Shown here piece after piece: positions 1-64,000 of a stretch of 64,000 nt of DNA. The notes under the pieces are model-generated. The model was not told the origin of the DNA. It did not search any database and saw only the letters and a list, made by a program, of their open reading frames with translations. This DNA is from Takakia lepidozioides (lineage: Eukaryota > Plantae > Bryophyta), in the NCBI GenBank assembly GCA_030704615.1, contig CM060732.1:50344001-50408000 (forward strand), written 5' to 3'. The stretch's first letter is position 1; every line of letters starts with the position of its first letter. Both the position numbers and the translations under genes were made by a program.

Positions 1-789
1 GTTGGGTGGATATTACATTTTTTAATACCAGCCGGGTCCTGGTATCAGCGTTTCTTTTATACTACCGTAGTCGGCAGACTGATCCGGCAGTGAAGTGCCG
101 AATATTTATTTTCTTTACAACAAAACACTCCGGCATAACTTAAGGAAATTTCTAGATTTTACGGCAATGCCACGAGGAGATTTTAAGTAATTTGGCGGTG
201 ACTACCAGCATGAACTTGCTCTGTCTACTGTACCAAATGTGGTAAATGAATTATGTGGGTTGCTAAGAGCCATGAGAGCATATGGTCAATCATTAAATGC
301 AGTGATTTTTCAGCCAATTATTCTAGGATTTCTCAGAGCTAAAGCGCCACAAGCTCTAGGAAAATATTTTGTGCCTTGAAACATCTTTGAGTAGTTTGTT
401 TGAGATTTTAGGCTTTTTTTTTAATGAAATTTCTGAAATATCGACAGTTGTTTCTAAATTTCCACTTATTTATTAGGCATGTTCATTTCTATTTTTATTT
501 TATTTTCTAATTATTTACTGCCGAGCTACCAATATGGAAACCAAATAGAACAAAACAGCCGACCTGATTTGTGAGCTGTCACTCCCAAGTGTTTCCATTT
601 TATTTGGAGAAACAACATATTATTCATTTTTATTCACTTTATCATCCAAACCACTTCACTACTGAAAAATAACCGGGCACTCGAGGGATTTAGTTTTTCC
701 CTTCAATAATATTTTAATAAAGTTTCATCCAGGGCCTCTGTCACCTGTTCTGAAAAATAAAAAAATAGTGAACATATATATATATATAT

Positions 790-3569
790 ATATATATTCT
801 AAGAAAGGGGAGGAAGCCCTTTTAAATTTTATTCGAATTATTTGAGGAAAAATTAAAACCCTGGGGTGCTCGTAGGCTGCCGTAAGGCATGTCTCGCAGT
901 GGGCTGCGCTGGATAACTCTAGATCAATCAAAAGAGACGATGTCGGGACCATTTGACTAAGGGACGAGCCCTAAAGAACAAAGGGCTACAGTGTACTGTA
1001 GCTTGGCTGTTGAAACAGTTACTCTAGGAGGATTGCCGACGAGGACCTAGCAAGATCAAACATAGCGCAGGGATGCAAGAACAATTACCCTAGGTCGGGG
1101 AGGGACCTAGCAAGCTTACTTAAAACGAAAGCGAGAGAAGAGTAGACTCTTATGAGAGAGCCCCTAGATATTTATATATGAAAGTGAAGTCTAGCTGCCG
1201 AGGAAGATCTGATGTGTTTCCAGTTAACCTCCGACTTCTCAAATTCCGGGGAAGCTGAATAGCCTGGCTCTGTGCCCTTGCCAACATTCGGGGTCTGTTG
1301 GGCCACACACAAGAGAGCTCATGGGAGCAGTCACACATGATCCCAAGCTTCCCCCACGTTGATCGGAATGCATGGAGGAGGGCTGGCTAACATTGCGGCT
1401 TCTTGGCGACCTTTGCACACAAAGCCGCCCAAGCCTTTTTAGCTGCCACTGTAAGATCAAAGAAAACTAGAGTGAGCAGCGCAGTGGGAGAGGTATTCTC
1501 ATTGTCCAGGATCCACGCACATCTGATTTTCCATAAATTCCATAGAGTGGTTGTCCTGAGTGTCTTGAAGACAGGGCAGTCCGAAACAATAGCTTTTTGT
1601 CCTTTGTCATAATTTAGGAGAATGGGCATTGGTTGTAAGGGCATGGTGCCCCACGCCACGTAGAATGAGCGCACCAGAGGCCATATAGTGTTAGGTGCCA
1701 CACAGTCAATTAGGCAATGTTCAAGGGACTCTATGATCCCAATGTTGCAACATTGATAGAGTAAAGCCTCCCTGAAGTTCAAGAACTGTCCCACTTTGAG
1801 CACTCTATTGGCCACTTGCCATAGGAAGGCACTGACTTTGGCATATTTGGATTTGTGCCAGATAAGAGACCATATAGATTTCCAGTTTTCATTTGCAAAG
1901 TTTTGGTGACCCCATCTGTCGTTCCATTTCGCATAGAGGGGTTTTGCCCCGAGAAGTGTCTTGTAGGCTTTCTTTGCTGAGAAGGAGAAGATGGGGTGGA
2001 GGTCGTTATCAAATTTCCAATTCCATTCTGTCGGGTCCAGCTGAAGGGATTGAATGTCAGTGCCACCAATAAGGACGAAAGCAACTTTTTGTAACCAAGT
2101 AAGGAGAGGGGAGGTAAGAGATGCCATGGGATCAAGGGTTCTGGAGGAGTCAGACCATAAGCAGATGCGAGCAGGAGAGGCTGATGAGGAGGGGATGGTA
2201 ATAGTCCGGGGAGAAGATAAGGAAAAAAATCCCGAGAGTGTATCTCAGGCATAGAATTCATAGCCAGTAATAGTGAGGGCATTTGTGTCCGTGAGGTAAA
2301 GTACATGGAGTGGGGCTAGATTGGATAGAACCCAATGGTGTGGAGCGAGTGGATAAGACCCATCCTTTAGCAGAAGTTTCCAGGAGTCAGGGATAGATTC
2401 AATGATCTGAGTGATTCCAGACCTGAGACGTCGTGCACCAAGAGCCTGCTCAAGGGATAGGGGGGTGTTGTCCCAAAGATTTTTGACTGTAACTATCCCT
2501 CTCATCTCCCATGCAGCCCATTTTTTAGCCTCACTCTTTGCTTCAGCAGATGGATTTGGAGAATTTAGGAAGATGGGCTGTCTCAAGACCTCATGGAAGG
2601 TAGAAGGGTTTCTTTTAATTAGGAAAGGTCTGAAACAGTTCCACGCAGACCAAATCGATTTCCATAGCTGGGAACCCAGGGATTTGTGGTTGAAACCTTG
2701 AACTATCCAACGTGAGGATGCTGGCCACGCAGTCCCTTGGCCAGGAAATGAAGCCTCAATGGTATTAGCCAGTAATAGCTTCCACAAGCCTCCCTAGCGG
2801 GGGCCAATAAACCTAGGTATCCATTTTTCCAAGGAGAGCTTTTATCTGGGTTTACGGGTCAAGGACTCCTAATCCTTCCATTTTCTTTGGGAGACATATA
2901 TGGTGTCAGGAGACTTGGGGTCTCTTGTTCTCCGAGGAAGAACTGGCTCCCCAAATGAAGTTCCTGGTTAGCCTTTTGATTTCATTGATGAATTTGGAAT
3001 CAGGCCCCCAAGCGGAGGCAAAGTACCAGATACCTGCCATCAGGATCTGGTTCGCCACAAGTGCTCTGCCCGTGACTGAAAGGTGGGAAGAACCCCAGTA
3101 GGCCAACTTTCTTTTAAGCTTTTGTATAGTGGGGGCCATTCTTTGTTCTTCAGTGAGGTTGACCCCAAATGTGTGCCCCAGTAGCGTGGTAGTCTCTCTT
3201 TCTTTGAGCCAAATGAGGGCAAGATGGCCACCCGATGTTGGGGATACCCCAATGGTGGATTTAGAGGGGTCCCCCACGAGAAGGGCTTTTGTCTCCAGTT
3301 GAGTCATGGATTCTGGCATGCTACCTGAAGACTTAATCTTGTTGGCCATGTCACAAAAGTCTTTGGATATAACTGGCCAAAGCTTCTTGTAGAATTCGAC
3401 CGGGATCCCATCCAGGGCAGGGGCCTTGTTGTTGTTCATAAGTTTAAGTGCATCCTCTAACTCTTGTTCAGTAAACTCCGCGAGCAGATTGGGAGAGTCT
3501 GATGGCACCAGTTTTTGGGGGATAGAGAGAAGGCATTGCCTCAAACGGTCCTGGAAGGAAGAGAGCAGC
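790..3569 (-). mobile_element. L1-clade LINE, 3' part of ORF2 (post-RT region, zf-RVT-like zinc finger) plus 3' UTR; degenerate, RT core deleted
   Basis: Minus ORFs 2906-3544 (KAPALDGIPVEFYKKLW...LAYWGSSHLSVTGRALVANQIL), 2245-2787 and 1387-2127 (KVSAFLWQVANRVL...CC...ESLEHCLIDC...LWNLWKIR) are typical of L1 ORF2. Frameshifts lie between them. MPESMTQ joins directly to post-RT sequence and no YADD is present. Confidence 0.9.
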
Positions 3570-3983
3570 TAGGTCATGAACCCAGCCCCATGAGCCTGGG
3601 AGTTAGGCTCCCATTTAGCGCAGTAAGCATGAGCCTAGACTCACGCTTGGTAAGCATGAGCCCAGGGTCTAGGGTGTATTGGAAATAACACCTATTCCCG
3701 AGGACCTGAGAACGAGGGCCTATTCCAGTTGGAATGGCCAACACTACCTTCAACTGCACAACGCAATAAGAGAATCCAAGAGCACTTTTGGGAAATGAAC
3801 GACAGCACAATCCATGCCTATGCAATGATAGAATATCACCATATATTACATGAGTTGCATAGGACCGGCACATGAGTGAGTGATTGAATGAAGACATGTA
3901 CTGAAACACCACTATGTTATTGCTTCATTGTTACTCAATTTCCGCGCATAGTATAAAATGCAGACAAACAGTACGCCTACTAC

Positions 3984-4410
3984 TTAACCGGTCTCGGATC
4001 TGTCACGTTGCAGAAGAGTATGGACTTCACCAGGTGATTGCGTGCTTTGGTGAATGTACTGGTCTCTTTTGGGGTCACAACACATCCTACGCACTAAAAT
4101 GTAGTACAGGTGTTTACAAAGAACCCACTTCCTCTTCTTTCCCAGGCTGCCCTCACGCATGCAAATGAAATCCGGGCAAGTGCAGTCCGGACATGTGCCA
4201 ATTATAACCTGATACGCCTTATCTTGAAGAAGCAAACTGGAAGTGACCATTGTGTCCATACGATCAAATCCAGGGGGGGAGGACTTCCATGATAGATGTC
4301 ACCCTCGCCTGCAACATCGCCTGTCCATCTTTAGTTACAACACTCCGGCATCTGCACCCATCCCGTGAGCCCAACGAATGCACTTTTGGCAGGTTTCCCA
4401 CGCATATGCC
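3984..4410 (-). pseudogene. SWIM zinc-finger protein fragment (frameshifted)
   Basis: YQVIIGTCPDCTCPDF...WVLCKHLYYIL fits the CxCx(n)CxH SWIM motif. The upstream frame (4264-4410) is shifted at the G-run near 4272-4279. Confidence 0.7.
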
Positions 4411-5180
4411 TTGAAAGTAGTGTGTGGCACCGCACACTAGTTTCAGGGCATCTGCGGTGCACGTTTTTTTTGCAGCTGCCCATTCCACACATGGTTTCTT
4501 TTCTTTTTCGTTCCCACACAGATGCCCTGAAAACAGTGTGCGGTGCCGCACACTGTTTTCAGGGCATCTGTGGTGCACGTTTTCTCTACAGATGCACTTC
4601 CCATATACGTTTATATATATATATATATAATAAATAAATAAAATATATAAATATAAATAAATAAAAATAAAAATAAAATTTTATATTTTTTCGTTCCATG
4701 GCAGATGCCCGCCAAACAGTGTGCGGCACCCCACACTGTTTCAGGGCATCTGCAGAGCATGTTTTCTCTGCAGATGCCTATCCCACAAAGGTTTTTTTTT
4801 TTTTTTTTTTTTTTTCATGTCCGGGCAGATGCCCGGAAAACAGTGTGCGGTGCCGCACACTGTTTCAGGGCATCTGCGGAGTGTGTTTTCTTTGCAGATG
4901 CCCATCCTACACAAGGTTTGTTTGTTTGTTTGTTTGTTTTTTTTTTTTTTTTTTTTCATTTTTTCGTTTTTTCGTTCCCTCGCAGATGCCGGGAAAACAG
5001 TGTGCGGCACCGCACACTATTTCAGGGCATCTGCGGAGCATGTTTTCTCTGTAGATGCCCATCCCACACAAGGTTTTTTTTTTTTTTTTTTTTTTGGTTC
5101 CCTCGCTGATGCCCGAAAAATAGTGTGCGGTGCCGCACACTGTTTTCAGGGCATTTGCGGAGCACGTTTTCTCTGCATAT
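4402..5180. repeat. Tandem array of 6 long palindromes (~53 bp) with poly-T / AT-rich spacers
   Basis: Unit GCAGATGCCC-GAAAACAGTGTGCGG(TG/CA)CCGCACACTGTTTT-CAGGGCATCTGC starts at ~4402, 4518, 4701, 4825, 4982 and 5105. Confidence 0.95.
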
Positions 5181-5757
5181 CCCACATACGTTTTTTTTTT
5201 CCACCCTTGCCTGCTGGGGATGGCAGCTGCACACAAGCTCCACAACACCACACCCTTCATACTTATTCCATCCGTTCCTCTAAAAAAATCAACCTATATA
5301 GACACTCCCCACTCCACCCCGCCATCGTCCATCCCTCCCTGTCTGACCACCTCCCTCCCTGTATCGGATTCTTGAACCCTCTATGATTGCATATGCATTA
5401 TTGGATGCGTACATGTGGAGGGATTGCATACGTGCGTACATACACGACGTGGCCACATTCATCTATGTAGAGGACTATGCATCCACATCCACTATTTCGT
5501 CCCTAACATGTCGGATGATGTTCCATTGAAACACAACTACATTCATCCATTTCGTGGCATGCAAGGACTTGATATGTAAACCAATCTAAATGGGTGAAAC
5601 AATAGATGGAATAGATGTAACAGATGTGATCTAGAATAACTGAAAACGGTTAATGTATCCGCGGAATTAGGCGCCTCCCGCGGGAATAGGCCCTGCAAGT
5701 TCTGGATTCCATGCTGACGTGGCGTGAGCCTATCTTAGTCTCACGAGCTCCTGGGCT

Positions 5758-7390
5758 AGCATTCCCCTGGAGGAAGGGTCTTTGGGGTATGACTGAAAGA
5801 GAGAAGTAAAGTGGTTGAAGGCAGCCGAACACATCAGTTAGGGTTGGAAGATTTGTCTCTTGTAGTGTCCGTGTAAAGCTCGGAGATATTCTGCATTGCC
5901 CTGCGTAGCTTCATTTTCTGAAAGAAGTATTTGGACATCTTCTCGCCTTCGGTTGACCAGTTAATGCCGGCTTGCATTTTCATTTTTTTTTTCTTTGAGA
6001 AGGTTGAAGCTGTCGAGGTTAAGACATGCTTCAATGTATGTCTGAAAGGTGTGATCTCGTCGCAGGAGTTGGCTTCTATCTTCTTCTGACAGATGCTAAG
6101 GCATTTTGTAAGAGCCTGGACCTTTCTTTTTTGAGAAGCTACTATATCCCTGCTCAGGTTTTGACTCAGTTTTGAGGTGGCAGCAAATTTCTCATTGAAT
6201 TTCAGAATAGGGCACCGCTGGTGCTGACCGGCATCCAGCCAGGCCTCCCATGATGGCACCAAAGGTGGTACTGCCATCCTTCTCTCCCATTCCCTTAGAC
6301 AGCTTATGGTTAAAGACGAAATCTGGGAAATAGGTAGAGTCCAATTCTGCTCTCTCCTCTTTCCCAATGACTCTCACCCCATTGGTTTCATCAACATCTA
6401 CGCGCCCAATGACATGCCTGAGGGATCTGCGCTATGGGCCAAAATCACAAACCTTATGAGCCTACAACCCAACATCAACAGCTGGGTAGTGGCTGGAGAC
6501 TTCAATATGGTGGACAATGACCTTGACAGAAGAGGCAGAGGATCCCATAACCTCAACCCAGACGATGAACTCTCTTGGAACAATCTGATCCAGACACATA
6601 GCCTCGTGGAAATCGATAGGCCTCCTCACTCTTCATCCTCCTCCTGCCCTCACTTCACCTAGACAAACAACAGAGGCTTTAAGGACCTTTGCATGGCCAG
6701 GCTAGACCGCTTCTCTCCACGAATTTGCAGCTTCCAGTCAATAAGGCTTTTGAAATTTGTGTCTCTGGATGCCGAGTGTGAAGAGGCTTCCATGATCATG
6801 GGGTCCAAGATCTCTTTTCTTTTTTTAGGTGGGGAAGAAGTAGAGATTTGCCTACCCGCTGAATCCTGAACCTGGCCAATCTGGGGAGGAGCCTGGGAAG
6901 CCTGGTTGTTGGGGATAGCTGAATTAGGAAAGATATCCTCCTGGTGGTTGCATGTAGATGGAGGAGAGATGTGAATATGAGGAGTCTAAGCAGCTCCTCT
7001 CTGATATGTGACATCTCTTTTCCTTTTCGCCTTAGGGCAGTGGGCCTTGAGGTGACCAGACATCCCACAGTAATAACAGGCAGATGTGGCTGTGTCTTTG
7101 GACAATTTAACTGAAAAGAAGTTTCCATGGATGTCTATGGGCAACCTGATGAATTCTGGTAGAATAGTTTCATTTGGCATCATGACAACTATTTTAACAA
7201 ACCTATCCTCATAAGCCCTGGATGCGATTGTGCTCCTCCTCCACGCTGGATTCTCCCTTATGGTCTTGGTATTCATGTTTAGATCAAAAACCGCAAGGCA
7301 ACCCAAGTAAGTCCCAAAGAAGTTGCCAATATCTGGAAGGCTAAACAATTGTGAACAATTGTTTTTGATCTCCCTCAAAAACTGTTGTTG
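5758..7390 (-). mobile_element. L1-clade LINE, 5' part: ORF1 with CCHC knuckle and start of ORF2; the endonuclease segment is inverted
   Basis: ORF 6986-7378 has CYYCGMSGHLKAHC. ORF 5834-6367 has the W..EGEKMSKYFF linker. APE motifs (GGTAIL, NIYAPN, VAGDFN, RLDRF) lie on the + strand at ~6250-6715. Confidence 0.85.
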
Positions 7391-8315
7391 AGGTAATTAT
7401 CTTTAAAAAAAAAGAACATAATGGCATTGAAAATAGATATTATGTCGACAAGCTCTATGACACAAAAACTTGAGATTTGACCACAAGGTCTTATGCCATC
7501 AATAGCACCATCATTACCACAAGAAATATTGTAAACTAAACTGATTACAAAGTATATATGCTAAGTAGTACAGTATAGTATATACAAGGAACATTGTTGG
7601 CTCCATACCCTCCCTCAATGTACATGTGGATGTGGCGATCCCTTATAGGTGCTGAGCGGAATCTGGCCCCTCCGTTCTAGCGTCCCTCCAAGATGGCGAC
7701 AAGTGGCTCCATCTTGCACACCCTTCCGTGAAAGATGGGCCCACCACATGAACCCCATCTATTTTCAACCTTATTTTCTTTAACCTCATTCGCCAGGCCC
7801 ATTCAAAGTCCCCATTTGGCGATAAATCGCCAATAAAAGAATGGCTACACCAAGGCCCCAAAAACAAATAGGACCATAGCTTATTAATAGAGGGAGTACG
7901 AATGAGAATAATGGCCCCAGGATTGTGTCAGATGTGAAGATTAGAGGGTGGTCCAGGAATTAAAAAGCGGGGATTATAGTAAGCTACACAAGGACTCGGA
8001 TGAATAATCGTCACATAAGGGGGTAAGACAAAAGAATGCAGGAAGACAAGAGCTATTAAATTGGGGATGGTTGAGGTGCTAAATTGGGATAAAAAGGTAT
8101 CAAGTGGTGGTTTTTAGGGGTGACATGTGTCCCAGCCTTCTAGAAGGATCCCACCCAGAGGGTATATTAAGGAGAGGCCCCTTGCCTCTTACTATTTACT
8201 CACTTATTACTTACTAACTTAATAGGCCCCCAAAAAAATTGCAAACCATGTCATGATAAATTAATAGCAGTAGAGCAAATGATGAATAACCCCCACATTG
8301 AGATTAGAGAATTGC

Positions 8316-8397
8316 ATTATAGGGCCCACCCCCCAAAGGGGGCAGTAGCCGCAAGGCGAAGTGGCTCTTAGTTACGCCGGCCGGAGTCTTCTCTCTC
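8316..8397 (+). mobile_element. Short structured retroposed repeat, copy 1
   Basis: Flanked by the 11-bp direct repeat TAGAGAATTGC (8305-8315, 8398-8408) and ends in (TC)n. Homologous copies at 10343-10417 and 32399-32490. Confidence 0.8.
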
Positions 8398-9289
8398 TAG
8401 AGAATTGCCAATCCCCTACAATTTTCTCATGTATGTACTTATTGACATGTGCATGGTGCAACCATTTGGGCAACTACGATCCTCTCACCCTGCATTCTTT
8501 TCATTCGTAATGTCAAGACGTCATCCAAAAAGGCCTACATAACATCCATAGGTCCTATGCATGACGTCAGGTGATGGCCACGTCCCAGTCCTCTACCGGA
8601 CATAAGAGGATCGACTGGGCTCTCCATGACTGGCCCTCCTGGCGGCCAAGACAGGCAGTAGCCGCCACGGAGGAGTCGAACCCACGACGACCCGAATGTT
8701 TGACCATGGTGACCTGCTAATAACCTCAGGTTGGGTCGAAGAAAAGGGTAAAGTTAAAGACTGGATACTTTCGGCGCTTCACACGCGCGAATCCGGATTC
8801 TTACTGGGCCATATGCTGTCTATCTGCGCCACATCACCAATGCGCTTTTGGAAACGCTTTTTGTGATACTATGGCTTTTTTTAATACACTTTTGGAATTT
8901 TAGTATTTGATACTAGTTTCGCTTCACTATATGATATTTATGCAAGGATGGACAGCCTGCTCTTGGGATAATTTACATCCCCCTTTTTTATACAGCTTCT
9001 GAGGCCTCTGTCCCTCTTTATTAAAAAAGAAAAAGAATGGACATCCTCTACGGTTGGACTGGCGGATGCTTCGACCTCAAGTATTTTCCACACTGTAAGG
9101 TGACCCTGATTTGGGGTCAAGCGTAACAAATCACCCTGTCCGATGAGCGAAATCATTCCGATCGCACCACGGTCTATGACTAATGAATCATTATTATAAA
9201 AAGGCCACAGAGGCCAAAAATGCATTAAGAATGTATGGAAAAAGAACCATAGCCTCGAGCCTCAATGATATTTTTTTGGAATGACTTAA

Positions 9290-10030
9290 AAAAAAAGAAT
9301 GAAGAACAAGGGATTGTAGCCCTGGGAAATTTTATTATAAATTATGTGGGGAAAAAAATTAAAACCCTGGATACACCATAAGGCACACACACACACACAC
9401 ACCGTAAACGGTGAAGTAGGAACCCTTCCTCTCATTAGAGAGAGTGATCAAGAAGTCCAAACCATACTAATCTGCATATTAATCTACATACTTATCTGCA
9501 GACCAAGATTTAACTAAGATCCAATCCTAGAAGGCACAAAGAACCTAACTAAGGGGAAACTAATCAAATACTAATGGCTTGCAACCAATCTAAGAAAGCA
9601 CCCAAGGACATAGCTCCCAGGGGCTGTGCCATTTAGTACCCACACTGTCAATCAGTGGGGCCGATGGGAGGCTTGGAGAGGAGGGAAATGGCTCCACAGG
9701 CTGCACACACACACCTGACTTCCTGAGGAGCTACGGTAATGATAATGAAGCCTGGAAGCAGATGGCTTCAAGTGATTCCAGTTAATGTCCCGATCGAACT
9801 TAGGAGACATAGTTGCGCGGTGATGTCGCCAGCAGGGAGGAGGGAGCTCGGTCCAGACGCAGATGTCTTGTGCTGGGGAGTTACAGATAAGGCCATGTTT
9901 GCCCCAAGTGGCCATGGATGGAGGCCACGGTCCTCGAATTCCCTTTGATATCTGCACATGTTTTAGACCAAGCTTTTCTTGACTCTATTCCCAGATCACA
10001 AAAAACACGAGATAGAAGGGAGGATATGGT
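9290..10030 (-). mobile_element. 5'-truncated LINE, 3' end, same broad family as 790-7390
   Basis: Minus translation SLLSRVFCDLGIESRKAWSKTC aligns with ALLTLVFFDLTVAAKKAWAALC of the first LINE. The terminal motif AAAATTAAAACCCTGG is shared (~848 and ~9355). Confidence 0.7.
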
Positions 10031-10342
10031 GAATTCAATTGTGAAATAATGTATATGAACAAATAATAAAATAGTATCGGAGCCCATGCTGAAGAAAAAA
10101 GGTCGACAAAGGGGCATGACCCTATATATGATCAGGATGACCAGCGATAGCTAGACACCACACTAACGCAACGAGTTAGTCACCCCGGTTATGCAAACTT
10201 GTAATTGCACAGCTATGTAGTTCATTCATCGGATGGGCAAATTAGTGCGGTCAAAATATGCACCCCAAGTGGTGCAAAAAATTAAAAAAACCAAGCCCAG
10301 GATGCGGGGTGTAGCAGGCTGTCTGAACAATATAGTTCGGAC

Positions 10343-10417
10343 AGAGCCCACGCCTGAAAGGGGGCAGTACCCGCAAGGGGAAAGAGGCTCTTATTTACGC
10401 TAGCTTTGGGCGGCGTC
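10343..10417 (+). repeat. Short structured repeat, copy 2 (diverged)
   Basis: AGAGCCCAC-GCCTGAAAGGGGG-CAGTA-CCCGCAAGGG-GAAAGAGGCTCT-TATTTACGCTAGCTTTGGGCGGCGTC aligns with 8321-8388. Confidence 0.75.
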
Positions 10418-10729
10418 ATAGATAAACATAGTTAGCCAGCATTTGGCTGCTGGCATGTGGGATTCCATACGCTACTCATTTAGGTGGTCGCTTAATTTTT
10501 TATTTTGCATTGAATCCTCCAGGTTGTCGTGACATTCTTGGAAATGCAGGTGAGACGAGGGAATATACGATGCCAATGTCATACGGCTGGATACGTTTGG
10601 CGGAGCCATGCCATGCCAACTTTTGTCAATGACACAAATAAATAAAACATAATTGCGGAACTGGCCACATAAGCAAATAATATGCAGGAAGCGGATCGTA
10701 CCCTTTTCCGCAGCGCAAGAATAACGAGG

Positions 10730-10835
10730 CATACGTGGCACGCGTGGATTCGGCCATAAGGAGATCTAAGATATTACTCTTCGCGTTTGGCGTGCTTCGA
10801 TTGGCGTTCCGTCAGAGATCTCGACACGTGGTGGA
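10730..10835 (+). promoter_or_regulatory. Candidate light/clock promoter elements upstream of the COL gene
   Basis: ACGTGGC (~10733), AGATATT (evening-element core on the minus strand, ~10769) and a CACGTG G-box (10825-10830), about 300-400 bp upstream of the putative 5' UTR exon. Motif matches only. Confidence 0.35.
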
Positions 10836-10904
10836 TCTATTCTTGGCCGTAGGCAGTCTAAAAAGCGTCCTGGTTAGGTCAGGTAAGCGTGCCATTAGAG
10901 GAGT

Positions 10905-11130
10905 ACAAGTAGGGTTAGAAAGTAATTAATGTCGGTCAAGGGGGGTTAGTGGAGGCTTAGCGCGGAATTAAGTAGACAGGTGGAGGGTTCTAGAGTAAGT
11001 AAGCTTCGTTAAGGATGCTTAGTGGAGGGTTAGAGAGTAATTAATCTAGGTTAAAGTGGGTTAGTGTAGGGTTAAGGGGGATTAGTGGAGGGTTAGAGAG
11101 GAAGGAAGGAAGGTAGGTTAAGGGTGGCGT
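10905..11130 (+). repeat. Degenerate G-rich tandem repeat (TAGTGGAGGGTTAGAGAGTAA-like)
   Basis: GTGGAGGGTTAGAGAG and GGGTTAG recur several times, e.g. ~10945, 10980, 11022, 11085. Confidence 0.6.
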
Positions 11131-12310
11131 GCGGCAGGCCCTCTGCTTATCTAGCTTCTCACTTCCTTGGCACTCGCTGGGGAAGGAGATGGTGTTTTCT
11201 GTCGCCACCGATCTGTCGTTTGGTCGCTGGCATGTCCGTCTCAGCAGCTGGAACTCTTGCACAATTGCTGGTCTATGGCGTACCTGCAGAGAGCAGATAG
11301 GTGAGAGTTGTTGAGGTTAAATTTTTGTCGAGGAATTTTGATGTACATTCTATGTCGGTGTGATTCTGTCTCTCCTGAAAATGCAGAATGAAAGGTATTT
11401 CTTGTAAGTCGAAAGACAGTGGAATAAATGTAGAGATTTTCTCTGTCAGGCTTTCGTCTTCCTCTCTTTCTGCGCAGTATTGTGAATGCCCTTAGACGCA
11501 AAGCCGCTATCAAACTGACAATGGTATTCTTAGCGTTGGTCACGGTACGAAAGCAAAGAGTGGTTTATCCAGTATAGTGGGAGTACTTGGGAGTTCTCGT
11601 AAAATTTCTCTTGCATGCTGTCTGTATCATTTTGCTCTCCCTTGCATTTAGATTGTGCTGTTTGTGCCGAAATGGTTGTTGTCTTAGCTCATGGCTGCAG
11701 CTGTATCTTTGATGACCATGTTGACAATTGGACCTCGAATCCTGGACGACAGTCGCTAATCTCACGAAACAGGGTGTGAAGGAAGATTTGAGTGTGTGAA
11801 AGTTTTGTTGGAGCTGTGTTGATTCTTACCCGCAGAGAGTACAGACGGTATTGTCGTCCACTTAAGGCTTAACGGAAGAGCTAGATAAATGGTAGACTTT
11901 TTGGCTCAGACTATTGTCTTTCACATCATGTTACGTAAGATTGCCCTTTCGTTCATGCAGGTGCGCATCACCTCTTATCACGCCGTTCATCTTCGGCTCG
12001 TCTTGGCTTTGCTTTTTCTACTATTAGAGGAATGCGACAAGTGCTTTTGCTGACCTGGGGGAAAGGAGAAAAGACAATACGGAGGAGGACTTGGGTAGAA
12101 TATCACGCAGGAGTTCTTCTTTTGGTGAGCCTCAAGGTGACAGGTTGTGAGAAGACCAGCTCCTAGCGTTTGGAGATGCGCACGAGAAACCTCGGATACG
12201 GTGCGTCTTGTTGCTCAAACAATAGCTGCTTTTGAGGCCAAACTAGATTGCGAGAGGAGGGCCGGGCTAGAGCTTTGTGGGGCCTCAATAGAGGAAGTTT
12301 GCCTTGTAGG

Positions 12311-15300
12311 ATGGAAGCAGCGTGTGATTTTTGCGGGGAGGGTCGCGCAACGGTTTATTGCCGAGCGGACTCAGCACGACTATGCCTGTCTTGTGATCGG
12401 CATGTACATTCGGCAAATGCACTCTCCCTGCGACATTTTCGAACTCTTCTGTGTGATGGGTGTCGTATGCGGCCAGCGTTTGTACGCAGCCCTCCTGACA
12501 ACATGTCACTATGCCAAAGCTGTGATTGGGACACTCGTGGACGCACTCCTGTCACTTCACAGCATCAGCGCCATCCGTTTGAGTGCTTTACAGGGTGTCC
12601 ATCTGCCGCGGAGCTGTCTAGCCTTTGGGGATGTGACTTGACCCAGTCTCGAGCAACACCTGGGTTTCACCCTTTGCCAGCAGGGTCCACCAGCTCTGGT
12701 ATGCATAACAGGGAGGCCCCCAACCATCGATGGGGTGGGAAGTCAGATTCATTACTGCAATGTGTTGTTGGGGGACAGATGAGTCCCGGCCCAAACTCCA
12801 CACATACTTGGGGATCTACTCCTATAAGGCTTCAACCTGCTGGAGAGATGCGAGCTTCAGAGGGAAAGGCTGCACTTTATCCAGCAATGCCTGGTGGGGG
12901 ACCTCCACTTCTCGCCAAGGTATTCTCTTAAGACTGGCTGGTAAAATCTAACAAATTAATTTGGCACATTTTCGGTATAAATGATAGAGGAAATCTCCTT
13001 TCACACTGGGTGCTGTATTCTTAATTCTCAAGTTGTAAGTGGATATGAAAGCCTCAAAGTCACTGTGAATAATCTAAACTTGGTTCTTTTTGAGCTTACG
13101 TTGTAGTCTGAAAATCCAGCTATGAGGATTTGGTTGCTTCTAGACCTGTACTTCAAAGAAATCTAATTAGTCTTGCCAAGCTATTCTCCTGAGACTGGCT
13201 GACAGTAGAAAAGTGTTGACAAGGTTAACTAGGAGTGCTCTCTTTTGTCAGGCTGGAGCATATATTTAACAAAGAAAGAAAGTTGGCAACATTTTTGGTA
13301 CAAATGATCGAGAGGAAAACTGCTTTCACGTTTTGTGCTGTATTCTTAATGCTCAAGTTGTAGGTAGATATGAAAGCCTCAAATTCACTGTGAATAATCT
13401 AAACTTTGTTCTTTTTTAGCTTAGCAGGCTAAAAATTTCCAGCTATGAAGATTTGGTTGCTTCTAGGCCCCGTACACACCAATTTCAAAGAAATCTAAAT
13501 TGTCTAATGAAATGAAATGGTGCTTTATAACGTCCGCGGGAAGCTCATAGAGCTTATGGGATAAAATGGAAGAAAACATGAGAGAGGAAACAAAACCATA
13601 GACAAAAATAAAAACTATTGCTCGAGTGATTGTCTAAGGGTGAAGGCCTCGTGCAGGTAAGCTGCCAAGCATTTCTGATCCTCAATAGTGGAAGACTTCA
13701 CAGTGAGAGGTTGGGTTCCGCGGAATAGACAGTGGAATCTCCCACGGATCTCATAGTATAGAGGGCAATAGAAGAAGTGTTCTTCAGTTTCAATTGCCCA
13801 GTTGCGCCCTGTGCCAGCTGGACATGGCGGTCCTCCTGTTGCAGGTTTTCCCATCTGCCAGTCTCTATCCGTAGTTTGTGGGAGCCCACCCTGAACCGCC
13901 CCAATGCCCTCGGAGAGAAGGAGATAACAATGTCGAAAGGTAATTGGGCCGCAAGATTCTATGAAAAGGAAAAGACTGGACGTCGGGCCTCTGTGCAACC
14001 TAGCCTCTGTGCAACCTATCAACTTAGGTGCATGTTTCATATGCGTGGTTGTGTTTTGGTCATGCTTTTGTCTGTTTTCATAGTTAGTCTTTAGCACGAT
14101 ATGAGACGGTGACTTGCAAGTGTTGCAGGGATCATGTTTTTGGTCTAGAGTTCATCTCGAATTTTACGTAGTTCCTTACTGGCTAAGTGGTGCCTTTGAT
14201 GAATGTCATTTTGTACATCTACAGAGTGCAAGAGAGAAACAATAATTTGAGGAGGGGGATGAGTTGGTAGCCGTTGGATGTGGAAAGGCAAGAATCAGTA
14301 AATTGTGCTTTTATGCTGGGTGCACACCATCAATTAAAGTAGAGGATTACTGAGTCCAGCTGTCCACGATCCTTCTACTTGTTTCAGTTAAAGTATAATA
14401 TCTAAGCCACCTCCCCCACCTCTTCTCTACGCAGTAGGGTCCTGTGGCCTGCTTCTAGGTGCTCAAAAGTGATATTCGGTTGTTGATAGGGTCCATTGCC
14501 TATCATTGCTGTTCTGAGGGGAAGACAGCAGGAAGAGAAGACAGGCCAAGCAAGCAATCTGCATCCGCAGGAGGCCATCGTACAGCAGCTACAGAAGCTG
14601 CTACACCAAGAGCCTGTGCCAGCTTCACCCCAGGTGCAGATGCAGGCACCACCCTATCTACCTAAGGAGCGTTCTACCTCCCTCCTGTCTGAATCTGGAC
14701 CACAAGGGCTTACACAGCAGCAGCAGGAATATCATCTACAGCCACCTTCTAATTCCGCATGCCTGACCCCACAACCTTTGAAAGATTTTCCTCAGCAGAT
14801 AACAGTTGCAGACCCCCCCACCATGGCGTTGGAAACCCGGCAGCTCAAGTCTGAGGGTGGAAATGACTGTCAAGGAGGGGATCCCTTCTGGCGTTGCAGC
14901 ACAGTGAGCCAAGCCAGCCAGGTATACATTTTTTGGTTAGGTAAAAGGGATGTAGACTGGAGTTTCTTTCTATATCTTTCAAAGGATCTGCAGCTGAAGA
15001 TTGTGGTCTGTGTTGTGACCAGATTATGAACCACTGAAAGGTCATCTGTTTTAAGTCATGTTGTCACCATTTTCCGACCAGCTTGACGTTTGTTTTGATA
15101 ATGTGGTCTGAGTCATATTATGGTGGCAGCTGTGGGGTCCGCACATGCAGGATCTTGGGATGTTTGAAGGAGAAGACGCTGACCCTTGTGAGGCGTTCAG
15201 TATGGCTGATGTTGATCTCACCTTTGACAACTACGAGGATATTTTCTCTAGCACTCATGTTCCCTCAGCTTCATCATTTGATGACATTGGGACATCGTGC

Positions 15301-16995
15301 TCTTCCTTGGGATGCCCTGACTCTGCTGAAAATGGACATGTACACATGCTAAGCATCCCAGAGACAGAGCTTTTTAAACCATCCAATGTACATTTACCAC
15401 TCTCCATATACTTCTCACCCTCCTCCATTTTTGCAAGTGTGGCAGGTGAGATTGTAATGTGCTCATTACGGCATGCTCTCTTGTTAGTTTTCCCCCTTTC
15501 CCTTATGCTGTGCCAACTGAAGGGATGGGTAGGTACCTCTACTTCATTGTGTACCTAATGCCTTTCCAACTGGACCAGGAAGTGCTCTGATTGGTGCAGT
15601 AGCTTCTGAGGGGATAGTCACATAAGATTTTTTAAACACCGTTGTGTAGTTAGACATTTAGGCATGTTCAGTTAAGTATTGCAGCTCCTCCTAGCAGAGG
15701 TTGTTGGGTCTGTTCAGGAAGATAAAGTGGGTGGCTTCATTGTGGGAAGGTTTGAAAGGCCAAGTTTTGGATTGTAGCCCTTAATTTCACAATTCTTAGC
15801 TTCTGGTTTTGAACACAAACCTTGTTGTGGATCAATCACCATGCTCTCCTGTGACTTTCCCATCTCATTGCATGCATCAAGCAAAGATTGAACATTCAAA
15901 CTCTTTTTTTTTCATTGTCTTGTTTTTGGACGAAAGGGAGGTTGACTACTGCCGAAGCAAGTGTAACTTATGGTGTCACTTGACCCTGATCGGCTTTTTC
16001 CCTTCATCGTTTTGGGATATTAATTGTGCTGACAATGACTAGGATGTTGGATGCATATACAGGTTAGCTCAACTGGTGCTATCTGCTCACTGGTTGATGT
16101 TGCTGGACCTGCTGGTCCAGGGCCACCTCAAACCTCAGCCATTAGTGTAGGGGTGATGACAGGGGCTGCAGCTGGACCTAGTGAAGCCACTAGCATGGAC
16201 TTGCAGTATGTGCCAAGGCCCACAAAGTCAAGCTTGTCACTCTCTATGTCGGGTAGGAGCGGAGACAGCAGTGATTACCACGACTGCAGCGCATCCTCAA
16301 TGCTTGTGAATGGGGAGACTTCATGGTCCCCCACTAGCCCTGACAGTGGAACCCTTGCTCAAGCTAGGGACAGTGCAATGCTTCGGTACAAGGAGAAGAA
16401 AAAGACACGCAAGTATGTGACAGACCTTTCTTGGGCCTTGCTTTATCATTTATAGTCCTCTTTATAGTTTGCCCAGGCCCAAAGCCAAATGTCTTGATTT
16501 TGTTATGATTAGGGGTACAAGTAAATTAAATGCCCATGACCCTTTTACAGTATAGAAAGGACAACATCATTCCTTTCTGAGAGAAGGACATATGAATGAG
16601 AGAAGATGAGGAGAGAATCTGTACTGCATTGGAGACCTTTCTCCCCATTGAATTTATGTTGTGTAGGTATCCGAAATGAGGTAACCATCTTTTTAGATAT
16701 GCAAATTTGGGGTATGATTAACCCACACAGTCTGAAGTGTACAGCTAATATCTGAGAGAAGCACACAGTTTGGAGTCGTGGAGAAATACAGTTCATATGG
16801 TCTGTTTCATTTGGAAGGTGTGCCATGGGTTAAGTAGCACTGATACTTGTCAACTTGTGCAACAGGTTTGAGAAGCGCATTAGGTACGAATCACGCAAGG
16901 CCAGAGCAGATATTCGGAAAAGGGTGAAAGGCCGATTTGTGAAGGCAGGGCAGGCCTATGACTATGATCCCCTCGGTGCTACCAGGAGCTTTTGA
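12311..16995 (+). CDS. COL9: CONSTANS-like B-box/CCT transcription factor (COL9/COL10, BBX7/8-like). Predicted exons 12311-12919, 14529(or 14532)-14921, 15130-15387, 16063-16412, 16866-16995. Probable 5' UTR intron 11301-11960.
   Basis: N-terminal B-box CDFC...[27 protein letters not shown] and a second divergent B-box. CCT domain [16 protein letters not shown]|[26 protein letters not shown], with the C-terminal YDYDPL..TRSF typical of COL9/10. GT-AG junctions have consistent phases; the exon 3 donor is less certain. Confidence 0.92.
12950..13505 (+). repeat. Tandem duplication of ~220 bp in COL intron 1
   Basis: GTGCTGTATTCTTAA..CTCAAGTTGTA..GATATGAAAGCCTCAAA.TCACTGTGAATAATCTAAACTT occurs at ~13010 and ~13335. 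Confidence 0.85.
13506..13930 (-). mobile_element. 5'-truncated non-LTR retrotransposon (RTEX/CR1-L2-like 3' end) in COL intron 1
   Basis: [17 protein letters not shown]...[17 protein letters not shown]-terminal zinc-finger region, frameshifted. (CATTT)n tail at ~13506-13519. Confidence 0.75.
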
Positions 16996-18554
16996 GTGCT
17001 CATGGAGTTCCATACATATATTGCTGGGCATTTTTTAGGGGATTAGATTTTGGCCCAGAGCCCTGAAAAGTCCATTCCCTGCTTTCTTCCTTCCACAATC
17101 CAGTGCCCTTTTTTCCCTCTTTCTTCCACAGGTGTTGACAGCACAGCAGTGGATGAGAGCTTGGGTGCACTTGGTTCGAAGACAACTTCCATGCCAGCAT
17201 TTCTGTGATGAGTGAAGCGTTGGGGTGTACTATATAGCTCAAGTGTCAGACCTCCTTTCTGCAGTGTGAAGGTTTGCAGACTAAAATGTGTTTAAATTGT
17301 ACAATGTGGTATCCATGCAGTCTAGAGAAATTTCTAGAAGCTGAGTGCCTACATTCGGCAACCCTTCTTCTCTTGAGTTGTGAAATATCATTTGCGCCAG
17401 AGGTGTGGCAGGGATCTGTGGGTTTGTGCAATCTGTGGCCCCTTGTGCTTTGTATTGGCTCCTGGTACAAAAGTGACGTTGGGGATTCTTCTATCAAGTA
17501 TCATCCTCTGTCCACTACCAGCTGCTGGGTACAGGGTTGTGCAAAAGTCTCCATCAAGGACTCCCAATGCACCTGTAAATGCAGTGTTTTATACTCAGAC
17601 AAAGTCTCGTTCAGGGGTTGCCTAGCCTGTTTTGGTTTAGTGGATGTTTTGTGCCAATTTTGATCCTTGAAAGCGCAGAGCCCTTGCTTTAATAGGTCTA
17701 CATGTTCTTGTTCATAAATATATGTGCCTACAACGGTATTTGTAAGGCAAGGAAATTGTCAACAAAAGCATCATTCATTGAGCTGGGTTGCTTGGCCCGG
17801 GCTGCGATCAGCTAATGCAAGTACCAGTTTTTATTCTTTGATACTCAGAGGCTTGCTTTGTGAACACATGTGTGACTTATGGAGATTTGAGGCAAGTAAA
17901 CTTCCAGAAACAAAGCATTCTTAATCAGTTGCAAACACTGGAAACTTGACTATGAGGTTGAACTTGGACATGTATGGGTGATTCTGTACAAAAACACACC
18001 ATACCAACTTCATAGCTACTTTGCACAACTTTTCCACTGTCCTCGGACTCTCTGCATGTATGCCTGGTGTGAGAAATGGGTTTGTGTGAGCATGGGGTAG
18101 TCAAAGCAACTCTTCCTGATTACAAATGCTCTTTGTTCCTTTCTAGTCTGCAGTGGATTGCATGCGAGATGCTTGACTATTACTCTGTTTCACTATCTAC
18201 TCTGCTCGCCTAGCATTGCACTTCTGATATATCCTTCTCAGAGAATATATCAGAGATACCCATCTGCTTGGTAATATCTTTGTGAAGCAGCAAACACAGG
18301 CAGTAGTCATGAAGGTACCGTGAAGCTTCTGCAGACAGCAACAGTGTTTGTAAAGCCCATCAAAACAAAGCCCATCAAAAGCCTATCACCTCCTTATAAA
18401 AAGCCTGAATGAATGGGAGAGGATGACTGGAATGGAATTCATCCACTCTCATTGGAAGCTTGAGAAGATCGATAGAGAAAGTGAGAGAGAGAGAGAGAGA
18501 GAGAGAGAGGCGGTAGAGGTGAAGAAGGGCAGGCAGAAACAGGGCGCAGAAACT

Positions 18555-18968
18555 ATGTTCTTGAGAAGATTAGCAGGGCCTTTGCTGGCGGCTGTGAAGG
18601 AATCCACAGGGCTTGTGGGTCTTGATGTGGTACCCAATGCCCGGGAGGTGCTTATCTCTCTGTACCAGGAAACCCTGCAGGCAGTGGAGCCCATCCCTGA
18701 ATCAGCGCAGTACAGAAAATCGGTGGAGTCTGTGACGCAGCACCGTCTAAAGGTGTGTGAGGAGGAGGAGGATTGGGAGAATATTGAGAAGAAGATCGGA
18801 TGTGGGCAGGTTGAAGAGCTCATTGTTCAAGCGCAGGATGAGCTGCAACTTATTCCCAAAATGGTCGAGTGGAAGCCATGGGAGGTTCCCGAAGGTTACA
18901 AAGTAGAGGTGATTGAAGATGATGACTCCATTCCTGCGCACATTCCTATCCATCGGTCGAGATCATAA
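18555..18968 (+). CDS. NDUFA5: NADH:ubiquinone oxidoreductase subunit NDUFA5 (B13), 137 aa, single coding exon
   Basis: MFLRRL...STGLVGLDVVPNAREVLISLY...YRKSVE...RLKVCEEEEDWE.IEKKIGCGQVEELI...WKPW is the plant complex I B13 signature. The ORF is intact and preceded by a (GA)n leader. Confidence 0.95.
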   Translation: MFLRRLAGPLLAAVKESTGLVGLDVVPNAREVLISLYQETLQAVEPIPESAQYRKSVESVTQHRLKVCEEEEDWENIEKKIGCGQVEELIVQAQDELQLIPKMVEWKPWEVPEGYKVEVIEDDDSIPAHIPIHRSRS

Positions 18969-21351
18969 AGAAAGGTGCTTCTGGTTCTATCCCTACTTGC
19001 CCTTGTTAACCACGGCGGTTGTGGGCTTCCTACAGTGCGTCAAGATGAATTCGACGATGCTTATATGGCATTGAGCATTTGTATGCAGTTGCTGTGTTCC
19101 CATTTTGCCCAGAACTGTGCGTCCAAGGGTAATTCTTTTTCAAATAAATTCAAGTGAATTGTATACATTGGTACTGTTATTTGCCGCACTTTGGGATGCT
19201 CTGTGAGCGCCTTCTTCGCTGTGTTACTCAATCTCCAAGTGCTCCTGTTTTGATCCGATAGACTGTCCATACTGCAGTTAGGGCATCGATGCTCAATTGT
19301 TTGTTTTCTTTTAGTGCTTCCCCCTTTAATGCTACGTCATCTGTAACGAGTATGATGGTTGAGTGTGACCTTATGATGTGATGCTGTTTGCTATCGAGGT
19401 TAGGTAAGGTCCTTGGAAGTTTTTGTTGAACAATATGGAAAAATTATGATTCAATCCTGAGGAGTTTAGGGCATATCAACCAACTTGTCAGATCCTCAAA
19501 CAATAGCTCTTCCAAGGAGTCTGGTGTATCCATTTGAATGGACTTTCTCCTCGTAACCTATATGTTTGTAGGTAACAGAGTTTTAACCAAAGGAAGGTGC
19601 GATGGCTCCCAGCACCTATTGGATTGGGCTATAGAATGGGTCCCTCCTCAGCTTCCATGCCATCAACTGTGTGTGCCTGTCACTCTGTGATGTTTGTTCA
19701 ACATGGACAGAACAATCAGTAATCAATTTCTCAAAAGAATATGAATCTGTGACCTTCATTGGATTTCACAAAGAACTCACACTATTTACAGCGGCATGGT
19801 TATTAGAGTATGAAACAGATATCTACAGTGCTGTTTGCAACTTTTTCACCATGAGAACATGTGAGGGGCTGGATAATTACCGAGGTCAATGATCCTCAGA
19901 AGTGTAACTTACCTGGGGTTGAGATGGTGTCCTTTCCTACTTCCTCACATGGTTTCAGGAATGGGGTGAAGTTCATGATGTCACCATAGGGGCTGACAAT
20001 GGCCAATGGATCTTACTTGATATGAGCTGTAGATATGAGTGAAGAAGGTAGAAGGAAGAGTACCTACAATTGCCTCATTGGAGCAAGCCTAGGAAAATTC
20101 TTCGAGCTATAATCACCAGGAAGTATTGGGTATCCTCTTCACATGACTGTCTACTACTTCAATCTCAACTAATGTCTCAACTGGCCTGTCAATGCTGAAT
20201 TCCTGTTTATGACAAGAGGAGGGAAGGCTTATACTACTGTCATCGAGTTTTCAGTCTGCTCTGCCTATTCAGAACTTGGGTCTTTGGTTGTGTCTGAGTA
20301 TTTCCTGGATGATGTTTTGGGAGAAAAGTTTACTTTTATCAGAAGAGAACTGCTACCAATCCAGATACATTCTATTCAGCAGGTGCAATGTTCAGCTCTG
20401 TGTTCAACGTCATAAGAACCTCTACTGAAACATTAAGCTCAGAATTTTGACCTTGTAACCTCTCATGCACCATGAAACTTGAACCTCCTCTGTCTCCATA
20501 CAGATTGATAATTGCCCTCTCTTTGAAACTGGCAACCCACACACCATTGGTGTACTACTACTAGCCATCCACTTAAGATTTTGGCTATAGATACATTGTA
20601 GCAAACGAGGTACCACTGTGTTGATTATGTATGATGACCAATGATTGGTATCTTTCCACTCGATCAATTTTTCTGGTCCAGAAAGAGCTGCAAGAAGGAT
20701 CGAAGTAACGGATTGGTTCCTACAAAATGAGAGGCTGCAGTTGATGTTGGGATGTACACTCTTCAGCAGCAAGCTGCCTTCTCTTTTCAACCCTAGCAGA
20801 TATACCAGCTTGTAATCCTTCCAAGATCTGTCTTGTCCCTTGATTACTTGTAGAGATTTGCTCCTTGGACTGCTTTGATTCAATGATGGCATTGTGGTAT
20901 GGCACTCAGAATGTGACAAAGTCACACTGTGAAAGCTCCTCTTAGAAGAGCATGATAACAGTTGCAGGCACATTGCTTTCACTAGGAAGACTAACTGAGC
21001 ATTTCCATGTTTGAAAGAGACATCATGAGACAACCTTTTAAGAGAAGATCAAATTTCTTTGGGGATAAACCGGACACTAATTGCTCTAGTGAGCCACCTT
21101 CCTCAACACCATTAACATTTGCGAAAGAGGTCATGCAGCTAACTGCACATTGGTCAACAAAGCAACTGAAGAACACATAATAACTTAGCACATGTTGGCA
21201 GCCTATAGATTATCCTTTCATCCATCCATCCATCCATGTTGCATTTCCAGCGTCCAAAGATGGAGGAACCAAGTTGGTTGGATGACATCCATCCATCCAT
21301 GTGCATGGACTGTAAAGAGAGAGGGAAGACCTGGATCTATCATTAATCTCT

Positions 21352-21743
21352 TGTGCTCTTGGAAAATGGACTCGAGCGCAGTTGAAGGAGCCGCTTGTAG
21401 TGTCATTGAAGAGGGCATTGGAGATGGCTGCATGTTTTGAGGTTCGCAGGGAGCCTCACAAGGGGTCCTTGCTTCCCGAAGAATATGCAAGGAGGATGAA
21501 GAGACGTAACAAAGAGAAGGAAGAATTGGTTTACGCGTTTGGGGCCTCTTGCAAAATGGACTCAAGCGCCTCTCACATGGAGGCGCTTGCTGCTTCACTG
21601 AAGAATGCATTGGAGGTGGCTTCATATTTTGAGGTTCGCAAGGAGCCTCACAAGGGGTCCTTGCTTCCCGAAGAATATGAGTGGAGAATGAAAAGACGTA
21701 AAGAAGAAAGAGAAGAATTGGTTTACGCGTTTGGGGCCTCTTG
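21352..21743 (+). repeat. Two tandem 192-bp (64-codon) units in one open frame
   Basis: GTTTACGCGTTTGGGGCCTCTTG at 21529 and 21721. The peptide FEVRxEPHKGSLLPEEY..RMKRR..E.EELVYAFGASC appears twice. Confidence 0.9.
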
Positions 21744-21954
21744 TTACAAGGGGCAGGAGGGGTGCTTGAACATCACCTCCTGCTCCCGGTTTACACTAGA
21801 CATAGGATGGGAACTGAATGCGCGTGTGCAAGGCTTGCGATCCCCGGAGCTAACCGGAGGGCCCACGTGGGCCTACGGTCAAATCCCCACCCTCGCTTCC
21901 CTCATGTATGCTTCACACCCCACCAAGGGTCCCGTGCTCCATGGTCCCACCACG

Positions 21955-22200
21955 GCGCTCCCTTGTCCCCGCTCCTCCGCTCCCCTATTATTGCTCCCCG
22001 CTCCTCTGCTCCCTGTTATTGCTCCCCTCTCCTCCGCTCCCCTGTTATTGGAGCGGCGAAGCAGTAAAACAGGGGAGCAATAGCACAAAGGAGCCGGGAG
22101 TAGTAACTCAAGGGAGCAGTAACAGGGAGCGGCAACATAGGGGAGCGAGGAGAACAGGGGAGCTGCGGACACACAGGAGAGTGGCGAACATGGGAGCAGC
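21955..22200. repeat. Foldback minisatellite: (GCTCCCCTGTTATT)-like arm facing an (AACAGGGGAGC)-like arm
   Basis: C/T-rich repeats at 21955-22049 switch at ~22050 to their reverse complement, running to ~22200. Confidence 0.8.
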
Positions 22201-22533
22201 AATTGGCGGAGATCCGCTTGAGGGACTTAGAAATTTTTTGGAGATGCAAAAAACTATTGACGTATTCGTCAAATTCTTAATCATACAACTTTCATCGCAC
22301 CAGGGGTATAGTTTGAACCCAGCACCCGTGCAAATAAATGCACCCAACCACCAAGCTACCCGCCGCTTCATTGTCATATCTTGTTTTTTTTAATTTTTCT
22401 ACTATTATACAGGCAATAACGGCACGACTGGGGCGGGGGGTGGGGATTTGACTGCGGGCCCCGCCAGGGGCAAGCCCTGCCCATCGTACCGGCAGGCTGC
22501 GCATTCAACTCCCATCCTATGTCTAGTGTGTTT

Positions 22534-23097
22534 CAGTGTTGGAATGGTTTACCGATAAGAAACTGGTATCAATATTGGTATGTATATTGGTATAATGTAC
22601 CAGACCAATCTGGTATCACCTCAGGCCACTACCTAGCATATACCCATATTGGCCTGGTATCTGCTTCTTGATACTATGGACGATACCCTATCAGTCTGGT
22701 GGTTGAAAATTTGGTACCTGATACCAGTACCAGATCCATTTTTCTGAGGTAAACCTGGTATCAATACTTTGGGAACTTGAGGAATACCTTGAGGAATACA
22801 ATCAATGAGAAGCATGATTGTACGCATTTATATGAGAAGTGGGCCTTCAAAATTTAACATATCACGAGACTTTTTGATACCAGACCAGTATTGATAATAC
22901 CCTGGTATCAATTTCTAAAAACTCTTGCCATTGATACCCTAAAACACCACACCTATCAGGTATTATTGATACCACCATGGTATCCAAATCTCAGATTTCT
23001 GCCGATACCAAGTACCTCCCTGGTATCACAATTGGCCGGAGGCCTATATACCAGTACCAGCCCGTTGTGTTCAAAATACGACACCAGTCCAACACTG
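22534..23097. mobile_element. hAT-family MITE
   Basis: TIR CAGTGTTGGA...TCCAACACTG. 8-bp TSD GTGTGTTT / GTGTGTTC. Many internal TGGTAT/ATACCA motifs. Confidence 0.9.
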
Positions 23098-23619
23098 GTG
23101 TGTTCCCTGCTCCCGCGACCCTGAAAAAGGGCTTTGCAAAAAAGAAAAGAAAAAAAAAGGGTCCTTTTGGACCCACCCACGCGGTCTGGGGATAAATTAG
23201 GGTTCCTCCCAGAGTTCTGAAATGCGGTGTGGACAGTCAAATCTGGTTATCTTGGAATTGAGGACAAGGCACATGCAAATGCAAGAGCATCGTTATCTCT
23301 TTGTCACAAATCAGACAGGCTTCATGTTTGTGGAGGTATATACCAACTTATTTAGTTGCTGTGAGGCAGGTGCCACTTTGGATGGATGGATCGGGGAGAA
23401 AAACATACCAATGTTTGCAATCTATGCTTCACGCTGCCCGCATCTTGCAGCTCACTGAGGTGAGAAATCATCTCTGTTATGGATTTCTGCATAGAGCCCT
23501 TCTCATATTTCATAGCTCAGGTTGTGCTTTTGAGTTCTCAAACAGATTTTAATCTTTTACGAAGTTCTGCAACACTGGCATTGCTCATTCCCTTTTTAGA
23601 ACATGGGGTGACTGTCTTT

Positions 23620-24940
23620 GCAGACAGAACTGTACTTTGTTGAAGATGGTGACTGTGGTCCGTTCAGCATCCGAAATGAGATGCAGGCGCTGCTCTCTCT
23701 GCATGCAACTGTTTGCGACTGGGCTTGAAACAGAATCGGGTTACCGTACAATCAGAAGTTGTTTCCCCCACCTTGAGAGGGAAGGGTGCAGGGAATCCTA
23801 TGAGCTGGACGATGGGGGTTCCTTTTGGGTGGCCAACGCATCCGCTTCGTTTCCAAGGGTGGCAGAAGAAGTTGAGACCCAGTTGAATAGGTACATGTCT
23901 CTCTTTTGTATGCATACTGCTGTCTTCTGATGTGTGGATATTTAATTGAAGTCTGTCACTTGTTCAAGGAGTCAAATTGTGTTTATGCTGCCAGGCACAG
24001 CAATTGACAGTGTATGAGCCGAACTTTATCTTAAAGACGGGTCCAGACTTACAGTTCTGGAGATTACTTGTGGGTCATTCAATGGGGTTTAACTGCAAAG
24101 TCATGGACCAGGTACAGACAGGAGGTCAGTAGAAGGACTGGGGGTGGGAAAGAGGGAAATTTTGATGAGCGGAAGCTATTGGGCAACACCAAGCATCTGA
24201 TGAGTGCTGTCAACTCACTACCAGAGCTGACAGAGAGAAAAAGGATGATTTGACAAGCACACCAACATTGCCACATATGTTGAACAAAGGCAGTGTTGTC
24301 AATACGGCCCTTTTGGCAACTCTCAAAGAGAAAGGCACCAAGGAGGACAAATTGCGTCTTGCTGTAGTGTACTTGTTGGCTGCTGAAACTACACCCCCAT
24401 CTGAAGTGGAGGCTGTGGAATCAGTGCTCCAGGCAGCAGAGGTGGATCTTTCCGCTTTTCTGTATGTGAAAAGAATAAAATCATTGAATATTCAGCTCTC
24501 TTCAGCACAAGCTGCTAATGGAAGCAACCTTGGTGTGTGTGGGCGAGAAGCCATGAGCAGGCCCTGAGTGCGGTGACAGCTGGAGTGAAAAGTCTCCTGT
24601 CAGGTGGGTGACAGGTGGCTCTCACAAGAGCAGTGGAGCTTGATGGAGGTCAGACTGGCGCCTGACAACAGAATCATATCTTCTCTTTGATCCCAAAGCA
24701 CCTAAAGGTAATTCAGGTTGCAAGGGGCCCTTTAAGGAGGCCATTGTGTTTATGATTGGGGGGGGCAATTACCTTGAGTAGGGCAGTCTGCAGGAATTTG
24801 CACAACGACAGCAGCCTGCCAAAAATATTATCTATGGCACCACTGAAATTTTGTCTGGGAGAGAGTTTTAGGATCAGCTTGTTGTGCTTGGGGCGGAAGA
24901 TGGGGTTGGAGGAACCACTGCAAGGTCTACGTCTTAGTTA
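23620..24940 (+). pseudogene. SLY1: SLY1 (Sec1/Munc18 family) pseudogene fragment, C-terminal half
   Basis: SYELDD..SFWVAN...FPRVAEEVETQLNRY; GNTKHLMSAVNSLPELTERKRMI/DKHTNIAT; KGTKEDKLRLAVVYLL; PFKEAIVFMIGGGNYLE*...IIYGTTEILSG. Several frameshifts, stops and deletions. Confidence 0.88.
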
Positions 24941-25439
24941 AAGTAGGGTTTGTTTTACCATACATCTCCCTCTGCCCTGCCAGTGCTGGATTCAGCAACA
25001 TGATCTTGGGTTGCAAGGTTCACACTTCACACTGTAGGTCAGTGTATTGAGTTGCTCAAACATAGCAGCTATTAATCTAGCAACAAGATGAAATTTGGAG
25101 GTCAAGGCCTATATGCCCAAACCTGTCTTTGTAGGAGTCAATAGTTTTAGTCCTTGTGATTCAGTGGAAGTCTAGCATGATTGCTTGACTGGGAGGCATC
25201 CCTTGTCAGGAAAATGTTGTACTGGAAAAAAGCTTGTTGGGTTCTGTATACTTCTTCTTTCAGACCTTCATTGGGTCTGTCAGGATTGTGATGTGCCGAC
25301 TACCTCTGTCTGGCTTGGTCTGGATTGTAATGAGGCCAGCAGGTTGTGGGGGTCATACTTCTTCTACCTTGGATGTGGCTATGGCTATCTCCATTTGAAC
25401 ATTGCCTATTACTCAAAATCAAGTTCAAAGTGTACTAGG

Positions 25440-26260
25440 CTCCCACTGTCGGATGGCTTTGCATAGACCGAGGGTGACATTCACCTTGACATGGTAAGAT
25501 GACTTGAGATTAGTGATGTTTAGCTCTGGACTACTTGAGGTTGAAGGACCCTGTAGGCCGCAAAGATTAGAGAGCTAGATTAGAGAGTTTTATTTTCTGT
25601 TTTGTATTTTCATCTTAAAACAGGAGACAGAGGCCCTGGTAAGCACTGACTACAGTGTGTGTGCCTTGCTCTACTTCAGGTGGATTCCACTACTGGGCAG
25701 CATTGCAGGCCATGAAGATTTGAGAGCTCTGCTTGCAGGTGTTCATCGATGCTTTTGGTTGAAATTTCGTCTTCTCTTTTCTCTCCACAGCTAAACAGGG
25801 ACACAGTGAATTCCAACATGTGAAACACTCGGCCTGAGATGTATCAATGGAACCACCTGTCTGAGGCTCAACTTCTTGAACGTCTAGGTTGGCCATGATC
25901 CCGAAGATTCTGCTGCTCACTGGGAGTGATGTTAGAGGTGCCCAACAGGCGTGTGATACCTTGTCTTTGGTGAATTAATGGCTACTGATAGTCACAGATT
26001 TTCGCAAGGAGAACTGTCTCAAAGTTGCGTCCCATCCTCCGCAACTGCACACTCACTCAGGCTTTGGTTTTTGTTGCAATGTTTTGTTTCGTGCAAAAGA
26101 CTCTATGTAGTAAAGGTGAACCTTGCAAGCTGGGTTTGATTTGTCACTGCGAGCGATGGCACCTCAGTTGCTGATACACCAAGAGGGTTAGTGATGCAGT
26201 CTGATGCTATTATGGTCTTGGATCATGCCACTAATTTTGTGATTTGGACGGTAGACTGTG
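25440..26260 (+). pseudogene. Degraded SEC23-like fragments (C-terminal/gelsolin-like region)
   Basis: Manual translation gives PLLGSIAGHEDLRALL (~25687) and VMQSDAIMVLDHATNFVIW (~26191), resembling plant SEC23A motifs GPLLGSIVGHEDER and MQSDAAVVLDHGTDVFIW (from memory). Confidence 0.55.
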
Positions 26261-26996
26261 TGCTGATTCCGGGGTTACCTTTCTGGACGAATTGAAATAC
26301 TCTCAATTCATTCTGTTACACCTCTCAAGTGGAAATGGAAGGCATTTCTGATGGATCATTTGTCTTTTGGTGGATGATGTTGGAGAGTATGCTTGATAAC
26401 CAGTCCACTGGGAGAGGGGCACACATTCTGTTTCTAGTCAGGCCTTCATGAGTGACAGGCACTTTCCAGGAAATCTCGGTGCATGTTCACCAACGACTCA
26501 CAAATGAGCACACCCTCTCAAGACCATGATTCTTGTTGTTGCAAATAAAGCATCGAAGCTGTAGTCAAGGCTCAGAAAACCTCCAAGTATAAAGAAAACC
26601 TATTACAATGGTGCACAAAACCATGAAACTTATATACAATCTAAATAATTCTTGGCAGACCATCCCAAGACCATCCCTCCCCTCAAAGTTGAAACACATC
26701 TACCAGGCTTTCGACTGAACTTTATCTTAGTTGTGCCAAACCATCTTTGCAGGCAATTCCCCATACAGGTTTACAGTATACAAGTTTAAAGTAATGAATA
26801 TCCTCATCTCTATCTCAGAATAGTTTGGAGGTAACCAACAATTTGCTCCTGCATTTTACAACAGGGGTCTCAGCAATGTAACTATAGCTGGCCAGGGAAT
26901 TGGATGTATAATACAGAAGTTCTCTCTCTCTCTCTCTTTATCAACAATTTCTGGACAATCTATAAAAAAATTCTTCTCTGAAATTCTCTCGTCCCC

Positions 26997-29141
26997 TCAC
27001 AACTGTGTTTCACTAGCTCCCAAGGCTTGCCATGGCCGTCGCCATTCTCTATGACAGCAAACCTTGACAGCAGCTACTCCAATTGCAGCTCCCACAACAA
27101 ATGCAAGAATAAAACACAAGGTTCCCACCAACCAACCCCCTGAGTGAAAGTCACTGCTCAACCAGTGTTGGTTCATCACAGACTTAACATCCACTGAGGC
27201 AACTGGAGATGGAATGTGAACTACATCATGAGCTTCACCGTCGTGATTTCCAACACATGTCACTGTCAACAATTCTTTTGTAGCATGGAGTCGAACGTAA
27301 CCAAACTGGAAGCTTCGGAAGAGTGACCAGCTGGGTTGTGGGAAGATAGGGAGGGTGGCTTGTTAGGCGGGGCTGGTCAATGGGTTGCCAGTCCTGGCCC
27401 CCCATGCCTATTACTATATGTACAGGCAAAGCTCCAGTTGATTTGGATGGATCTGCACAAGTGAAATTTTGCATGGGGCAGGTCCGCTCATACTTGTGGA
27501 CATGGCCCCAGAGTGCAAGACTTACCTCGTTCTTCACCAGCAGCGGCTCAAGATGTGCAATAAGATTTTGGGTAATGAGCAGCTCCATGGCTCCATTGTC
27601 GGTGGAGTACATTGGCCGGTGCCCCAAAACCACTATAAAAGGTGTTTTCTTCCTGTCCACGCTCTTGAGGTCCTGAGCAATGAATACCAGCTGATCACTG
27701 CTGGGGAGGAAATCTGTCTCTGTTGAGAAGTAGAGGAAATGGACCACCCCGAAGTCCATGGAATAGTAGAGGTTCCTTGTGTCTGGGGCTCCCGTCTCAG
27801 TGGCCAGAGAGGAATTCCCAGGCATGTGAAACCGTAAACTGTAAGGCACACCACATTCACCACCCCCATCCCTCCCATAGGGAGCCCAATCCGGCTTCCA
27901 GGGCTGTGCAGGCCAGTCGTACTCATGGTTCCCAATGCAAACGTGGTAGGGGGCACGGGCAGCAACAGGTTCAATCTGAGAGAAAAATGCATCCCAGAGC
28001 CACGAATAGCCTCTTGCATAGCTTATGTCCCCAATGTGGGACACGAATGTAGGCTTGTCACCAAGTTGTTCAAGGTCCCGCTGCAGCCATTTCATGGTAT
28101 TTAGACTTTCATGCTGCACCCAGCTGTACGTTTTGTAAGGAACCCAAGTCCCCATATCACCAAACAGGAGAGCATCAGTCTCCTCAGAGTCAACAGATGG
28201 TGCCACAAAACTGTACATCTGGCTCCATCCTTCTTCCTCACTTCCCACCTGACAGAAAAATGGAGAGAACACAGGGGACTGCTATTAATTTCCTTGTATG
28301 GAGAGATACATTTTCATGCTTCAACGGGCAGAATGTATGTTGACTTGGATGATTCAGCTAGGGCCCATGTATATTCAAGTTACAAAATGAACCACAATTC
28401 TCTGACAGGAAGTAGGGGGTCAAGGGAATGGGCTTCTGTGCTAACCTCATAATAGTACCGTTTTCCAGAACGCAATCCAGTCAAAAGTGCATTGTGTATA
28501 AGGCCTGGATCCCTCCATCCAATCGTCGTGTTGGCAGGAGAGTCACACATATCCGACTGCCGGTAAGTGAGATAAGAGGCCTCCACAGCCATGTTCAACT
28601 GAGCTTCGTCTTCACCATATTTGACGAAGCTTTTGAGAGAATCTTTCGTGACAAACATAACTCGGATTTCGTCTGGGTTGTTGGTCAAAGAAAGATGGAC
28701 CTGTGTGGGCTCATTGAAATTGACAAAGCCCACATTATCACTAACAGCAAGCCGATGCTCGCTGCTTGGCAATGGATTCTGGTCGTCGTCCAAAGGTGTG
28801 GTTGAAGTAGCATTGAGACCCTTGAACAGACGGAACTGGTATGGAGCACGCAGGTTCAGTGCAGGGATGACTAATGAGCATGAGCCAGATGTCCAGCCAG
28901 CACAGGAGGAGAGGAGAATGTACCCGATGAAATGCTTGTCATCGGACTCTGGGGGGGTGTAGATTCCAAGCCAGTCGAGATCCGTGGGCGAGTCGATGCC
29001 CTTCCATGTGAAAGTTATCGCATCCCCTGACCTCTGTAACGTTGTTGGAGATGCATCCAGGCTCACGGCCTGCACTAAGCTCTCCTTTATTAAGATTATG
29101 ATAAGCAAGAACAAAAAGAAGTGGACTGTCCCGCACTCCAT
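26997..29141 (-). CDS. PAP2: Purple acid phosphatase, PAP2/PAP9 type. Exons 29141-28446 and 28248-26997, with an apparent frameshift at ~27355-27366.
   Basis: Signal peptide, Fn3-like N-terminus ([14 protein letters not shown]), metal-ligand motifs GDMG, GDISY, GNHE, GHRP and GHVH. The conserved tail ([12 protein letters not shown]...GNHDGEAHD and the hydrophobic anchor [20 protein letters not shown]) is in a different frame. Confidence 0.9.
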
Positions 29142-32100
29142 CCCTGCAAATGACAAGCCGACAGGTAAAAGATGTCAAAATCACTCCCCGAAAGAACCTG
29201 CCCAGTGAGGGAGGGAATGACAAACAGTAACAGACTGGAAAAACTACAAAGTTCATGGTAGACAACTCACGGAAACACAATAGCACAAAACACAATCGCG
29301 AATTAGCAAAAACCCGTTCTCGAAAAACATTTTCTACATTGAACAGATCCTAAATTATCTTGCTGTAAAGCTGCCAGCTGGGGATCGAGCGTACAAAGGT
29401 GATGCCAATGTTAACAGGATTCGATAGCAGAAGACTCTCCAAACACAGACATGTATCGCCCCATCCTTCTCCCTCTCTTTCTCAATGAAAACCACTACGC
29501 ATCCTTCCAGCAAACATTCACAACCTTTGAGCAACAGACCCAAAACCACCCCCCTTCACATCGATCCTCCCCAAATGACAGAAGAGTCCGAGCAGACAAT
29601 CGGAGAAAGGCTAGAATCCATACCAGTGCCGAGGACGACAAAAGCGCCTTCACTTGCAGTCACCACTCGTCTCCGTGCATGTCCCAACAGTCAAAAATTG
29701 GTAAGAAATTTTATCAACCATGCTCTGTAGACAGGTCTCCCAACACTCTGTGAGCGAGAAAGAAATGTTGATATCAACTCCGCCACAACATCCTCTACAC
29801 TTCACTAGACATGAACTGATGACTGAGACAAGTGATCAAATACGGAGAAGAGAGAGAGGATTGTAGACTAAGTAAGTCCTCCAACAAGCAAGCAGCAACC
29901 CAACTCAGAATTTCCCCCCAGCTCCTTCCTTGTGTGAATCCAGTGAGAGCACACCACAGAGACACACACAGAGGGATGCTTCAGTGGAGCAGACGACACG
30001 GTGTGTAGTGTGCACATAACGTGCGAGCGCATTTACATACCGGATGGAACACAACTTCATCCACAAGTCATGCATCCAACCCCTATGAACATTTTCATCT
30101 CGCACAGGCCGTTGCAATGGGCCACGTGGCAGTTCCGGCATATTCTCTCGAGCATTTCAGACAATGAGGTTCTTGAATATTCTCTAGCCACCGCTTTTCT
30201 CTTGCCTCTTGCTACTTTTTGCTTGTCTGGGAAGATCATCCCCGGATTTCTCTACACTACTCACTGCACTTTCCAAACTGGAACGCCCATGTGTGATTTC
30301 ACGGATTTGCCCCGGCATCATACCCACTGGCCTTTTTGTATTTTGTATTTTTTATAAATAAAAAGGGAAATACCCGGGAGCGACAGCTGAGTCACAAACC
30401 GAGGCCCCTTAATTATAGTGACGAGAAAAGTAACCTCTTTCAGAGTAACCTTGCCGCGAAGGCTTTTCGCATGGGACACCACCCAAAGGAAGGGGGAGAA
30501 GAACATACCCCACCCGTCAAGGTAGCAGGATTTGACCCCATAATCATCTGAGTGGCACTCAACGCAATATCCAACCAGCGTTTTTTTTTATATTTAAGAA
30601 CTTGAGCCACGTTGGCTCCTGGCTAGCCTATGAAGAAGATCAATTGGCGACTTTGTGGCATGAGATTTCGAAACGGTGGCTACTGTCAAGAATGTTTGAT
30701 GAGTTCTATGCGAACTCAACTCATGTAGTGTTCGGTTTGTGGGAGCGACAAGGGAGGTAAATTTTTCTAAGTAACAACGACACTGCATATTGCAAAGCAT
30801 GTTGTTGAGCGAAAATACCCTATGGAGGAATTGCCCCTCAGCCACAAAGACTCTGCCCACTGCAGCAGAGGGCAAGACCTACACAAGCAAACCACGTTAG
30901 TGTACAAGAACAAAACCCGGAACACCTTAAAAGTTTCGTGCAGATCAGAAGAAGGCAAAGAAACCATGGAAACAAAGGCAACCAGCCTAGCACAACTCTC
31001 TCACATGGATACAATCCATTGACAAATATGACTAAGTTAATCTTGTACAAGATCAGCAACTCTGCTCAAAGCCTCATGTGCCAGTGCAAGAGGCGGTGCA
31101 AGTCTGCTTAAATGGAGGTGCATGACACGGATACTAGGGAATAAGCGAAACCTAAACGAGAGTTCCCTCCATAGCTCGACCCCTTGGCGAAAGCAGAAAG
31201 AGTTTGAACCTAAGGCTTTGCTCCTTGCACGGGCAGGGTGGTAGGGTTTCTAGAAATCTATATCAAGATCATTTGGATCTAACGAACCCGAATGACATGT
31301 GTCTCTTTCCCTGTGCGATAGCTGTACAGGTGGCGTCCTCATTGCAGCGACATGATGGCATTAGGGAGGGCAGTAATGCGAAACAGTGCCATATTTTAAC
31401 CCATAATTCCTTTGTAGATTTCGTGAGGCCAGTTTCTTCCTTGAAAAGTGGCGAAATTTCGCGCATTAAAAAAATGTTGTATCCAACATATGTTTTACTT
31501 TTTCCATATACCTAACTCTTACGCAGCAAAAACCAAAAACGTGATAATTATGTGAAAAACAAGCGGGTTGCGCATGGCTCCTCTTTGTGAATAGCGATAT
31601 CTACTTTCATCCATGATAAACTTGAAATTCATCCATTTATTCCTCATCAATTGTTCAATATGAGAGATGTTATTTGAGGGAGGTGTTACCTGGAGGCAAG
31701 GTAGTTTTCAACAAAAGAGAGGAGGTGACACCTGGGGAAGGCACAACATGGGCTTAACTTAGCGATTTTTGACGTTGATGCATAGTCTCCTCTTTATTCT
31801 AAAGAGGAGCCAATAGACATTTTAATTTTTTGACTGCACATTAGATGGGTGCCTACCTGCTCTCTGGCTTGCCAATTTCCAGGTCAATCGGGAACAAATC
31901 AGGGTTGGGCGGTTAACCGCCGGCTTTGGTTTCGGTTATAAGCTACCCGTTACAAGGGACCGGGCCGGAACCTGACCCACTTCTGCAGTACCGGACCCCA
32001 AACCGGGATCAGCGTAGAACCGCCGGTTCGTGTTGGGAGTCCCACGTGTGATAACCAGCAATTGGGTAAAAATAGGTTGGGGTTGGTTCCTCCCAAAACC

Positions 32101-32167
32101 CTTGGTGGGCCCTTGGTATAACACTTGGTGGGACCACGGCAAAACCTCTTTATAGTTCTATGAAGGT

Positions 32168-32330
32168 ACTTGAGCAGGTAGCCAAGTGGTGGGGTGTTTG
32201 TGCCTTGCCTGTACATGACCTAGGTGATCTTGGGTTCAATCCTTCAGCATGTGCCTTCGGACCGTCCATTGGGCCCTCGATGGCCTGTTGTGTTGAGCAG
32301 TAGGCTCTGTAAATTCTGTAAATTCACTGG
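32168..32330 (+). mobile_element. tRNA-derived SINE
   Basis: A-box-like TAGCCAAGTGG and B-box GGTTCAATCC. Homologous copy on the minus strand at ~49955-50095. Confidence 0.7.
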
Positions 32331-32398
32331 ACGTTAAAGAATCTTTATCTTTATCTTTATGAAGTTGGGTAAGATCCTCGGTTAAATCCTTCAGCATA

Positions 32399-32490
32399 AG
32401 AGAGAGAGAGAAGACTCCGGCCGAAGCCAGCGTAACTAAGAGTCACTTTGCCTCAGGGCTATTGCCGCCTTTCGGGGGTGGGCCCTATAA
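32399..32490 (-). mobile_element. Short structured retroposed repeat, copy 3
   Basis: Reverse complement reads TTATAGGGCCCACCCCCGAAAGGCGGCAATAGCCCTGAGGCAAAGTGACTCTTAGTTACGCTGGCTTCGGCCGGAGTCT(TC)n, with the same 5' start as copy 1. Confidence 0.8.
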
Positions 32491-33092
32491 ATATACCATG
32501 AGATCTTGGGTTCAATCTTAAGCTCCATGAGATCCGGGTTCAAACTTCAAACCGGGTTCATTAATCAAATTGTTAGCATATGCGAATACATTAAGATGGA
32601 TCAAGTATATTTAAAAAATTTATTTATTCTCTTTTACAGGTTTTTAGTGTATTTTTGTTTTAATGAAAATTACTAAAATCCCTGAATTTTAGTTGAAATA
32701 TTTGAATACATGATTATTTAATGTATCAACCAAATTTCTCATATTGATAAAACATTTTAAAACTAATTGGATTAAATAAATATACTTAAAAAATAGAACC
32801 GGAACCTAACCGGAACCGTTAGTTTTTTTTCAGCAACTGACCGGTAACCGGAACCGCCCCCATGTTTAAAAGTTGGATCCGGAACCGAACCGGAACCAGC
32901 TCAATAGGAAAAAGCCGGAACCGGAATTCGGAACCGTCTCTTGAGATAATTGTGGAACATGAATAGAAGGTTCCTTCACAAATGCAAGAACCTCCCAACC
33001 CTGGAACAAACTGAAAACCCCACCTCTGAAAGTGGGGCCGTATTTTGGGCCCCACTCATTAAAAATTCAGTTTGGATTTACTTTGATGAATA

Positions 33093-33592
33093 NNNNNNNN
33101 NNNNNNNNNNNNNNNNNNNNNNNNNNNNNNNNNNNNNNNNNNNNNNNNNNNNNNNNNNNNNNNNNNNNNNNNNNNNNNNNNNNNNNNNNNNNNNNNNNNN
33201 NNNNNNNNNNNNNNNNNNNNNNNNNNNNNNNNNNNNNNNNNNNNNNNNNNNNNNNNNNNNNNNNNNNNNNNNNNNNNNNNNNNNNNNNNNNNNNNNNNNN
33301 NNNNNNNNNNNNNNNNNNNNNNNNNNNNNNNNNNNNNNNNNNNNNNNNNNNNNNNNNNNNNNNNNNNNNNNNNNNNNNNNNNNNNNNNNNNNNNNNNNNN
33401 NNNNNNNNNNNNNNNNNNNNNNNNNNNNNNNNNNNNNNNNNNNNNNNNNNNNNNNNNNNNNNNNNNNNNNNNNNNNNNNNNNNNNNNNNNNNNNNNNNNN
33501 NNNNNNNNNNNNNNNNNNNNNNNNNNNNNNNNNNNNNNNNNNNNNNNNNNNNNNNNNNNNNNNNNNNNNNNNNNNNNNNNNNNNNNNNNNNN
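33093..33592. other. Assembly gap (500 N)
   Basis: Run of n characters. Confidence 1.
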
Positions 33593-33763
33593 AGCAGGCC
33601 GTGGCCTTGTTCAAAGCTTGGAATTGTACCTAATGTCATTCTGAACACTGCCCGGCAGCTCTGGAAAAGGGGAAAGAGATCGACATGTTTGCAAAATGAA
33701 GGCCTTGCTTGGTGCCTGCAGAATCCATGGCAATGTGGAGATGGCTGAACGTGCGGCACGAAG
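33593..33763 (+). pseudogene. PLS-class PPR gene fragment (E-motif region)
   Basis: ALLGACRIHGNVEMAERAARR at ~33702-33764 is the hallmark of the PLS-PPR S2/E1 region. The preceding sequence is frameshifted and cut by the gap. Confidence 0.75.
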
Positions 33764-34439
33764 GTAACCTTCTTCAATCACATTTCACCCTGTTTTTCCC
33801 TGTTACCAGAGTAGTCCCTAAATTTTCATGTTAGAATTTCCTCCTGCAAGTTAGCTCGTTCGTAATGTGAGGTTGGCCATGACTTTTATACAGATCCTTC
33901 ACAATTGTGGGACAACTGCAATCACCAGGTGTGGCTTTTCTTAATGTACGATGTGAAGAAGTTTGTCCAGCCTGCAAAGGTGGGCTCTTGGCTCTTGTGA
34001 GTACCATGATTTGGTATTCTTCCTAATGTTTACAAGGTTCTTGGAAGAGTCAGCTTGCAGGTCTTAGCAGGCTGTGTTTCAATCTCTGCCTCCTCAGCTA
34101 TACCGTGGTGTGTCTCACAGACCAATCTGACATTACCTGACTACAGACAAACAGCACACACAAGAGTCATTTTTTGGGTTGAGTGGTCGGTCAAATCCTC
34201 CATGAGTCAAGGACAATGTGGTGAGGGCACGTTTCACCGCCTGTTTTTCCTCTCATCAGACTTGGCCCTGAGATGCATGTTGAATTTTGCATGGGTGATA
34301 AGTAGGGTTGGGTGTTTGCTGGAACAATTGTAGGCTGTCATTGTCAGCCGCTAGCAGTAAGGGAAGGATGTATGCATGATGTGTGTAGAGCTTGGATAGC
34401 TGAGGGAGCAGGGGTAGAGTCTGGCCGGTCCAGATTCAT

Positions 34440-35066
34440 CCAAGAGGGCGGGACTTCAAGCTCACAATTACCTATAATTCCCTGTGGATCAATAGCTGCA
34501 GATAACCTGCTATGGATGTGAGCCGAGTTCGAGCTTTCATGGGGTTAGCAAACTATTATAGACGGTTTGTTAAGGGATTTAGTGCCATTGCAAAGGCTCT
34601 AACCAAACTGACCAAGGTGGACCAGGATGGGCAGTGGGAAGATGAGCCAGAACAAGCTTTTCAAGAGCTCAAGGCGAGGTTGACCTCGGCGCCCATCTTG
34701 AGATGACCTATCAGGGGGCATTCTTTTCAGCTGCATACAGTTTGGAGCGTGCTGGGGCTTGGAACGGTGCTCACACAGGTGGATGATGAGGAAGAGAGTT
34801 CGTAGTGGCTTATGCTAGCCGCTCAAACAACGCTGCAACAAGTCTAAGTATAGCTCATATGAGGGAGAATGCTTAGCTACAGTGTGGGCCGTGGCACACT
34901 TCAGGTGCTATCTATACGGCAATCTCTTCACCTTGTCACGGATCACCAACCACTCAAGTGGTTGATGGAGTCAGACAAGCTTACGGGGAGCTTGCACGGT
35001 GGGCACTCATCCTTCAAGAGTATGACTTTCAGGTTGTGCATTGACTGGGTTTGGTCAATCGGGATG
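34440..35066 (+). mobile_element. Ty3/gypsy RT-connection/RNase H fragment (older element, target of the LTR insertion at 35067)
   Basis: VRAFMGLANYYRRFVKGFSAIAKALTKLT...AFQELKARLTSAPIL; VVAYASRS; YEGECLATVWAV.HFR; LVTDHQPLKWL. Stops and frameshifts. Confidence 0.92.
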
Positions 35067-37585
35067 TATTAGAGGGCTGCTTGGGCTTAGACGCTTTTAC
35101 GGGATCTGTGGGGTACCCTTAATTTTTACACAGACTGAAACCAACAGGAGCCTTAGGGTGATAGCAACAGGCTTTAGGGGGGAAGATACACAGCCGGCGA
35201 CACAGTCATCATAGTCCAACACAGTCGACACAGCACCACACACAGCCGTCACACACACTTCGCACATCCAACAACAGTCAGTCACACAGCCCACACACCA
35301 CAATGCAACACCTTCACAGGCCCCACAACACAACAATCCAGTCACACAGCCCTACACAGCCGCCACAGTCTTTGCCACAGCCCCTACACACACCCCCTAC
35401 ACACACCCAGTCACAGCCATACACACCAGATCCCGCTCACATCCTTATACAAGCCAGTCACACAATCTCTGGCAACTTGTGAACAGTTATCATTGCATGG
35501 AACTACGGGGTTGAACGACATCTGAAAAATGAACGTGTACTACACAGGGTGACGGTTAGTTAGGAAAGCGGTTAGAACAGCTTGTAGGTAGAAAAAGCGA
35601 AGAGCGGGGACGTGGAGAGGATCACTTCTTGGTGGGGGACTTTTGGCATCAGGACTGGGAAATAGGGGGGAGAGTACATATTTGAGTGGAAAGATGAAGA
35701 GCACGGAGTAGGAGAAGTGACGATCTATTGTTACTTGATGAATCAAGCTGTAGAATTGTAATGTAGAGTAGATTAGAGACCCATGGCTTCACGCCTGATA
35801 CTTGAAAGATATTAATCTGATACATACTTCATACTCACACTGAGTAGAGAGACCTGAGTGAAGCTGCGGAATGAATGGATGGAACTTGATAGATTTCTGA
35901 AGCAAACTGATACTTAATTGCAGATATAAGGTAACTCGCTAACATTAATGTGGGAAGGATTACAAATAGGAAACACCCCATGATACACTAGCTGTAGGTC
36001 ATGACTGATTGTTCTGAGCGGGCTAAGTGCTTAGAGATTTCCAACTCTTCTATCTTGGAGTTCCCACCTCGGATAGCGAAGGGATGGGTGAGTAAAAGCC
36101 GCTCGACATTTGGCGACCATACTGGGGAACTGGGTCATGAACAACCAGATGTGACAGGCATCTGGTGGGATCATGGTGGATGGAGAATTAAAGAATTTGA
36201 TGTGAATAAAATTCCCTGTGAAATGGAGAAGAAAGATTTCCAAACGATTCTTTCAGAGGTTCTTGGAATTGCCAGACGGTTGTAAAGAAAATTCTTTTAA
36301 AAGAGTGCATGATGCTGACCCTGAATGGGGTCTGGAGAAAGGAGTGATAAAGATTTATCAGGTGGCCTGTAGAGGAAGAGCACGTTTGGTTACCGACACT
36401 GGTTTATGTGTGATAGCATTGCTATCCATTAGCAAGTAGAGTTTGAAGGCTGGGAGGAAAGAAAGGTGAATGTTTATACTCATATGCATGAAGAGCTTGT
36501 ACTGGTAAAGAATTGGATTCCAAAGGATATTTTGTGGATCAAACTCACACCAAGAACAGCTTTCCAGACTTGTTTGCCATATGGTTATATGTTAACAGAG
36601 ACTTCTGTATAGCCAAGGGTGCATTGAAGCTTGAAAGAAACCCAGGCATATACGAGAGATCTTATAGAAGAGAGTTTTGGTTATTGCCACATTAAAAAGA
36701 AATAAAAGACATGGGACATGAGTGATTAAAGAGAAGCTAGACTCCAGAGATATTCAGCAAAAAGAAAGCTATCTGAAAGCTAATTATCCATATCTTTGGC
36801 AGAGAGGAATAGACATAGGGAATCATCTGGACCTCTCACGCCATTAAGATCAAAGAGTACATCACCCATACCCGGAAGAACTAGAGTTGGATGCCACTCC
36901 TTCTTTTTCTTTGCAAGAAAGATTTAAGGGAATTGGTACGGGAAGAAGATCAATCACGAGGTGAAAGATCTTGAGGTACATCCCGGATAAAAGATTTGAC
37001 AGAAATCTTTGATAAGAGTTGGCATGGAACACCAAAAGCAGGAACTCCATTTTCTGAAGCGGAGGGTGAAGAAGGAGGAGAGGATGTGGCAGAGCCAACG
37101 GAGAGTTCAGACTCTCTAACACCATTGCAGTTGAGTTACATGAGTGAAGAAGAAACCCAAGGGCAGAACTTGGAGGATGAAAATAGAGAGAAGAAATTGG
37201 AAGAGGAAGAGTATGAAGAAGTAGACCCAACAGCTGAGGTTGAGACTACAACCATGACATCCCAACCCGTTGGACCTGGATCAAGTGGAGCACTTGGATC
37301 ACATGCCAACGAAGGTGTCGGCTCAGGGGGATCAGGCGGGCTGCCTGGATCTGGCTCTGGGGGGCCAGTAGCAGGGAGTGCTCAGGGGCCACCACTTGGT
37401 GGAAGATCCACCACAACTACAACAGGTCCTCAAGGACCAGCACCAGCAAGGGTGCCAGCACCTGTCAGTGGGCAGAAGGTAGGGCCACAGATGGCGTTAC
37501 AACCACACGGGCACAACCACCTTTTCCAATTATTCAGGAAAAGGGGATCCCGATGTACACATTAGCCAATTTGAGCACATGTGTA
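35067..37585 (+). mobile_element. Ty3/gypsy (Tat/Ogre-like) 5' portion: LTR 35067-36108, PBS 36111-36128, decayed upstream ORF, start of gag; truncated by the next element
   Basis: The LTR is the reverse complement of 37586-38677 and ends ...GCTCGACA. PBS TGGCGACCATACTGGGGA resembles the tRNA-Arg-type PBS of Tat/Ogre elements. gag-like FPNYSGKGDPDVHISQFEHMC at ~37523-37585. Confidence 0.85.
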
Positions 37586-39079
37586 TATCGAGCGGCTTTA
37601 TCTCACCCATCCCTTCGCTATCCGAGGCGGAAACTCCAAGATAGAAGAGAAGGAAATCTCTAAGTACTCAGCCCGCTCAGAACAATCAGTCATGACCTAC
37701 AACTAGTGTATCATGGGGGTGTTTCCTATTTGTTTTCTTTTCCGCATTCATGTTAGCTAGCTACCTTACTATTGATAATTGAGTATCAGTTTGCTCATCA
37801 ACTCATCCATTCATTCCACAGCTTCACTCAGCTCAGATATCTCTACACACAGTGTGATTGTATCGTATAAGTATCAGATTATGATTTATCAGGTATCCAG
37901 GCCGAAGCCATTGTGTCTCTAATCTCCTCTACAATATCACTACAACTTGCATATAACAGGCATTTACTAATCATCTCTCCTCCTTCACCGTGCTCTCCAT
38001 GCTTGCTTTCGTTCTTCCTCTCCGCCCGATCCACTTATCCATCTCTGACCTTCCTCCCCGAGTCCCTCCCCTCTCATCCATGTACCATTCCTCCCCCTCG
38101 ATTGCTTCCAAGATTTTATCCCCTTCTCAGTCCTTGCTTCTCCTTTTATCTTCCTACCCGTGGCTCTAACCGTTTCCTCACTAACCGTCCTCCGTGAACT
38201 AACATGTTCTATTTCAGGTGTTGTTCCCCAGCAGCCGTTCCCTGTCTGCTATCTCGTTCCCTATGGTCGTGACAGCTGTGTCAAGCTGACTGGCTGTGTG
38301 AAACTGTGACGGGCTGTGACTGGCTGTGCGACTGTGTTTGGCTGTGTCGGGCTGTGACTGGCTGTGACGACTGTGACGGGCTGTGACGGGCTGTGATGGC
38401 TGTGTCGACTGTGACGACTGTGTTGGCTGTGTTGGCTGTGATAGGCTGTGTTGGTTGTGATGGCTGTGTCGCTTTGATGCGACTGTGACGGGCTGTGACG
38501 ACTTTGACGGGCTTTTGACGACTGTTTTTGCTGTGACGACTTTTGACGGGCTGTGTAACCCCTCTCTACAGTGCGCTGTTATCACCCCTAAGGCTCCTGT
38601 TGGTCTCAGTCTGTGCAAAAATTAAGGGTACTCCTCAGATCCCGTAAAAATGTCTAAGTCCCTGGCATCCTCTAACGTTACCCCTTCCCCTCTCAAAAAG
38701 CCGTGTTCCTCACGGTTTTACTGTTTGGGATTAGCAAACCTTTGTGAGTGAGCACCCTTCTGACGTTGAGAGTCTCGTGAAGGACTTTGTGTGCGAGCCC
38801 GAGGTCTGCCACTGGTTGACGGAGATGATTGAACACTACCTGGATATGTAAGGCCCTCTGGAGGCTGATATCGAGGTAATCTTTCAGGCATATGAGACCC
38901 CCCGTCGCTTCTTTTCTTCCATCTGAATTGCATAGTCTTCTCCCATGTCAAAAGAATCCCTCGAAGAAACAGTTGTATCAGAATCTTCATCGCCTCTCAG
39001 GTGTTTTAATTGTCGAACTTTTGGTTGGAATCCTTTGGGGCATACATATGTTGTCCTACCATGTCTGGAAGTTTATATT

Positions 39080-42000
39080 TTAAAACTTGGTATAAAACGC
39101 TGAACTGCAAAATTGGTGAAGACACTGAGCTCTCTTGTCTGTCCAGGTGAGTGGGGTACCAATGACTTGTGACTTGTTCAAGTATTTCCATGCCACATGT
39201 GCCTTAGAGAAAATATCATCAATGCCGAATTTCTGTGTTGACAAATTGTTCCAGGCTGCCTGAAACCATGAACGAATTTGAGAATCGTTTTGCATCATAA
39301 CTTTTGGCTCATATAGGTACATATGAGGTGGCACTGAAGATAAGACCCCATGATCCCCACTGGAATAACTCAGAAAGCGCGCTTGCATCTTTTGCTGCTC
39401 AATGTGATAACGTACCAGAAAACAAGCAGCGTAGTATAATCCACATCCCATGACAATACTCGCTACCTCCTTGGTCTTGGTATAAATGAATCCATGTACA
39501 ACTTGGAAGGCAATTAATTTCCTCAACATTGTACCTGCCTCATGCCAGTATTGTGCAAAGTGATGATCTTCAATTGGTCGATTGTTCGGAAGAACTTTAG
39601 TCCTAGTTGCCACTGGCAGCCAAATGCGCATGATTTGGTAGTAATGTGCAAATGACTGCGGAGGACTAAATTCTTTCCAAGCCAAATCCAACATGATGGG
39701 ATTTGGTTGAAGGGCAGAATCATAGCCCTACTGTACTCCCTTGCAGCTGGAGTTTTAGGTGGGTTAAAAGCAGCATTGCCCCATACCTCAGACTGTGGTG
39801 GCTGTGGTGTAGTTGTGTAGTAACAACAGGGTCAGCTATTGGCACAGTGACTTGCTGTGATGTTGGTGGCACTGGCTCTTGTACCATTGGCATCTCCTGC
39901 ACCTCCTGTGAAGAAGACTGAAAAGCTAAATTTCTCGCTTTTAAATAAGAAGCCATTAGCTGTTCATCAGGTACACAACTCTCTTGTCGATATTTGAAGT
40001 GAGGTCCTCCACTTGAGTCTGCAGGCCGTCTATATCCTCCTGTAACTCCGTTATCCTACTATAGACATTGTCTATAGTAGTTGTGGCAATGTTCTGCACT
40101 TGCAGCCTGAGCTCATTCATCTCGCTTTGGGTGAGTTTTCGTGGTGCTTTGCCCCTCCACTCGCCCTTGTGCTAACCAGACCTGCATAAGGTGGTTATCC
40201 ACCAAGTTGCTTGTGGTTCCTCTGAGAGTGTGCTCCTCTCTTTGTTTGTACACATCTAACTGCTGTTGTAAAGCCTCCATGCGCTTTGCATGAGGTTCAA
40301 CCAAATTCGCATAGGCAGCAGCCAGATTATTGGCTTCCTTCCAAGCTTTGTTAGCCACAGAGAGTTCATTTCTATTGGCCATGACCGTTTGTTGCAACTC
40401 CAGGATGTGCCTCTCTTGGTCAGCTTCAACCTGCCTGTATTGCTTGAAAGTATCCTCATTGCGATAGATTGTATTCTTCATGTCGACAATGAGTTTCATT
40501 TGCTCAACATTCTCTGCTTCTGCCTTCATACTTTTTTCCGCTTGACTGTTTATTTCTATTGTAGATTGGTCAAGCATAGTTGTGAGTGTAGCACACATTG
40601 ATGGCCATCCTGTCATGCACTGTCTGCAACTCCGTATGTAGTGCATTTACTTGTTGGCAACTTGCTTTCATGCTTCATGCTTCACCTGCATTGGTATAGC
40701 TGTTGCGTATGTGCTTCGTGCAACTGGTCTTGCGCGAGGCCTGCCTCAATCAATTGTTCCTTGGCCAATTGCAAAGCCGCTTCTGTATTTTCCAAGTCCT
40801 GCTGCATCTTGAGAGTGACCTCCTCATCGACCTTGTTTGCACACTCAGTGGCTAGTCGAGCCTCAAACTCCTTCCTGAGTTCCTCTCTAAAGGCTGTCAA
40901 TTGGGTAGTTGGAGCATGGATTTGACATAAGTCCCCAACAAATTAAGTGTCCTGCCTATGGAACTCATCAGCATTGCCTGTTGAGGGTCATCATGGTGAG
41001 GTTGCTGCTGCTGTTCCTCCTGATCCTCAACCGTGTGATGTCTCACGAACCATTCAGGCCATTGTCCCACCGGATTTTCTTCCTGAACCACATCATCCAT
41101 CACCGTGCTGCAGTGTCTTGACATTCTACCTGTGGTACCTCCGACACAGGTGTGTGTATTATATGCACCTCAGGATTTCCCTTGGGCAACTGTTGCACCT
41201 CTGGAATCTCTGTCTCCTTGACCAGACCAGAATATTCATAGAGAAGGTCCCCCTTCTCAATTTCCGCCACTATCTGTTCTGTAGTTGGAATATCTAACCC
41301 TTCTTTTTCCAAATCAATTATTTCTGGTTGAGCTGCATGGACAACTTGTAACCTTGTGACAAGCCGATCAGCTGGCTGTGATGGTTGTGATACTGAAGTA
41401 ACTTCCTCCTCCCTTTCTGAAGGTTCTGCTTCCAGTAATAGCAGTTCTCTGTGCTGCTGTGCCCCTTCCTGCACATGAGCTTGGGAAACATTATCATGCG
41501 GAATCCGTGAAGCCAGTGGATCCGCGACTACAGTCTTTACCCGTCTCTGCCTCTTAGTCTTGGGTTGCCCTGCTAGTCCACCCTCACTGTGTGAAGAGCC
41601 TTGCTCTTCCATTGCAATGGTTTCTGGCTCAAACACTCCCATCTCCTTTCTTTCTTGCGCATCAAGTATGCCAGAATCAAGAATTATTTGAGCAATGATT
41701 GGGCCAGACACTATGATAGGAGACTTTGCGGTAGTACCTTGTAATCTTTTCATCTCCTCTACCAGTGCGTTGTACATTATGTCCGCCCATTCTACCTCTT
41801 GTCCTTTCAGGGCTTTGAGTATTTCCTCCGTGAAGGATCTGCTCAAATACTGTTGGTTCTATTTCATGGCAATCAGAACGTTCAATACCTGGCCTACCTC
41901 CTTTAGCCCTGGGTACACGGCCTTGGTACAAGCATAACCCCGAGTTTTAAAGAAACTCCCTTCTTGGAATAAGTCCCCTATTTGCAGTCTTGCCCTGTGC

Positions 42001-42287
42001 TCCTCCACATGCACCTGACCTGCTGGCAATCGAAACAATTGCTGGAGGTATAGGGGAGTAATTACTAATTCAACTCCCTTCACCATTGTTGTTCCTGTCC
42101 TTAGCTCTAAGTTCTGCAAGAATTGTAACATGTACTGTCTATGGTGCAATGTCCAATCTATGCTTTGCAATCCTTGCAATCTCAGCTCCTTTAGTATCTG
42201 TACTGCCTGTGGAGTAACAATCGTTTGTTTCTGCAGGATTGTGGTGCTCTTCACCCTGATTTCCTCCATTCCTCTCACTCTCTTCAT
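39080..42287 (-). pseudogene. Accessory ORFs between pol and the 3' LTR (Athila/Tat-type extra-ORF domain, coiled-coil segments, unknown 204-aa ORF)
   Basis: Same-strand ORFs 41859-42287 (QFLQNL...VKGVELVITP..LQQLFRLP), 41100-41846, 40682-41124, 40113-40646 (heptad-rich) and 39080-39694. Confidence 0.6.
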
Positions 42288-42989
42288 TCTAGACCCATAG
42301 AAATGTTTTGGCTATAACAACTGAAGAAATGCCTGTAGTGCACAAAGCATAAACGTATGGTTGCCACAAAAAGCTATGGGTAATTTCTTGTAAGCCTGTG
42401 GGGCTTGCAAGCATCGCTCAAGAGAAAAGATCCGCTCTGTTGTTTCGTCCCTATGCCACTGCGTAAGTAGTATTGCAAGCGTATAGTCTGTTAGTTCCTC
42501 CATAGCTTCAAAGCTATCGCATTGATGGTTTGTCCCTTCGCGACACCCGTTACTTAGAACGTCGCCGTCTCTTGCGCCTAACTCCCCTCCAATTTCTTGA
42601 TCTCTTCTCTGGCTTTTGATTGGCTGTAACCGCTGTGACTGGATTTTTGATTTAATGTTCTTTAGTGGACTTTCCCTGCTGGACTGTCCACTAGGATTAC
42701 ACATATGACAAGAATTTCGCTTTTCTGTACTTGCCGTTTGTTCCGTTCCCCTTTTTCTGTATTCATTAATGGGCCCGCCATTCATCCGAATTGACGAGCT
42801 AAGTAGGTACTTTGACGGCCATTCTTGTCCTCTTTCTTGATGACACCTGTTCTTGCACTTCCTTCTCAGCTGTGTGTCGCGCCCTGACTTCCACGTGTCT
42901 ATTTTTAAACTGGTTTCCGTCCTTTCCTCCGTCGGCCATTTTCCTGAAGTTAATGTGCGTCCACCTGTCACTGATTCTATGGATTGTGT

Positions 42990-43210
42990 AACCCTAGTAG
43001 GCTGTGTCATACTGTGGTACGCTGTAATAGGATATGATGCATGTGGTAAGCTGTGATAGGCTGTGACACGCTGTGGTAGGTTGTGATAGGCTGTGTTGCG
43101 CCGTGCTGGGCTGTGATAGGCTGTGTCACGTCGTGATAGGTTGTGATAGGCTGTGTCACGTCGTGATGGGCTGTGGCAGGCTGTGTTGGCTGTGATGGCT
43201 GTGTCACGCT
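42990..43210. repeat. GCTGTG(ATAG) minisatellite downstream of the integrase, related to CACAGC/GCTGTG tracts in both LTRs (35190-35465, 38265-38560)
   Basis: CTGTGATAGGCTGTGTCACG-type units with a period of ~30 bp. Confidence 0.85.
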
Positions 43211-44936
43211 TGTTTTGCCCGCCTTGGTCATATATGCTCGGCCTAGCGACAAATGCTCCATACTCCGTTCGTAACACTGGTGCAGCCCGTGACTGCTCTT
43301 GCGTTTCAACATGCAATTCATGCTGCAATGGTTTGTCATGGATACCACTGTACCCCTTCAACTTATTGGCATTGACTCTTCCCAGCATTTCTTTGTTAAT
43401 GGTTTGTAACATGGCGGTGTTGTTATCATACATCTTTTGTATGGCATAAGGTCTTTTCCATGGTGATTTAAGCTTATAAGCTTTAATCTTTCCCTTTTTC
43501 TGCAACCATAGAACCAAATCTCCCGTCTTAAAAGTTTTTAACTTGCCTTCATCAAACTGTTCCTTCCTCTTCATCTGAATTCTGGTCATATTATCAGCTG
43601 CATCAGCACGTACTTCTTCCACATGGTATAATTCATGTTTCCTGACCTTAATGGAATCTTGCAATTCCATTCTCTTTCCCCACTCCGTTCTCATGGTAGG
43701 TAACAGGAATTCCACTGGAAGTAAGGCTTCCATACCATAAACTAATTGGAATGGTGTATACTTAGTGGTGACTTTATATGAAGTCCTGTATGACCACAAA
43801 GCTGTCAACAGCTTTGTATCCCAATCCGTTCTGTTTGCATTGAATCTTAGCCAAGATAGTACATAGTATTTTGTTGGTAGCCTCTGCCTGTCCATTACCC
43901 TGTGGGTAATATGTTGTACTCTTCCTATGCACAATCATGAATTCTTTAGTCAATAATTCAATGGTCTCATTAATGAAGTGACTTCCCTGATCACTGATAA
44001 ATTCTAAGGGACAGCCAAATTGTGTGAGTATGTTCTCATATAGAAACCTTGTTGTGGACTTGGCTGTGTTTTCCCTCAAAGCTTTAGCTTCCACCCATTT
44101 CGTAGTATAATCAGTGGCTGTAATTATGTACCTGTTCCGTGTATTCTTGGCTGGTGGGTTGATTGGTCCAACAAAGTCTAGTCCCCATTTCTGAAATGGT
44201 TCCGTAGGCATTGTAGGATGCAAGGCCATCCTTCCAGATCTCTGCAAAGGCCCTAGCCTCTGACATTCATCACAACTCTGACAATACTCGTGTACATCTT
44301 TGAACAAAGTAGGCCACCAGTAACCTGCGAGTAGTAGCTTCCTACTGGTAGTCTCTTCTCCAAAATGACCTCTAGCCACTCCTTTATGAACTTCCTCCAA
44401 AACTTTATTTACTTCATGGTGGTACAAACATCGTTTTAGTACTCCATCAGGTCCTAGCTTATACATTCTGCTTCCTACCATAGTATAAGGTAAAGCTTTG
44501 ATAGCGATTCTCTTCCTCTGCTCCTTACCATAACTAGGTGGGCATTGACCATGAGTAAGGTAGTATCTGATTGGCCACTGCCAATCTAACCATTCATCTG
44601 CACTTCCTTTCACCTCCATTACAAATAAACTCGCATCAGGTAACTGATCGTCCACTCCTGTGGCAGCCTCTCCTGTTGTTAGTCGTGACAAATGATCTGC
44701 CACAAGATGCAAACGGCCAGGTTTGTAAATAACTTCGAACTCAAACTCATGCAAGATTATCAACCACCTCGCTATCCTTCCACTTATCAAAGGTTTGTTC
44801 ACCAGATATATCAGAGCCTGGTGATCCACATAAAACATAAACTTTCTTCCCAATAGGTAATGCCTGAATTTCTTGACTGCATAAATCATTGCCAGTGCTT
44901 CTCTTTCAGTTGTGCTATAGTTCCTTTCAGCACTGT

Positions 44937-47900
44937 AATATCAGGAAGAATACGAGATCACGGTACGTCTAACAGGAGCCAAGAGCCCGCTTTTGCAGGA
45001 TGGACAAACTTCTTCACATTGTACATTGAGAAAAAGCCACACCTTGCGATCGCGATCGTCCCACCATTGTGCATGCCTTCATGCCCCGATTCTAGGGCTT
45101 GAGTCTATGTCTGCCCCCCCTATCCCACCAGCTCCACTCGTCATCGTACATTGAGAAAAAGCCACACCTTGCGATCGCGGTTGTCCCACCATCGTGCATG
45201 CCTTCATGCCCCGATTCTAGGGCTTGGGTCCCTGTCTGCCCCCTATCCCACCAGCTCCGCTCGCCGTCTCTCATGATCAGACTACAGTACATGAGGTCTC
45301 CCATATCCTTCAACAAGTTTATAGCGGTCACCGGATCCTTCGTTTTCTTGCATGATTGCTTCACCCATGCCTTGCGGACATGCCAAAGGCAGAGGAAAAT
45401 GAGTACTCATTCAAAAACAATTCTGCACAACACACATGGTACACATTAGAGTCTTGGGATCGGCCTGCAATGGTGGACTGTAACAACGACTTGTATCAGC
45501 GGGCAGAGCCACTGGACTCGCCCAATGGACAGTACAATGCCATGACGTTGATGTGCTGGAATAACCCCATTGGACTACCCAGTGGACTTCCCCATTGGAC
45601 TTCCCCTAGCTAGGATTGGGGCAGCGGACTGCATCAGCGGACTGCCCCATTGGACTGCCACAACGGACTGCCGAGTGGACTTGGCAGCGGACGACCAACC
45701 CCAGGGACTGCTGAGTGGACTTGGCAACGGACTTGGCAGCGGACTGCCAGCGGACTTGCCAGGGGACTAATGAGCGGACTTGACAGCGGACTACCAGTGG
45801 ATTTGCCCAGCGAACTGCCATCGGGTTTCGCCACAGGAGTCTGCCAGTGGACTGTAGCAATGCATGGCTGCAGTGGACCTCGACGATGGACCGGTGCTGT
45901 GGACCAATAGACTTACCGAATAACGTTGATTTCTGCTTCGGCATCGTCCACAATGAAGGCATTGGGTCGCCAGCTCGGCAAATCTGCGAGGAGTGAATCG
46001 CGCAAGGCTCTCATCCACAGAACCAGTTCTCTCGTCCGATTCCTCGCGGATAGGATATAGACAACTGGTATACCGTTCAACCACTCGTCGAAGACCATCA
46101 ATGTGTACAATGGGAACTGTTGGAATGCACAATGTAAGATGGTCAGAGCATGCAAATTCCGCTTAGTTCTGCACGAGAAGACTTCATAAGAGTGATGAGG
46201 TCTACAGCGGTTCACAATGGGTCTGCCCCTCGGTCTTCCGCAACGTACACATGAAAACATACAGAAAGGGTCAACATACCAAATTTTATGTGAATGTTGC
46301 ATGGTACTATGCTATCATGCTCGTACAAGTTCATGGAATCGTTCGAATAGTACCTTGTCATGATTTGTCCCAAAGATTGCATCACATGCAACGATACGGT
46401 CATGTCCTAGTTCCAACATTCGTCGTTTCTGCCATGGAGTCTGTATGCCAATAGTGAATATCAAATCTCCATCATAATGCTCGAATGTTGGCTCTAATTT
46501 CTCCTCTTGATAGAAAAAAACGGACGCAGGATTCTGGTCTCTCCACATGCGCACACTCTCCGCATTATCGCGCGTGCTTTTTGAAGGTTTGTCACGCACG
46601 TTTCTCGGCAAGGTTGCGAACATCTTGTTCCAACAAGAAATCATCGCGGGTCCATGCATCGCCCAAGCCGGTGTTGTTCATCACGTGCTCTTTATGCTCC
46701 ATCATGATTTGGGCGACCGACAGGCCTCGGCACAAACACTCGACGACCCAGGCTTTCAATTCCTCGCTAATGGTGCATAGGCGTGGCGGGTGTTCCTGAA
46801 CTCTGCGGACTTCCCATGCGAGGGTTTCCCTTGCGCATCTGTATGCTCCATGTTGTTGTAGTACGTGAGGACACAGATGTCAGGGGCGAGATAGCATTGC
46901 TGGACCTTGAAACAGCATTGACAACCACGCTTGTAAGACTCTCCATACTCTGACTTCTTTCTCCTTGGGCCTTTATGAGGGCAAGATGTTCCAGCACCCA
47001 CAAGAGGTCCTCCACGCTTCTGTTTTGGATCCTCCACTATTGCCTTGTTGGTGCACTTGTCATCAGGACCGTAACAGCATTGATACCTGGACAGAAAATT
47101 CTAAAATCGATATCCAACAACTTGAGGAAGCATAAAATCAGAGAACTCGTGAAACAAAAAATGGCAACAGACATGCAATGAAACGTCAAAAAGACTGAGG
47201 ATGGACACATAATACTGGATATAAATATGTTGGCTCTGGGTGCTTTTCGCGAGCCGGGTTCCACTTTAGAATGGACATTCACCCAAAACTGAGTGGGGTA
47301 GTCCTCCAAACTCTCTTCTCCCAGGACAAAGTCACCAACTCTATCCCAAGGTATGCAGGCCTTTTCAACATTCACTCGCACACCCATAAACCCATATTGC
47401 GTCTCACTCTTCCAATGGAGATCCTTCCTGTTGAAGGGTCCTGGTTTTGCTGTTTGCAAACATTGTCGAAGAGGCCGTATAAGCGGGCTTTCCGTGATCA
47501 GTATATCATCGCCACGTCCATGCCATATACAGTACAAATGACACGCTTCTGAACCTGCAAGAAACGCGCCGCAGTACAGGACACGATCGACAACGTGCCA
47601 GGAGAACAGTGCGCACGTTCGTGGCTGCTGGCAAGTGGCAGGCGGTAGGGATAAAGGTTTGAATTGCAGCCCTAAAAATGCAGGGCTCGGATGTGTTATG
47701 TTGGACGGTGGTGATCCTGCGCCGTCAGCGGACTGGATGGCAGGGGACTGGCGGGCAGACTGTTGGGCAGCAGACTGGGCAGCAGCGGACTGGCAGACTG
47801 GAGGGCAGCGGACTCATGGGCGGAGGACTGGCCGCGCGGCGGACGGGGGCACGGGCGCGGTTGCTGCAGCCGCGCCCGGGACTGGGCGGGGCGGGCGGGG

Positions 47901-47970
47901 TGCTGGGGAGTCGGGCGTCCGTGCGCGGGGCCCACCGGCCACATCGCACGTGCCCATTGAAGACCCTATT
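44937..47970 (-). mobile_element. Intron-containing Mutator-like (MULE/SWIM) transposase gene, At4g13970/At1g60560-like, degenerate; truncates the gypsy pol
   Basis: Exon-like blocks IPWDRVGDFVLGEE...YPTQF; KRGCQCCFKV...Y.NMEHTD..GKPSHG; DNAESVRMW....PASVFFYQE; FTIGIQTPWQ...IVACDAIFGTN; FPLYTLMVFD...GIPV.YI...FIVDDAEAEI. Contains a 125-bp tandem duplication (45021/45146) and GGACT minisatellites. Confidence 0.8.
45460..45910. repeat. (A/C)GTGGACT / GCGGACT minisatellite in a MULE intron; the same motif occurs at 47725-47890
   Basis: More than 20 GGACT-containing units. Confidence 0.85.
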
Positions 47971-48778
47971 ATCTTAAAATGAGAGGCCCTCTGAATTGTG
48001 ATTCGTCATATTTCATTTTGTTTCCTTTTCTTTTTTTTCTTTTTTCTTTCTGGTCCTCTTAAAATCTTAATGTATCATAACTGAAAATCAGGTTATATTT
48101 ATAATTGTTGTATTGGGACCCGGTGGTCTTCCACTTTGATAATGACATATTGATAACCTTAGAACTTTTTTTGGGGGACACTTCTATTGATAACCTCTAT
48201 CCGCCACAATTTCCAAACCCCTACATTTTATATAACCGCCTCCATACCGATTTAAACAAAGATGCCTTACCCAGACCCTTCAATATGCCCAAATTGTCAT
48301 ACCCGCCCAACACTGGTGCATACCTTGCCCACGACAACAAAGCAGGCCTAAACTGAGAGGCTGGTAACACAGGCTACGTCACAATGCAAACCAACTTTTA
48401 AAAAGTGTATACAAAATCAACCTTATATGGAAAGCATAAAGAGGGTGTGGTGGGGGGATTGCAAGGAGAGAGGGCCCTTCCCCGCTTCCTCTCCCCTGCT
48501 CTGTGTTAAGGTCGCTTAGCTTGGTGACTGGGATGTTCCCCTTCAGTAGGCCGCCTCCTGGTGATTATTTTTTCCACCATTTTGTAACCTCCTTTTATTT
48601 AATTTGATTAAAAGGGCATCGGTCCCCTTTCATAAAAATAAATAAAAATAAAGAGTTTTTTAAGAGAGCTCCATTAATAATAATAATATTATTATAAGAG
48701 AAAGGGGACAGAGGCCCTTTTAGCTCCATTATGCACTATAAATCTCTCTCTCTCTCTTTGCATGGAGCTCTCCCCTCC

Positions 48779-49467
48779 CTGGACAACCGTTTAGGCATTT
48801 TTGCGCCTAATAATAAAATCAATCAATCAGAAAATTAGGCATGATTTGAAAACAATTTCTCAAATTAGGCATCTTTCATGCTATATTTTTTTAGAATTAG
48901 GCACATGAGAAGAGAAAACATTTATTTTCTTAAGAATAAAATTACCAAATAGACACCCAATGCCCATGGCCCTTCAACACTCCAGCTACCTTTCATTGCC
49001 TTTGAAACCCTAAAAATGCCCCTCTTTGTTGTACGCAGTGCTCCAAGGCTCAAGTGGTGCTCCAAGGCAAGCGCTCTCACACTTTAGGTGAGCTCAATAT
49101 TGATAGTCCACAGTAGTGTAGGCATGTTGGTATAGGGCTTTGGTACATTGGTCATTGGGTTCACTTGTTTTCATATTGGTGTGCTCGTGCATGGTGAAAC
49201 CTCTTACATAATGGTACTCTTGAGTTGTGGTAGGCTGGTAGGCTAGTTATTTTTGCACGCATATATTTGTATTGATTTTTGTTCAAAGAAATTTTGATCT
49301 TATTACAAACAACATGAGAAGAGGCTTGCAAGATTTTGGGTGGAATTTTTGGGCATTAGGCACTTTGGTCCCATAATTTCCCATCAATTAGGCCAAAATC
49401 TGAAAATTCACAGAATTGATTAGGCACTTTCATTTTGAATTAATTATCGCCTAAACGGTTGTCTGGA
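48779..49467. mobile_element. Non-autonomous TIR element (MITE) upstream of the ABCB gene
   Basis: TIR GACAACCGTTTAGGC (48782-48796) / GCCTAAACGGTTGTC (~49450-49464). Repeated internal AATTAGGC. TSD not resolved. Confidence 0.8.
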
Positions 49468-49954
49468 CGATATTGTAGAATTCTAGGGCTTTATGATCTG
49501 GTTTCACTCTTGACTAGCAGCGGCTGAGTAAGTTAATTTTGGTAACAAGTCTAACATACATGCAAGTTACGTAAGTATCTCTCTCAAATTAGTCAAGTGG
49601 GCCATCTGAACTGGTTGGATCCTTGGGCCATACATTTTTGAACTGCCCTCAATGCACACTCACAAATCACAACCCTCGCCCATGTATGCCTCATGGACTG
49701 CACCATGCTTACTATTTTCGCTTGTGGGCTCTGTCCCCATTCAAAAAAGAAGAGAGAGAATTCCATGATCCTCACAAAACAAATGGGAGCTACAGAGGAA
49801 GAAGGTTTAGTTAGCTATATGGTGAGGGCTAGCAAACGACAGGTTCAGTTATGATTTCACCTTCTCTTGACTATCTACTCTTCATCCCAACATCTGGATA
49901 CACTGCACTAGATAGTAGGGTATACTAAACCCATTGATGCAAGAAAGAAAGTTG

Positions 49955-50095
49955 GTCCAGTGAATATACAGAGCCTACTGCTCAATACACAGCCCATCCA
50001 GGGACCAATGACATGTTGAGGGATTGAACCCAGGATCACCCAGGTTATGTACAGGCAAGGCATAAATACCCCACCACTGGGCTTGACCTGCTCAT
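49955..50095 (-). mobile_element. tRNA-derived SINE, same family as 32168-32330
   Basis: Reverse complement shares GTGCCTTGCCTGTACAT.ACCT.GGTGATC.TGGGTTCAATCC and TTGAGCAGTAGGCTCTGTA. Confidence 0.75.
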
Positions 50096-50736
50096 CAAGG
50101 GAGAAAGAGATACTTCTACTAACAGAAGGGCATAATAATAAATGGGGTCCCTGAAAGGGCCCCACGAGGTTTCAAATTGTACCTCATTCCATTAACGCAG
50201 CTACAGAGTCGCACAGACAGTAGTTAGTGAAGGTGACAGGCTGCAGCTCATCACTTCTCATGAGTCTGGCGTATGTGTGGGTGGGGCTGTCTTTACTGGG
50301 GCCCAGGTCATCATGTCAACGCCATCAAAGCAGTTGCAAGCTGCAAGCAAGTGCAGTGGGGTCTTGTTCGTATTCCCACATTTGAACGCCGTGAGAACGT
50401 AGCACTGATTGTTTTCCACTCCGTCAAATTTCGCTTTTCCTTTCTCACTGACGAGGCACCGCTCGCATTGTCACTGAATGCCAACTCTCCCTCCCTCTCT
50501 CTCCCTCTCTCTCTCTGGCTGTGAGAGAACCACAACGTGTGGCTATGATTGGACATTCTCATTTGAATGATCTTGAGCTGTTCTTAGGCGAATGTTGTTA
50601 AGTGGACTTAAGGGCCTTCCAGGCCTTTTCGTGATCAGCCGACTTTGAGCTTTTTCGATAGCCTGACAACTTCGAAAGGGAGAAAGACAATGCGCTGGTG
50701 AATTCCCGGCTGCTGAACTCGGAGGCAGGCATACCT

Positions 50737-51522
50737 ATGGGTTCATCTGAAATTGTAGACGGAAAATCTCTTTACAAATCACCGCCAGAACTACAACTGA
50801 GCTCCACCCACGATGAAGGCCTCGAGGAAGGGAGACGGAATGGCGAGCATTATAAAGCAAACATGAAAACCCCATTTCCAGATGACAATGTCACAGTGAA
50901 GGAGGAGAAGGAGAAGTCCGAACCCACGAAATCCGTTCCCTTCTACCGACTCTTTGCATTTGCAGACCCATTTGACGTTCTCCTCATGTCTGTGGGGACC
51001 ATAGGAGCGCTCACCCATGGAGCTGGAGTGCCAGTGTTTTGCTACTTCTTTGGACATTTGCTCAATGGCTTTGGTGGCTACGTCAGTGACCCTGCTGAAA
51101 GCACACGTATTGTGAACAAGGTACTGCCTCCCTTCTCCCCTTTCGGCGTTTACCGCATTGAATAAGGGGATTGCGCCCTGCCCCAACTCTCTCTGGGTCT
51201 CGGCTGGACATGTTAGAGTTCCTTACATCGTTTCTTCTCTCCTTCTTTCCTCACATAGGGCTCTTGTAAGAATCTTAAAAAGTTTGGGGTGGTGCTCCCA
51301 ATGCCTGGTTGGCTGACACAGTATGCGCTATACCTTTTCTACTTGGGCCTAGTCGCGTGGTTTGCATCTTGGGCAGGTATGAAATTCTGTCCCCCAGCAG
51401 TGTTTTCAAGGCTGGTTATGGCTTGTTGAACGTTAGACAAATCTAGCACACTTTCTAAGGAGATAAGCATTCTTCCTCCCTCATTGCTTGCAATAGATTT
51501 GCAGGGATGGTCATCGAGCACA

Positions 51523-51553
<31 letters not shown>

Positions 51554-54500
51554 CCTCTCTAGACATAACGAAATTACTCTTTGTTCCTTCCTTCTTTCCA
51601 GTGCTTTGTTTCTTTCTGATGCATTCTAGTTCAAAAAGCTCTTTTGGGTTCTTATGAAGTTGTTCTTGTTCTTGTTTCTCTCTCCATCTTTGTGCGTTGG
51701 TGGCATGGTGCATGTGACTCAGTGGCAGAGGTCGCCACCAGCTATGGGGGCCCCAAGAGCAGCTTACCTGCACGAGCCACTCTCTCTCCTAACAACCTCA
51801 TCAATAGTTATTAGTTTGGTTTTCTAACACTGTTTTCTGCATTGGCCTCAATGCCTACTATTGTTGCAGTTAATTATATCTTTCTTCCCTCTCATTGTGG
51901 ATTTGGGTTATTGGTTTATGGTTGCAGAGGTGGCTTGTTGGATGCAGACCGGCGAGCGGCAGGGAGCTCGGATACGTGCAAAATACTTGGAGTCAATGCT
52001 TAAGCAAGATGTGGGGTTCTTTGACACAGATGCGAAAACCGGAGACATGGTTAGCAGCATGTCAAGTGACTCTTTTGTGGTGCAAGATGCTATCAGCGAG
52101 AAGGTATTCTCACTCTGACCAACTTGATTTGAGTAAATAGAGGTGAAAGGTCCTGCCGTTTCTTGAGTAAAGTGAGGGAACCTAATTCGAAATGAGAGAG
52201 TGAGAACGAAAGAAAGGAACTTCACAATCCACATGAATCCGTAGAGCTTATGGCTAGAATATACAACCAACAAGGCAAGATAACCTCAAGACCTGATTAT
52301 TCCACCAAGGTGGGTCCGAAGGAACTCTAGAACATGCACAGATCAGTGTAGAGAAAGAGAGAGAATGCACTCTTAAGACGTTGTTAGCTTTATGGCTGTA
52401 GACCTGTTCCTGTTTTGTTGGAAACAAAGGAAACAGGCACTACCTTGGGGAGGGGCTCATTCCAGTAGTTGGACTTAAAACAACTAGATCAGGCTTTTCA
52501 GATTTCCTCTAGAAAGCCCTTGACACAAACATCAATCTGCTGTTTGTGAGCTGCCCAGCAAGTAGACCCCAACCTTTAGGCTTAGCCTCGAGAATTGTGG
52601 AAGTTGGTGAACATAAGGTGCAGGTAATATGTTCTTGATGGTGCTGAAGAGGGTCGCTCTCTTACGAGAGTACATTGTATCAAAAAATGGACTGTCTTCA
52701 GGCTGCCCGCACGGTGGGCATTGGCAATCTTCCTTCCCTCTGAAAGGAAGACTCCCCACCCTGAGTTGAAGTCTTAGTCTGGTGTCAGGGGTAGGTAGGT
52801 CCTTCAGATCATCCTTAAAGTCCTCACCCATGCCACAAGCTGGAATCAAATTCAGGACTTATCTTGTTTAACAGGGAATCTGACTTCACGTGAGTTACTG
52901 CATTAAATCCTATGGTTAAGACATTTGGCTGTCATGCTGGTAATTTTGCAGATGGGAAACTTCATGCACTATATGTCGACATTTGTGGTGGGCTTTGCTA
53001 TTGCATTTTTCTCAATCTGGAAGCTTGCCCTGGTCACTCTAGCAATTATCCCATTGATTGCTATTGCTGGGGGTGCATATGCTGTTTCTCTGATAGGCCT
53101 CACATCCAAGAGCCAACAGGCGTATTCCGTAGCAGGCAGCATCGCAGAACAGGTCTACATCATTTTTCTCTTGTCTGCGACTAGTGCAACTTTATGCTAT
53201 GCTCTGGCTTGTGTCTTTTTCTGCTTGTCAGTATCTGTCCAAGTACTACGTGTGAGGAGGAATGAAAGGAGAGGCTGGGTGGAGAGGAAAGAGAGAATTT
53301 CCATCACTCTTAATTTAGGAATGGTATATGTAACTCACAGCGTCTCTGGTACCATGGGACAGGCAATAGCGCAGGTGCGCACAGTGCATTCTTTTGTTGG
53401 TGAGGCTAAGGCTGTGGAAACATACTCAAAAGCTCTTCAGTCAACATTGAAGCTGGGTTACCAGGGAGGGCTGGCCAAGGGGCTCGGTGTAGGGGTCACA
53501 TACAGTGTTCTATTCTGCTGCTGGGCACTGCTTCTGTGGTATGGAGGAGTACTTGTACGCAGTGGCTCTGCAACTGGCGGGAAAGCCCTTGCAACTGTCT
53601 TTTCTGTCATCGTTGGTGGCCTGTATGTCTGTCTCCCTTGCACTTCCTCCCTTCTGTATAGTAGTTCTCTACTGACCCTGTGATTCCCTCTCCTGACTTG
53701 TTATTCCGAGGACTACGACCCTTTTTCTGCATGTTCCTTTTCTTTTTGAGTCCACCCTGTCCATTGTTCCTTGTGGGCCCCTCCTGTCTGGGTGATATGA
53801 TGTACTGAGCTTTTTGGCAAGAGATGAAAGTAGCACAGATGTCTTCCATTGCAGGGCTCAACAGTAATATCTGAGATGTTCACTCTTAGACAATCCCTTC
53901 AGGAACGGTTGTTTCTGGGCTTTTAGGGTGCAGGGCTTGTCCCTTTTTTATTTTTTCTCCTGTCCCATAAGCTCTTCGAGCTTTCTGCCGACATAAAGTA
54001 TCATTTTATTTGTTTCTTTCTCTCATCTCACTGCCATTTCATTTTTCGCTGCATGAGGTTTAGATCTTAGACATTACATTGATCAATTGTTGTGGCTGCT
54101 TGTTGGGGGCCCCCAGTTTGTTTCTTGTTTCATGCATTTTCATTTCCCATAAACTCTCTGAGCTTTTGTGGATGTTATAAAACATCATTTCTTTCTGTCT
54201 TCTGGTTTCCTTAACCTTAAGGATGTTCTGAAGGTCTACATACCTTCGGCACTAGACTGAATTTAACTCAATGCAGGGAGCTTACTTTTAACAATTAAGA
54301 GATGCATAGAGGAAATGGAGATTGTAATTGCTGGATATCGGGCATCCTAAAGACCATATGCATTTTCTGTTACTTTGTCCAGGATACTCTCACCAGACAG
54401 TGACCCTCTTCAGGAACATCAAGAACATGGTTCCTGCACCTCTTCCTGGTTCAGCAACTTTCAAAATCTTGAGGCTGAGCCTAAAGCCCTGGCCCTGTTG

Positions 54501-57500
54501 GGGGTCTGACTTTTGGGCTGCTCACACACAGCAGATTGATGCTTGTGTGAAGGGCTTTCTAGAGGGCATCTGGAATGCCCTAGCTGATTGTGTATATCAA
54601 GGTAAGTCTCAGTTACTGGAGTGAGCCCCTCACAAAGGTAGTGCCTATTCCCTATGTTCCCGCCCAAACTGGGTCTGGGGGTCTATGGCCACAAGGCTAT
54701 GGCAATCAAATCCTTATGAGTAATTTTTTCTCTAAGCTTTTTGACCCTTGGGACCGCTATTGATGTTGTAAATGTTTTTTTCTTTCTCTTTCTTCCTCTG
54801 ATCCCTCAGGCCCTGCCTGTTGTAATGGCATTTGTATGTGCAGGGCACTCGGTCAAGGAGCACCAAACCTGGCAGTTTTTGCGAAGGCAAAGGCAAGGGC
54901 CTACAAAATCTTTCAAGTGATTGAGCACAAACCTACGATCAATGTTGAGGATAAGACAGCCAAGCAGCTACCAGCAGTACAGGGCCATATCGAGTTCCAA
55001 AATGTGCAATTTAGCTATCCATCCAGGCCGGATGTGCTAATTTTTAGAGACTTCTCCCTGAGCATCCCTGCTGGCAAGACTGTGGCCATTGTTGGTGGCA
55101 GCGGCTCGGGCAAGAGTACTGTTGTGTCACTTATAGAGCGGTTCTATGACCCAAAATCAGGTAGGATCCTGAAGGAGGATGGAGGGAGAAGAGTCCAAGT
55201 AACATACTCCCTTATGTATGCAGAAATCTGGGAACATCTGTCTGAATGTGCCAGTGGAGTAGAGCAGGGATAGATGTACCGACGATACGGTGCCAGTCAC
55301 CAGGGCATTTACTGTTTCCTTCTACCATTTCAAAATGTACATGAGATTGCCACTCTCAGAAGAACCTACTTTCGGTGGTTGTGCAGGAGAGGTGCTGCTG
55401 GATGGACACAACATTAGATCGTTGCAGCTGAAATGGCTTCGGGGCCAAATTGGGTTAGTCAATCAGGAGCCGGCACTGTTTGCTACCAGCATCAGGGAGA
55501 ACATTCTCTATGGCAAAGAAGGAGGAACAGATGAAGAGATAGAAAAGGCGTCAAAGGCAGCTAATGCCCACTCTTTTATTAGCAACCTTCCAGACGGCTA
55601 CAACACGCAGGTTCTTCACTTCTGATAGTTACATGGAAGGTCGAGTTTTATTTGTATCTGTGAAACAAAGGCATTTCAACCTAACAAATGCACATGCCAT
55701 AGATGCAACACCGAGTTTAGAGGGTATGAGATAGAGATCTCAGTGCTATTGGGGAGACGGTAGTTAGACTTACCTTGAAATCCCGTTTTCAAGCCCAACA
55801 CGCGACCATGGGGTTTGAGAGGTGATACATTCATTGTCTGAATGTTTGCTACTATGCACCCCGAGGCTGTAGTTGTGCCGTGGAGTGTCACCCCAGTAGT
55901 GTATTAGAGCACCTTAGACAGAAATTACTGTAGCAATTGCATGCACCTAATGACACTTGAACTACCTGCAAGTGCTAATTTATGGGCTGGCATCAATATT
56001 GGCTCATCTCCACATTGCTCATCTTAAGCATGTAGCTCGAAAGCTGTGTGAGGAGTCTGACTGTTTCGATCAACTCACAGTGGTGACTGATCATGCGACA
56101 GGTGGGTGAGCGCGGTGTGCAAATGTCAGGTGGCCAAAAGCAACGGATAGCCATTGCACGTGCAATTCTTAAGAACCCTACTATACTACTCCTCGATGAA
56201 GCTACCAGTGCACTTGATGCTAGCTCCGAACAGATTGTGCAGGAAGCTCTGGATCGAGTAATGGTGGGGCGCACGACTGTGGTTGTTGCCCATAGGCTGT
56301 CTACCATACGGAATGCAGATGTGATTGCTGTTGTTCAGGAAGGTGCAATTGTGGAGATAGGAAAGCATGAGGAGCTCCTGGCCAAGTGGCAAGGAGGGGC
56401 ATATTCCACACTTGTTCGGCTGCAGGAAATGGCCACATTAAATGAGAAGGAACCAATTCTTTCCCGGGAGTCCTCTGGCAGGTGAGATGAAGATTTCTTT
56501 TTTGATTTCTTCATATCCACAAAGCTTCTCTCCTACTGTTTTGAGACTGAAGAACACTTTTCCCATTTCACTGTCCCCTCTACTATGACATCCGGGGTTG
56601 ATACAACTGTCTGTGCGGAGACAGCCAATCCCTTGCCGAAATGTTTGGCAGTGTATCTTGACAAGTCTCTCCAGGTAATGGAATATCTTCATGTTGAATA
56701 GTTGCTGGGGCTGCCTCGGCTACACTGAATCGGGTGGGAAGCCTATCTTTGAACAAAAAACAGATGCAGAGAGGAAAAGGAGATAGTTGTTGCTGACTGT
56801 GCGCCTGAATACCTACTCTCCATTTTCTGATACATTGTCGGGGATAATCTCACCACAGACTGACTCTTTCAGGAACATCAAGAAAATGGTTCCTGCACCT
56901 CTGTTCACCAAGTTTGAAAATCTTGAGGCTGAGCCTAAAGCCCTGGCCCTGTTGGGACCTAATTCCTGGGCAGCTCACTTTCAGCAGGCCTTTCTAGAGG
57001 ATATCTGGAAAGCCCGACCTATGCTCAGGCTCTCTTCCGCTTGTTCCATAATCTCTTTGAGCTCCCCGCGGATGGTCATTGAGACTAGAGAATACTTTTT
57101 TCTTTTACTTTCCTCGCTACTATGCGATGCAGTGTCGATACAACCGTCTAAATGTTGACAGCCAATTCCTTGCTGACTGGAAATTAGCAGCGGACCTGAG
57201 CGAGGCTCTTCAGGTAAGGCAATATCTTGATGTTGAATAGTTGCTTTGGGCGGCTTATTTATTGCCTTACTCTCTTCTTGTATTTTTTCTTTCTCTTGTC
57301 CAATATTTTCTTTGAGCTTTCCGGGATTTTATTAAGTGTCTTCCTTTCTCTCTGTGGCTCTATGGTTGCAGTGTCTGAAGCCAGAATAGTTAGTTGCCCG
57401 AATACTGTTGGATGAAAATGAAGTTAGAGGCATAAAACTTCCCTGAACTTTGTTTTGAGTCTGACCTGGGCGAGGACATTAAGGGTGATCTCAAGGGCCT

Positions 57501-60500
57501 ACTTACCCTCGGCACTAGACTGGAATTTATACTACGGGTGGGAAGCCTACCTTACAATAAACAGGGGCAGAGAAGAAGAGGATATTTTAAATGTCGGCTG
57601 TGCGGGCAGCCTGAAGACAATATCCATTTTCTGATACATTGTAGGGGATATTCTCACCAGAGCTCTCTCCTGTTGTTGTTTGTTTTTTTCCTTTCTCTCC
57701 TAGTTTCATGCTTTCTCGAGATCCAGGGGAGACGTCATGTCTATTCCGAGATAGCAAATCCCTCACAGATGTGCTCCACTTCTAGGATCAGATGCTTGGC
57801 AGCATCTGTGCACAAAGCATTAAATACTAAGAAATCCATTGATCAGTAGTTGCTGCGGGGCTGCTTGTTGGGGACCCCATCTCTTTCTTGATTCAGGCTT
57901 TCTTTCATCCATTGCTGGAGTGAGCCTCTCAGAAAGGTATAGTCTTTTCCATTTTGTTGAGCCGGAACTGGGGGTGGGTCTATATTCTTATCCCTTATCT
58001 GTGGATGCTATACAGTATCAATTCATTTCATTTCTCTCAGAAATGAGCAACACAAGGGAACCACTGAACCAGGGAAAGAATCCTACATGTGTTGTTCTAA
58101 TGTGGCACATGGGCCTTGAGGGCTTCCTGCGGATGTAACACATTTCTTCTTACTCTCTTCTGTCAATCTTTCCTGACAGGATCTCCAGGTCGAGCATGTC
58201 AAAATCAGGCAGGAAGCTGAGCCACAGTTTCAGATCAGATGTCTCAGAGTCATCGATGAGAGAAATGGATATTTCAGAGCCTGTCCCCCGTGGATCCGTT
58301 CTACGGCTGTTCAAGATGAACTTGCCTGAATGGCCCTACGTGCTCATTGGTACGGTTGGATCGTGCATAACGGGTGTCCTCAACCCAGGATTTGCACTTA
58401 TTATAAGCCTGGTTTTGAGTGCTTACTACATTACAGATCATAGTAACATGGAGAAACAGATCAACAAGTATTCACTTGTATTTTGTGGGCTTGGGGCTGT
58501 CTCTTTTGTTGGCTACCTTGCCCAACACTATTCCTTTGGTGTCATGGGAGAGAACCTGGTGAAGCGCGTGCGCGAGCAGATGTTTGCAGGTAACGTTCAC
58601 TACTGGTTTTCTATGATGGTGCTTGCATCTTTTTTATTGCAGCTAAGGAGCTCATTCATGAAACATGGGGGTGAATCTTTCAAGCACTAGACGTCTACAT
58701 TGTTGTGTAGTGCCCAGTCCATAATTTATTTTTTAAATCCCTAAAACTTTAACTCTAGAGGAAGTCCTAGTGGTCATGGTGCAAACATAGTAGGAAAGCA
58801 GAAAAGGGGAGCCTCCAACGACCTGTCACCAAGTAATATTCTAAATTGGATACCCTCATTTATATAGGCCACAAGGCATCTCTGATATGCATAATGCATC
58901 GCCTTTCCCATGGATTGGCTGTTTCTAAATAGGCAATGATCCAGATTGAAGACCATCATGGGCCCCAATGGCCCATGGGATGAAGTACACCACTTCATGC
59001 AAAATGTAGACGATGCCCAACAACCAGATACCTCATGCAGTTGGCTCCAAGGCATGTCATTTTCTCAAAACTGAAAACAAGAGGGAAGTTGAAAGTGAAG
59101 AACATTTCTTCTTTCACTGTCCTGTGTATTACAAGATCCGTGGGTGATCCTTGTCTATTCTCTGCATGAGGTGTTGACTAAGACAATCCCTTGAACAACA
59201 GTTGTTTTTGGCCTGCATGTAAGGGCGCCTCTCCTTGTTTCATACTTTCTCTACCCATAAGCTCTTTGAGCTCTCCGGACATTAAAAAGTATCTTTAAGT
59301 ACTTTACACAGAGCTACAACTCTCTATCATGGTGCAGTATAGCCGGTCATGGAATGTGATGAAGCATTCTGCCTACCTCTCGGGCAAGTCTTAGATGGGA
59401 GGGAACCCTGTATGTATGTCATGTTTGATCGTGTACCAGCAGCACTCCACCCCCCACCCAGGTGACCTCCATGGATATAGGGTCAATGTTGAGTCTGGAT
59501 TGAGTAGAAATGTGATGGTGGCTTCCTTGAAGGCTGTTGGTTTATTTGTTTTTTCTAGTTTGCAGATATGCAATCTCTCACAGTGGATCAGCCATGCTTG
59601 GCAAGATACCTGCATGAGGCATGACTCTTAGACAATCCCTTGAACAATAGTTGCTTTTGGGTGCTTGTGGGGTCCCCTCTCTCTTTTTGGCCATAGACCT
59701 GGTGCCTAGTTTGGGTGAAACAAGAGGGATCAGACATTACCTTTGTGGGGGCTCACTCCAGTAGTGGACTGACCTTGATATAAACAAAAAGTTTGGGCAT
59801 TCCAGATTTCCTGCAGAAAGTCCTTGACACAAGCATCAATCTGTTGTGTGTGAGCTGCCCAGCCATTAGACCCAACAGGGCCAGGGCTTTCAGGCTCAGC
59901 ATCGAGAATTTGGAAGTTGGTAGACAGAGGTGTAGGGACTACATTCTTGATGGTGCTGTGGGTTGCTCTCTTGATAAGCATACCCAGGACATGTATTGCA
60001 AGACAGAGAAGAGAAAGAATAGACTATTCGTGTTCAAACTGGAAATGAACTCACATGGAAACACAGGAGAGTCATAGCACATCACCATAGAGCCTTTTCA
60101 GGCACCATCACAAACCTGCATAGTTTCAGACCTCATTAGGGCAGTATGAAAGCACAACTCATATGTCAAACATGTAAACTCCATTACAGTTGCTTAGAGA
60201 TGTACTTCTCAGTGAAAAAGTAGTAAGAAAAGCAGATTTGTAAGATCTACAACTCTACTTATGAGGGAGGGAGGGTGGGTAGGGATAATTTGTACTCACC
60301 CAATTGGAACTGTCGATACCGACTTGGCAACTATTCACATGGTAACCACAATGATGGGAGGGTGAGCTGAATGACTTAGTGACCCAGATCTGCCTCCAAA
60401 CCAACCTTTTCCGCGTGGCAATCAGATGCACACTAGGTAGGCCCTTCTCACAAACAGATCTGCCTCCTCACTGTCTTGACTTAGAGCGCAAATATGAGTT

Positions 60501-63500
60501 AAGGAAAAAGAGAGAGAATGTACTCATAAGTTTGCTGTAGCCTTGTGGCCATTGACCCCGCGCTCAGTTTGAGTGGAACACAAAGGGACAGTAACTACCT
60601 TTGTCAGGGGCTGACACTGGTAGATGACTTACCTTGGAACAGACAGTTGATCCAAGTTTTCCAGATATCCTCTAGAAAACCCTTTACTATCAATCTGCTG
60701 TGTGTGGTTTGCCCAATAACTAGGCCCCAAAATGGCCTGGGATTTGGCTCAGCCTCGAGACTTTCAAAGTTGGTAAACTGAGGTACAGGCACAATTCCCT
60801 TGATGGATTTGAAGAGGACATCTCTCTGGTGAGAGTACCCAGGACAATGAATCAGAAAGTGAACATTGTCTTCAGGTTGCCCACACAACGGGCATTTGCA
60901 ATCCCCCTTTCCTCTCTGCTTCTGTTTGCTGTTCAAAGGTTCCCACCCTCAGTTTAAATTTCAGTCTAGTGCTGAGTGGATAAACCCTTGAGGTCATCCA
61001 TGATGGCGTCTCCCATGTCGCAGACTGGAAACAAGTTCAGGGAAGTTCTCTGCCTACTTCATGTTCATCAGACAACTTCCTGGCAACAGACATGGCTTGG
61101 GACACTACAGTCTCTAAGTCAGATTTATCCAGCAGGTCAAGGCTTGCGGACTTAGATTCAGATTCTTGAGAGTCTCTTCTACTCTCTTCCGCCAGGACTT
61201 AGCCTGTTTGAGTTTATTTCACTGTATAGCTTGTCCCAGTATAATTTCTTCTGAGGCCGTACAAGCTGATTGATAGTACCTGGTAGTACCTAGCCCACAA
61301 TTCTTTGTTGGCTTTCAAGCACACTTTATAGAGGACTCGTCTCTCGGCTATCTTGAGTTTGATTTCATTGGTCTACCAATTAACAGCTCTACCGCAGACA
61401 ATTACTTTCCTCCCTATGATCTTGTTGGCCACAGAGGAGACGAAACTCTCCCAAGAATCCAATGCTCTTTCGACTTAATTTTTGCATTGCCAGAGCAAGA
61501 CTGAAGATCTTGGAGTGAATGGACAAAGTGAGGCAGAGCCTCTTGCAAGGCCTAGATATAATCAGACTTGACCTCTTCATTTTGGAGTTTTTCTTTGTGC
61601 CACTTCCGAATCAAACGTTTCACAGATCTCTTGGTGTTGGGAAAACACTTTCTAATCTCAGTCCAAACCAGGAAGTGGTCAGAGGTACCAATATCAGTTC
61701 TGTCGATCAACACATTGGCACTCTGGGGAAACAAATTCTTGTCCACTATGATATAATCCACAATGGATTGTTCCCCAGCTTGGGCTGTCTCACGGGGCCA
61801 CTGCACTTGGTCTCCTTTTGACCTATTCAAGGTCAAAAGCTGAAGTTCTTCTAGACAGTTTATTAACCGTCTTCCATTAGAATTCAGCTTGTCCTCACCA
61901 AAAGGCCCAATGGTATCATCCTGATGAAGGCCTTTGCCCACCCGGCCATTTAAGTCACCCAGTAAGACCACCTGACCTTTGGCGAGTAACTTAGCACAGT
62001 CTAGCTTTCGAAGGCTTTGTCTGCGTCTGCACTAAGGGTCCCCTCTGTGGGCATGTAAACACAACCCACATTAGGTCCTTCATACTCACACCGCCCTTCA
62101 AATTCAGTTTCAGCTGGATACTGTGCTTGTACTGCAGACCCTTGTTGATAATTTCACAATTGTCACACAAGAAATCATGGACAAAGAAGCCAGCACCTCT
62201 CTGACCAGGCTTGGCAGAGGTTGCCTTAAGTGCACACATCTTGCCGAACCAATAATACCCTTTGATGTGTCCAACCAGTTTGTCCGAGGTTCCCATGTCT
62301 CTTGCCCTGCACAGATATGAATACCATTTGCCTGAAGAACTTGTCCCTTTCCAAATTTGTTCCTTTGGTTAGTCAGCCTTGAGAAGTTGAAAGTAGCCGC
62401 AAGCCAGCCCTTTGCATATGGATTGTTTGCTGTCTAGGTAGCCTATGGTTGCTCTTGCACCGCCAACCCTTCTGCAAAGGGGTTACCCCGAATGTAGATC
62501 TTGCTCGTCTCGTGTAAACTTTAAGGATTGGCAAACCATTCAGAGTACCATATCCTTCAGTCAATGCTCAGGCTCAGCACACTTAGAGCCAGCTCGTCTG
62601 TCTGGCTGCTTGGTACCAACCTCATCCAGGGCTTCAAACCAGTTAGAAACTTTCAAGTTGAAGTCCCCACCCTTGGTTGTCTTCCTAGAGCGCCTCATCG
62701 AATCACCAATGTCTAATACCGCTCTCCAGTCAGTCTTTCTTTGAGCTTGATTTGATGCGAGACTCTATTTGTAGCAGGTTTAGATACTGCAACCTTCAAA
62801 GTACCTGTTATCAAGTCTCGAGATGGAGCCATTAGCCACATAATCCAAGCCTAGGCTGGAGCAGGTAGTTTTAAAAGACACAGTCCATCCTGGGATTCAC
62901 CTCCAAAACTACACATGAAGCCCTAGATTTTCTTAAATAACCAATTCCCAGGAATCATCCTGGGGAGTGTTGTTATCGACAATGGTATGGTGTAATATTT
63001 GATTTCGCATGCTATAAGTTTAAGCACAAGGACCAACCCTAGCCCAAGTGCCAAGCATGCTAGACAGAGCATACAACTGCCCATACTGGGTGGAGGGGCT
63101 GCTCCCAAGCTGTAGGGGTCCGCCTTCAGAGATCATACTCCAGGGACCTGCAGGCAACGGCCTGCATAGGTATATTCTAAAGATGGAAAGGCCCCAAACT
63201 CTCTCCAACAGACATTTATCTACTCCCATATCAAGTCCAGCCAATGGTAATGTGCTTCCTAGAGGACAGGGAGAGGGAAAAAGAGAGGGAATGTACTCAT
63301 AAGACGTTTTTTGCTGTAGCCTTGTGGCCATTGACCCCGCCCTCAGTTCGAGCGGAATGGAAGAAGAGAGAGAGAGAGAGAATTTACTTATCGGACTTTA
63401 TTTGCAGTAGCTTAGAGAATGTACTCATAAGACGTTGTTTGCCGTAGCCTGCAGTAGCTTAGAGAGAGAAATAGAGAGAGAGTGTAGCTCTTGTTGAACT

Positions 63501-64000
63501 TTTCTCTGTTGGTGTTTGAGGTAGATGCACTCACCTCAGATGTGTGCATTTTGTAGGTATCCTGCGAAATGAGGTGGGCTGGTTTGATTTAGATGAGAAC
63601 AACAGTGGGCAGGTGACATCTCGCCTAGCATCTAATGCAACAACTGTCCGGGGTGCACTTGGGGACCGTCTATCCTTGATGGTCCAAAACTTTACGTTGC
63701 TGCTGACTACGGTTCTGATAGCATTGATTGTACAGTGGCGTATGGCCCTTGTTATGTTGGCCACCTTACCGCTGCTTATTGGTGCCACTATTGGGCAGGT
63801 AAAACTGTCTTCCTTGCCCTATCTCATGCTTAGTCTGGTTGATGTCTTACCAACCTTCCTTTTTCTGGAGCTTGATCCATTGCAGTGAATGCTTTCCCTC
63901 GCTGTGTGTGTTGCAGCAAATGTTCTTAAAAGGGTTTTCGGGAGACATATCCAAGGCGCATGCGAGAGCAAGCATGGTGGCTGGGGAGGCAGTAAGCAAC
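50737..64000 (+). CDS. ABCB19: Full-size ABCB/P-glycoprotein transporter (ABCB1/ABCB19-like), 3'-incomplete. Exons 50737-51120, 51322-51376, 51928-52103, 52952-53152, 53363-53622, 54844-55160, 55387-55610, 56102-56481, 58180-58589, 63557-63798, 63917->64000.
   Basis: [11 protein letters not shown]; [12 protein letters not shown]; VQDAISEK|MGNF; Walker [10 protein letters not shown]; Q-loop LVNQEPALF; signature [14 protein letters not shown]; Walker [12 protein letters not shown]; TMD2 [10 protein letters not shown] and [24 protein letters not shown]. All junctions are GT-AG with consistent phase. Exact orthology is uncertain. Confidence 0.93.
52350..52870 (-). mobile_element. 3' fragment of a (TC)n-tailed LINE in ABCB intron 3
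   Basis: [12 protein letters not shown]...[12 protein letters not shown], homologous to 60500-61050. Confidence 0.8.
54215..54735 (+). mobile_element. 3' fragment of the same LINE in ABCB intron 5
   Basis: [15 protein letters not shown]...[12 protein letters not shown], and a 3' UTR ending GGCCACAAGGCTA...CTTATGAGTA. Confidence 0.8.
56720..57660 (+). mobile_element. Two further fragments of the same LINE in ABCB intron 8 (~56720-57010, ~57410-57660)
   Basis: GSLPY...[23 protein letters not shown] and [31 protein letters not shown]. Confidence 0.8.
59690..59955 (-). mobile_element. 3' fragment of the same LINE in ABCB intron 9
   Basis: [20 protein letters not shown]...[20 protein letters not shown]. 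Confidence 0.8.
60500..62760 (-). mobile_element. Longer degenerate copy of the same LINE (APE endonuclease plus C-terminal zinc finger; RT core apparently deleted) in ABCB intron 9
   Basis: [11 protein letters not shown]...NSNGRRLI...SIVDYIIV...TSDHFLV (APE) and [26 protein letters not shown]. 3' tail ...CTTATGAGTACATTCTCTCT. Confidence 0.85.
63265..63465 (-). mobile_element. Cluster of very short 3'-terminal insertions of the same LINE
   Basis: GAATGTACTCATAAGACGTT occurs twice. A 31-bp insert (63419-63449) is flanked by the 16-bp duplication TGCAGTAGCTTAGAGA. Confidence 0.8.

Follow-up and report, generated by a model that had tools for sequence, protein, structure and literature searches.

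The eel elements UnaL2 and UnaSINE1 are a LINE and a SINE that form a stringent-type tail pair. Tails of the stringent type consist of a terminal stem-loop, a few conserved bases on its 3′ side and a repeat tail, and are recognized in trans by the LINE reverse transcriptase (PMC3747384). The plant L1 lineage has a conserved 3′ hairpin and is likewise of the stringent type (PMC3747384). Microsatellite tails are found in the RandI/Dualen LINEs, whose SINE partners have an unknown head; the Chlamydomonas elements SINEX-1_CR, SINEX-2_CR and SINEX-4_CR combine such ‘unknown’ non-tRNA heads with RandI-2 or DualenCr3 tails and end in (ATT)n or (CTTT)n (PMC3747384). Drosophila suffix is a short retroelement that occurs as separate copies and also as the 3′ end of the F element, a LINE (PMC1868783, PMC3136478).

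The family described here, three copies of which lie in a 64-kb stretch of bryophyte DNA (the window, meaning the whole of the DNA that was analysed), is most likely a headless form of this known arrangement of tails shared between SINEs and LINEs and not a new class of RNA. Specifically, these abundant headless retroposons of ~82–92 nt probably represent a LINE-type 3′ recognition module alone, copied in trans from a discrete RNA. The module would be ordered as a GC-rich junction domain, a terminal UUCG hairpin, a conserved GAGUC block and a (UC)n microsatellite tail. Copy 3 displays the anatomy of a stringent-type tail as CUGGC-UUCG-GCCGG, GAGUC and (UC)n, and the family consensus continues likewise. 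The first-pass annotation had described a short, non-autonomous retroposon of unit length that lacks a tRNA or pol III head, and this part of its reading stands; the accompanying label of a ‘new structured retro-RNA’ is overstated, because the anatomy is that of a stringent-type LINE/SINE 3′ recognition module.

With stringent-type tails the element shares the stem-loop, the conserved block, the repeat tail and the target-site duplications (TSDs). It differs from them in its longer module, in which a three-way junction is proposed to precede the terminal hairpin, and in having neither a SINE head nor a LINE body. Compared by anatomy, not by sequence, it resembles the Chlamydomonas SINEX and RandI elements in its green-lineage host, its lack of a tRNA head and its microsatellite end. 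In SINEX elements, however, a body precedes the tail, whereas the bryophyte element is apparently the tail alone and ends in (TC)n. Drosophila suffix overlaps the last conserved reverse-transcriptase-coding domain of F; the element here is shorter, non-coding and far more numerous. Like the tRNA-derived plant SINEs Au, p-SINE and TS, it is short, dispersed, flanked by TSDs and presumably mobilised in trans, but those SINEs contain both an A and a B box and have tails of poly(A), poly(T) or LINE origin, and here the head is missing. The features to which we refer below are as follows.

8305 to 8315, plus strand: 5′ TSD of copy 1, TAGAGAATTGC, an exact 11-mer with its second instance at 8398–8408, both adjoining the element
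8316 to 8397, plus strand: copy 1, a headless 82-nt unit (covariance model 95.5 bits) without 6 nt of the terminal hairpin that are found in other family members
8321 to 8368, plus strand: proposed three-way junction in copy 1, hand-drawn and not the predicted optimum
8321 to 8326 paired with 8363 to 8368, plus strand: proposed outer stem of copy 1
8329 to 8342, plus strand: proposed hairpin 1 of copy 1
8343 to 8361, plus strand: proposed arm 2 of copy 1, made of C, AGUA, GCC-GCAA-GGC, GAA and G
8377 to 8397, plus strand: 3′ end of copy 1, in which what is left of the terminal hairpin is followed by conserved GAGTC and by (TC)n
8398 to 8408, plus strand: 3′ TSD of copy 1, TAGAGAATTGC, completing the exact 11-bp direct repeat
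10329 to 10337, plus strand: probable 5′ TSD of copy 2, AATATAGTT, a 9-mer with one mismatch to 10425–10433
10338 to 10424, plus strand: copy 2, a headless 87-nt unit (88.4 bits), the most diverged copy, with a C-G swap in hairpin 2
10425 to 10433, plus strand: probable 3′ TSD of copy 2, AACATAGTT
15939 to 15995, minus strand: possible old partial relative, 3′ half only (74.5% over 51 nt, E 6e-4; uncertain)
32399 to 32490, minus strand: copy 3, a headless 92-nt unit (104.5 bits) with intact CUGGC-UUCG-GCCGG and the longest (TC)n tail

The three dispersed copies that had been annotated (8316–8397 and 10338–10424 on the plus strand, 32399–32490 on the minus strand) are genuine relatives of one another: BLAST within the 64-kb window aligned them at pairwise identities of 76–84% with E values of 1e-11 to 1e-20 (84% between copies 1 and 3, and 84% across 58 nt between copies 1 and 2). 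A covariance model built from these copies and applied, unfiltered, to the entire window recovered all three at 88–105 bits and yielded no further convincing copy. Its match at 22591–22660 was rejected as unrelated sequence. Its match at 15939–15978 (minus strand; 14.3 bits, E 0.03) is a doubtful partial relative, in which the UUCG hairpin has U-A replacing G-C and no TC tail follows. The same model found no LINE or SINE bearing the module as its tail in the 64-kb window. An L1-like LINE fragment at 1387–3544 (minus strand) was considered as a tail partner and rejected, its 3′ similarity to the element lying within the range of shuffled sequences (score 36, against 26.9 ± 4.1 and a maximum of 42.5 for shuffles; not significant).

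Upon comparison of their ends, all three copies display a common 5′ boundary, each beside a flank of its own. The sequence TTATAGGGCCC opens copies 1 and 3, as had been noted from the start, and copy 2 starts one base before GGACAGAGCCC, which is the same place within a few bases. The 11-bp TSD reported for copy 1 is an exact repeat flush with both ends of the element, where ~5e-4 chance repeats of that kind are expected in the space searched. The imperfect 9-bp repeat around copy 2 (~0.24 expected by chance) is weak alone, and its position is that of the homology boundary. The flanks of copy 3 contain no clear TSD; this copy is inserted among GATTGAACCC..GATCT units, which form a short tandem-like array on both sides of it. 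At the 3′ end, the GAGTC block followed by (TC)n was found as annotated in copies 1 and 3, but not in copy 2, which has no (TC)n tail and ends in GTCATAGATA instead. Copy 3 has an intact cUUCGg hairpin, again as annotated, and is the only copy to do so; copy 1 is short by 6 nt there, and in read contigs other family members have the insertion CGGCTT behind 8377 relative to it. The two ends of the element, TTATAGGG... and ...GAGTC(TC)n, are not inverted repeats of each other. A MITE or other DNA transposon was rejected on this absence of terminal inverted repeats and on the TSDs, which are 11 and 9 bp long and unrelated in sequence. Rather, duplications of variable length, a simple repeat at one end only and the lack of inverted repeats argue for a retroposon inserted by target-primed reverse transcription.

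To follow the family beyond the window, we placed on 8216–8500 the contigs of two DNA runs (X4 and X1) and of two presumed RNA runs from the same organism. The DNA runs contributed 2,164 and 1,714 contigs on the element. In X4, the summed word depth over the core (8346–8365) was 552,809–568,758, compared with 73.7 on the single-copy flank, and in X1 it was 184,214–193,486, compared with 24.3. Both DNA runs thereby give core equivalents of ~7,700–8,000 times the single-copy flank, a summed depth that is to be read as an order of magnitude and not as a copy number, and that fits three copies per 64 kb. The family is highly repeated, beyond chance, in the organism’s own reads. Elsewhere, JGI metagenome contigs scanned for an exact pattern gave two matches only, both by chance and in unrelated sequence, and pattern scans of prokaryotic genome contigs and of viral contigs returned no match.

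The point of interest in these data is the precise 5′ end of the headless units. The best-supported 5′ breaks fall at 8317, 8318 and 8319, with 75, 45 and 73 contigs in X4 and 86, 47 and 68 in X1, and any other 5′ break position in X4 has fewer than 29 contigs. Upstream of these breaks the contigs agree with their consensus at 0.36–0.43, which is about the value for unrelated AT-rich flanks. As a reference for homologous continuation, the loose ends behind 8381, the site of the 6-nt deletion in copy 1, read TTTGGCCGGAGTCTTCTC and agree at 0.61. On the other side, 3′ breaks lie at 8396–8398; behind 8398 the TC run goes on in the read contigs, and divergence follows beyond the TC repeats. One contig of single-copy depth contains a tandem pair, in which the second unit runs from 8320 straight after the (TC)n of the first. 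With at least 190 contigs per run breaking at 8317–8319 into unrelated sequence, the unit-length 5′ end is real, and a unit with a defined 5′ end is present in unrelated flanks at ~190 loci as a minimum, with many more likely. Contig counts of this kind favour unique junctions, so that a homogeneous headed SINE or LINE could hide as a few deep contigs. The proposal of a unit-length element, as opposed to random 5′ truncation, is thus borne out by a sharp boundary whose breaks lie within ~3 nt. Taken together with the TSDs and the simple-repeat tail at one end, this boundary identifies a short non-autonomous retroposon of defined unit length.

The anatomy of the unit suggests how it may be copied. 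The reverse transcriptase of a stringent-type partner LINE would bind the module on an RNA, prime on or beside the (UC)n tail at a nicked target and copy to the 5′ end of the template, and this target-primed reverse transcription would produce the 9–11-bp TSDs. From the coincidence of 5′ ends within ~3 nt at many independent loci we infer that a short, discrete RNA serves as template, as opposed to a product of random fall-off of the reverse transcriptase. Such an RNA would probably be cut from longer LINE, SINE or host transcripts that bear the module. A bolder version, which we consider unlikely, takes the ~85-nt reverse transcriptase handle to be a self-sustaining promoterless retroposon that is released by precise processing 5′ of the outer stem. 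Release would then depend on a cellular RNase or on self-cleavage by the junction domain, an activity not yet described, and the LINE would copy the released minimal template thousands of times. In the two presumed RNA runs no free RNA of ~85 nt was seen; the element is embedded there in longer contigs of 0.3–2.2 kb, which indicates only that copies ride in other transcripts.

A discrete template has to be weighed against the possibility that the units are ordinary by-products of the copying of LINEs and SINEs, the reverse transcriptase frequently halting or changing template just past its own binding module. There would then be no discrete RNA, and the family would not be self-sustaining. Most copies of most LINE families are indeed 5′-truncated, at 100–1,000 bp (PMC3747384), the unit has no promoter, and the depth in read contigs drops from the core towards the 5′ end, reaching 1/6 to 1/3 of the core depth across the first 20 nt. 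This lower depth indicates that shorter or 5′-divergent relatives exist as well. Random truncation, however, does not pile up within 3 nt, whereas the breaks at 8317–8319 hold ~190–200 contigs per run, and the boundary is common to all three copies in the window. Longer copies would, moreover, give a common upstream consensus, where the agreement is just 0.36–0.43. We regard the by-product explanation as rather unlikely. The precise 5′ end and the high copy number are also SINE-like, and a classical SINE would rely on an internal promoter for RNA polymerase III within the 85 nt. Further traits of SINEs are present too, since the element is short, non-coding and TSD-flanked. Copy 1 contains an A-box-like site (8354–8364; 10 of 11 consensus positions). 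A B box with at most 2 mismatches is absent from every copy, as is an A-plus-B pair, which is missing from the 120 nt upstream too. The A-box-like site is unmatched in copy 2, with more than 2 mismatches, and has 2 mismatches in copy 3, and 37 A-box matches of like quality occur by chance in the window. It also lies ~39 nt from the 5′ end, and the usual distance of an A box to the start site is much shorter. ARAGORN found no tRNA in the window, and a search of Rfam at E ≤ 10 with each copy and the upstream regions returned noise only, without tRNA, 5S or 7SL similarity; a SINE head in the strict sense, that is an internal pol III promoter of tRNA, 5S or 7SL origin, is absent from the copies. 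A tRNA-like head upstream of copy 3 was rejected, because its B-box-like GTTTGAACCC recurs downstream too and belongs to a local repeat of the host. A pol III SINE is on these grounds very improbable.

A precise 5′ end without a promoter could likewise be made by a self-cleaving ribozyme or another RNA-processing signal in or adjoining the module, in which case any transcript with a copy would release a mobilisable RNA. The embedding of copies in longer contigs of the presumed RNA runs accords with this, as does the proposed three-way junction topology with GNRA-type loops, in which both common loop-2 variants keep the GNRA pattern. Type III hammerheads and plant retrozymes similarly have a three-helix junction with two capped hairpins. 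Their conserved core is absent here, however: as the first-pass annotation had observed for CUGAUGA, the junction strands read CA, CAGUA and GAAGU, and the CUGANGA/GAAA core is missing. Rfam contains no hammerhead match to the element at E ≤ 10, and covariance models of HDV-like, twister, pistol and hatchet ribozymes gave no match even at this threshold. A hammerhead-like cut would, in addition, fall inside the element, between the outer stem and hairpin 1, and not at the observed 5′ end. We judge it very unlikely that such a signal makes the 5′ end. Finally, the units might be retropseudogenes of a structured small RNA of the host, without any transposon module. They are short and GC-rich with hairpins closed by tetraloops, and no known transposable-element protein or head was matched. 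Against such an origin, the thousands of copies, the microsatellite tail and the conserved block directly before it are features of LINE tails, and the element matches no described Rfam family, the whole window being without a match at the gathering score. We give this explanation hardly any credence.

Our preferred reading, in which the module alone is copied from a discrete RNA, has consequences for how LINE enzymes select their templates. If the headless unit is the template, the minimal RNA that a land-plant LINE needs would be ~85 nt long, with no promoter and no body. The unit would then provide a compact natural substrate for studying RNA recognition by stringent LINE enzymes, and a case for how a promoterless retroposon amplifies to thousands of copies. 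Should the self-sustaining version be true, the element would be the smallest known autonomous-template retroposon, possibly with a new RNA-processing motif. For genome annotation, several thousand 85-nt units lie across genes and other transposons, and SINE finders keyed to A and B boxes easily miss them.

The RNA fold of the module had been presented as a covarying multi-stem structure in which all copies fold the same way. Its named helices can be drawn, with 90.6% of 53 pair cells being standard, but copies 2 and 3 contain 5 broken cells. When the partners were slid out of register, standard pairs reached at most 62%, a control that is weak, because the structure was derived from the very same three sequences. 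Contrary to the claim of a common fold, each copy has a minimum-free-energy fold of its own, and none of the three matches the drawn one. The drawn fold lies 5–10 kcal/mol above the optimum in every single copy, and 1.7 kcal/mol above it in the three-copy majority sequence (z = −0.66). Against dinucleotide shuffles, the folding z-scores of the three copies are −0.3, −0.6 and 0.0, and folding single sequences on either strand gave no signal, with the antisense strand performing no worse than the sense strand. The compensatory change described in hairpin 2, a G-C to C-G swap in copy 2, is real, but as the one double change in 19 pairs of three sequences it is not significant (161 of 500 shuffles are as good). 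Covariation across multiple stems thus comes down to one compensatory pair in three sequences with folding energies like those of shuffles. The doubtful fourth copy (15939–15995, minus strand) offers a possible second double change, from G-C to U-A. In the details of the fold, the GAAA loop given for hairpin 1 does not hold for copy 1, whose loop is CAAA. The loop E/sarcin-ricin strands read AGUA/GAA in copies 1 and 2 and AAUA/AAA in copy 3.

The variants seen in read contigs allow a second view of the fold. Common family variants are C>T at 8350, 8352, 8357 and 8375, G>A at 8358 and 8371, and A>G at 8353; the share of G>A at 8358 is ~6–15% across the four runs. Both loop-2 variants keep the GNRA pattern (GCAA to GUAA, 20%; GCAA to GCGA, 10%), and two common stem variants yield G-U pairs. 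These changes are compatible with a constrained fold. Four of the seven common variant sites, however, are CpG positions. We therefore rejected selection at the RNA level as the reading of these variants: the 10 paired G positions, none of which varies, all lie outside CpG, so that methylation-driven decay, with variable CpG sites and unvaried paired G elsewhere, explains the pattern equally well. A three-way-junction fold, which is typical for such tails, is plausible for the module as a model, here without statistical support.

The surroundings of the copies are land-plant nuclear DNA. Besides the L1-like LINE fragment with its zf-RVT domain, the window contains a Ty3-type integrase, purple acid phosphatase exons, an ABC transporter exon and an NDUFA5 ORF. 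Two ENA contigs that carry the nearest Ty3 integrases (L003 and L004; 43.5 kb) contain no copy of the element. The best relatives of the Ty3 integrase ORF are just 50–55% identical to it. Moss sequences are nearest to the NDUFA5 ORF, the best named match being in Sphagnum balticum at 82%.

The window holds several other features beside the short headless retroposon (~82-92 nt).

Annotated features of the window (coordinates, strand, description)
1387-3544, minus strand, degenerate L1-like LINE fragment with a zf-RVT domain in its last ORF
18423-18968, plus strand, apparently intronless ORF of 181 aa for the complex I subunit NDUFA5, with the Pfam domain at residues 66-132
32786-32926, a cluster of AACCGGAACC / GGTTCCGGTT motifs arranged as 32-39-nt direct repeats, adjoining the AT-rich stretch around copy 3 of the retroposon
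39080-47537, minus strand, element of the Ty3/gypsy type, whose RNase H-integrase ORF lies at 43774-44889
42312-43934, another ORF of the Ty3/gypsy-type element, 540 aa, without a Pfam match

In the L1-like fragment, frame changes interrupt the ORFs upstream of the zf-RVT ORF, and the retroposon shows no significant similarity to the fragment's 3' region. The integrase of the Ty3/gypsy-type element is only 50-55% identical to its closest counterparts in public data, which come from ferns, liverworts and ENA contigs.

A short way 5' of copy 1 of the retroposon (8316-8397, plus strand) lies another short repeat, unrelated to it, at 8246-8295; its summed contig depth in the two DNA sequencing runs reaches ~45 times that of the single-copy flank. 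Copy 3 (32399-32490, minus strand) is inserted in a short tandem-like array (32490-32570 and 32220-32400, viewed on the minus strand), whose units resemble GATTGAACCC(A/G)(A/G)GATCTCATGG; the 2-kb stretch that encloses the array has a G+C content of just 32%. At 32950-33777, ORFs overlap on both strands, which suggests low-complexity sequence.

About 90 nt from a doubtful fourth copy, a possible old partial relative comprising the 3' half only (15939-15995, minus strand), the plus strand reads GGTTAGCTCAACTGGTGCT at 16062-16080. This stretch resembles the 5' portion of a tRNA, A box included; it is oriented opposite to the tail-like sequence of the doubtful copy, and ARAGORN made no tRNA call there.

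Because the database match covers ~75% of the NDUFA5 ORF and the homologues in moss and liverwort measure 134-154 aa, compared with its 181 aa, the ORF carries ~45 surplus residues, apparently at its N-terminus. Its top named match is from Sphagnum balticum (82%).
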